From positions 336,970,001-337,034,000 of the forward strand of contig OZ024741.1 of NCBI GenBank assembly GCA_964016885.1: a DNA stretch of 64,000 bases. Reading direction: 5' to 3'. The notes under the pieces are model-generated. The model was not told where the DNA came from. It did not search any database and worked only from the letters and a program-made list of their open reading frames with translations. Of the stretch, positions 1 to 64,000 are shown piece after piece. Positions within the stretch are counted from its first letter, which is position 1. Each line of letters opens with the position of its first letter. Position numbers and translations under genes: made by a program. This stretch comes from Eledone cirrhosa. Taxonomy: Eukaryota.

Positions 1-14
1 CTGGTAGACATTTT

Positions 15-142
15 TTGCTGAGTATATTGGTGCAATGTGAAATGAAGTGTTTTGCTCAAGAACACAACACACAACCCAATCAAGGAATTAAATCCACAAC
101 ATTATGATTGCAAGTCCTACACCCTTACCATAGGTCACACAC
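15..142 (-). mobile_element. tRNA-derived SINE fragment (same family as 4637-4910 and 48226-48608)
   Basis: Reverse complement gives a tRNA-like head followed by cttgagcaaaacacttcatttcacattgc, shared with the other copies. Confidence 0.6.
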
Positions 143-1325
143 CTTCACAAGTATAACTGTGCAGATACTAATGTATGTCCACTCAAGTAAAAGAAGTTCT
201 CACTAGTGCCTCAGTAATACAATCTTATGCCCCCCCCCCCTCCCCCCTCCACATATATATAGGCTTAACAGTTAATTCATTCAAACAATAACATTACAAA
301 ATTCATATAGTTAACATGTCCTCATTCTGTTGCAAAAACAGCAAATTTTCAATCAACAAATCACATGTCTCATCCTTAAAAGTTCCTCAACATCCTCTTA
401 TATTGTTTGAAAAACTACTATTTGCCAGGCAATACAGCAACAATAATGGTTTCTGATTTAGGCAACAATTTTTGGGGAAGGGAAAGTCAATTAAATCTAC
501 CCTAGTGCATTACTGGTACTTTACAGCCATAATAATAAGCCATGCCAACTCCTGAATCATATGAATTGCTTCTCTCTAAACTAAATTTACTCAGCAAATA
601 CTCCAACTTTATCTTTATGAGCTGCCATCAAACCTTCTAATCCTGACCTATTTTAGACCTAACAATTTCTCAATCGAGTTACACCTTCTTCCAATACTTT
701 TACATTTACCCACAAACAATGCCAATAAGAACCCACACACCATATTTTTGTTCCTTCTTTTTTCTTTATCTATATAGAAGAATATTAATTCATTGATATC
801 TGTTTTTCTTTTACCCTCGTATCTGTCTATATATATGTTTGTAAACAAACATATTTGTAGAAGCATAAAATGACTTTATATATTACAATGTACACATCTG
901 TGAGAAAATCTTAACCACACACAAGAACACTAATGTTTACATTTATTTTGAAGAAAATAAGAAGTTCTCTAGTGTAAGGACGAAAACTCTAAATGCTTCT
1001 TCTGTCATTTATCTTCATTTTCACTTTGGAAAACGATGTTCATGTTTGTGAATTTTATCGATTTTTTTGCAGTCTTTTTCTCAATATTTTTCTTAATATT
1101 TTTCTTTAAAAAAGTGGCTGCTAAGCATTCTATCAAAGACGATGTATAACGATGATTTAATCAATGAATTAACACAAGTTATAAGAATATTTTGCTTTCG
1201 GAGATGTTTTTAATGTTACTTAATATTATCATGTAATCAATTAACAGTTGTGGATACACAACATTATTTTTAGAACAAAAGACTACCTCACATTTAAAAA
1301 CAAAATTTATCCTGCAACACTATCA

Positions 1326-1494
1326 CTGTGTATACTCGAGTATAAGTTAACTCCTAATGTATGTCTGAGAAATAAGCGAAAATCTAAACCCCATTTATAA
1401 ACCGAGACAGCTAATCAACATATATAAGCCAACCTCCCATTTTACTATTGAATTTTGGTCGCATATTCCTTGGCTTATATTCAAGTATATATGT
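1326..1494. mobile_element. Degenerate pogo/Tigger-like MITE
   Basis: Imperfect terminal inverted repeats ctgtgtatactcgagtataag ... cttatattcaagtatatatgt. Confidence 0.5.
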
Positions 1495-1714
1495 TGATCT
1501 GCCAGTAAAGATATGATAAACATTTGAATAAATAAACACATATTTAGAATAGACAAATCTATTTATAATTAGTGTTGGGGTTGATCAAAGAACAGAGGCA
1601 AGAATAGTTTATATAAGTTATTCTGCCCTTGTGATGATGAAAATGTTTCTTCAATTTTTGTTATAATGAATGTGAACTTTTTGAACTTTTCATCCAACTC
1701 ATAATAAAATGTCA

Positions 1715-2725
1715 AATATCTTGAGAATTATTCACTTTGATGAATACAGGGACATAACTAGGGAAAATAGTGTCTATGGCAAGTAATGAAATTGCATCCC
1801 TGCCCAAACGATCCCAGCACTGTATTTGTACTTATCGGCCTTGTAATAATTTATATAAATGGTTTAATAATCCAGCTCCCATAGTGTTTATCAACTATGA
1901 TAACCAAAGAGAGATCATACATATGAAGTTTATTTTTTCTCTCTTTGATGTTAGCGTATCTACCTTTAATAGAAAGTGCCCCTTATCCAAGTGGTGCCTA
2001 TGGCACGTGCCATGCTTTCCATACACTAGCTACACCTCTGGTTGTTCACCAACATGTTGATATGTGAAATGAAATGGAATAGATCTCTATCAGTTTTGAC
2101 AACGAATGTTCTAGTTGTGCTTTTAACAGAACAGCCTGCTCATGAAATTAATGTGTAAGTGACTGAGCATTCCACAGCTATTTGCCTTTTGGTGCCACCT
2201 CTTATCTTTCATTTTCTGGAGACTACCCTGAATTTTTAATTTAATAGCTTTATACCTTATGTCTTGGTTAGTATTATTTGATTTACATACACATTTTTTA
2301 CATAGTTGTTGCTTATTGTGAAGAAGATTAGGAATTTCCAAGTCATTGTCAGTAAACCAATCTGCTACTTTCTTCGATCTGTAATCCAAAGTGGAAGATG
2401 CTGTATTTTAAACTTGTAATTTGGAATTCTCAGATGGATTCTTTTGTGAAAGACGTAATGATGGTGGATGACTTGAGAAGGGAGCCCTGTGATGTGGGGT
2501 ATGTCTTATAGTGGGTGTCTCTGGCCATTCTCCATGATAATGCCTTTGCCATTTTGTTCACATGGCACGACCAAGGCACCACTCAAACTGGGGTGTAGTT
2601 TTTGTCCCACTCTCTTTCCCTTTTTTTTGTTGCTTTATCCCTTTTTCTTTTTCTTTTCATTTCCCTTTTTTTTTGTTCCCTTTAATAGTGTGTTTAGTTT
2701 TTGTATAAACAGCTTTGTAAAATAA
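1715..2725 (+). pseudogene. Possible highly decayed Tx1/L1-like LINE remnant
   Basis: FTLMNT..LGKIV at ~1730 resembles the RT motif ITLLNT..ILAKVL; T-rich 3' UTR-like stretch ending in aataaa at ~2721; many stops. Confidence 0.25.
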
Positions 2726-3049
2726 ACTAATTTAGAATGAAACACCTATAAGTGTATTATGAAATATTTGCAATCAAGTGGGTGAAATAAAGTTTTCTTT
2801 GGTATACTAGAGCCTTTCTTTCTAATTTTGGGCTGGACAGAAAAAACGACCCCCCCCCCTCCATCATTAGCCTTTGGTCTGTCTAGTATTCTGTTGTGAA
2901 CATCTTTCTAATCTAATTTCCATACCAGAACATGATAAATATGATACCAGTGATTAGGGGCATGTTTATGTTTATCTACTTTTCCTTCTGCTTAAAGAAA
3001 ATATTTCTGATAGCCAGTTGAGGCTCTGTGCAGAATGTGAAAAGGGATA

Positions 3050-3130
3050 GAGGTTAGCGTTAGAGTTAGAGGGTAGGTGTTGGGGTTAAGGTTAGTTTTA
3101 GGGTTGGGTTTAGGGTAAGGGTTTAGGGTC
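3050..3130 (+). repeat. Degenerate interstitial (TTAGGG)-like repeat
   Basis: ggttagcgttagagttagagggtagg...tttagggttgggtttagggtaagggtttagggt. Confidence 0.65.
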
Positions 3131-3629
3131 TCACTATAACCTGACATTTAGGCATCATATAACCTACCTTTCTCTCAGAGAGAAATTCCCTTTCTTGTAT
3201 GTATCTAAGTATCTGTCTGTATGTGTGTGATACAGTTGAGTATTTAAGTCGATGTTTTTGCCTTAAAAAAAAATAAAAAGAAGGAAAAACAAAAAAAACG
3301 AAAACAAACAAACCCAACTCAAATACTTGACTATATTATATTTCACACACACTGATACTAAGTATTTAAGTTGGGTTTGTTTTTTGTTGTTTTATATCAA
3401 TTATAATCTTTTTACTAATAATTCAATAACAATGCAAGTTTCTTAATACAATATTTTATTCGTATTTCTAATTATAACTCCACTCTAAAAATATTCAGTG
3501 AAGCTATTCACATTCAAGACATCTTTTTGCAAGGAATTGTAAGATGAAAATGTAGATTGAAACAAAATTATGGATATAGAATTGTTATGGGGTTTTATAT
3601 AAACTGTATTGATTTGATCGTTTATTTAG

Positions 3630-3775
3630 AATGCACAATATCTTACATCTTCAATGAGCAAAATTCTTCTCTATTTACTTGGAACATTTCAACATTTTAT
3701 GACATCCAGAATTATTCTTACTTGAATTCATATTTGTGGAGCCAAAGCTGCATTATTTACTATCAGAATACAGAT
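3630..3775 (+). CDS. Candidate internal exon of an unidentified host gene
   Basis: tttatttAG acceptor, GAT|GTAAGC donor, single open frame ECTISYIFNEQNSS...YYQNTD with three N-x-S sequons. Confidence 0.3.
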
Positions 3776-4262
3776 GTAAGCTATCACCAGAATTTATTAT
3801 AATTTCTAACATTGGCTCTCTGAATAACTTGGAAGATAACCAAGAAATAGGAAGACAAGAAAGTAATTTTACTACAATAAAAATTGCTTCCAAATGATAT
3901 TCAGATAAAAGTCACTGAAAGATCAAAATAATTTCAGTATTTTTCCTAAATTTACTTCCAAATTTCTTCTAATAATATTGCTTTTTTTATATCTTCCACA
4001 TGCTGAGTATTTTAATGTAATATAAAGAATCTCTCTTTAACTGAATTGTTTTATTTCTTTTTGTTGTATATAATTCATTTGATATTTACAAAAATATAAG
4101 GATCTGATTAGCAAAGATTGGATAAAGTTACTTTTAGGGTTATTAACTTTTTTTCTTTCTGAGAAATAATCAATCAACATTGCCAAAAATCTTATTTAGT
4201 CTCAGATTTATATCGTCATACAACATTCCATATTTTTATTTTTTTTACACACTCTCCATGAG

Positions 4263-4319
<57 letters not shown>

Positions 4320-4361
4320 TTTTTCATATTAATTCTTCATAGAGTTTGTATGCTTTTTTAG

Positions 4362-4515
4362 ATCTATGTTCAAAAGGCTCACAGAACTACCAATAATGTA
4401 AAAGATAAACCAAACTTTCAAAATCCTTTCTACAATTATCAGAAAATGACAGCAAAATCTCAAAATGACAATGAATTCATTGGAAAAGAGGCATCACATT
4501 ATGAAGAGTTATCAG
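4362..4515 (+). CDS. Candidate internal exon, receptor cytoplasmic-tail-like (FQNPFY, YEEL)
   Basis: tgcttttttAG acceptor, CAG|GTAATG donor, 51 open codons IYVQKAHR...FQNPFY...HYEELS. Confidence 0.4.
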
Positions 4516-4636
4516 GTAATGGAATAAAATGTATGTTTTGGTTGTGATGTAATGAAGACATTCTTGCATTTTAGACTTAAAAATATTTGTTTTTGGCAGA
4601 GACATGAAAACCAGATGCAGATGGTAAGGTGGAAAC

Positions 4637-4910
4637 ATGTGGCTTAGATATAAGGGTGTTGGACTTACAATCATAATGTCATGGGTTCGATTCCTGGGCT
4701 GGGTTGCATCTTGTGTTCTTGAGCAAAGCACTTCATTTTTCATTGCTCCAGTATACTCAGCTGAAAATGAGTACCAGTAATAACTGGGGGGTTTAACACT
4801 GCAATCGACTGGCTTTCTATCCAGGGGGAGTCTTATACTTTCAGACGTGTCATGTCAAAACTGGGATAAGCACTGGCCTGATGAGCCTCATGGCTTGAGA
4901 CAGACTTTAA
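4637..4910 (+). mobile_element. tRNA-derived SINE
   Basis: A-box-like tggcttagatataag, B-box ggttcgattcc, body cttgagcaaagcacttcat...ctcagctg. Confidence 0.75.
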
Positions 4911-5587
4911 ACTAGACATGATGATAAGGAAATGGAATTGTTGAATGATTATTATATATTAAAACAAATAGCCAATATTTATATAAGTACCTAGTCTACC
5001 CTGTAAGATATTAATGCTAGAAGACTGATAAAATGTTCCCAGTACACACTGTAAAGTAGTTGGCATTAGGAAGAGCATCTAGCCATAGAGATCAAGCCAA
5101 AACTTGAATTTATGAGCAAGACTGGGACATGTGATTTATCTAGTCTCAGTATGTGACAACCCGTCTAACCCATGCAAGCATGTAAAATAGGTGTGAAGTG
5201 ATGATGATGATTAGGATTAAATGCAATTAGTAGCAATCATTTTGATCTTTATTTGTATTAAGGTAAATTTGATTTATTTTTGTTCTTGAAAGAATGATTG
5301 TTACAAAGAATGAACAGAAGGTTCTACAGCCATGCATGGAACAAGGAAACCTCTCTAGTGCTGGTACCACAATAAAATGCACCTAGTACACTCTGTAAAG
5401 TGATTGGTGCTAGGAAGAATATTGAACGCTGGAAACTACTGAGACTAACTTCAGTAAAACAAATTCAAAAATCAATACAATTAATATATCAATTATATTA
5501 ATTGTGTAGATATGTTTTGCCTTCTTTTATTTCTGAACCTTTTGAGTTTTTGAAGTAACAGAACTTATTGAAATGATAAGAAAGCAT

Positions 5588-5740
5588 ATTGGCAGTGTCA
5601 TTAGAATGTCAGATAAAATGCTTTAAAGTATTTGTTATAGTTCTCTGCTTTCTGTGTTCAAATCCTGTTGAGATCAACTTTGCCTTTCATCCTTTCAGGG
5701 TCAATAAAATAAAGTACTGGCACAGTAGTGGCATTGATTC
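5588..5740 (+). mobile_element. SINE (family with ctttgcctttcatcc...ggggtcgataaaataaagtacc core)
   Basis: tggcagt A-box, gttcaaatcc B-box, conserved core shared with 9250-9470 and 58960-59395. Confidence 0.7.
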
Positions 5741-6087
5741 TTCCTTTATATCTCTTACTCGCTCTCTCTCTATCACTCTTTTGCCTTCTATGAAAGAAAT
5801 AGGATGAAGAGGGTTGGGCTCTACCAAGTTTAAAATGCTAACAATATGGTGCATGTCACTATGGCATCCATATGACTCCATCAGGAGTTATGTATCCATA
5901 CATACAATTGAAATGATGAAGGAATGAAATATAGAACAGATTCAGTATGGATCTTTATCCAGAACTATTATCACCAGAAGATTATGTTGTCTATGCATAT
6001 GTCATATTTTATATATATATATATGGAAGGATGTTTGGAATGTGACTAGCTAAGTTTAGAATTGAGATAGAAATAGAAGCATTGCTG

Positions 6088-6236
6088 TAATATTTTTGAC
6101 TATAATATAGTTTAATAATGAGGCATGACACACTGAATGGAAAAAGATGGGTATAAGCAAACATGACACCCATCTTTTTCCATTTAGTGGATTTATATGC
6201 CTCATTATTTGACTATATTATAGTCAAAAATATTAT
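6088..6236. repeat. Foldback/MITE-like inverted repeat
   Basis: taatatttttgactataatatagt...aatggaaaaagatgggt mirrored by acccatctttttccatt...actatattatagtcaaaaatatta. Confidence 0.8.
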
Positions 6237-6649
6237 GTCAAAGATTCTATTTTTATATTTGAAAAAAAAAACAAAAAAACAAACAAATATATATATATCA
6301 CCATCATCATTGTTTAGAATCTGTTTTCTCTGATAGCAAGAGTTGGACATGTTGTCAGATTAGTTGGTACTAAAGCAGAGCTACAGACCTCTAGGTGGGT
6401 CAGTTTTTGGTATACAATCCTTGGCTCTATGAAGAACATTTTATCATGGTAGTGTTTATCATATAGATCACCAACACTAAGGAGGTTGTCATGTCTGAGG
6501 TACACTGGAAGAATCCTTCTGGTCTATTGTTAGTCAAGTTTTCTATGGCTGGATACCCTTCCTATCACCAAACACTAATATATATATACATATATGTGCT
6601 TGTATGTATATATATATATCTATATATATATATATATATATATATAAAT

Positions 6650-6738
6650 ATATATAAGTGGAAGCTTAGTAAAATCGAAGCTTTGGCTGTAGCCAAGCAA
6701 AGCTGACCTACAATAAGGAATGAGTAGCAAAGCACTCA

Positions 6739-6770
<32 letters not shown>

Positions 6771-8943
6771 TCATATATATATATACATATAAACAGAAAT
6801 CCAAACTTCAGAAAAAATAAACTCAATACAGGGAACTACAGAAATAGTCTTAGGCTGAACCGAAACCAACACACAACACATAAGTTTAAGGAAGAGAATA
6901 ATGGATACAATAAAGCAATACACAACAATTACAAAAATTACTCCACACAAAATACTAACAGGAGGAATAATATAGAGGAACCCACAGGTACAGGGACACG
7001 AGATGGCACAAAGTCATGAAAAACCGAAGATAATCAACCTCCCCCAAATAGATATCCTAAACAAAGGATTAAAATTTACACCAACACATCAAACATCAAA
7101 TGTAGCAGAAATTTAAGATGATATTTCGGACTTCTGTAGAAGACTCATACTAGTAGAACATTTTTTAAAGAAGATAGTAGCAAATCACTAGAAAAAAAAC
7201 AAAAAAGAATTCCAACCCCTAAAAGGCAGAAATGCAGCCCTGGATGAATTCTGTGACGACATCTCAAACTTCCTAATTTATAACCTGAAAATGCCACAAG
7301 CAAAGTCAAACTTCAGCAGACAACAATGGAAACAACTAAACGACCTAAAACTGGGTAAAAATATTGTTATAAAAGAAGCTGACAAAGGAGGCGCAGTTAT
7401 CATTATGGACACAAACCATTACAAAAATATTATACAGAAATTGTTATGAGACAATTCATACTATGAAGAAGCCAAATAATACAAACGTCATAAGGTGATG
7501 TAACAACTTACTGATTTACTACACCCATACCGAACCTGTTTAACAGACAAGGAATGTGTCTACCTCACAAATTTTAGAAGTAAAACAAGCAATCTGTTGG
7601 GCCGGCCTAAAGTGCACAAACATAAACCTATTAATGAAACATGCAATATGATGAATATAAACTGTGTAAATATACTCACACCAATCGACTTTAAACAATA
7701 CCCATCATAGCAGACCCAATTTGTGAAACACATCGCCTAAGTAATTTCTTTGACATCGTATTAAAACCTCTCATCAAACAGATCCGGATTTTCCTACGAG
7801 ATGACCTAGATTTTCTCAACCATCTACCAAATATAGTAAACCAAAATATTTACACGGTTTCATTTGATGTTGTGAACCTATATAGCAACATCCCTCACAA
7901 ATACGGAATCGAAGCTATCCAATACTGGCTAAACGGATACCCTCATGAGCTACCAGGCTGTATTAATAGAAACCGGATCATAGAATGTCTTGAATTCATC
8001 CTAAAAACAATTACTTCATATTTCACGTAACACCCTACCAACAGAAATGAGGAACAGCCATGGGTACTAAAGTAGCCCCCAACGTATGCCGACTTAGTCT
8101 TGGGACAACATGAACTATAAATCTACGAAAAAGCTTTGAAAATTTATGAGGAGTACCTTCAGTTGCTATATAAAAGGAAACTGGAAAAGATACCTAAATG
8201 ACTCCTTTATTTTGCGGGGGGGAAATTTGATGAACTAAGGAATTTTCAAACCCTCATTAATGATATAAACTCCAATATCTAATTCACTATGGAATTCAGC
8301 AACGAAAAAAAACTCCCTTTCTCAGACATACTAATAACAAAAAGAAATACAAAACTAGAAACTGACATATTTTTCAAACTCACCGACTCCCGGCAGTACC
8401 TCCTCTTCACATCTGCTCATCCAGCTCATACACGCACAAACATTCCACTTAACCTAGCTAAAAGAATTTGCCAAATAGTTTCAAACACAACAATCGACCA
8501 CATACTAGAGGAGATGAAAGACATACGCGTCAAGCGAAAATACTCTCTAAATCGATAGAAGTCAAAAAGCCCCCCCCCCCCAACAATAATAATAATATTC
8601 AAGTCCTCTGAAAAACAAATCCCAGGAAAAAAAATCATACCATACATTAGAGTTACGCCCCTTGATACAGATTTTTAAAGAAAATTTACACACAAGCGAC
8701 AAAAAAAAAAAATCAGTTGTATCACTTACTTTAGCAAGGACAGAAGCGACACAAACTCTGCAATCAAAAGCAAGCATGCAGGAGTTTTAACGAAAAAACA
8801 ATTAAAACCTAATAAGAAATGTTTTAAAGGCTTCGAACGGAGAACGCAAGCTTCGCTAACATCAATTTTTTTGTACATGTTATAAAAATCCTTTTTATAC
8901 ATATAACAGGTGCGCTTTTTGACTCTTTTATTATTATCATTTT

Positions 8944-8945
<2 letters not shown>
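6650..8945 (+). mobile_element. Decayed Penelope-like retroelement (RT region)
   Basis: Translated motifs LNKGLKFTPT, IKEADKGGAVIIMD, PKVHK, SFDVVNLYSNIPH, GTAMGTKVAP, KLPFSDI, YLLFTSAHP; many stops and frameshifts; bounded by (TA)n. Confidence 0.9.
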
Positions 8946-8974
<29 letters not shown>

Positions 8975-9197
8975 ATGGTTTCTTATATAGGCAAAATGCC
9001 AGTAATTTTGGGGGAGGGGAAAGTCGATTAAATCGACCCCAGTGCATTACTGGTATTTTATTTTATCGACCCCAAGGATGAAAGGCAAAGTTAACCTCGG
9101 CGTGATTGGAACTCAGATCATAAAAGGGCTGTAACTCTATGCTGCAAAGCATGGCGTCCGATCCTCTACCTATACTGCCAACCACCATCCTGATATA

Positions 9198-9252
<55 letters not shown>

Positions 9253-9470
9253 GCTTCTTATATAGGCACAAGACCAGCAATTTTGGCGGAGGGGAAAGTC
9301 GATTAAATCGACCCCAGTGCATGACTGGTACTTTATTTTATCGACCCCGTAAGGATGAATGGCAAAGTTAACCTCGGTGGGATTCGAACTCAGATCATAA
9401 AGGGCCGTAACTCTATGCTGCAAAGCATGGCGTCCGGCCCGCTACCGATACTGCCAATCCACCGCCCTTA
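8975..9470 (-). mobile_element. Two tandem SINE copies separated by (TA)n/(TAA)n
   Basis: Copies at ~8975-9190 and ~9250-9470 with A/B boxes on the minus strand and core tcgaccccgtaaggatgaaaggcaaagttaacctcgg. Confidence 0.85.
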
Positions 9471-9899
9471 TAATAATAATAATGATAATAAACAAGAAAG
9501 ATGGTTTCGTTTGTACATCCCTATTTATTTTGTTATAAGTATTTCAAAGACATAAGGCAGTTGTTTTACAACTGCCACTTCAGACAAAAATCCAAACGAG
9601 ATGTAAAGTTCCATTGATATGTTACCGGTCATACGTGTTATTCGCTTCGCCGACCAGTAAGCATATGTCCGAAATTTTCAAGTAGCAGTTCTTATATGTG
9701 TAGGAGATAGTTATTCCAATTGGCGTTGCTGCTTATGAACTGACTAGGGTATCAAGTTACCAGATTTTTCGCTTGACTTATTGTGTATGAACTGTTTGCT
9801 ATTTTTTTATTTTTTTATACTAGATTGTATTCACTTAGATACTAATTCTAATTTTAGATGTTTATATTTTGATGCTAATGTTATAATGTATCTATATAT

Positions 9900-12400
9900 T
9901 AATGAATGTTTAATTAATTATTTGGTGGTATATTTAACATTATTTAAGTTTTAACTATATACTCAACGAAATGTCTTATTAATTTTGTGTAAACAATAAT
10001 TAAAAATTTAAGAGCGTTTATTAATAATTTTATGTCTACTATTTATGATGTGTAGAGTCTCTGTAGAACAGAGGTCACACCTCCTAGATATAAATCCATT
10101 TATATATGGAAAAGGATGTGAGAGTTTTGACCAAGAAAGGGAGTATTCCACTTGTTTATTTTTTAGCGACCAAATCAGTTCCGACAGGGCCGTGGTAGAT
10201 CTTTTATCAGTTCTTTTGAATGAGTGGCGATGGTTGTACCACCTTTCCTTAAATCTAATAGAAGTTGCACCAACATATCTATACGTCTTATTACTCGTTT
10301 TTACTTCAATTTCATAAACAATATTTTTCTCTAAACAGTTATTTTTCATTGGGCAACTATTGTGATTTCTGTAATTGCAATTATTTACGTTACCATTCAT
10401 TGTTCCCTCCCCGTGTCTGTGTGTCCATTGGTTTATCTCATTTATGTTAATGGTGTTATCCCTGTTATTCGAGTTTCTGTTTAATCTATCAGTGTTTCTA
10501 TGCTTGCTATTATGAATTATTTCTTTATGTTTAATTCCCAGATTTCTATTGTTAATCTTCGCTATATTCTGGGCTATACGTTTGGTTGTCGAGTAAGAAA
10601 GTTTATTTCTGTGTCGATTAAAGATTTGACTGTATTTATGTGATTTAGGGAAGCATTTATCTAATGCGTTAAAAAAATCCTAGCTATGTTTTTGTAGTCC
10701 TAAGGAGTGGGGTGGATTGTACCACAGAACGGAGCGGAATCTAACTCTCTTATTTAACGTTATGGTGGTATTTAAGTTATATCTATTTGGAGCTGGGTTT
10801 GTCCCATCTCTATTGTTTTGGGTTCGAGTACCCCTATTATTTCCATTACCGTTAATTGTGTGTATGTTAGTGTTTATGTCTATGGTTTGTTTGTGTCTAT
10901 GAGTGAGTGTGTAATAGTTTCTATCTATATGCATGTACTCAATTTTGTCCTGGTAATCTGCTGTAGCTAATTCATTATTATAGTATCTAGCATTGCCATC
11001 GAATATTTCCCTGTTGGCCGAGATTCTAGAGATTCTCTGTTCTACACTTTTTACTATTGCCTTATTAAGGTTTCTAGGGTGGTTTGAGAAGTAGATAACA
11101 TAACTGAGGTTTTCATTTAATTTATGGTATGGGTAGACTAGGCCAGAATTAAGGTTTAACGTTATGTCGAGGAATTTGGCTATTCTACTGTTATTTCCTA
11201 TTTCTAGCTTAAGACTGTAATTATTAAAAAAAGTCTATTATTATTTTCTTTTTCCTATTTAGGGCACTGTTATGGTTAATTAAAGTGAAAAGGGCATCAA
11301 CGCAGTACAAACCTCCACCCAGTTCCGACATCCTTTGTTTTAATTAGGTGTAAGATGTAAACTCCTACAAGGTCCGTAACCTGAGCTGAGTCTGTAGATC
11401 CCATAGTAATGTCGAAGTTTTTCGGTCTGTCCGCTCGAGTACATAATTCCCCGTTGAATTCAATTATCGTTTTTTTCTGGCCGTTAGAATAATGTTAACT
11501 TCCTCACTCAATAATGTTAACGTCATTGCGTATATAAGGGCCTTATTGAGTAGTGTTGGTGGAATTGATGAGTAGTAGCTAGTTATGTCCATTTGTATAA
11601 ATTTAGTCCTATTTTTGTTTTCTAGTTCGGTGAACTATTCAATAACCTCGTTGGTTCCATAGTTTTAGTTGGGTCCTCAGCTTTAATGTTGGTATAACCC
11701 TGTCTAATATGCTCTCACTTATGATTCCTAAGTTGGATTTAGATGATGCTATAAGTCTAACTGGTAGATCTGATTCAAAATTATGTTTATGATCTTTCAT
11801 ATTAATCCTCGGTGTTCTAGATATGTAAGGTTCCGTGTGGTGTTCGATCCCTAGCTTAGTGACTATTTCCTTAGCTTCCTTATTTATTGATTCAAGGTTT
11901 TCAGACGTCGTTTTACGATACCTTTTTCATAATTCTCTAATCCCTTAAGGTTATTGGTTTTGTCAAAGTGGACCAAAATTTAGTTTTCTGATTTTCTTTA
12001 ATCATGTCCCATAGCTTTTTCAGGTGCTTCTGACCTCTGTATGGATCTTTCCTGAATTTGACACCATGTATGATTTTGACCATTTCGTTTCCAAATTCCG
12101 CTAGATATTTGTTATATGGTGGGTTTTTCCTTGTCCTAAATTTCCACTCAAGATTATTCTTAGCTAGGCTATCCCGTTTTTTGCATGTTTTCTCATCAAA
12201 ATGGTAAGCCCGCCACCGCATTCTACGTACGGAGAAATCAGTTTTCTCAGTTAGTTTTTTGGTAAACTCTCTTTCTTGGTATAGGTACATCCTTAAGTGA
12301 TGTTGAGATCTTAAAAGACTCCATCTTTTCGGTATCTGTTATAGAAGAAGGCGCTCGATTGGGATAGGAGCACAAAAATCGTGGCGTGCTTTACATCTGT
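9900..12400 (-). mobile_element. Near full-length decayed Penelope-like element, Naiad-like (RT + GIY-YIG)
   Basis: RRMRWRAYHF, FIQMDITSYY, FDITMGS, FLDITLNL, VLWYNPP, CPMKNNCL-NIVYEIEV-YVGAT-FKERWYNH, CDLC; frameshifted. Clade label is from recalled motif pattern. Confidence 0.85.
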
Positions 12401-12599
12401 TTAGAAAAAGTGGGCAGATTTTCAATCAACCAAAAATAAAATAAATAAATAAAAATGGCGTAGACTTTACAATACAATGGAGGAAACATAACAGTACGAC
12501 TGATGATGTCGCAGATGTGTGACAAAAGAACTAGACCAAAATCAATAGTAGGTAATCGAAGGTCGATTACTTAGATCGAATCCCCCTCCCCCATAAAAA

Positions 12600-12720
12600 T
12601 GGTTCTCTGTCCCTGCTGGACGTCCAACTTAGAATAACAGAAGGCGATATATACACCAACTTATATAGGAAAGCCGCCAGCAGAGACCTGTTTCTGCATT
12701 ATATATCAGCCCTTCTTAAA
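12600..12720 (+). mobile_element. PLE RT fragment related to 28996-29889
   Basis: GSLSLLDVQLR...LYRKAASRDLF matches GSLSLLDFQLR...FYKKAASRDLF. Confidence 0.7.
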
Positions 12721-13098
12721 ATTAACAACAGTTTGGAACTAAACAGACAATACTAGTCATGAAAGGACACACACACACACACACACATACACACACACAC
12801 ACACACACTAAACAACAATTTACACAAGAAATGTGCTTCAATGAGATAATACATACGACAATTGGTGTCATCGTCCTGCTTCTCACGAATACTATAGCAA
12901 ACATCAAGTAGCGCTTGAAATAGGTTCATAAATTTTTTATTTAAATCTAATTTTAACGACAATAGACCAGAAGGTTTAGCTCTGAGTGTTTCCCATACTC
13001 CATGAAAGAGAATTTTAAGTCTCGAAATATTAGGACGAAAGAAAAATATTTCTTTTTCGTCGCATTCATTTGACCATCCATTTTGCATTGTTTTAGCC

Positions 13099-13233
<135 letters not shown>

Positions 13234-13292
13234 TGTGAGTAATGTGTGAATATATATATGTATGTGTGTGTGTGTGTGTGTATAATGTGTGA

Positions 13293-13334
<42 letters not shown>

Positions 13335-14002
13335 TTGTGTGTGAATTTATATATATACATACGTGTGTGTGTGTTAAGTATTTCCGTAGAAAAGGTAAAG
13401 GAAAAGTGCTCTATGTATTGTACAGTGATATATAATTACAGAATAAACAGCACAATATAATTATTTCATTAACGAGTGTTTCAAGAAACTAAATGAAATA
13501 GAACTAAGAAAACCGAAGTTGAACAGAAAAAAAATGAATGGAATAACAACAACCATACACAAACTCACAATAGTGACCTAAGGTAAGTATAAATAGATAT
13601 ACACGGGTACAATAACAACAACCACACATAAACACACCATTGAACAAAGATAGAATACAAACACACACAGACTCAGACACGAACACACACCAAGCAGAAA
13701 ACACACACAAATGCATGCGCAAACAGAGACAAAAAAAAAAAAAAAATAGAATAGACATTACACTTCAACGGGAGGAAACATGATAGTACCACTTATGATG
13801 TCACAGGTGTGTGATGAAAGAACTTTGATAGACGATATATATATTTATATCTATATTTTTAATCAATCCAACTCAAACAATGGGTGTGTTTTATTATTTT
13901 TTCTGGCAATATTATAACAATATGACCCTCCCCAAATATAACAATATTTGTTTTAACACACGATTTCATATCAAAAGCCTTGCAAAACAAATTCATCGCC
14001 GT

Positions 14003-14062
<60 letters not shown>

Positions 14063-14215
14063 ACAATAATTGTTTCTACTTTTGGCACAAGGCCAGCAAT
14101 TACCCAGTGCATTACTGGTAGTTTGTGAGGTTTGTAAAAGGTAAACAGAAATAACACAATCGGTACAGTATATGGAAGATATATTAGGTTAACGCTTGAT
14201 ATAGAAGGAAGAGGG

Positions 14216-14250
14216 TTTTAACGTTTCGGACGCTAGTCCTTCATCAGAAG
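14216..14250 (-). ncRNA. Minimal type-I hammerhead ribozyme motif
   Basis: Minus strand CUU-CUGAUGA-A-GGAC-UAGC-GUCC-GAAA-CG-UU-AAAA; palindromic ACGU stem III, weak stem I. Confidence 0.65.
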
Positions 14251-15347
14251 AAAGAATGAGAAATAAAATAGATTAAGGGGACGGGCGGGATGAAATTGGA
14301 AAAAATGTCTTTAGATAAAAATAGTAGGTCCATTCATGCTGACATCTCTTATTCATATATATGTATATATATATATTCATATATATGTATATATATTCAT
14401 ATATATGTATATATATTCATAAAGATGTATATATATTCAGAAATATGTATATATATTCATATACGTATATATATATATTTAGATATATATTCATATATAT
14501 TTATATATACGTATATATATATTTATAATATTTCCATTCTACAAACTACACAGCCCAAGTGAAATCAAGAGAAAAATTAAAGAAAAGAATTTTATTGATA
14601 AATTCCAACCCAAGCTAAATGAATCATAATAATTGTTTCTACTTTTGGCACAAGGCCAGTAAATTACCCAGTACATTAGTGGTACTTTATTTTATCGACC
14701 CCGTAAGAATGAAAGGCAAAGTGAACCTCGGCGGGATTTGAACTCAGACCGTAAAGGGACGTAATGCTTAGGGGTATTACTTCTACCATGACTACGCCTA
14801 CGACCATGTCGACTACCACCACTAACAACAGCAATAATAATAATAAAAGTGATGTTGATGTTGAAGATTTTTATAAAAACCCTAGAAAATGCTATTTTCA
14901 TAATTTCTAAAAATAGCAAAACAATTGATGCTATTGATAGAGTCAAATAGAAGTCGTTAGACATGCTCAACCAACTGTGACGCCTAAACCAATCAGCTTT
15001 AGTAATCTAGTGAAACCACACACCGATTGGTCGAAATACAGTTAGCAAAACTTAACATTCTGTATATAAGGCACAGATTTTAGCCATTTCATTACAGTTG
15101 AAAATTGCAAACTTGACTGTCGCCATTGAATATGAAATTGAAGGTTGCGAAAGCATGAAAGTACTTGTTCAATTAACATTTAATATTCTACCATACTATT
15201 TCATTATAATATCATTATAATTTTAAAGGATTGTAAAAAAAAACGAGTAAATCAGACAAAGTTGGAATTCCTTTTATTAATATAATCTTCTATACACACC
15301 ATACACACCTGTGTATATTTATTTATATATATATATTTATATATATA

Positions 15348-15429
<82 letters not shown>

Positions 15430-15454
15430 TATATATCCGGATAATCTGTAAAAC

Positions 15455-16280
15455 TAGAAACGTAGTATATAGTATAAGATGTACAGAGGGTACTTGTAGA
15501 AACATGACAACAACATACATAGGCGAGACACCTCGTAGCATAGGTGAGAGGATAGACCAACACTGGGGGGAACTAAAAGGAAGAAAAAACGGTTATACGA
15601 ACACGCCAGACAACAACATGACGGTAACATAGACAACATCGAAATTAAAATATCTAAACATAGAAATGACCCAGCAGATAGGCAAATCAGAGAGGCCAGT
15701 GAAATAGAACTTAGAAGGCCAAAGCTAAACAGAAAAAATGAATGGAATAACAACAACACTCAAACAAACAATACTGACCTAAGAGAAATAAAAATAAATA
15801 AATAAATGAATAAATATATACACAAGCACAATAACAACAAACACATATAAACACACACTAGTAAACTAAGATAGAATACAATACCAAAACACAGTCACCC
15901 AAACGCGAACACACATCAAACAATATACACACACGCAAACGCATGCACGGAGAAGAAGACAAAAATAAATAAATAAATAAATAAACAGATTAAATAAAGA
16001 TGGCGTAGACATACAATACAACAGGAGGAAACATAATAGCACCACTGACGATGTTGCAGATGTGCAACGAAAGAACTTTGATAGACTATATATATGTGGT
16101 TGTGGCTATATTATATCTGTATTTTTTACCGTTGGTCAGTCAATGGTAAACATTGAGGACCGAATGAATTAACTGATATAAAAGATACAGAAGCGAAAAC
16201 CAAGCAAACAGTGAGTGTCTTCTGTTATTAATTCTGGCAATATTATTACAACAATATGACCCTCCCCAAGTATAACAATA
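15455..16280 (+). mobile_element. PLE 3' end: GIY-YIG endonuclease plus 3' UTR with hammerhead
   Basis: NVVYSIRC...[17 protein letters not shown]...PKLNRKNEW, then an HHR at 16041 and terminal atgaccctccccaagtataacaat before (TA)n. Confidence 0.85.
16041..16082 (+). ncRNA. Type-I hammerhead motif (family A)
   Basis: ACCA-CUGACGA-U-GUUGCA-GAUG-UGCAAC-GAAA-GAAC-UU-UGAU. Confidence 0.7.
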
Positions 16281-16306
16281 AATATATAGATTCATATATA
16301 TATATA

Positions 16307-16394
<88 letters not shown>

Positions 16395-16465
16395 TATATA
16401 TATATATTCATTTCTCTGTGTGTGGGTGTATGTATGTGTATATGTGTGTGTATGTGGATGTATGT

Positions 16466-16516
<51 letters not shown>

Positions 16517-17095
16517 GTGTATCTGGATGTATGCGTATGTGTATATATATATGTGTGTGTGTGTGTATATATATGTGTGTTTATGTGTATATATGTGTGT
16601 GTGTTTGTATGTGTGTATGTATATATATGTGTGTGTGTGTATGTATGTGTGGGTGTGTATATATATGTGTATGTATATGTGTGTATATATGTGTATGTAC
16701 ACATATATATATATATATATATATATATGTGTATGTATATGTATATGTATGTATGTGTGGATGAAGGTATGTGTGTATATATAGGTGTAAGTGCACTAAA
16801 TCCCTTTCTATCAATCTCCCCTCTCCTACCGACCACAGGGAGATATATGTATGTATATTGCTTCCACCCCCTCACTGACCAGCACCTGGCCATCTGGCCA
16901 TTGCTAAATCTGACCTTTATAAAATAACCCACATAACCCAAATAACTTCTCATTCACTACCAGAAAGGCACACAGCAGTCAACTAGCTGCTACCAAGATG
17001 AAAACTACTATGAAATCCCACAATGAATTTTATACTTGAATTTTCAAATCTCAAATTTTAACTCTTCTTATTATTAATTTTTCTTAATATTAATC

Positions 17096-17143
17096 AACAT
17101 TTGAAAAGATGGCTTTTGCAGACCCATCGAAACCGGTCATTTT
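17096..17143 (+). ncRNA. Hammerhead motif with U3-A8 core variant
   Basis: AACAU-UUGAAAA-GAUGG-(11 nt)-CCAUC-GAAA-CCGG-UC-AUUUU. Confidence 0.65.
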
Positions 17144-17290
17144 TTATACCCTTTATTATTTCCTTACCTTATAAAATTATATGTTTTTTCACAAAAAAGT
17201 ATTCTGTCTCTTATATATTCCATGTGCCATTACCAACCTCAATTTTCTCTATAACCTTCGTTTTGTGTAGTAAATTACACTTTTCATATA

Positions 17291-17360
<70 letters not shown>

Positions 17361-17382
17361 TATATACATATATATACATATA

Positions 17383-18270
17383 TTTCGTTTCTGAATTAGT
17401 TTAGCAAGATTCTTTATCTGAAAATGTGTGTTGAAACCGATACTGTTATGCTCTGGGAGGGTCATGTTGCCAATAAGAAACACACGCACCAGTTGTTTTC
17501 ACTTCAATTTATTATAAATTAAATTTATAAATTTAGGAATTTATAAATTTCCGGTTGGTTGGTTCCACAACCAGACGATTGTTCATATATTGCCAAAGTT
17601 CTTTCGTCACACATTCTGTGACCTCTTCAGTGACTGGGGATTCTTTTCTTTGTTTTTGTGCCTCTCCTTTGTTCTGTCCTATGCCATCTTGTTTTTGTGT
17701 GTGTTGTGTGCTTAGTTTGCGCATGTGCTACATCCGGGTGTCTGTGTGTGTTTATATTTGTTTATTTACATGTTACTGGTTGGTTGTTTGTTCTATGTGT
17801 GTGTATTTTTTGTGTTCTATGTGTGTGTGTGTGTTGTGATGTTCCTGTTCCATTCATGCAACAGCAACATCACAACTTACAATTAAGGACAAAATGAAAA
17901 CACACACACACACATAGAACCAGTAACATCTAAATAAACAAATAAATAAACAAATATAAACACACACAGACACCCGGATGTAACACATGCGCAAACTAAG
18001 CACACAACACACACAAAAACAAGATGGCGTAGGACAGAACAAAGGAGAGGCACAAAAACAAAGAAAAGAATCCCCAGTCGGTGAAGAGTTCACAGATTGT
18101 GTCACGAAAGAACTTTGACAATATATGAACAATGGTCTGGTTGTGGAACCAACCAACCAACCGGAAATTTATAAATTCCTAAATTTATAAATTTAATTTA
18201 TAATAAATTGAAGTGAAAGCAACTGGTGCGTGTGTTTCTTGGCAACATGACCCTCCGAAAGCATAACAAT
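17383..18270. mobile_element. Foldback of the PLE family-A 3' end, with HHR at 17592-17634 (-) and a decayed HHR at 18077-18119 (+)
   Basis: Two opposed diverged copies of the same ~400-450 bp sequence between (TA)n tracts. Confidence 0.85.
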
Positions 18271-18311
18271 ATATATATATATATATATTCATATATATAT
18301 ATATATATATA

Positions 18312-18374
<63 letters not shown>

Positions 18375-18510
18375 TCATATATATATTCATATATATATAT
18401 CATCATCATCATTTTACGTCCGCTTTTGCCTGCTTATATATATATATATATATATATATATAATGAAATGACAGGAGGCTGGATTTGTGTAAATCCTTGA
18501 AAGGTTTATT

Positions 18511-18568
18511 ATACTATGATCATTTCAATGACCGGGTTCCGTATGAATCCGGTGATATCATCAGGTAT
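18511..18568 (-). ncRNA. Type-I hammerhead motif
   Basis: Reverse complement of 21159-21216. Confidence 0.7.
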
Positions 18569-21158
18569 TCGAAATATAATACGTGAATGTAATAGATAAA
18601 ATCCATGGGGCTGAAAATCGAGGACCCGAGGGCGATCGCTATCCTGTACCTTCTACCTTAGGCGGTTGCCCTCGAGTGACGTGGCTAAAGCTTACAGTGT
18701 GCTACTACCGGTCAGATAAAGGAAAACAGAAAGGGATGGGAACATAAGTTAGCGTTAATCTCATGCCACAAGACAAAAGAAAGAAAGAAAGGAGGGAGAG
18801 AGAAGAAGGGGGAAGGAAGAAGAAGAGAAGCCAGGGTTAATGTCAGCTATAAGAAGAAAGACAGAAAGAAAGAGGAGGAAAGGTCGGAATTACAGTCAGG
18901 CCAGGATTGTCGCGAAGAAATTTTTTTATTCTATGGGACCTGTATCTAAACAACCACTACCGGTCAGATATAGGCAAACAAAATCAAAAAGGGGGAAGGA
19001 AGATAAGTCTGCGGGAGGAAGACAGAGAGAGGGGAGAAGAGAAGGAAGAGAATGAAGAAGTAGAAAAGTAAGGGTTGGTGGCTACAAGAAGCGAGGTAGA
19101 AAGGTCGATATTAATGTCAGACTACAGTCAGGCCAGGAGTGGCGCGAGAAAATGTCCACAGGGACCCGTATCTTAGCAGAGGTGAATATATTGGGGGTCA
19201 GTGTGTTATAATGTGTGAGCAGAATATTGGAACATTACGTTTTTGTTTAGACTTATAGGATGAAGTTAAAAATTAATAATTAATAATTAAATTAATAATT
19301 AATAATTAAAAATTAATAATTAATATTAAAGAAATTAGAAAATTTAAAGTTAAGCAGTTTAACAGTTGAAGATTGATATATCTAATAGTTCTGATTTGGT
19401 CTGTAATTTAAAGGTACTATGTGGCGGTTAAAACACCGGCCGCGCTCCGGGCCCCCGGGGCGAATTAAGCTAATCCGAGTAGTTTCATTTACCGAAAGAA
19501 GGGGAAATTTATTTTTCCAAGCACTCAAGGTAGGCCCATGCCCCAGGGGGCTGGTTGCGCCGCCATTAAAACCCACCCAACAGTCCGACAGAAAGTTGGA
19601 ACTTTAAAAAATTGTTTAAATTTATAGGATGAAGTTGAAAAAAGTAATAATTAATATTTAATATTAAAGAAATTAGAAAATTTAAAGTTAAACAGTTTAA
19701 CATCTTAACGTTGATATATCTAATAGTTCTGATTTGATCTGTAATTTAAAGGTACTATGTGGCGGTTAAAACACCGGCCGCGCTCCTATAAATTTAAGCA
19801 ATATTTTAAAGTTCCAACTTTCTGTCGACTGCTGGGTGGGTTTTAATGGCGGCGCGACCAGCCCCCTGGCGCATGGGCCTACCTGGAGTGCTTGGAAAAA
19901 TAAATTTCCCCTTCTTTCGGTGAATGAAACTACTCGGAGTGGCTTAATTCGCCCCGGGGGCCCGGAGCGCGGCCGGTGTTTTAACCGCCACATAGTACCT
20001 TTAAATTACAGATCAAATCAGAACTATTAGATATATCAACCTTAAGATGTTAAACTGTTTAACTTTAAATTTTCTAATTTCTTTAATATTAAATATTAAT
20101 TATTAATTTTTTCAACTTCATCCTATAAATTTAAACAATATTTTAAAGTTCCAACTTTCTGTCGGACTGTTGGGTGGGTTTTAATGGCGGCGCGACCGGC
20201 CCCCTGGCACATGGGCCTACCTTGAGTGCTTGGAAAAATAAATTTCCCCTTCTTTCGGTAAATGAAACTACTCGGATTGGCTTAATTCGCCCCGGGGGCC
20301 CGGAGCGCCGCCAGTGTTTTAACCGCCACATAGTACCTTTAAATTACAAACCAAATCAGAACTATTAGATATATTAACCTTAAAATGTTAAACTGCTTAA
20401 CTTTAAATTTTCTAATTTCTTTAATATTAAATATTAATTATTAATTTTTAACTTCATCCTATAAGTCTAAACAAAAACGTAATGTTCCAATATTCTGCTC
20501 ACACATTATAACACACTGACCCCCAATATATTCACCTCTGCTAAGATACGGGTCCCTGTGGACATTTTCTCGCGCCACTCCTGGCCTGACTGTAGTCTGA
20601 CATTAATATCGACCTTGCTTCCTCTTTCTTTCTATCTCCCTTCTTGTAGTCACCAACCCTTACTTTTATACTTCTTCATTCTCTTCCTTCTCTTCTCCCC
20701 TCTTTCTGTCTTCCTCCCGCAGACTTATCTTCCTTCCCCCTTTTTGTTTTTGTTTGCCTATATCTGACGGGTAGTGGTTGTTTAGATACGAGTCCCGTAG
20801 AATAAAAAAATTTCTTCGCGACAATCCTGGCCTGACTGTAATACCGACCTTTCCTCCACTTTCTTTCTCTCTTTCTTCTTATAGCTGACATTAACCCTGG
20901 CTTCTCTTCTTCTTCCTCCCCCCTTCTTCTCTCTCCCTCCTTTCTTTCTTTTGTCTTGTGGAATGAGATTAATGCTAACTTATGTTCCCATCCCTTTCTG
21001 TTTTCCTTTATCTGACCGGTAGTAGCACACTGTAAGCTTTAGCCACGTCACTCGAGGGCGACCGGCTAAGGTAGAAGGTACAGGATAGCGATCGCCCTCG
21101 GGTCCTCGATTTTCAGCCCCATGGATTTTATCTATTACATTCACGTATTATATTTCGA

Positions 21159-21216
21159 ATACCTGATGATATCACCGGATTCATACGGAACCCGGTCATT
21201 GAAATGATCATAGTAT
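21159..21216 (+). ncRNA. Type-I hammerhead motif
   Basis: AUAC-CUGAUGA-UAUCACCGG..CCGGUCAUU-GAAA-UGAUCA-UA-GUAU; palindromic stem III. Confidence 0.7.
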
Positions 21217-21905
21217 AATAAACCTTTCAAGGATTTACACAAATCCAGCCTCCTGTCATTTTCTTATATTTAACTCCGTAATAGCACAACCAACTAAAAA
21301 ACAAAGACGGTTGAACTGCTTTACGTTGAGTACTCTCTATATTATTACATTACGATTGACCATACGGAATAGACCAGCTCTATCAAGTGGTGAACCTCAA
21401 ACCTGAATAAATATATATATATATATATATTCATCTATATATATATATCATCATCATCATCATTTTACGTCCGCTTTTCCCTGCTTATATATATATATAG
21501 GTATTAGAATTGGTGCTCTGAAATAGCGATGTATACATGAATGTATGTATAGTATATTTGGCAATATACCGTATGTTTAATTAAAACCATTTTGAAGACC
21601 ATACGTTATCGATTTAAAGTAGTGACTATGTCACTTACTTCTTTTCGGCAAGTAAGTGACATAGTCACTAATTATATACACACACACACATATATATATG
21701 TGTACATATATATACAAATATTCATATATATATATATGTATATATATGTATATATATATATGTACACATATATATATGTGTACATATGTGTACATATATA
21801 TATACAAATATTCATATATATATATATATATACAGATATATATATATATATATATTCATATATATATATATACAGATATGTACATATACATAATAAATAT
21901 ATATT

Positions 21906-21965
<60 letters not shown>

Positions 21966-22010
21966 CATATAAGTATGTTTTGAAACAGTGAGCGAGTTTG
22001 AAATTAGAAA

Positions 22011-22206
22011 ATATATAGCTTTCACAGTATTTTTGACTAAAGGAATTTTAGCTTGATAACGGGGTTTAGAACCCTCAGATAAATGGAAAAAGATGAGTAT
22101 TGACGTACATGTACGTCAATACTCATCTTTTTCCATTTATCTGAGGGTTCTAAACCCCGTTATCAAGCTAAAATTCCTTTAGTCAAAAATACGGTGAAAG
22201 CTATAT
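22011..22206. repeat. Spacer-less palindrome with 98-bp arms
   Basis: Centre gacgtaca|tgtacgtc at 22108/22109; one mismatch seen between the arms. Confidence 0.9.
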
Positions 22207-23177
22207 ATATGTGTGTGTGTACGCGCATATGTATAATAGAATGAGTTCAGTTTGTTTTTGAATTTATTTATAGTCCTATTTCTATTTTAGTTTATATTGT
22301 AATGTCTCGTTTTTGTTTGCTTTCTCGTTTACTTCAAAGGTTTTCAATCTTACAAAGAAGACTTCCACCAAGCGTCAACAAGTCAGTCCCAAAGTTGTAC
22401 TAAATCTGGCAGCAACACTTTATATCAATCGAAAAGTTCCAACAATATTTGGTGCACTAGCGGTGATGTTTGTTCAGGTACATTATCTACAATTGGTTCT
22501 AACATCATGAACACAGCAAATTTCTCACGGACGTTACCATCAAAACATGGTTTTTCATCCTTTACCAAGCCACTACCTGCTATACCAAAACAAGCAGCAG
22601 ATATTTAATCAATCCTTTGACAGACCTGCCATCTTCTAAAAACTCAAAGGTGGGGTACCATGAAAAAAAGTATCTCAAAATGGGGAGAAATGAACCAAAA
22701 TTGGGAGATTTTACATAATGAAAGCTATACCCATTTTCACAAGAGAAGATATCTCTCACCCACCCCAAAGTGGGTGGGTGATCTCCCCCTCAGACGGGGA
22801 GAGTTGACGGGTCTGATTTGATACCTGTATATTTGCTACGATCTCTTCTTATTGAATACCCAAATAAATTTGACAAATAAAATAAAAAAACTTGTTTCCT
22901 TTAACATTTTTTATTTAACTATTTCAAAAGAAATTGCTAGAAGCATATTAATTATCTGTGAAACATTTGAAAAATCTCACTGCTCCTCTTTGCAATAAAA
23001 TGTTTTCGACTATCTTGAAGACATATTTGGAAAGCCATAATTTACAAGATTCTTAGTTAAATATTAAAGAATAACATTAATCTAAAAATATTTCTTTTTT
23101 TTTTAATAAAGCATCCATATCTTCATTCGGCTCAGATTTTATTGATATAAGATAACACTGTTCATGACTTCACCAAC

Positions 23178-23520
23178 TTTATACATATAAAAGCGAGGAT
23201 GTGTGTTTGTCTGTGTACAAATTTGCATACATAAGGCTTTTACAATTACCAACTGAATTTGAACAAATGTTCTGTGCACGTTGCACCGGTCGCTAAGATT
23301 GTCACATCACAAACATTTTTCAAATCGACCCAAGTCGAGCAATAAAAAATCGATATCAAAATTATCGGTAGCAAAATTGATGTAAGGGAGATAACCAACT
23401 TTATTGACAGAAATATAAACATCAGATTCATTTGACGATAAATCACTAATATTATCGTTTGTATCTTATTTATTGTTTGTTGCATTTCAAACCACGGGCA
23501 ACGCCGGGTAAATCTGCTAG
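23178..23520 (+). mobile_element. Non-autonomous Helitron-like element
   Basis: 5' tttatacatataaaag; 3' GC hairpin cgggcaacgccgg followed by CTAG|T. Confidence 0.6.
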
Positions 23521-23594
<74 letters not shown>

Positions 23595-23624
23595 ATGTGT
23601 GTATATATATATTTATGTATGTAA

Positions 23625-23744
<120 letters not shown>

Positions 23745-23979
23745 GTTAGGTTTTTTTTACAAAATAAAAAATAACCGAGGTGTCCTACATGAGTGAAAAT
23801 ATAAAGAAAAAAAAGATGAAATCTAAAATGCAACTGGAGTCTTATTTAAAAATAAATATATATATTTATTTGGTTCCTTTACCGGTTTCGCAGTTCTTCT
23901 GCTTTTCAAAGGTAGAGTTGAGATGGAGGATCTGTGGTTTTTCTCACATCTTATATATATATATATATATACATACATA

Positions 23980-24572
23980 CATAAAATAAAAATAGAATCT
24001 ACACACAGAAAAGACGCAATGTTTAGACAAATCACAGAAGCAATAAACATAAATGAATTACAACCAAAATTAAATAGAAAACATGATTGGAACAGCAACA
24101 TCACAACTTACAATTAAGGATAAAATGAAAACACACACGCACATAGAACAAACAACCAACCAGTAACATGTAAATAAACAAATAAATAAACGAATATAAA
24201 CACACACAGACACCCGGATGTAACATATGCCAAAATAAGCACACAACACACACACAAAAACAAGATGGCGTAGGACAGAACAAAGGAGAGGCACAAAAAA
24301 CTAAGAAAAGCATCCCCAGTCACTGAAGAGGTCACAGAATGTGTGACGAAAGAACTTTGACAATATATAAACAACCATCAGGTTGTGGAACCAATCAACC
24401 AACCGGAAATTTATAAATTCCTAAATTTATAAATTTATTATAATAAATTAAAGTGAAAGCATGTGGTGCGTGTGTTTCTTATTGGCAACATGACCCTCCC
24501 AAAGAATAACAATATCGGTTTCAACACACGTTTTCAGATAAAGAATCTTGCTAAACAAATTCAGAAACGAAA
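23980..24572 (+). mobile_element. PLE family-A 3' end (endonuclease C-terminus plus UTR with HHR at 24319-24361)
   Basis: RQITEAININELQPKLNRKHDW, then GUCA-CUGAAGA-G-GUCACA..UGUGAC-GAAA-GAAC-UU-UGAC. Confidence 0.85.
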
Positions 24573-24634
24573 TATATATATATATATATAATACGAAGAG
24601 GGTGTTTAACTCCAACACGCTCCAGTATTTTAAT

Positions 24635-24674
<40 letters not shown>

Positions 24675-24961
24675 GGCATGAAAAATAGAGCGAGAAACAG
24701 GACTGTCCAACATTAGTGATCTTCTGACTGTCATCGGTATTTCTTCGCATTAAAGACCAGATACTCAAAATCAGTGTGAGCAATAACTAAATTAAGTTAT
24801 TGGGACAGAGCGAATTGGGTGGAGAAAGAGGGACAGTAAACAAACAAAATAGGAATGAGAGACAAGTCAAAGATACATGTGAAGTTAAGCTCGAACAAAT
24901 CAACGACGAGAAGATGGCAGACACGTCCGAACCCTGCGAAATGTAAGCGAGAAAAGGATTT

Positions 24962-25864
<903 letters not shown>

Positions 25865-26485
25865 TGCCCCCTCGTTATCGAGTATGGCCATTGCACGATA
25901 TAACATTATTAACAATTATTAATTAATTCTATCGTGCAATGCCTGTGCGTGAAGATATTTTTTATAGAGAGGAAAGACTGTACACTGAGCCAATCCCACT
26001 CTCTGAGCGACAGTAGATATAACCCGAAAAGAAGAAAAGATCAACATCATCGGTAACTACTGAGCTGCAGGTTTTATATCGGAGTTATCCCAGTTTCCTG
26101 AGTTGCCTTCTCCTAGAAGAATGCCCTGACAAAGGCTAGGGGTCCTTCACTCCCAGTGGTTTAACCGCGCGATCGGGTGTCCAGCCCGACTATTTCTATG
26201 TCCCCGCGCATATACATATACACATATACACATATATATACACATATACACATGTACATACATATGTACATGTGTATATACATATTTACACACTTTCGGA
26301 TGGCCGTTGATTCTTATGAGTTCTTCCGCCCTTTGTTAGGTTTTGTTTTTTGTCCTGCAGGGTGTCCAAAATCACCCTCCTCACCAAGTAAACTTGGTGG
26401 AATTGCCAGATTAGTCGCCGACGACCCGACCATGCGACAGGTTGTACTGGGTTACATGTTACCAGTAGCACTCAAGAGTGACCCG

Positions 26486-26582
<97 letters not shown>

Positions 26583-26797
26583 GTATTAATATTATTAATT
26601 ATACTATTTATGGTTATGTAAATACAAAAACCTTTTGCAGTTATATATATTTTTATACAAACCCTAAATAGTGGTAGGCAGTAATATATTACTACCTTAT
26701 TACCAGTAAGTTAAGTAGCTCAATGTAAAAACATCAGATGATTTACAGAGCAGTTATATGAATTATAAGAATCAAAGAACTGTTCAAAACATTTTTA

Positions 26798-26844
26798 TGC
26801 TTACAACTGTTTCCTCCAAACCGAGGTTTGGCTTCCTCGGAGCA
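26798..26844 (-). ncRNA. Hammerhead motif, U4C variant
   Basis: UGCU-CCGAGGA-AG-CCAAACC-UC-GGUUUGG-AG-GAAA-CAGUUG-UA-AGCA. Confidence 0.55.
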
Positions 26845-27015
26845 ATTTATTAATGAATGAACACTTATATGACCTCCTTTTCACCCAAGAGACATACAGA
26901 TACATATGCAAATATTGTGGGTCAACATTCATTACAGCATTTAGAGTGGCAGTACACACTTAGAGATTACATTCATATTAAAAGATACAATCAAAAATAC
27001 AGGTTAAAATACAAC

Positions 27016-27059
<44 letters not shown>

Positions 27060-27229
27060 TTGCACATTCCCACACATTTGCATAACGATGGGCTCTACCG
27101 AAACTTCAGTGTGTTTGTTTTGATTGTTTATTTTCTATTCCAATATAGAGAAACGCTAAGGAGTAAATAAGAATGTTTTGAACATTTCCAAAATGTATTA
27201 AGAGTGTTGGTTAGGTCACCCTCTAACTA

Positions 27230-27260
<31 letters not shown>

Positions 27261-27262
<2 letters not shown>

Positions 27263-27859
27263 CGTTTCTGAATTTGTTTAGCAAGATTCTTTATCTGAAA
27301 TCGTGTGTTGAAACCGATATTGTTATACTTTGGGAGGGTCATGTTGCCAATAAGAAACACACGCACCAGTTGCTTTCACTTCAATTTAATTTAATATATA
27401 TTTATAAATTTACAAATTTATAAATTTCTGGTTGGTTGGTTGGTTCCACAACCAGATAGTTGTTTATATATATATAGTCATAGTTCTTTCGTCACACACT
27501 CTGTGACCTCTTCAGTGACTGGGGATTTCTTTCTTCGTTTCTGTGCCTTTCCTTTCTTCTATCCTACGCCATTTTGTTTGTGTGTGGGTTGGCAACCCAC
27601 ACACAAACAAAATGGCGTAGGATAGAAGAAAGGAAAGGCACAGAAACGAAGAAAGAAATCCCCAGTCACTGAAGAGGTCACAGAGTGTGTGACGAAAGAA
27701 CTATGACTATATATATATAAACAACTATCTGGTTGTGGAACCAACCAACCAACCAGAAATTTATAAATTTGTAAATTTATAAATATATATTAAATTAAAT
27801 TGAAGTGAAAGCAACTGGTGCGTGTGTTTCTTATTGGCAACATGACCCTCCCAAAGTAT

Positions 27860-27867
<8 letters not shown>
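27261..27867. mobile_element. Palindrome of the PLE family-A 3' end (275-bp arms, 1-nt spacer at 27592) with HHRs at 27476-27520 (-) and 27664-27708 (+)
   Basis: Arms 27317-27591 and 27593-27867; mirror ORFs 27440-27625 and 27559-27744 differ only at the centre codon. Confidence 0.92.
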
Positions 27868-27914
<47 letters not shown>

Positions 27915-27917
<3 letters not shown>

Positions 27918-28720
27918 GAAAATAGACAAATTAATGTAAGCAAGAAGCCAACAGTAATTCAGACATATAAGTGACAATTATGTGAAGATGAAAAATATTT
28001 AACGTAAGATATGGGAAAATAATTTAATCCCAATTCAAAACAAGTCAAGACCAGACATTTTATCCACAGATTTTGTGTAATCCAGGGAAAAAACCAATAG
28101 AATCTTAACTCAAAATAAAATTAAGAGTAAATACTTATCCGTCAATTTTGAAAAATCTACAAATGCACTATATAGTCTTAAAAAGACTATTTCACGAAAC
28201 TTTTCAGTGGGGTTAGTCATGGTTGGAGTCGTTCGTCAATAGTGCTCAATACGTTAACTAAGTACCATAGCTAAAATATGCCAGAGGGGAATTTAAAAGC
28301 AGGCTAGTCAAACCTCGTATGGAATTGAATTAATAAACACACATGGAGACAGGGCTAGTGCCGTCAGAATGCGACGAATGTCTGTTTACAAGAAACGCAG
28401 TCAAAACATTCCGAAAAAAACTCAACAAAAGATATGGAGTTCAGTATAAAGCAATATTGTCGCGGTTTTTAAAAAAAAAAACGGGATTAGTCACAAATTA
28501 AGCACTCAAGGAAAAATTCCGAGTATAAATATATAAATGAAAATAGAGAAATTAATGTAAGCAAGAAGCCAACAGTAATTCAGACATATAAGTGACTATT
28601 CCGTCAAGATGAAAAATATTTAACGTAAGATATGGAAAAATAATTTAATCCCAATTCAAAACAAGTCAAGACCAGAAATTTTATCCACAGATTTTGTGTA
28701 ATCCGGGGAAAAAACCAATA
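27915..28720. repeat. ~185-bp direct repeats 620 bp apart (pLTR-like, between (TA)n tracts)
   Basis: atgaaaatag.aaattaatgtaagcaagaagcc...aaaaaaccaata at ~27917 and ~28537. Confidence 0.8.
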
Positions 28721-28731
28721 TATATATATAT

Positions 28732-28862
<131 letters not shown>

Positions 28863-28995
28863 GGAGGAAGTTATAGTTCACTTGAAGCATTGTGTAATGA
28901 GGTATAAACGTTTGTATATGTATAATAAAGCCAAAACAATGCAGGTATGGACATAGAATAAAGAATGCAAATGCAAAAGATATTGTTGACAATTA

Positions 28996-29889
28996 GTGAA
29001 CCAGCTAGAATGCCGAGCCCTCAACACCTGCCATTCCCATACCTTCTTCACCCGATTTGTAGATGACATACTCATCCTTACATCATCCCGTGAGGAGGCA
29101 GATAAAATATACACAACATTCTCCAGCATGGACGCCAGTATAAATTTCAGCATGGAACACCCCGATGACCACGGATCACTATCCTTACTGGACTTCCAAC
29201 TCAGGGTAACAGAGGAAGGCAACATCCACACCTGCTTCTATAAAAAAGCCGCCAGCAGGGACCTGTTCGTACATTTCAGATCGGCCCTCCCAGCCGGCGC
29301 TAAGTTCGGATACATAAGGAACGAACTAACACGTATCCGGAACAAATGCACCGACGCTAGAGACCGAGACACACACACCACACATTTCCTGGAAGTACTC
29401 AAACTGAACGGATACACGACATCCACCACAAACCGTGCCAGAAAGAACAGAGGACACCACACCCGAGGCACTAACACTTGCTTCCTGAAGCTCCCACACT
29501 TCAGTGACGAAACAACAACAGCCATCTGCAGAGCTATCAGACGAGAGGGACTAGATATCCAACTGGTCCACTCAGGTCCTTCTCTACGCGGACAGCTAAT
29601 CAAAAGACACTCCACCAGACATGACAACTGCTGCAGGCTAGCCAACTGCCCCATCAACGACACAGACCTATGCCACCAGGCTTACGTCGTATACAGACTA
29701 GAGTGTGACAAATGCAGCAACTTCTACGTAGGTAGCACCACCAGACCACTCCACATAAGAATAAAAGAACACCTCAATACTAACGCTTCCTCATTTAAGA
29801 AACACCTAGTTAAATGCAAAAACACCGACAAAACCATAACAGTTAGGATAGAAACTAAGGAAAGAAACCTCGGCAATCTTAGAATTTAG
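28996..29889 (+). CDS. Penelope RT C-terminal half plus GIY-YIG endonuclease (truncated, stop near C-terminus)
   Basis: FTRFVDDIL, LSLLDFQL, CCRLANCPI, VVYRLECDKCSNFYVGSTTRPLHIRIKEH. Confidence 0.9.
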   Translation: MNQLECRALNTCHSHTFFTRFVDDILILTSSREEADKIYTTFSSMDASINFSMEHPDDHGSLSLLDFQLRVTEEGNIHTCFYKKAASRDLFVHFRSALPAGAKFGYIRNELTRIRNKCTDARDRDTHTTHFLEVLKLNGYTTSTTNRARKNRGHHTRGTNTCFLKLPHFSDETTTAICRAIRREGLDIQLVHSGPSLRGQLIKRHSTRHDNCCRLANCPINDTDLCHQAYVVYRLECDKCSNFYVGSTTRPLHIRIKEHLNTNASSFKKHLVKCKNTDKTITVRIETKERNLGNLRI

Positions 29890-30334
29890 GAAGCACTAAT
29901 TATAGACAAAACACAACCACCAATAAATAATAGACTAGAACTCAACACCCAATTTATAACTTGATAGAGCATCTAGCCCCATATTTACACTTCCCACACA
30001 CACACGCACACACACACACACACGCTTACACATCACACACACACATACACACACAAAGACCAGTTCTAACACGAGATAACATCTATCCCCCACATTTACG
30101 TATAGACATATCTTCTCACTCACACACACACACACACTCACATACTTACACCTTCATGCATTCTCCCACACACTTAAACAGACATGTAAAAAAAAAAAAC
30201 CTTTTAAAGGGAGACTACTCTTTATCCACCTAACCTAACTCTTTGACATTAGATATAGAACAGATACTCTATACCATTTCCTGTCAGCATGACTTGGCAA
30301 GCTATTTAGAACACTGGTTTAACCGCTTTACTTC

Positions 30335-30369
30335 CCTCCGAAGAAGAGATATTATCTCGAAAATTAAGG
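30335..30369 (+). ncRNA. Minimal hammerhead motif (U4C) in the PLE 3' UTR
   Basis: CCU-CCGAAGA-A-GAGAU-AUU-AUCUC-GAAA-AU-UA-AGG. Confidence 0.55.
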
Positions 30370-30483
30370 ACATTTAAATAAATCTAAGGTAAAAGACTAA
30401 TTGTCAACAATATCTTTTGCATTTGCATTCTTTATTCTATGTCCATACTTGCATTGTTTTGGCTTTATTATACATATACAAAC

Positions 30484-30570
<87 letters not shown>

Positions 30571-30801
30571 ATATCGTTTTTTACAAAAAACAATATAAAC
30601 AATTTTGAAACATAAGTTAAAACAGCTCAAAATACAGTAATTTATTATAATGAATAGTATAAAAGGCTGTTTCATACTTTTTAAAAATAGTTTTTCAAAC
30701 ATTCATGCGTAGAAAATCGTGTTGTGTTAAAAATAATAATTACGCATGAAGTAAATTATTCATTAAAGTAATTACCAAATACGTTTTTACATTAAATATT
30801 G

Positions 30802-30842
30802 ATTTACGAACGTTTCATCCTCTTCCTGGGACTTTTCAAAAC
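30802..30842 (-). ncRNA. Hammerhead motif with U3-A8 core variant
   Basis: GUU-UUGAAAA-GUCC-CAGGAAGA-GGAU-GAAA-CGUUCG-UA-AAU. Confidence 0.5.
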
Positions 30843-31706
30843 TAGTTATTTATAAGTAAATGTCTTGTTATGAAATTCACCAAACCACCCAACAATCAGC
30901 AGTCAGAACAACGGATTCTTAACTTGAGTGAGGTTGTGCTGAGAACGGAAGTGCATATGAGATGACATCGACAAGGGAGACATCTTAAGTTAGACTCTTG
31001 GGAGGGAGAGAATTGAGTTTATTTTGGGTAGAATTAGTCTGGGTCCGTGTAGTTACTTAACAAATATTTTTCTGCGTGAGGGTAGCGATTAGAAAAATCA
31101 GATCTTGAATTGAGACAGGTACAATTACGTAATCTCTGCAAGAGATAACCAGAGTACTCGATACTTGGGGTAGTAGAGCGTGTTCCTGAAATGCTCATAT
31201 ATTTAACAATATCAATAAGGGTTATGGTATCAATAATGATATGACGAAGACGGCGTTGATATAGTGGTGAACTCTTAGTATTTTGTGAATTGGCGAACAA
31301 CTGAAATAAGATAGAATGAGAAGATACAATAAATTGAATAAGAGTAGGAATCTGAGTATGATTTCAAATTTAATGTTTATAGGGTTCTTTTTTTAGTTTT
31401 GTGATTTCCACTGATTGCGCTAAACATAGTCAACACTTTCCGTGGCGCAGAGAGTCAGGGGCCGCGTCTCTACCTATATTTTAGTCTCCAGATCAAGTCA
31501 GCCAACCTTCTACAGGAGCGTTTGCTCTTGTTTTTCATATATCCACACAAAGAAACCAAGCTGACCGGCTAAAAGGACGTGCTTTAGCCACACATTAAAC
31601 ATCTATTGTGAATACCATTAACATCACACGTAATGAAAATTATGACTTGTTGTCATTGGTACCGATACACTATTCGATTTCTGTTACTAAAACAGACCTC
31701 TTAAAC

Positions 31707-32118
31707 CAGAGGTTCTCAAACATTTTGCCCCCCCCCCCCCCTCCACGGTCACGTAATACCATCCTTGGCCTACCCCTATTTCCAGAGAGACCTACCTACC
31801 CACAAATTTTAAATAATATATAATAAATAAAATCGCAAATTTATATATAATATAATTGTTTCTACTTTTGACACAAGGCCAGCAATTACTCCAATGCATG
31901 TCTGGTATTTTATTTTATCGACCCCGTAAGGCAATGTTATATTAAAATAATATAATATATACTATGTATATATATATATATATTTATTTTACTATATTTA
32001 TATATAATACGTATCATTTGATATTTAATATACTATTATATCAATTCTACCGACACCTTACACCACAACACCCTGGACCCCCGGGTGGAGGGGGTAGCAT
32101 CCACTTTGAGGACCTCTG
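31707..32118. mobile_element. hAT (Charlie-like) MITE with an internal SINE fragment
   Basis: TIRs cagaggttctcaaa / tttgaggacctctg; degenerate 8-bp flanks tcttaaac / ccttagag. Confidence 0.65.
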
Positions 32119-32219
32119 CCTTAGAGCTTGTAATTTTTTCCTTCACTTTTGTTTATTTTCATTTTTATTATCACTATCAACATCGGAACCATTATTATTA
32201 TTATTATTATTATTATTAT

Positions 32220-35200
32220 AGTTGCATTTATCTTGCTTTATGTTCATACGAGTTATCACCAAGTCACAACCAGTGACGTCAACAGACAACAAGGTCCGCC
32301 ATGTTCAAGAAAGAACATACATACACACACATGCATCTTTATGTGTTTAGACTTGTGATGTACTTATATTGACAGAATCTTCCTTAGTATATGGGCAGTT
32401 CCCATTAGTACTATCTTTTGTATTTCTCCTATACGCGGGTTTCCTGGGATTTGCAATAAGTAATCATTAGACCCCTTAGGTATCATTCCTAGAGCACCTA
32501 CAACCACTGGTATTGTTTTAGTTCTCAATTTCCACATTTTTCCAATTTCTATCTCCAGGTCCTTATACTTGCTTAATTTTTCAAATGTTTTTATAGATAC
32601 ATTCTTGTCTATTGGAACGGACATATCAATTAGCAGGCATACCCTCTTTTTAAAGTCCTTCAGTATTATATCAGGTCTATTTGCATCTATTTTTCGGTCT
32701 GTTTGGATGCTAAAGTTCCACAAGATTGAGATGTGATCTTTTTCAAGTATAAGAGGTCGTTGATGCTCCCACCAATTCTTTTGATGGGGCAGGTCAAAAT
32801 GCTTACACATTATCCAATGTATGTATTGTGCAGCTCTGTCATGCCTGTTTAGGTATTCGGTTGGAGCTATAGGACTGCACATTGCAATTATATGATCAAT
32901 GGTCTCTGGTTGTTTTTTAAATAAACGGCATAATGGGTTGCATCCATTTTCATTATGTTGGCTTGGTAATTTTTTGTTGGCAGACACTGATCTTGTGCTG
33001 ATATAATCTGTCCTTCAGTCTCCGATTTCAGTCCAGAGGATGCCAACCACTGATGGGTTAAAGTTTTGTCAACATCAGGATTGTTAGCTCTTTCTGGGTA
33101 TTTTCCATACAGAGGATTTTCTTGCCATTTCTTAGCCAGTTTCTGTAGCAGTTCTTTCTTTGCAGTTACTTTTACCTGCTTTGCTTTTTCTGTGTTTTCC
33201 ATTTCAGCAGTAAATGGGACTTCTGCAATTTGTATTCCATTACTGTATCTTCGTGCATCTTTTGTAATGGAGTATGATCTTTTGATGCTTTCGTGTTTCA
33301 AAACGAGTTTGATCATCCAATCATGTGATTCCCTTAGATATGTAGATAATCCAATTGTTGCAGTTTTCAACGCAATATCTAACTGGATTAACCCACGTCC
33401 TCCTTCTTTCCTAGGGAGATATATTCTATCTGTATCTGCCTTAGGGTGATGTATTCTGTTCATGGTTAAGAATTTTCTAATTTTTGTATCGAGCCTACGG
33501 ATCTCTGTGCTTGACCAGTTGATGATATTGTAACTGTAGATTACTACTGGTATGGCAAGCGTGTGTATGGCATCGATCCTATTCCTTGCATTTAATTCCG
33601 TTCTTAAGATTGCTCTTACTCTGCGGTAACATTTCTTCCTTATCCTTTCCCTCATTGTCGAGTGCTTGATTCCGTCTCCTTCACAAACACCTAGATATTT
33701 GTAAGTTTCCTCTTGATCAAGTTCTATTATCACATTCCCCCGATCAAGATCAATGTCTGACCTTTTCAGCAGCTTTCCTCTGGTGAACGTTGCTTTGGCG
33801 CATTTATCTAGTCCAAACTCCATTTTAATGTCATGACTGAACTGTTCCACAGTGGATTTGCCCTTGCAATTGTTCATCATTTTTTGCAAATAGTTTCAGG
33901 TCATCCATGTAGAACAAGTGATTAATGGTTTTGTCATAGACTTTATATCCATGTTTTGTTTCATTGAGTATTTTACTTAATGGTATAAGTGCGATGCAGA
34001 ATAAAAGCGGTGATAAAGAGTCACCCTGAAAAATTTCACAATTAATATTAACTTCGCCAGCTTCCAGTGATTTTTTTTCACTTTTCAAAAGGAGTGTCGT
34101 TTTCCATGTCTTCATACTGAATGACAGGAACCTCCTGACAACGGGAGATATTTTGAAGATCTCTAAAGATTTTTCAATCCAACTGTGTGGCAAACTATCG
34201 AATGCTTTTTTATAATCTATCCAAGCAATCGATAGATTTTTGTGTCTATTATGACAATCTTCCAGTATCATTTTGTTAACCAAAAGCTGATCCTTACAGC
34301 CGTATGAGCCTCGTTTACACCCTTTCTGCTCATTGAGAAATAGATAATTTGTTATCAGGTGGTCATATGTATATTCAGTTAGGACTGATGTTAACATTTT
34401 ATACATTGTGGTCAAGCAAGTTATCGGTCTGTAATTTTTGGGATTGTTTGTCTCTTCATTCTTCGGAAGCAGGAATGTAATGCCGTTAACTAGCCATGGT
34501 GGTACCTTTTCTGGCTCCTTAACTATATAGCGAAGAACTCGCGGTGTATGAATGTAACAAGGAGACATGGTTTGTGTGTATAATATTTAATCAACAATTT
34601 AACAGTATAGTTGACATGTCAATGAATAAACGAAAGAATGAAGCAAAGTTAGTAGTTACCGTTTTGATTGCCAGGCAAACGCAGGCTGGCAGAAGACGCC
34701 TGGCGAAGGCCAGGCGCCGGAAGGGCAAATGAGAGAGTGAGAACTTAAAGTTGTTAGTTTTATAGGGTTCTGACCGGAAGTTACAGAAAGGGTTCTACTT
34801 CCCGTCTAGATGTTGTTAATCTATTGGGGTTGTGAGTCACAACAAGGGAGACAACTGCTACAACTATTTCATTGTAAAGTTGAGCTAACAGCTCATGAGA
34901 CTCTGTGAGAGCATTTATCCAAAAATTTGGTATTTTGTCTTTTCCTGGGGATTTCCATTTGCTGGTTTTTCTGAGAGCCAAACGCAACTGTTCAACTGTT
35001 ATATTTTCCCATATTTGTTCTTCAAGGTGAGCTGTATCTTTCATTTGTCTGTCTATCCATGGGGCATGTATATTATGAACTTTTTCTTCGGCCCAGATCT
35101 TTTCCCAGAATTCTTGCACTTCCTCCTTGGGTGGTATTGATTTAGCAGTTATTGTTGACTTGCCAATTTTTCTGTAGAAGTTTCTTTGGTTGTTTTTGAG

Positions 35201-36540
35201 CATATTATTGTCCTTATAGAATCTAGATCGTTTTTCAAAGCGTCTTATACGAGCAGCTTTGGCTGACACTTTTTGCTTGATTATTTCTATCAGCATGTCT
35301 ATGTCACTTGTTGATTTTATACTGTATTTTCTTTTCAATTTTCTAAGTTTAGTTTGTTTAACATGTTCACCTACTTTGTAGTTTGTTAAAATTTCTATGT
35401 CAGATCGGAGGTTTATTTGGCGATTGATGTTCTCTTGCCAAGTAGATTTCTTGTGGGAATTCCTTTGTTTTTTCATTTTCACTCCACATAAGTGAGTGGT
35501 GACTTTAGCCGATGCATAATAGAGATGATTTAAATCAGTAATGTTTAGTTTGTTTGTGATGATAATATTTTTGAGAATTATGTTAGTCTTGTGTATTATC
35601 TTTTGGTTCTGTTTGGAGTTCTGGATCTTAGGGAGGGTGTCTCGTTCCCCCATGTCAGATTCTTTCATTTTCATCCATTCGATCATAATTTCATCCTTCA
35701 AGTTGGCAAGTTCATTCTCATTCATTTCTTTATCATTTACGATCTCATTGTTTTCATTTTGAGTTTCATCTTGAGCATGCACTTCCCCACTTTTTCGATC
35801 CTTTCTTTAATTTGTTCTGTTGTCAGTGATTCCGCCCAATCCTGGGATTCGAAGTGTTACAATTTACTTCGTTTTCACTGACACATGTTTCAATTTCCCT
35901 TCGCTGACTTTGTGCTAATAGTTGATCTGATCAATTTCTATATCAGTTAGTAACTTTTTTTTTACAATATTTCTTCGTATATTGGCTAGTTTCTTACTGT
36001 CAATATAGCCTCTGTTTTCGGGATGTTTCTTTTTCCAGTTGATATATGTCTGTTCTGTATTCGATCTATTTGATGGGTAGTACATGGTAGTGTAGAAAGC
36101 CTCAAGGACTTCTTTATTGTCTTACCTTGACCATTTTTCTCTCTTTTTCTTTGGATTTCTTGGTAGTGAGCATGGAGGGCCAACAGTAGGAGTATTCCGG
36201 TTGTGGGAGGTCTCCAGCTCCGAAGTGATAGGAAGGTTTGAACCATTAGCTGATTTTTAGACCCCAGTCTGGTTCCTCTCTGAGGGACGCGGCCCTTTTT
36301 GACCCGGGTGACATCCGCTCCGGTATGAGATTTTATCATTTGACATTTACTTTATTTTGTCGCGTTTTATCCTTAACCGCCAAGGGGTAATCATTTCGTG
36401 TTACCACTTCTAGGACGAGTGTCAACCAAGACTAGAGGGGTCGTCCTCCCCTAGAGACACGGCTATTCCCCGCCGGCCTCCATCCCGGTATTTCTTGGTC
36501 ACGGTGTTTTCTTTTTTGTTGTTTTTTAAATTGTTATTAT
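32220..36540 (-). mobile_element. R4/Dong-clade non-LTR retrotransposon (RT + restriction-like endonuclease), near full length, frameshifted
   Basis: WIDYKKAFDSLPH, QGDSLSPLLF, HLFYMDDLK, CRL..ETIDHI..C, RHD, NRPD; 3' end runs into (TAA)n. Confidence 0.93.
34526..34862. mobile_element. Solo LTR (Gypsy-like) inserted in the Dong ORF
   Basis: Ends TATAGC (TG>TA) ... GCTACA, 4-bp TSD ACTA; removal restores YNEIVKEPEKVP. Confidence 0.75.
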
Positions 36541-37431
36541 CATGAGTGGTTCCTTAATGTGAGCATTGCGTGGCTTAAGAATGAAATTATTATTAATAAT
36601 ATAATATACTTTTTTTAAAAGTTGCCTGTTATTGTTGTTGGCTATGTCGGTGGTGGTGCTGGGGCTTTTTTCTATTGTTGGTGAGGAAGGGGGGAGCCAG
36701 CAGTGCCATAGTCGTTGACATTTGACCGGGTCACTAAGTCAGTCTATTTATATCTTTGCTAGCCTCTCCCTTGTCTAGTGATACCACCACCTTCCCCTTT
36801 CTTAAGTTAACAGAAGGTAATGGGGGAATAGTGGTGATAGCAATGAAGGAGTGGTGGCGGCGGTGATGGGATAGTGGTAGCAATGATGGAGTGGTGGCGG
36901 CGGTGACTATAGTGATGGCGTTGTCGTTATTGAGTTTTGTTGAATAGACTGTAGTAATATGCATTTGTTTGATCTGTGTATCTATGCGGTTTGCGCGTAT
37001 GTTTAATATATGTGTTGACATATTATCCTAATATTTGAATTAAACATTTTGAGAAAACTTGAGATACAATAATAGTAATTATTATTATTATGCTGGGATT
37101 GGTGGTGGTGGTGGTGGTGAAATTGCCGTTATCTGGCTGTTGTATTTAGTGTACACAGAAGGGTGATGGGATAGGTGATGTATCTAGTTTGTTGTGAAAT
37201 TGCTGTTATTTGGCTGTTCTATATAGTGTAGACAGAGGGGGTTTTCTTCCATTTATAACCATTTTCTTTTTTGAATATAAAATTTGTAATACAAAATTGA
37301 ATATTTGAGCGATATAACAGGATATTATGGATCCGAATATCCTGAGAGCTAAGCGTGGCGCTTTATGTCCCATTTGTACAACGAATTGTTATATCACAAT
37401 TGTTTTAAATATGTTAAAAATCAAAATCAAA

Positions 37432-37488
<57 letters not shown>

Positions 37489-37950
37489 GTTCTTTGAGTC
37501 TCAGTCATTGATATTAGTTAACTGGAAAGTTTGTTGAAATGAATATCAAGCCACTACCTGTAGCCTCAGATATTCAGGACGTATCGGAGGGTTCTTGGTG
37601 TTCCCAGCAAGCATGCCTTTTGAAGCGTTCCAAAAAGCGTGGCGGGGCCAATTTTCTTTAACCATCTCGGGAAACTTTTTGAGATAGTACCTAGTGCGCC
37701 TATGACAATCGGGACCACTTTGACTTCATGGCAGTTCCAAATCCGTTTTACCTCCCACTTTAAGTCCTGGTATTCGTTAATTTTCTCCCTCTCCTTCTCT
37801 TGCACTCTCGTGTCGAATGGGCAGGCCACATCCACAATCAGGCACGATCTTTTTTCCTTGTCCAAAACCACCAGGTCAGGTCTATTGTGTTCCAGTTTCT
37901 TGTCCGTCTGTATCCTAAAATCCCACAGCACCTTCACCTGATCGTTTTCT
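37489..37950 (-). mobile_element. 5'-truncated R4/Dong element (REL domain) of a second family
   Basis: KVLWDFRIQTD...HNRPD...KINEYQDL...PIVIGALG; (ATT)n on both flanks. Confidence 0.9.
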
Positions 37951-37987
37951 ATTATTATTATTATTATTATTATTATTAGCCTTTAGG

Positions 37988-38172
37988 AAGGTGGTTGGCA
38001 GTATCGGTAAAGCGTCAGCCACCATTGCAGTATAGAGTTATGGCCCTTTACGTTCTGAATTCAAATCAAGCCAAGGTTAGCTTTGCCTTTCATCCTTACG
38101 GGTTCGATAAAATAAAGCACCAGTAATGCACTGGGGTAATTTCTGGCCTTGTGCCAAAAATAGAAACAATAT
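37988..38172 (+). mobile_element. SINE
   Basis: tggcagtatcgg A-box, ttcaaatc B-box-like, conserved core. Confidence 0.8.
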
Positions 38173-38683
38173 TAGCCTTTACCGGCACATTTTAAATTTT
38201 ATTTTCTGTTTTCATTTCCCAATTTATTTATTATTTTTATCATTATTTTTTGCATCATTAGCACACTTTAAGTTTTACATCTTTTGTTTCCTTACACATT
38301 CTAATTTTCCCTTTATTTATCATTTTTATTTAAACGTTTTAATGTATATTTTTAACATATTTTTTTACCTTTTACGTTTGAAAGTTTATAATTTTATTAA
38401 TTAATTTTAACCTTTATGCTCCACCCTTTAAACGTAAGCCTACTTGTATTGCCCCACCCTTTCCAAACCCACGAATAACTGTATATAAACAAATATCGGG
38501 ACCTCTCTCAACAGTTTAGATGTGTCTTTGCACATATTAGCTCGCTTATTTGACGAGATTGCGAAAACAGGTCGAGCTCCGTCAACTTGATTGTACCCTG
38601 AGCTGATAAATATTAAAACAATTGTAATATGTAAATAAATTCTGAACATATGTTGCACCACTGACTTCGGTTCTTTTATCTCA

Positions 38684-38745
<62 letters not shown>

Positions 38746-38749
<4 letters not shown>

Positions 38750-38861
38750 GAAAAAGTATGACCCCGACGGCAGAGCACAAGCCGTTTCGACGGCTATTTC
38801 AGTTCAGAAATAGCCGTTGAAACGGCTTGAGCTCTGCTGTCGGGGTCATACTTTTTCCTAA
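38746..38861. repeat. ~115-bp hairpin; relatives at 57050-57105 and 62890-63012
   Basis: ttaggaaaaagtatgaccccgac...gtcggggtcatactttttcctaa, adjacent to shared ctactaccctaagtattgagtactctggtgcgttatggtcca. Confidence 0.85.
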
Positions 38862-38955
38862 TTCCCACTCTACTACCCTAAGTATTGAGTACTCTGGTGC
38901 GTTATGGTCCATCTGGTTCCTTACCACAATTCCTTTGGTATATATATATATATAT

Positions 38956-39260
38956 ATAAACGGAAAAAATGAAACGAAATTTCATTTCTCACTCTTAGTA
39001 CGGCTGTTACTTAAATATAAGTATGTATACGTACATACATATATGTATACAGACGTACAGTAGTATGTATATATATATATACATACATGCACACATATAT
39101 ATATGTATACATATATGTATGTACGTATACATACTTATATTTAAGTAACAGCCGTACTAAGAGTGAGAAATGAAATTTCGTTTCATTTTTTCCGTTTATC
39201 GTTTTCGGTACCCCGGCCGATTAACTCACTCGATGTGCAAATTAGGCTGCTCAGCCGTTA
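38956..39260. mobile_element. Foldback related to the 469-bp retrozyme-like monomer
   Basis: Inverted arms 38956-39050 / 39105-39199; gtgagaaatgaaatttcgtttc...tttatcgttt...gtgcaaattag parallels 60423-60523. Confidence 0.6.
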
Positions 39261-39833
39261 ATGTGCATAAGGAAAGTTTATACTTTCAGACGTTTATACT
39301 TTCGACACAAACATTCAATTTATTTCAATAGAAAGTTTGAATTTTGATACCTCAGCACATCAGCATACTCACTGAACCAGAACGATTTCCCCCCTCCCAT
39401 TTCTTGACCATTATCCTTTGTTTGGCACAAAACTCTCTATGACAAATCATGTGACTGTGAAAATGGCAATACAGAACCCCCAAACAATACAGAACCAACC
39501 AAATTACATTTATAAAATGCCAGTAGGGGGATGAAACGTCCGTAAATCAACATTTTATGTATTAATCGTCTTTGGTGTTTATTTAAATGTAGAATTTATT
39601 TCTAGTGTAATTGCTATTTTTAGCACGATAGGATTTTGTATACATGCCTTTTTGAAAAATTCTTTCAAAGTGGTATGATACATGGACTTTTGTATTGCTG
39701 TTCATAATAAGTTACTCTATTTTGATTTGTGTCTAACTTTTCCACCTATCTTTATAACACCTTATATTGCTTTTGTCAAAAACGACATTTATATCTTATA
39801 TATATACACATAAACACACATATATATATATAC

Positions 39834-39869
<36 letters not shown>

Positions 39870-40397
39870 ACTAGAAATTGATTGACATATAATTAGACAT
39901 ATGAAACAATCACAGGGGATAATTTGTAAAAGTGTGTAAGCACACATAGCTACGGAGGTAACTAAATAAAGTTTAACTAGAACTTCAAAAATAGATACCT
40001 TATAATTTGATTAATCGCCCTCGTATATATTCCATTAAAGAAATATATTTCACCAATTAATCGATTGGTAAACGACAATAGCCAGATCCTGGATTTTCAA
40101 CAAGGAAGAGGTCCAGCCATCTGTGTTTACGCATCAAGTTCAAATCAGCGACTGGCCAGTAACACGTGCTGTATCTACTAAAAATACACACATCATACCA
40201 GCTTCGTCCCAGTGGCGTGAATAGGGTTATCGACAACTAGAAACAGCAGTCAAGTCCTTTCAACTGATATAAAATGTTCGGATCTACTCATTAGAATCTT
40301 GGAGCATATTTTACGGGTGATATGGCGCATGTTTATCTAGCATGACACCCTTAATTTAATTTGATTTAATTTAATTTAATTCAATTTATCTTAATTT

Positions 40398-40457
<60 letters not shown>

Positions 40458-40679
40458 ATTTAATTATGTCTCATATAAAATAATACAACTGACTATCCGC
40501 AAAATACGTATAGTTAGCACCCCAAACGTATAATTGGAACTATACTAAGGTATATCCTAATGTTTGATGAGTGAGACGGAAGTCGGTCGGAGTATTGCTT
40601 AAAGCTTTCTCTGTTAATGTATAAAATATATATATATACAAAAACACAGACATATATAGACACATATATATATACACAT

Positions 40680-41120
40680 ATACATTGAGGAAATCTAACG
40701 AAGCTACACCAAGAGGATTGCCACGATGAAAGGAACTACTGGGAGAGGCTAAAAGAGCTGAAACTCTACTCCTTGGAACGAAGATGGGAGAGATACGCAG
40801 TGATATATATATGGAATAAACTGGAGGAACTAGCACCAAACTTTGGCATTGAGAGCTGGTCCAACCCTCAAACAGGACATCACTGTGCCCATGGTCCCGA
40901 CTTTCATATCTAGAATAAGGAGCAGATATTGCAATAGCCTGGGGTTCAAAGACCCTCAGTTCTTCAACAAGCTGCCAAGAAATTTGAGAGATCTGCATGG
41001 TGTGGACGTGGATGTTTTCAGAATCCCGGATGAGCCCTCAGCATGGTATGAGGGTAATCTATGGCTGGAGATAGAACGTGTAGCAACAAGGGCGGTGCCC
41101 CAGCATGGCTGGAACAGGTA
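40680..41120 (+). mobile_element. CR1/L2-group LINE 3' fragment
   Basis: LKELKLYSLERRWERYAVIY...SRYCNSLGFKDPQFFNKLPRNLRD...IPDEP. Confidence 0.75.
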
Positions 41121-41126
41121 AAAGAG

Positions 41127-41187
<61 letters not shown>

Positions 41188-41882
41188 AGCGCGATGCAAT
41201 TTTTAGCCCTCCGTTCTTCAGGAGCGAACGGAAACTGGATGAATAAAGGAGAGTTCCAGATAATTTACAATTCAAAATTCTAGAAGACCAAAGATTATTA
41301 TTATTATTATTTATTTATTTATACATTGCTAAGTACATTTCATAGCGGCCAGAGTACCCCCATGATATTTTAATTAATTGTTTCTACTTTGGGCACAAGT
41401 CCATCAATTACCCCAGTGCATTACTGGTGCTTTATTTTATCGACGCCGTAAGGATGATAAGCAAAGTTAACTCCGGCGGGATTTGAAATCAAACCGTAAA
41501 GGGCCGTAACTTTATGCTGGAAAGAATGGCGTTCGACCCTCTAATGATAATATGCACGTTAACTTTATACTCTAAAAATTGTTGTTCGTTTGAATGCGTA
41601 GGAAAAATAATAGTCGTATTTATTGTTTTGAGCATTGTTTTCCATAGCGACGTTGGACATATTCAAATGTAAACATTTTACCAGTAAGGTAACTTTTTAT
41701 GAGAAAAAGATTGTTGAGGTAATAATGTTTCTTCTCTGTTTTATTAAATCTGATAAATCAAATTATTGGGTTATATAATTATTTAACTAATAATTAATTA
41801 TGTATCCTGTAAGATGGAAGAAACGTACATTAATTAAAATATTATATGATTAACTGTATTTTATTTAATTTTCAATTTTATA

Positions 41883-41928
<46 letters not shown>

Positions 41929-41957
41929 TACATATACATTTATATATATATATATAC

Positions 41958-42015
<58 letters not shown>

Positions 42016-42046
42016 TACATATACATTTATATATATATCATATATA

Positions 42047-42531
42047 CTAGCAGAAAAACCACCCGAAAGGTGGCTTTCTTCTAGCATGTGTAGTGTGCAT
42101 ATTGATATTATACGCAAATATACATACATGTAGATATGATATGTCAAATAAAATCGTAATGAACAATATGCACAGAAATTGAACGAAGTCTGTTACACTG
42201 TCTTCTGTAACCAGTAAAATAATCCATGGTACATTAAAAAAAGACGTATTATATATAAACTGCATTAAGAGAAAATTAGCGACGGAAATATATGCGATGT
42301 TTTTATAAGTGTCATATTATAACCGGAAGTGTTTACATTTGAACATTTTAAAGAAGTGAATCTTTAAATAAGCAATAAAATATATTTAATCAAGTGTTAC
42401 GAAATTTAGTAGATAAATTATGTAATATTCATTCATTATTTATTCAAAGTAATCCAACTTATTTTACAAACGGGGTAAAAAAAGTATATTCTGGACGCTG
42501 TCGCGCACTCCTTTCTTTATTATAGTTAAGA
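42047..42531 (-). mobile_element. Non-autonomous Helitron-like element
   Basis: Minus strand A|TCTTAACTATAATAAAG start; 3' hairpin gccacctttcgggtgg then CTAG|T. Confidence 0.6.
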
Positions 42532-42609
42532 TTTACATACATATATGTATATATACATACATAAATACACACATACACACACACACACACGCACGCACGC
42601 ACACACGCA

Positions 42610-42726
<117 letters not shown>

Positions 42727-42900
42727 GAATGTATATATAGTGTATTTTGCAATACACTGTATGCTTAATAAAAAAGCATTTTGAAGACCTTATGCTATTG
42801 TTTTAGAGTAGTGACAGACTCACTTTAATTTCAGCAAACAGGGATGAGTAGTCTATAAGAACCAAAACATCCAGGTTCTCAGCAAACGGGAGGAGTAGTT

Positions 42901-42946
42901 GGCTTTGATAAGCATCAATAAATGCAGAAACAAGGCCTTGTCAGCT
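42901..42946 (+). ncRNA. Type-I hammerhead, U3-A8 variant, extended stem I
   Basis: GGCU-UUGAUAA-GCAU-CAAUAA-AUGC-A-GAAA-CAAGGCCUUG-UC-AGCU, closed by tcagcaaacggga / cccctgtttgctga. Confidence 0.7.
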
Positions 42947-43103
42947 TTATCTCCCCCTGTTTGCTGAAATTAAAGTAAGTGAGTCTGTCACTACTCTAAA
43001 ACAATAGCATAAGGTCTTCAAAATGCTTTTTATTAAGCATACAGTGTATTGCAAAATACACTATATATACATTCATATATATATAGCTATTTCAGAGCAA
43101 CAA

Positions 43104-43167
<64 letters not shown>

Positions 43168-43449
43168 TGTATATATAATGTATTTGGTAATACACTGTAT
43201 GCTTAATTAAAAGCATTTTGAAGACCTTACGCTATTGTTTTAAAGTAGTGACTATGTCACTTACTTCTTTTTTCAACAAACAAAGGGAGATGAGCTGATA
43301 GATCTCTGTTTCATACTGTTGGTATTCCTCAGAGCTAAGCACTCCCTTTTTGTTGGACCGGCAACCGCTCTGTATAATCAGTTCCTGATTATTACTGGAA
43401 TTCTATAAGATTCCAACATTCATAATTTTCAACAAACAAAGGGAGTGCT

Positions 43450-43495
43450 AAGCTCTGAGGAATACCAACAGTATGAAACAGAGATCTATCAGCTT
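43450..43495 (+). ncRNA. Type-I hammerhead, extended stem I
   Basis: AAGCU-CUGAGGA-AUAC-CAACA-GUAU-GAAA-CAGAGAUCUA-UC-AGCUU within a 20-bp outer stem ttttcaacaaacaaagggag / ctccctttgtttgttgaaaa. Confidence 0.72.
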
Positions 43496-44534
43496 ATCTC
43501 CCTTTGTTTGTTGAAAAAAGAAGTAAGTGACATAGTCACTACTTTAAAACAATAGCGTAAGGTCTTCAAAATGCTTTTAATTAAGCATACAGTGTATTAC
43601 CAAATACATTATATATACATTCATATATATACATCGCTATTTCAGAGCACCAATTCTAATTTTCAATTTCTGATGGACCGGCAACCGCTCTGTATAATCA
43701 GTTCCTGATTATTCCTGGAATTCTATAAGAATTCAACATTCATAATTTTCAACAAACAAAGGGAGTGCTAAACTCTGAGGAATACCAACAGTATGAAACA
43801 GAGCTCTGAGGAATACCAACAGTATGAAACAGAGCTCCCTTTGTTTGTTGAAAAAAGAAGTAAGTCACATAGTCACTACTTTAAAACAATAGCGTAAAGT
43901 CTTCAACATGCTTTTAATTAAGCATACAGTGTATTACCAAATACACTATATATACATTCATATATATATATCGCTATTTCAGAGCACTAATTCTAATTTT
44001 CATATATATATAGGTCAGGATCGAAAAATTTCAGAAAGCTACTCTCACTATTGACAACAAAATGTTTTTCCTTATGTACAAATGGATGATTGTATGACAT
44101 CTGTGGGCAAAGTGTGATGCAGCATAGAGAAGCTTGGGCTGTGATTGCAGAGGACATGTGTAGACTGGAGCAGGATGAATCACAAATTCTTCGATGGATA
44201 TGCAATGTAAATGTGTGAGAAAAGAAAGCAGAGCTTGGACGAGCTGAGTAAGGAACTGGGTTTAAGAGGAATCCGTAGTGGTGTGCAGGAGAGAAGTCTG
44301 CACCGGTATGGACTTGTGATTCACAAGGAAAATGCCAGTGTAAAGAAGATGAAGTAGAGGTAGACAAAGACCTGGGCAGAGATGTTGAGAGCTGACCTCA
44401 AATCACAGAAATTCCCAAAAGAGATGACGAAGGAACATGGCAAGTGGAAAAATGGTGTGCTGAGAAGGAATCATCCAACCCACGCAAGCATGGAAAAATG
44501 GACGTAAAACAATGATGATGTATATATGTATATA

Positions 44535-45477
44535 TACTCTGCCCCAAATGCAAACAATTGGTACACAAGAGATGTAGTGGGATCTCAGGAACTTTAACTA
44601 AGAATGTAGGCTTCATATATTGCAGCTGTGCTGGGACAGCAAACAGCGAACGACCACAGGAAACAAGTACCACTAATCTCTGGGAGGGCTCTGTAGAAAC
44701 AGTAGACAGCTTCTACTACCTAGGTGACCAAATTAGCAGCGGAGGTGGGTGTTCGGAAAGTACAATAACTAGGGTGAGAACGGGATGGAAGAAGTTCAGG
44801 GAGCTACTGCCACTGCTAGCTGCAAAAGGCTTTTCCCTCAAAATGAAAGGCAGACTGTATGATGCGTGTATACGAACACCAATGTTACATGGAAGTGAAA
44901 CCTGGGCGCTGTCTGTAGAAGACTTGCGCAGTTTAGAAAGAAACGAAGCTTGCATGCTCCGATGGATGTGTAATAGTAATATACGCAAATGGCAAAATAT
45001 AAACAAATTGAGAGAGAGACTGAGCATAAGAGGAATCAAATGCTGTGTGCAGGAGAGGATTTTATGTTGGTATGGACATGTGATGCGTATGAAGGATGAC
45101 AGCTGCATAAAAAGGTGCAGAGCACTAGAAGTCAATGGAAACTGCGGAATGGGGAGACCCAAGAAGACATGGGATGAGGTGATAAAAGCCGACCTTACCC
45201 AATTGCACCTCTCAAAGACAATGACACATGACCGTGACCTCTGGCGGCACGCAGTAATACAGACTACCCGACCTCCCATGGGTACAAGCCGAAGCTGAAG
45301 CATATAGAAAATATGCCCCCACAACGTCCCACTGCAAAGTAGTCGTGGAGGTGCCGCGGCAAAAAAGCACCCAGCCCACACTGTAAAGTGGTTGTTGAGG
45401 TGCCATGGCAAAAAAGCATCCAGCACACACTGTAAATAAGTTTGGTGTAAGGAAGAGCATCCAGCTGTAGAAATCAT
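44535..45477 (+). mobile_element. RTE-clade LINE 3' fragment
   Basis: WVHKRCSGI, FYYLGD, MLHGSETW, WYGHVMR, GRPKKTW (ORF 44558-45298). Confidence 0.9.
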
Positions 45478-45753
45478 CATCGTTTAATGTCTATCTTCTA
45501 CGCTAGCATGGGTTAGACGTGAGTTGTCTCACTTGAGGCAAGCTTGGTCGGGTGACCGTGTCTTGCTCGTATAGGACCATCTTGCAGGTTTTCTATGGCT
45601 GAATGCCCTTCCTAACACCAACCACATTTACAGTGTGGACTGGGAGCTTTTTACCGTGTTGCCTACACGACCTCATTACAGCGTGGACTGTTTTTTGTCA
45701 TATATATATATATTGTATGTATTTAAATATATATGTATATCTATAGATGTATA

Positions 45754-45815
<62 letters not shown>

Positions 45816-46380
45816 GTACCTATCATCATCATCATCATCATCGTCATCGTTTAACGTCCATCTTCCACGCTTGCATGGGTTTGGACGGGAATTTTCCCAC
45901 TTGAGGCAAGATTGGTTGACTTGCTCGTATAGGACTGTCTGGCGGGTTTTCTACGGCTGGATGCCCTTCCCAACACCAATCACGTTTACAGTATGGACTG
46001 GGAGGTTTTTACCGTGTTACCTACACGGCCACATTACAGTGTGGACCGTGTGTTTTTTTTGTCATGACACCTACACGACCTCATTTGTTTCGGCCTGGAT
46101 GTTGTGGTACCAACATAACTTTGCATGAAAGGGGTAGTGTGGATGGGGTGGGGCTAGTGGGACGGGGGTGTATTTTTGTTAGAGGTGCCTACTGACTGTA
46201 GGTTTCGCTTTGTACTTAGGCAAGGCGGGTCTTCTGTATTACTGTGTATCGCCAAAGATCTCGGTCCAGTGACATTGTCTTGGAGAGGTGTAAGTGTGTG
46301 AGGTCGGGATTTATCAAGTCGTCCCAGGTTTTTCTGGGTCTACCTACTCTCGTGGCTACCGTCTATTTTTATCGCCCATA
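45475..46380 (-). mobile_element. RTE 3' ends/tails (also 51300-52010)
   Basis: (CAT)n tail plus tttaacgtcc..ttccacgc..gcatggg; 45825-46375 nearly duplicates 51320-51872. Confidence 0.75.
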
Positions 46381-46435
46381 TATATATACCTAAATCACTC
46401 TCTCTCTATATATATAAATAAATTACCTTTTACAT

Positions 46436-46558
<123 letters not shown>

Positions 46559-46569
46559 CAATGATATAA

Positions 46570-46920
46570 AATAAATGGAAACTATAATTATAAAACCATA
46601 TTTATTCTATTATATATATTTCAAGAGTACCAAAAACTTTCGTACGCTTTCATCAGATAAAATACAAAGTGTGTTTTATAAATTTTGACATAGCCAAGGA
46701 GCATACCTTATCAGTTAAAGTATTCCTTGGATAGTTGAAGTATTCCTTGTTGAAGTATTCCTTGAAAGAGTACCAAATTTTTGCTACCCTTGAAATATAT
46801 ATAATATAATAAATATGGTTTTATAAATATAGTTTCCATTTATTTAATATCATTGAATATTTACTCCAGGAAACTGTTGAGTGCTTTGAATCAGTTATAA
46901 ACAAAATGAATTACCAACAA
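46570..46920. mobile_element. Family-D foldback with HHR at 46604-46663 (-)
   Basis: Inverted arms aaatggaaactata...; CUGAUGA..GAAA-UAUAUA-UA on the minus strand. Confidence 0.75.
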
Positions 46921-47159
46921 ATTGAATATCCCTTCTGCTTATATATTTATATATATATATAAGTATATGTCTCTATATATATGATGTTATTAAGCTTATA
47001 TTTGCATAAATCCTATAAATGACATATTTTTGTATATAAGTACATACATAAATATATATGTACAGACACAGACACACACACATATATATATTTGTGTGTG
47101 TGTATATACATATTTCTATACTTGCATTTACACAAACTCTCATATATAAAATATACATC

Positions 47160-47503
47160 ATTTCATCATCATCATTTCATTTTACGTCCGCTTTTCCCTG
47201 CTTGCAAGGGTGGGACGGGAACTGATTCTGGCTTGATTTCTACAGCTGGATGCCCTTCCTAACACCAACCTTATTTACAGTGAGTGCTGGGTGCTTTTTT
47301 GCCGTGGCGCCTACACGTCCACTTTGCAGTGGAATGATAGGGAACCCAGTCCCTATTATCTCATTTCTACAGCTGAGTAAACTGGAGCAACGTGAAATAA
47401 AGTGTCTTGCTCAAGGAAACAACACATCACCCGGTCTGAGAATTGAACTCACAACCTTTCGATTGCAAGGCCAATGGTCTAACCACTAAGCCATGTGTCT
47501 CCA
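47160..47503 (-). mobile_element. tRNA-headed SINE with RTE-derived tail
   Basis: Head tggcttagtggttag...gagttcaattct; 3' ggtgttaggaagggcatccagctgtagaaa and (ATG)n shared with RTE ends. Confidence 0.85.
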
Positions 47504-47794
47504 TACATAGATGTGTATATAACCGCAGACAAACATTTCTCTCTAAATAGAAAGTGTATCTATGCCTCTAAGTTAAAACACTTGAAACAAATCACATTTG
47601 TAATGATTTCCTTTTGCTGGGATCAAGGTCTCGATATTTTTCTTTGATAATGAGCAGAGTTATAGTTGACTAAAAGAATATATTTCAAAGATTCTTGTAT
47701 GCTTTGGGTTGGTAAATATGAGTCATCAATCTCGATATTCTAAAGCCTTCCACTCTTTCCATTTTCAGCTCCCTACACTCTCCCCTAAATATAT

Positions 47795-47876
<82 letters not shown>

Positions 47877-47887
47877 ATATATATGTA

Positions 47888-47978
<91 letters not shown>

Positions 47979-48102
47979 TCATCATCATCATCATTTTACG
48001 TCCGTTTTCCCTGTATGTATATATATATACATATATATATTTACATATACATATATATACATATATATATATACATATATATATACATATATACATATAT
48101 AT

Positions 48103-48608
<506 letters not shown>

Positions 48609-48629
48609 GTATATACATATATATATATA

Positions 48630-49230
48630 TTTATTAAAATAACAGATTAAAGTTTAAGCAAAGAATCGCTGCTTTCACCCTTAACAGGATCTTCTGAAAC
48701 TAAAAATATCAATCTGTGAACGCAGAAGTAAATATTTTGAAAAACGTTGCAACCGAAGGAAGACAAGAAGACGATACTTTGGTACGTGGAAAAGTTCCCT
48801 GGCAAAGAATGGAAAAAAACGAAAATAATACGTCATAATTAGGAGCGGGGAAAACAATTTCATCGCTCCTAGTTATGACGTATTGTTTTCGTTTTTTTCG
48901 ATAAAATAAAGTACCAGTAATACACTGGGTAATTTGCTGGCCTTGTGCCTAACGTAGAAACAATTATTTTCGTTTTTTTCCGTTCTTTGCCAGGGAATGT
49001 TTCCACGAACCAAAGTATCGTCTTCCTGTCTTCCTTCGGTTGCAACGTTTTTCAAAATATTTACTTCTGCGTTCACAGATTGATATTTTTAGTTTCAGAA
49101 GATCCTGTTAAGGGTGAAAGCAGCGATTCTTTGCTTAAACTTTAATCTGTTATTTTAATAAATATTTGCTCTATTTGTTCTTATATATTTGATATATATT
49201 TATCCTTATCGAGCCCTCTTTGGATTTTAG
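48630..49230. mobile_element. Family-B foldback with HHR-like motifs at 48651-48701 (-) and 49091-49141 (+)
   Basis: Inverted ~200-bp arms around a SINE fragment; homologous to 25040-25762. Confidence 0.8.
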
Positions 49231-49249
49231 TCTCCATATTTATTATTAT

Positions 49250-49343
<94 letters not shown>

Positions 49344-49382
49344 ATTAAATAAATGGAAAACTATATTTATAAAACCATATTT

Positions 49383-49446
49383 ATTTCATTATATATATTT
49401 CGGGGATATCATATTAACAATATGCTATGCCTTCATCAGACAAAAT
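49383..49446 (-). ncRNA. Hammerhead motif (family-D relative)
   Basis: AUUUUGU-CUGAUGA-AGGCAUAGCAUAUUGUUAAUAUGAUAUCCCC-GAAA-UAUAUA-UA-AUGAAAU. Confidence 0.6.
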
Positions 49447-49810
49447 ACAATATAAACAGTTTTATAGATAAATATATTCGACATACCGTAATAAACATCA
49501 ACTTCATTTGAAGAGGTTTAGTCTAGCAGTGAAAATACAGAGAGAAAGAAAGAGAGAAAGAAAAGAGGGAAAAAACGAAAGAAAGAAAGACAGAACGAAG
49601 AAAAGGAAGAAAAAGAAGAAAAAGAAAAAGAAGAAATGCATGGAACAAAATAGAGAGATGGAAAAATAGATAAAGTGAAGAGCTTCATGTAAAGAGACAG
49701 AAAGATATATATATATAGAGAGAGAGAGGAAATAGAGATAGATACATATATATATATATAGAAAATTAGGTAGTGGGAGGTCATTTTGAGTAAGTGTATC
49801 AATGATACAT

Positions 49811-49849
<39 letters not shown>

Positions 49850-50329
49850 GCTCAAGTATTAATGTAAGGGAGATATATAGAGAGATATAGAGAGATATAG
49901 AGAGATATAGAGAGAGAAAAAAATTTAAAAATATCCAGACATATTCGAGGCGTAGAAAACCCTATGTTTTAATGTATTAGTATTTATAAAACTTACACTA
50001 CACTGTAAATATCAGTATTCCTGAATGAAACAAGTATTCACAATGTGTGAAAATTGATTATCTTATGTTTAGTTTTAAAAATTCATATGTCTATGTGACA
50101 GCTACAAATCTCAATGTGAATCCAACTGATTCACTTCGCAAACTCTAAGTTATCGGAAAACATTCTCAATGTGGTATAAAAATTTGAGCGTATTATTATT
50201 CTTGCGATTACTCTACAAGATTATCTATCAAGCAGAAATAGAGAGCAGATTTCAATATACTAATCGAAAATATATATTATATTATAAACATAATAATAAG
50301 TAAAAATATAGAATAGAAAACTAAAAAAA

Positions 50330-50690
50330 TATTACGAAAGAATATTACATAATAAAAATATTGCATATTAAAAATACTACGTATTAAAAAATATTACGTA
50401 TTAAAGATTTACATATAAAAATTTACATATAAAAATATACATATAAAAATTTACATATAAAAATTTACATATAAAAATATATAAAAATATTTAAAAAAAA
50501 AATAATTAAAAAAAAAAAAAAAAAAAAAAAATATTAAAAAAATAAAAATATTAAAAAAATAAAAATATTATAGAATACTACAATACTAAAAGAATAAAAG
50601 TAAAAATAAAAATAAAAATAAAAATAAAAATAAAAATAAAAATAAAAATAAAAATAAAAATGAAAATAAAAATAAAAATAAAAATAAACC
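50330..50690. repeat. A-rich low-complexity/minisatellite ((AAAAAT)n, aaaaatttacatat units)
   Basis: Direct inspection. Confidence 0.85.
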
Positions 50691-51232
50691 ACAAAAAAAC
50701 AACCCTTCAAAGTTAATTGACAATATATTGCCACGTTCACTACAAGACAAAGCCAAAAATTATCTATCAAATCACATCTAGCAAAGAATATCGTAAAAAG
50801 ATTATGATGTCCAATTATGTCTACATATGTTCCTATGTTTAATATAGAAGTTTATCTAGTGTAAGGTTAATTCAAAAAATTTGGAGCATCGGCTTTTAGG
50901 GTAGCTTAATTTTTCATGAGGAATGTTTAGATAAAAATAAAAATAAAAATAAATAAAATAAAATAAACAATAAAAAGAGTAAAACGAGGGAATCAAAGAT
51001 TTAGGAATCAAAAGATTTATCGGCTAGTTCTCATATAAATATAAATCAAACTAAATATACTACATTTTAAATTTAAATTTATATTTAAACGTTGAGTTTA
51101 ATCTATGTTTGCAACAACTGAATAAATTTGTCCGTAGGTTAAATTGTAAATATACTCCAAATATTTGTCGAGTGCTTTTATATCAGTTATAAATATTTAC
51201 TAGTTGTAACCCAACAATTTTAAATATAACTT

Positions 51233-51271
<39 letters not shown>

Positions 51272-51297
51272 ATATGTATTTATACATACATATATAT

Positions 51298-51339
<42 letters not shown>

Positions 51340-52009
51340 GTTTAACGTTCATCTTCCACGCTTGCATGGGTTTGGACAGGAATTTTCCCGCTTGAGGCAA
51401 GATTGGTTGTCTTGCTCGTATAAGACTGTCTGGCGGGTTTTCTACGGCTGGATGCCCTTCCTAACACCAACCACATTTACAGTGTGGACTGGGAGGTTTT
51501 TACCGTGTTACCTACACGGCCACATTACAGCGTGGACTGTGTGTTTTTTTGTCGTGACACCTACACGACCTCATTTATTTTGGGCTGGAGGTTGTGGTAC
51601 CAACATAACTTAACTTTACGTCGAAAGGGGTGGTGTGGATGGGGTGGGGATAGTGGGACGGGGGTGTATTTTTGTTAAGAGGTGCCTACTGACTGTAGGT
51701 TTCGCTTTGTACTTAGGCAAGGCGGGTCTTCTGTATTACTGTGTAGCGTCAAAGATCTCGGTCCAGTGACATTGTCTTGGAGAGGTGTAAATGTGTGAGG
51801 TCGGAATTTATCAAGTCCTCCCAGGTTTTTCAGGGTCTGCCTACTCTGTGGCTACCGTCTATTTTTATCGCCCTGCACTTTTTTATACAGCTGTCATCTT
51901 TCATGCGCATCACGTGACCATACCAACGTAGTCTTCTCTCGAGTAAACAACATCTGATCCCTCTTATTCTTATTTTTCCCTTAGTTCATTTATGCTTTGT
52001 CGTGTGTAC

Positions 52010-54300
52010 CATCATCACCGTTTTACGTCCGTTCTTCCACGCTAGCATGGGTTAGACGGGTTGTCCTGTTGTGGGCAGTGTCTGGTCGGCTGACCATGCC
52101 TCGCTCATACAGGAAGTGTTTTGGCTTGATTTCTACAGCTGGATGCCCTTCCTAACACCAACCTCATTTACAGTGAGTGCTGGGTGCTTTTTCGTGGCGC
52201 CTACACGTCCACTTTACAGTGTGGGCTGGGTGCTCTTTTTTGCCGTGGCACCTCCACGACCACCTTGCGGTGGGGGGTGTGGGGGCATATTGTCTATATG
52301 CTTCAGCTTGTACCCATGGGAGGTCGGGTACTCTGTATTACTGCATGACGCCAGAAGTCACGGTCGTGTGTCATTGTCTTTGAGAGGTGCAATTGGGTAA
52401 GGTCGGCTTTTATCACCTCATACCAGGTCATCTTGGGTCTCCCCACTCCGTGGTTTCCATCAACTTCTAGTGCTCTGCACCTTTTTATGCAGCTGTCATC
52501 CTTCATACGCATCACATGTCCATACCAGCGCAACCGCCTCTCCTGCACACAGCATTTGATTCCTCTTATGCTCAGTCTCTCTCTCAATTCATTTATGCTT
52601 TGTCGTTCACGTATATTACTGTTACACATCCATCGGAGCATGCAGGCTTCGTTTCTCTCTAATCTACGTAAGTCTTCCACCTTCAGCGCCCAGGTCTCAC
52701 TACCATGCAACATCGCTGTTCAGATACACGCATCATACAGTCTGCCTTTCATTCTGAGGGAGAAGCCTTTTGCAGCTAGCAGAGTAGTAGTTCCCTAAAC
52801 TTCTTCCATCCCGTTCTTACCCTAGTTATTGTACTTTCTGAACACCCACCTCCGCTGCTAATTCAGTCACCTAGGTAGAAGAAGCTGTCTACTGTTTCTA
52901 CAGGGCCCTCCCAGAAATTGGTGGTATTTGTTTCCTGTGGCTGTTTGCTGCTTGCTGTCTCAGCATAGCTGCTGCATGTGAATCCTACATTCTTAATTAA
53001 GCTTCCTGAGATCCCGCTACATCTCTTGTGAACCCATTGTTTGCATTTGGGGCAGAGAATGGAGTTCCTACCTACACCTTTCCTACATACTGAGCAAGGC
53101 CATTTCCCTGAGGGGATCTGGGTTCTGTTTTCTTGTCTACTTACAAGGACCTTAGTCTTTGTCATGTTGACTTTGAGACCCTTTCTTTCTAGTCCCTGCT
53201 TCCAAGTTTGGAATTTATTCTCTAGTTCTACCATAGATTCAGCTATGAGTGCGAGGTCATCAGCATACAGGAGTTCCTATGGGCATCCGGTCTTACACTC
53301 CTCCGTTATTGCCTGCAGGACTATGATGAACAGGAGAGGGCTAAGAACAGAGCCCTGGTGGACCCCAACCTGTACGCTAAATTCCTCGCTATACTCATTG
53401 CTAATCCTAACTTTGCTGACTGCTCCCCTATACATGGCTTGTACCACTTTCACAAGCTATTCATCTACTCCTAGTTTTCTAAGAGCCCACCAGATTACAG
53501 AACGTGGAACTCTGACAAAGGCTTTCTCAAGGTCGACAAATGCCAAGTAGAGTGGCTTACTTTTAGCTAGGTACTTTTCCTGTAATTGCCTCACAAGGAA
53601 GAGGGCATCAGTGGTGCCTCTCCCTGGTACAAACCCAAATTGCATCTCGTCTATTTTCACCCGGTCCCTAATCAGCTGTGCTATAACTCTTTCTGTTACT
53701 TTCATGACCTGGTCCATCAACTTTATACCTCTATAGTTTCCTCTATCTAGTGCATCGCCTTTACCTTTGTAGCAGTTGACAATGATGCTACTGCACCAAT
53801 CTTTTGGTATGGCACCTTCTAGTATTACCTGGTTAACGATACGTGTGGTTATAGTGTGACCTACAGACCCAGATGCCTTCAGCATCTCGGCAGCTATACC
53901 CGATGGACCGGTTGCCTTCCCCATCTTCATATCTTTGATTGCCTTACTTACTACGCTGCTGCTGACTTGTACTGCTGGTCCCACTATAGGGTCTACTTGG
54001 GGTAGAGTCTCTTCTTCCCATGCATTCTCCTCATTTAGTAATCTATCATAATGACTCTTCCATGCATCTTTCTTCTCAGCACTTGTGAGGGCAAGCTCAC
54101 CTTTATCATTCCGGATACACTTCTCTCCAATGACATCACAACTATCTCTGACACACTGCCTCACAATCTTGAATACCTCCTGTTTCTGGTCCTCACGTTG
54201 CAAAACATGCTTGAATTTTCTATCGTCTGCTTCCCTCCTAGCTAAGTATACTTGTCGCCTAGCTTCCCTCTTGGTTTCTATGTAATGTACCCTGCTCCCC
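52010..54300 (-). mobile_element. 5'-truncated RTE-clade LINE (RT with Cys/His finger insert)
   Basis: NYRGIKL, QFGFVPGRGTTDA, FVDLEKAF, LYADDL, WPCSVCRKGVGRNSILCPKCKQWVHKRC, LRWYGHV; stops and frameshifts. Confidence 0.93.
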
Positions 54301-54419
54301 CCATGTATATGTTTGTATATATACATACATATATATTTATATATATATATATATACATATCATCATATACATCATCATCATATATATACATATATATATA
54401 TATATGTATGTATAAATAC

Positions 54420-54469
<50 letters not shown>

Positions 54470-55603
54470 GTGTTTGTGTATATAATTAAGCATAAATGCA
54501 GGCATATATAACACATACTTTCTTTTAGGTTCAAGTGTTTGGGAGCATTTGCACAGATAATGGGACCCCATACAATGGTAGAAATATTTTTGTATTTTGA
54601 GAAACAGATTTTATTGCTACTGTCAGCTCTTCAACTGCTTAAAGACCATATGTTATATGATCTGGCTGTAAATAGCATTGTGTTTCTACTTTTTACTTTT
54701 GATTCCATAATCATTTGGATCACTGAAAAAATTATTATACAAATAAACAAGCATACTGATTTCTTTGAAAGAAATTATTATGCAGGAAATTCACTTTTTT
54801 TTGTGTATAACTTTTCTGGATCTGAAGTAGCAATTTAGGTTTTCATAAATGTTTATGGGAGATTGATTCCTGCTTTCTACATAGATTAAGTGTTTGGGAG
54901 AAATAATGCAAGAATGATTATGCTTTAAGTAAAACATTGTGGCAGTTGGTTTATGAGACAGGAAAACATAAAAAAAAAATAAAAAATAAGGATATTGGCA
55001 AAGAATGTAGAAATTCTGGCTAATTATTCAATAAAGAGAAGCTTAAGATGTATATATTGTATAACGTTTTGCAGAGAGTATTTTTGTATTATGTACGATG
55101 TTGGTTGAAGTAAGAATCAGTTGATCTAGCTATGCATTGGTGATTTCAATGGAAATGTTAATGTAATATGTTGGCTAAGGTAAAATTCTATACCTAAAGA
55201 GTATGTAATAAATACAAATTTGACAATGACCTAAAGAAGCTGCCGAAATCCGATTCTCTTTTATAGACATACATGTCCCTATATATACACACATATGAAT
55301 ATATGCATATACTGATGGTCTTTAAAAACAAATAACAATATGCATTTATGCATATATATAAATATATATAAATATATATATATGTGTGTGTATAGATATA
55401 TATATATAAATTGGTATAGTGTCTGTTTGTATGTAAATGTTTATATATATATACATATATATATAAATAAATATATATCACAGAAAAAAGAGAATCTGTG
55501 TTGCGACGAAAGGAATTTATTGGCCATATTACAATTGTTTCTCAAGCGACCAGCTCATACAGCCTACTGCATATGGACACTTTAAGCATCCAACACCAAT
55601 TAA

Positions 55604-55640
<37 letters not shown>

Positions 55641-55643
<3 letters not shown>

Positions 55644-55865
55644 GGTGAGCCAAATTTCCTGACTCACTTGATTATTTATAGATCTATTAACACCAAATGT
55701 TATAAAACAAGTTAAGGGATATAATACCATATACCGGCATAAGATCATGAACAAGATACGGTAATCACACAAATGTACACATTTAATTAATGCGCTGCTT
55801 AGTTAAATCGGTTTTCCATTTAAAAATATAACTAACAAGCGAGTCAGGAATTCTGGTCCACCCTG
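55641..55865. mobile_element. Tc1/mariner-type MITE
   Basis: TA|cagggtg...tcctgactcacttg ... caagcgagtcagga...caccctg|TA. Confidence 0.8.
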
Positions 55866-56117
55866 TATATATATATATATATATTTATGTATATGTATGC
55901 AAAATGTAGATCAGAAGTTAAAATGAGGGTAGCCACAGTTAAAAAGGTACTCAATACATTGGTAGCATGTAAACATTTAATATAGCAATGGCTTCTACAG
56001 GACTAGAATATTTCATTCATATGAAATCATCTCCTGATGATATATAAATATATATATTCATACACACACACACACACATATGTAGTAATATATATATATA
56101 TATATATATACACAGAC

Positions 56118-56512
56118 ATCATCATCATCATCATCATCATTTTACGTGCGCTTTTCCCTGCTTGCAAGGGTGGGACGGGAACTGATTCTGGCTTGATTTC
56201 TACAGCTGGATGCCATTCCTAACACCAACCTCATTTACAGTGAGTGCTGGGTGCTTTTTTTCCATGGCGCCTACACGCCCACTTTACAGTGTGGGCTGGG
56301 TGCTTTTTTTGCCGTGGCACCTCCATGGCCACTTTGCAGTGGAATGATAGGGACCCCAGTCCTATCATCTCATTTCTACAGCTGAGTAAACTGGAGCAAT
56401 GTGAAATAAAATGTCTTGCTCAAGGAAACAACACATCACCCAGTCTGAGAATTGAACTCACAACCTTTCAATTGCAAGGCCAATGCTCTAACCACTAAGC
56501 CATGTGCCTCCA
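56118..56512 (-). mobile_element. tRNA-headed SINE with RTE-derived tail
   Basis: Same family as 47160-47503. Confidence 0.85.
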
Positions 56513-56899
56513 TGACATATACATATTAATCAGTGTTGTTTGATCGAGCAATTAACAAACTGTGGTGTAGTCAAACATCAGTAATTCACCACGTGGGTAC
56601 CTTAATGTGGGTATCTTATATGGTATCTGATGGAGTGTTGATATAATAAAAAAGAGAAGTGAGGGTATCACATATACATTAACAGTTTATTACATCATCC
56701 TGCTATGCATCACAGGATGATGTAATAAGCTGTTAATGTATACATGAAAATATCTCTCTTCTTTTTTATTATATATATATATTTCTTTTTATTATGAAAA
56801 TCTGAATCAGTTGGGGTTTAGAACCCAATGAAACTTAAGAACCTGTTTATGTCACTATTGTAATTTATATATATATATGTATATATATATGTATATATA

Positions 56900-56974
<75 letters not shown>

Positions 56975-57142
56975 ACGAAGGAAGTCTGGTAAGGAAAAAG
57001 GTGGACCATAACGCACCAGAGTACTCGATACTTTGGGTAGTAGAGTGGGTAATAGGAAAAGAGTCAGGGCCCCAACGGCTGAGTTCTGGCCGTTTTGACA
57101 GCTATGTTCATGTATATATATATATAAATCAATGATATTCAT

Positions 57143-57520
57143 GAATGGAAACTATATTTATAAAACCAGATTTATTCTATTATATATATTTCAAGTGTAC
57201 CAAAACTTTGGTACGCTCTCATCAGATAAAATACAAAGTTTGTTTTATAAATATTGACATATCCAGGAAGGAGATCTTAACAGTTCAAGTTTTTCCTGCA
57301 TGTCAATATTTATAAAACAAACTTTGTATTTTATCTGATGAGAGCGTGCCAAAGTTTTGGTACCCCTGAAATATATATAATAGAATAAATATGGTTTTAT
57401 AAATATAGTTTCCATTTATTAATATCATTGATATTATACTCGAGAAAACTTGTTGAATGCTTCGAATCATTATAAACATATATATTTGTTGAATTACCAA
57501 CAAATTATATATTCTTTTTG
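57143..57520. mobile_element. Family-D foldback with HHRs at 57174-57232 (-) and 57328-57386 (+)
   Basis: AUUUUAU-CUGAUGA-GAGCGUGCCAAA-GU-UUUGGUACCCCU-GAAA-UAUAUA-UA-AUAGAAU; arms 57144-57260 / 57300-57416. Confidence 0.82.
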
Positions 57521-57580
<60 letters not shown>

Positions 57581-57835
57581 TATATATATATTTATATAAA
57601 TATATATATATGTGTGTGTGTGTGTATATCTATATCATCATCATCATCATCCATTTTCCACGCTAGCATGGGTTAGACAAGTTGGTCAATTGTGAGACAA
57701 GTCAGATGAGGGGATTGTGTCTTGCTTTTAGAGAATTGTTTCTGGCGTGATTTATTTGGCTGAATGTCCTTCCTAACAGTTACTCATGTCATATGGTCTT
57801 GGATACATTTTGTCTAGGTGATATTTACTAATGTA

Positions 57836-57891
<56 letters not shown>

Positions 57892-58097
57892 ATAATAATA
57901 AAATTTGAAGACTAAAATCCAAAGAGGGCTCGATAAGGATAAATATATATCAAATATATAAGAACCGTAGAGCAAATATTTATTAAAATAACAGATTAAA
58001 GTTTAAGCAAAGAATCGCTGCTTTCACCCTTAACGGGAGCGATTCTTTGCTTAAACTTGAATATGTTATTTTAATATATATATATATATATGTACAC

Positions 58098-58128
<31 letters not shown>

Positions 58129-58130
58129 CA

Positions 58131-59573
58131 GAAATTAATAAAAACAATGAATAAAAACAAAGAAACAGTTCCTTATATTATAATATTCATCATTTTACGA
58201 TCGTTTCTACGATATATATGTGTGTGTTGGTATATATATCATATAGATCTATGTAAAAATTTTACAAACTATCAGAGGAAATATACATACCTACACATAT
58301 ATATATGCTGTCTTCAGAAATAATTGTTTCTACTTTTTGGCACAAGGCCAGCAATTACACAGTGCATTACTGGTACTTTATTTTATCGACCCCATAAGGA
58401 TGAAAGGCAAAGTTAACCTCGGCGGGATTTGAACTCAGATCATAAAGGGACGTAACTCTATGCTTCAAAGCATAGTGTCCGACTCTCTACAGATACTGCC
58501 AATCCATGGCCCTGCTGTCTTCAGAAATAATTGTTTCTACTTTAGGCACAAGGCCAGCAATTACCCAGTGCATTTCTGGTACTTTATTTTATCGACCCCG
58601 TAAGGATGAAAGGTAAAATCAACCTCGGCGGGATTTGAACTCAGATCGTAAAGGGATGTAACTATGCTGGAAAGCATGGCGTCCAACTCTCTACCGATAC
58701 TGCCAATCCAGTCTTAGAAAAGTAGTAAGTGGTCAAGTTGATAGAATAGTAGTAGTAGAAATTTAGTATTCTTTCCATTCCAAACTGAAGTCTGCATTCC
58801 TCTACCACTAAATTAAATTTCTACTACGACTATTCTATCAACTTGACCACTTACTACTGTTCTATTGGTCAATTCAAAACCTGTTCCCAAACAGACCTAT
58901 TATATTAAATCTTTGTTGTTTTTTTTCAATAAACAAATAGCAGCATTATTTCTGAATAAAGTGGCGGTGGATTGGCAGTATCGGTAGAGAGTCGGACGCC
59001 ATGCTTTGTCGCATAGAGTTACGGCCCTTTATGATCTGAGTTCAAATCCCGCCGAGGTTAACTTTGCCTTTCATCCTTACGGGGTCGATAAAATAAAGTA
59101 GCAGTCACGCACTGGGGTCGATTTCATCGACTTTTCCCTATCACCAAAATTGCTGGCCTTGTGCCTACATAAGAAACTATTATTTCTGAATAAAGTGGCA
59201 GTGGATTGGCAGTATCGGTAGAGGGTCGGACGCCATGCTTTGACGCATAGAGTTGCGGCCCTTTCCATTCTGAGTTCAAATCCCGCCGAGGTTAACTTTG
59301 CCTTTCATCCTTACGGGGTCGATAAAATAAAGTACCAGTCATGTACTGTGTAATTGCTGGCCTTGTGCCTACAGTAGAAACAATTATTTCTGAAGACAGT
59401 ATATATATGTGTAGGTATGTATATTCCCTCTGATATTTTGTAAAATTTTTACATAGATCTATATGATATACTTACCAACACACACATATATATCCTAGAA
59501 ACGATCGTAAAATGATGAATTTTTTAATATAAGGAACTGTTTCTTTGTTTTTATTAATTGTTTTTATTAATTT
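58131..59573. repeat. 1.4-kb nested inverted repeat containing four SINE copies and a central hairpin
   Basis: Outer arms 58131-58320 / 59388-59573; two SINEs (-) 58320-58710; hairpin 58721-58858; two SINEs (+) 58960-59390. Confidence 0.85.
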
Positions 59574-59703
59574 ATCTTGACTCTGTTTTCCTATGATTTT
59601 TATCGATAAATTTTTGAATACATCTTCTCTTTTCATGATATTTGGATTACATTGAGTTCTTCATACGGATTGGACACTATCATATATTTTGGTAGATTTA
59701 TCT

Positions 59704-59764
<61 letters not shown>

Positions 59765-60049
59765 CAAATAACGAAACGAAATTAAATTTCGTTTCGCTTC
59801 TAACTCACTTTTGTATGACTGACGCTTAAACAATTAAGTTAAAGTGTACATCTACATATGTATACGGAAGTATTAGTATGCATATAAATACACACATGTA
59901 TACATATGTACATGTACTCAGCTTTTCACTAGACACTTTACAGTGAGTGTCAGCTAGTCTGTATGTAACCACACAGGCGGACCGGGTTTTAGAGTCATAC
60001 GAGTTTTCAAGGAAACACATTTCCTCTATTCTCCAGAGGGCCAGACAGG

Positions 60050-60094
60050 AATATTGGACTAGTTTCGATGTTATTACATCTCATCAGCAATATT
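60050..60094 (-). ncRNA. Type-I hammerhead ribozyme
   Basis: Reverse complement of 60606-60650. Confidence 0.85.
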
Positions 60095-60605
60095 TACCCA
60101 TCTTCCGGCTTCTCTGGAGAATTGTAAAAGCACATATCGTTATATGCTTTTTCTATGAAAATTAGTAGTGGGTAGACTAATTTGCATAGAACGTGAGTCA
60201 TTGTACGCACCGGTTCAGCGGAAACGATAAAAACAAATAACGAAACGAAATTTAATTTCGTTTCGCTTCTAACTCACTTTTGTATGACTGACGCTTAAAC
60301 AATTAAGTTAAAGTGTACATCTACATATGTATACGGAAGTATTAGTATGCATATAAATACACACATGTATACATATGTACATGTACTCAGCTTTTCACTA
60401 GACACTTTACAGTCATACAAAAGTGAGTTAGAAGCGAAACGAAATTAAATTTCGTTTCGTTATTTGTTTTTATCGTTTCCGCTGAACCGGTGCGTACAAT
60501 GACTCACGTTCTATGCAAATTAGTCTACCCACTACTAATTTTCATAGAAAAAGCATATAACGATATGTGCTTTTACAATTCTCCAGAGAAGCCGGAATAT
60601 GGGTA

Positions 60606-60650
60606 AATATTGCTGATGAGATGTAATAACATCGAAACTAGTCCAATATT
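60606..60650 (+). ncRNA. Type-I hammerhead ribozyme
   Basis: AAUAUUG-CUGAUGA-GAUGU-AAUA-ACAUC-GAAA-CUAG-UC^-CAAUAUU; canonical core, GUC site. Confidence 0.88.
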
Positions 60651-61074
60651 CCTGTCTGGCCCTCTGGAGAATAGAGGAAATGTGTTTCCTTGAAAACTCG
60701 TATGACTCTAAAACCCGGTCCGCCTGTGTGGTTACATACAGACTAGCTGACACTCACTGTAAAGTGTCTAGTGAAAAGCTGAGTACATGTACATATGTAT
60801 ACATGTGTGTATTTATATGCATACTAATACTTCCGTATACATATGTAGATGTACACTTTAACTTAATTGTTTAAGCGTCAGTCATACAAAAGTGAGTTAG
60901 AAGCGAAACGAAATTTAATTTCGTTTCGTTATTTGTTTTTATCGTTTCCGCTGAACCGGTGCGTACAATGACTCACGTTCTATGCAAATTAGTCTACCCA
61001 CTACTAATTTTCATAGAAAAAGCATATAACGATATGTGCTTTTACAATTCTCCAGAGAAGCCGGAAGATGGGTA

Positions 61075-61119
61075 AATATTGCTGATGAGATGTAATAACA
61101 TCGAAACTAGTCCAATATT
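61075..61119 (+). ncRNA. Type-I hammerhead ribozyme
   Basis: Identical copy, +469. Confidence 0.88.
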
Positions 61120-61543
61120 CCTGTCTGGCCCTCTGGAGAATAGAGGAAATGTGTTTCCTTGAAAACTCGTATGACTCTAAAACCCGGTCCGCCTGTGTGG
61201 TTACATACAGACTAGCTGACACTCACTGTAAAGTGTCTAGTGAAAAGCTGAGTACATGTACATATGTATACATGTGTGTATTTATATGCATACTAATACT
61301 TCCGTATACATATGTAGATGTACACTTTAACTTAATTGTTTAAGCGTCAGTCATACAAAAGTGAGTTAGAAGCGAAACGAAATTTAATTTCGTTTCGTTA
61401 TTTGTTTTTATCGTTTCCGCTGAACCGGTGCGTACAATGACTCACGTTCTATGCAAATTAGTCTACCCACTACTAATTTTCATAGAAAAAGCATATAACG
61501 ATATGTGCTTTTACAATTCTCCAGAGAAGCCGGAAGATGGGTA

Positions 61544-61588
61544 AATATTGCTGATGAGATGTAATAACATCGAAACTAGTCCAATATT
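61544..61588 (+). ncRNA. Type-I hammerhead ribozyme
   Basis: Identical copy, +938. Confidence 0.88.
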
Positions 61589-62012
61589 CCTGTCTGGCCC
61601 TCTGGAGAATAGAGGAAATGTGTTTCCTTGAAAACTCGTATGACTCTAAAACCCGGTCCGCCTGTGTGGTTACATACAGACTAGCTGACACTCACTGTAA
61701 AGTGTCTAGTGAAAAGCTGAGTACATGTACATATGTATACATGTGTGTATTTATATGCATACTAATACTTCCGTATACATATGTAGATGTACACTTTAAC
61801 TTAATTGTTTAAGCGTCAGTCATACAAAAGTGAGTTAGAAGCGAAACGAAATTTAATTTCGTTTCGTTATTTGTTTTTATCGTTTCCGCTGAACCGGTGC
61901 GTACAATGACTCACGTTCTATGCAAATTAGTCTACCCACTACTAATTTTCATAGAAAAAGCATATAACGATATGTGCTTTTACAATTCTCCAGAGAAGCC
62001 GGAAGATGGGTA

Positions 62013-62057
62013 AATATTGCTGATGAGATGTAATAACATCGAAACTAGTCCAATATT
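62013..62057 (+). ncRNA. Type-I hammerhead ribozyme
   Basis: Identical copy, +1407. Confidence 0.88.
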
Positions 62058-62269
62058 CCTGTCTGGCCCTCTGGAGAATAGAGGAAATGTGTTTCCTTGA
62101 AAACTCGTATGACTCTAAAACCCGGTCCGCCTGTGTGGTTATATACAGACTAGCTGACACTCACTGTAAAGTGTCTAGTGAAAAGCTGAGTACATGTACA
62201 TATGTATACATGTGTGTATTTATATGCTTACTAATACTTCCGTATACATATGTAGATGTACACTTTAAC

Positions 62270-62321
<52 letters not shown>

Positions 62322-64000
62322 CATATATATATATATATATACTAGGGATAACAAAATATCGTTATAGTTAATCCAGTTTGAGGTTGTTACATCCGATGAT
62401 CTGGTTAAGCTAACATCGTATTTTAAATTGAGTGGCACTGCTTCTAGTGTTCAGCAATTTTTAGACAACTTAATCAATGAAACAATTGTCAGACTGTAAA
62501 TAAATCCTTTTTTTGTACTGTTGACCATGTTATTCCTCGCTTTTTCAATTTTATATATATATATTATATACTGTTGTGTTACTACTGCTACCAAACTCGT
62601 CCGATGGGCTGCGTACTCTACCACTACGGATATTACCTTCCAGTATTCTACCTTTTTATATATATATATATATATATATCGGATAACAAATTATCGTTAT
62701 AGGTAATCCAAAATGTGAATAAAGCCCTTATTGTATAGCAAACCATGTCACTCTTCTTTCTTGATTTATATATATATACATGTATATCTGTATATATATA
62801 TACATATATATCTAACAAAGAGGGTGAGGTAAAATAACAGGTGGACCATAACGCACCAGAGTACTCAATACTTAAGGTAGTAGGGTGGGTAATAGGAAAA
62901 GAGTCAGAACGCCAACGGCTGAGCTCCGGCCGTTTCAACAGCTAGATCCGGTTCAGATCTCGTTGCCAAAATGGCTGGAGATCAGCCGTCGGGGTCCTCA
63001 CTCTTTTCCTATGTATATATCTATATATATATGTATATATATAAATATATATATATATATAAATATACATACATATTTCATATATATATATAATCCTTAT
63101 CGAATCCTCTTCGGATTTTAGTCTTTCATAATTATTATTACTATATATATAATATATATATATATATATGTATATATGTAAATATGTATATATATGTATA
63201 TATATATGTATATATATATATGTATATATATATGTATATATGTATATACACATATATACCTAAATTTATACCTAAATATAAACATATGATTTTAAACGTA
63301 TGCTCTAATCAGAGGTTTTCTATATACACCAATGTGTGTAAACATCAACATATACATACATTCAATAATTTCATTATAGAGTATTTATCTTTGCTTAGAA
63401 ATTACTGAATAAGAATAATGAAAAACTTACAAGTGTATTATTCATTAATGACAGATGGAAGAAGAAAAGCAGCTGTCAGAACCTTGTTATCATTTATAAC
63501 AGCTAGGTTTAAAATTCTTGTCAAATGTTTGTTAAATTTCACTAAATAAGGCCAATTCTGATTTGCTGTTGTCAATAATGTTATGGAAATGAAATTTAAT
63601 TATATCTTAGTTGTAGATAATTACTTAAAAAAATAAAATTAAAAAAATGGAAGATAGGAAAGACAAAATGAAATTAAATAAATAATCATAAAATTAAAAT
63701 AAGATATGAAATTGTAATATTATTGAAATTTGAACTGTAACATAGCCATTTAATGTTCAGTTTATGAGAGTATCATCTTAGCAAGACATAAATCTGGTTT
63801 TAAATTTCAAAATGTTTTTGACATTACAAAACACAGACAAGACAAAGACATATGTCCATACTGTAAAATGGTCCTGTTGGTAACAGCGAAAAGTGCTCAA
63901 TCCATACTGTAAAGTGGTTGTGTTGGTGACACATCAAAAATCACCCAGTCAACACTGTGAAGTGGTCGTGTTAGTGACATGATAAAAAAGCACCCATTCC

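What the first reader, a model, noticed from the sequence alone, without database searches (positions are those of the whole stretch)
42901..43495. C3-G8 to U3-A8 compensatory swap in the catalytic core, within one family and in three other motifs
Seen: the homologous family-C elements carry CUGAGGA (43455-43461) and UUGAUAA (42905-42911). Stems II, III and the outer stem differ in sequence but stay paired. UUGAAAA cores also occur at 17101-17107 (+), 30833-30839 (-) and ~23903-23909 (-, stem I register off by one). Known: positions 3 and 8 form a tertiary Watson-Crick pair in the active hammerhead, and U3-A8 rescues activity. Inference: these are functional variants that standard CUGANGA searches miss, not decay.
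Basis: partly seen in the sequence, partly recalled or inferred. Interest (0 to 1): 0.75.

Follow-up and report, generated by a model that had tools for sequence, protein, structure and literature searches.

The report
Retrozyme family with swapped hammerhead core
A 320-base non-coding jumping repeat in this animal genome carries a hammerhead motif, predicted to cut its own RNA, whose core pair is C-G in about 700 copies and U-A in about 2,000; the U-A swap is already published for other elements, but here both states, an extra-base variant and a predicted on/off fold can be compared within one family.

Summary
The 42905 and 43455 motifs belong to one ~320-nt retrozyme-like repeat. Genome-wide exact counts: U3-A8 1,961, C3-G8 687, U3-G8 32, C3-A8 28. 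A tree with positions 3 and 8 masked splits the two backgrounds once (100/99): one swap followed by amplification, not repeated covariation. The three other motifs are U3-A8 in their own repeat families; 17101 is the terminal-repeat hammerhead of a young Penelope-like element. Corrections: the window's C3-G8 copies are themselves damaged, and the 23903 'register shift' is a point change. Natural U3-A8 cores are in print (PMC3088659; about 1,300 in Schistosoma Penelope elements, PMC4209133), and this scan noted U3-A8 retrozymes before on other DNA, including this genome. Cleavage and expression are untested. Verdict: real, a new variant of a known kind, moderate interest.

The parts
42716..42843 (-). 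Inverted, 5'-truncated partner segment of the U3-A8 insertion (no ribozyme core); ends approximate
   Evidence: (blast map of the 321-nt unit on the window)
42852..43110 (+). Sense segment (259 nt, less than one unit) of the U3-A8 extra-A subfamily, ending at the longer of the two preferred 3' ends
   Evidence: near-identical copies genome-wide
42876..42972 (+). Type I hammerhead motif with long stem I: U3=42905, A8=42910, stem II 42912-15/42922-25, G12=42927, palindromic stem III 42930-42941, predicted cut after C17=42942
42926..42926 (+). Extra A between C11.1 and G12, fixed in one subfamily; the sister subfamily lacks it
   Evidence: 10 of the first 100 U3-A8 matches; 21 of 149
43111..43163 (.). 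(TA)n tract between the two separate insertions; likely the target
   Evidence: TA-rich sequence follows 150 of 195 preferred 3' ends
43153..43349 (-). Inverted 5' partner of the C3-G8 insertion, with a hammerhead copy (C3=43332) carrying the same 16.2 change
   Evidence: (I16, 98% complementary)
43347..44002 (+). Sense segment of the C3-G8 (AUAC stem II) subfamily, about two tandem units, cores 320 nt apart; end approximate
   Evidence: (D18)
43426..43520 (+). C3-G8 hammerhead motif: C3=43455, G8=43460, G12=43475, C17=43490; private G16.2-to-A change at 43488 breaks the 15.2-16.2 pair
43775..43836 (+). Second-unit hammerhead, rearranged: 31-nt internal duplication (cores at 43775 and 43806) and no cleavage triplet
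16986..17292 (+). Terminal repeat (pLTR) of a young Penelope-like element; U3-A8 minimal hammerhead at 17101-17138
   Evidence: 99% match to both repeats of L294, which flank RT and GIY-YIG pieces; 40 best genome hits 99-100% identical
23876..23913 (-). U3-A8 minimal hammerhead motif of a third repeat family (GUA site); partner element not identified
30800..30844 (-). Worn copy of the U3-A8 hammerhead motif of a fourth, older repeat family (GUA site, 5-bp stem I in the family)

Best explanation
The 42905 and 43455 motifs are copies of two lineages of one ~320-nt non-coding repeat (a retrozyme-like element, likely pasted in by Penelope-type enzymes) whose type I hammerhead core pair changed once between C3-G8 and U3-A8, and the U3-A8 form likely still cuts, because it went on to found most of the copies. 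Shown: unit length and tandem spacing, copy counts, a single split on the tree, at least six U3-A8 subfamilies with compensated stems, insertion ends of Penelope type. Inferred: tandem transcripts are cut to unit length by pairs of hammerheads joined through the palindromic stem III, the monomer is ligated to a circle, and Penelope RT/endonuclease copies it into TA tracts; selection acts only on the source RNAs while inserted copies decay. Predicted: in the U3-A8 lineage a lone copy folds into an off state (positions 2.4 to G5 paired with the 5' strand of stem III) and only a pair folds into the active shape. Direction C-G to U-A is likely (C subfamilies are more diverged; C3-G8 is the general consensus) but the tree is unrooted.
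For: Counts U3-A8 1,961 / C3-G8 687 / U3-G8 32 / C3-A8 28; 9 of the 32 and 21 of the 28 single mutants sit on C-lineage stems, the rest on U-lineage stems (read from the listings). Flank-anchored sample of 178 copies: no double change across backgrounds. Tree of 86 copies with 3 and 8 masked: 24 C-background against 62 U-background rows, 100/99. Among nine subfamily consensuses 105 of 320 columns and 19 of 45 ribozyme columns vary, but none of ten core positions. Stem II: 3 of 4 pairs change on both sides; stem III: 2 of 6. Architecture: 195 of 296 segments end at two sites about 28 nt apart, 84 of 133 loci have a head-to-head inverted partner, 59 of 296 segments exceed one unit, up to 1,280 nt, matching Penelope tails and inversions (passages). 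Folding: monomer gap 3.5-7.0 kcal/mol in five U subfamilies against 0.7 in the C-AUAC one; double hammerhead favoured by 1.4-3.2 per ribozyme. Natural U3-A8 cores reported, and called active in vitro in earlier work (PMC3088659 section 8).
Against: No cleavage or expression data. The swap is one event, so it gives no statistical covariation by itself. 5' ends of insertions do not pile up at the cut site (7 of 225 U and 0 of 71 C segments at +1 to +5). A U3-G8 sub-lineage reached four loci and an extra A reached about a tenth of the U3-A8 copies, so the core is not strictly guarded. In vitro, hammerhead mutants of an Anolis Penelope element still insert (PMC11167929). Eight of the ten core positions were demanded by the pattern used to build the consensuses; the C-GUAC and U-CAAATA consensuses rest on two copies each. 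The off helix follows partly from the stem III palindrome repeating the stem I/core strand, rests on few changes, and is also predicted for the C-ACAC subfamily (gap 4.1). No autonomous partner with this terminal repeat was found.
Confidence: 0.72

Rival explanations
1. The ribozyme is weak or dispensable in the U lineage: two GC-to-AT changes (the favoured direction in a 33% GC genome) were fixed in a successful source copy and hitch-hiked, as did the extra A.
For: Single event; U3-G8 sub-lineage at four loci; extra A in the core junction; no 5'-end signal at the cut; catalytic mutants still insert in vitro (PMC11167929); all four U3-A8 families lie in an AT-rich genome.
Against: After the swap, stems II and III kept changing by compensation while the core stayed fixed across at least six subfamilies; four families without sequence similarity outside the core all show U3 with A8, none a fixed single change.
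Confidence: 0.15
2. The repeat is not a circle-forming retrozyme but the terminal repeat of an unseen autonomous Penelope element, or is copied from linear tandem transcripts; the ribozyme only trims transcript ends.
For: The 17101 motif is exactly such a terminal-repeat hammerhead; insertion ends are of Penelope type; retrozymes are reported to be related to pLTRs (bioRxiv 10.64898/2026.07.22.740005, abstract and passages).
Against: The unit closes on itself at 317-321 nt, forms arrays up to four units, and no shared Penelope ORF junction was seen among about 300 fetched loci.
Confidence: 0.12
3. The U3-A8 motifs are decayed or chance look-alikes of C3-G8 hammerheads.
For: Individual copies do decay (core mismatches 45 of 1,771 positions); three of the motifs fold no better than shuffles.
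Against: 1,961 against 60 single mutants; U3 with A8 in 31 of 31, 42 of 44 and 24 of 26 aligned copies of the other three families, none C3-G8 (these are best hits to the window copies, so biased towards them).
Confidence: 0.01

Closest known systems
Metazoan non-LTR retrozymes (Cervera and de la Pena 2020, PMC7229834; passages read)
   Same: Non-coding 170-400-nt unit, low GC, type I hammerhead with 4-bp stem II and palindromic stem III, dimers to multimers, proposed Penelope mobilisation.
   Different: Both core states in one family; mostly dispersed partial and inverted insertions; that paper predicts most animal circles leave the ribozyme free to fold, whereas here the U3-A8 monomer is predicted to be blocked by self-pairing; circles and cleavage not shown here.
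U3-A8 minimal hammerheads of Schistosoma mansoni Cercyon Penelope elements (Cervera and de la Pena 2014, PMC4209133; parts 1-2 of 4 read)
   Same: Same core swap, found by homology after the descriptor missed it, about 1,300 hits; Penelope terminal-repeat setting as for 17101.
   Different: Those are minimal motifs with long stem II and a bulge between 9 and 10.1; the main family here is a canonical-size motif with a long stem I and, in one subfamily, a bulge between 11.1 and 12.
Natural hammerhead core variants (Perreault et al. 2011, PMC3088659; section 8 and passages read)
   Same: First natural C3-G8 to U3-A8 covariation; notes earlier in vitro activity.
   Different: Its text lists insertions A6a, U13a and 2a/2b, not one between 11.1 and 12 (figure 5 and supplements not seen).
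Poseidon element PAc of Anolis (PMC11167929; section 3 part 2 and passages read)
   Same: Two reverse-transcription start sites giving a tail, AT-rich targets, hammerhead in the terminal repeat with the start codon at stem II (as at 17101), 3-8 double-mutant rescue.
   Different: Autonomous element; C3-G8 core; its ribozyme needed protein and was not needed for insertion in vitro.

Membership tests
Type I hammerhead ribozyme | Core U4 G5 A6 / A9 / G12 A13 A14 A15.1 / U16.1 H17 in order around three stems | tested here: met
   extra A before G12 in the 42905 subfamily only
Type I hammerhead ribozyme | Watson-Crick pair 3-8 | tested here: met
   2,648 of 2,708 matches are C-G or U-A
Type I hammerhead ribozyme | Stems supported by compensatory changes | tested here: met
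   (46 chosen rows; related sequences, few independent events)
Type I hammerhead ribozyme | Rfam hammerhead model at gathering score | tested here: not met
   Best U3-A8 copies 24.8-28.4 bits to HH9 (cut-off 52); 42905 and 43455 not listed at E<=1; C3-G8 copies not among the 150 of 191 rows shown
Type I hammerhead ribozyme | Self-cleavage at NUH | not testable with these tools
   no assay; 5'-end test uninformative
Non-LTR retrozyme | Non-coding 170-400-nt unit with one type I hammerhead, in tandem copies | tested here: met
   317-321 nt, GC 0.34, 59 of 296 segments longer than one unit; no ORF of 120 aa or more lies within it
Non-LTR retrozyme | Expressed as linear and circular unit-length RNA | tested here: inconclusive
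   no RNA holder listed
Non-LTR retrozyme | Penelope-type insertion marks (tail, 5' truncation, inverted partner, AT-rich target) | tested here: met
Penelope-like element (17101 motif) | Direct terminal repeats with hammerhead flanking RT plus C-terminal GIY-YIG | tested here: met
   L294: repeats 4,885 nt apart, third copy inverted; RVT_1 E 8e-4 and GIY-YIG E 8e-4, both under Pfam cut-off, frames broken
Penelope-like element (17101 motif) | Clade assignment by RT phylogeny | not tested
   a Cys motif before the GIY-YIG domain suggests Neptune or Nematis (passage); no tree made

The most novel reading that the evidence does not exclude
The U3-A8 lineage turned its hammerhead into a monomer-off, dimer-on switch: position 3 serves both in the catalytic 3-8 pair and in a blocking helix with stem III (C-G, then U-G, then U-A along the tree), which protects the RNA circle from cutting itself and helped the lineage outnumber C3-G8 three to one; its youngest branches add an active natural core with a bulged A between 11.1 and 12, not found in the papers searched.
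Probability: 0.3. Interest if true: 0.62.

Novelty: new variant of a known kind. Interest (0 to 1): 0.42.

Why it matters
It gives a natural series within one family (C3-G8, U3-A8, U3-G8, with and without an extra core A) for testing how far the hammerhead's catalytic pair can be exchanged in vivo, and a concrete answer to test for an open point in the retrozyme paper: how animal RNA circles avoid cutting themselves. It also shows that CUGANGA descriptors would miss about three quarters of this family's ribozymes and three further families in one 64-kb window.

Tried and rejected
5' truncation points as a footprint of cleavage: no pile-up at the cut, and the flank anchor biases the sample. RNA evidence: no RNA holder listed; three runs of unknown kind from one study; two were laid and show only that both the extra-A and plain forms and G at 43488 exist in other contigs. 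Autonomous partner of the main family: scattered Penelope ORF pieces near about 20 fetched loci, no shared junction seen. Rfam: no hammerhead at gathering score. 3:8 pair count on alignment A1 is 100% by construction, since only C-G and U-A rows were chosen; not used as evidence. The 28239(-) U3-G8 motif looked like a further variant but its relatives are C3-G8. Papers not held: Przybilski and Hammann 2007, Lunse et al. 2017, Nelson and Uhlenbeck 2008, Thomson et al. 1996. Look-ups near the finding and by sequence among earlier findings returned nothing.

Full report
Observation. The five cores lie at the stated coordinates. The window comes from a 3.0-Gb, AT-rich animal assembly rich in (TA)n tracts. 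The 42905 and 43455 elements align over the ribozyme and about 170 nt downstream. A loose descriptor finds on average 0.15 U3-A8 motifs per shuffled window (20 shuffles) against four plus one junk hit in the real one.

What the element is. The sequence closes on itself as a unit of 317-321 nt (cores 320 apart in the window, 321 in L008). The window holds two separate insertions on either side of a (TA)n tract: a U3-A8 one (42716-43110) and a C3-G8 one (43153-44002), each with an inverted 5' partner. Across 296 segments from flank-anchored loci, 123 end 138-146 nt and 72 end 160-176 nt after the predicted cut; TA-rich sequence follows 150 of these 195; 84 of 133 loci have a head-to-head inverted partner; 59 segments exceed one unit, the longest 1,280 nt. 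These are the marks described for Penelope-like insertions (passages) on a unit of the size described for animal non-LTR retrozymes (passages).

The 3:8 test. One degenerate pattern over the family's core and stem II, run for each purine/pyrimidine combination, gave U3-A8 1,961, C3-G8 687, U3-G8 32, C3-A8 28, controls 0. The pattern needs the rest of the core intact and counts tandem and inverted copies separately. Subfamily-specific patterns agree: 98 of the first 100 of 524 matches are U3-A8 and 92 of the first 100 of 270 are C3-G8. A sample anchored outside the ribozyme (loci; 178 copies) has 143 U-A, 4 U-G, 1 C-A, 1 A-A on the U background and 25 C-G, 2 C-A, 1 C-C, 1 C-U on the C background. 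A tree of 86 of 128 near-full-length copies (of 211 found; at most 15 per subfamily, single mutants over-sampled; positions 3 and 8 masked) separates 24 C-background from 62 U-background rows at 100/99. So the swap happened once and single mutants are mostly scattered later changes. Inserted copies decay (45 core mismatches in 1,771 positions against 738 in 16,628 flank positions); the sign of selection is in the source lineages: among nine subfamily consensuses 105 of 320 columns vary but none of ten core positions, and stems II and III change by compensation. Caveats: eight of those ten positions were part of the collecting pattern, though the flank-anchored sample showed no subfamily with a shared core change; two consensuses rest on two copies. 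Mean divergence from consensus is 0.023-0.040 for U subfamilies with three or more copies and 0.039-0.051 for C subfamilies, which suggests C-G to U-A, but the tree has no outgroup.

(1) The 42905 subfamily has an extra A between C11.1 and G12 (10 of the first 100 U3-A8 matches; 21 of 149), nested inside a sister subfamily without it. Searches and the text of PMC3088659 section 8 and PMC4209133 parts 1-2 did not show this natural insertion; their figures and supplements were not seen and Lunse et al. 2017 was not held. I recall, without a call, an in vitro selection (Thomson et al. 1996) in which such a bulge was tolerated at lower efficiency. (2) Within that subfamily a U3-G8 form with shared diagnostic changes reached four loci on three contigs, two as tandem arrays. 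(3) Folding: in the U subfamilies the lowest-energy monomer pairs positions 2.4 to G5 with the 5' strand of stem III; the hammerhead shape costs 3.5-7.0 kcal/mol more in five of them (2.3 in a sixth whose consensus carries a stem III change), 0.5-0.7 in two C subfamilies and 4.1 in the third. In a modelled tandem pair with an artificial linker the double hammerhead is favoured by 1.4-3.2 kcal/mol per ribozyme in all six tested. In that helix position 3 pairs as C-G (9 rows), U-G (26) or U-A (9). This is a secondary-structure prediction and partly a by-product of the palindrome. (4) None of the window's C3-G8 copies is intact.

The other three motifs. Each belongs to its own repeat family with no similarity to the others outside the core. 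Among best hits, U3 with A8 is seen in 31 of 31 (17101), 42 of 44 (23903; two deleted) and 24 of 26 (30833; one U-U, one deleted) aligned copies, none C3-G8 (biased towards the query). The 17101 motif is the terminal-repeat hammerhead of a young Penelope-like element: in L294 two direct copies 4,885 nt apart flank broken RT and GIY-YIG frames, with a third inverted copy. Stem I is weak in the 17101 and 23903 families and these motifs fold no better than shuffles alone, as expected for minimal motifs but also a weakness. Whether the four families reached U3-A8 independently was not tested.

Mechanism. Most likely tandem copies are transcribed, two ribozymes pair through the palindromic stem III and cut after GUC, the unit is circularised, and Penelope enzymes start reverse transcription at one of two sites and insert at TA tracts. 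Only the DNA anatomy and counts are shown. Against: no pile-up of 5' ends at the cut (7 of 225 U and 0 of 71 C segments), tolerated core oddities, and in vitro insertion by ribozyme mutants of PAc.

Known or new. Natural U3-A8 cores were reported in 2011 (PMC3088659) and about 1,300 in Schistosoma Penelope elements in 2014 (PMC4209133). This scan has noted U3-A8 retrozymes and Penelope stubs before, in this genome and others; these are unchecked notes, seen after my reading was formed. What this locus adds is both states in one family with counts and a tree, the extra-A and U3-G8 branches, and the predicted switch. Verdict: real, new variant of a known kind, interest 0.42.

Noticed in passing
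window 17108-17138 (+); L294 1969-2035: An ATG lies at the start of stem II of the Penelope terminal-repeat hammerhead, as described for PAc, but its frame stops after 21 codons; a GT follows nine codons in, at the cleavage triplet, so an intron may join it to the main ORF.
   Followed up: partly
window 23880 (-) and 30805 (-): In both families the GUA cleavage triplet begins a sequence like a 5' splice site, so cutting and splicing could compete.
   Followed up: no
window 29664-30907; L285 1487-3134: The 30833 element and the 3' part of a Penelope RT/GIY-YIG frame (28990-29889 +) lie tail to tail in the window and in the same arrangement at a second locus.
   Followed up: partly
window 59758-62280: 469-nt tandem array with an inverted part and five C3-G8 type I hammerheads (HH9 28.7-31.8 bits): an ordinary young retrozyme.
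   Followed up: no
window 16045(+), 17630(-), 24323(+), 27515(-), 27669(+); 46656(-), 57225(-); 14247(-): Further C3-G8 minimal hammerhead families with a bulge between 9 and 10.1.
   Followed up: no
window 28170-28245 (-): Hammerhead motif with long stem III and an AUA site; U3-G8 here, C3-G8 in relatives at L008 and L168.
   Followed up: partly
L161, L169-L172, L180, L181: U3-G8 sub-lineage of the extra-A subfamily at four loci; one copy in the L169 array has A8.
   Followed up: yes
flank-anchored loci: Segments longer than one unit are 2 of 26 in the extra-A subfamily against 20 of 59 in its sister, but also only 7 of 68 in the C-AUAC subfamily; not interpreted.
   Followed up: no
window 32364-35806 (-), 44519-45298 (+), 52303-54359 (-), 10008-12338 (-): Broken retrotransposon reading frames (LINE-like and Penelope-like by eye).
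   Followed up: no
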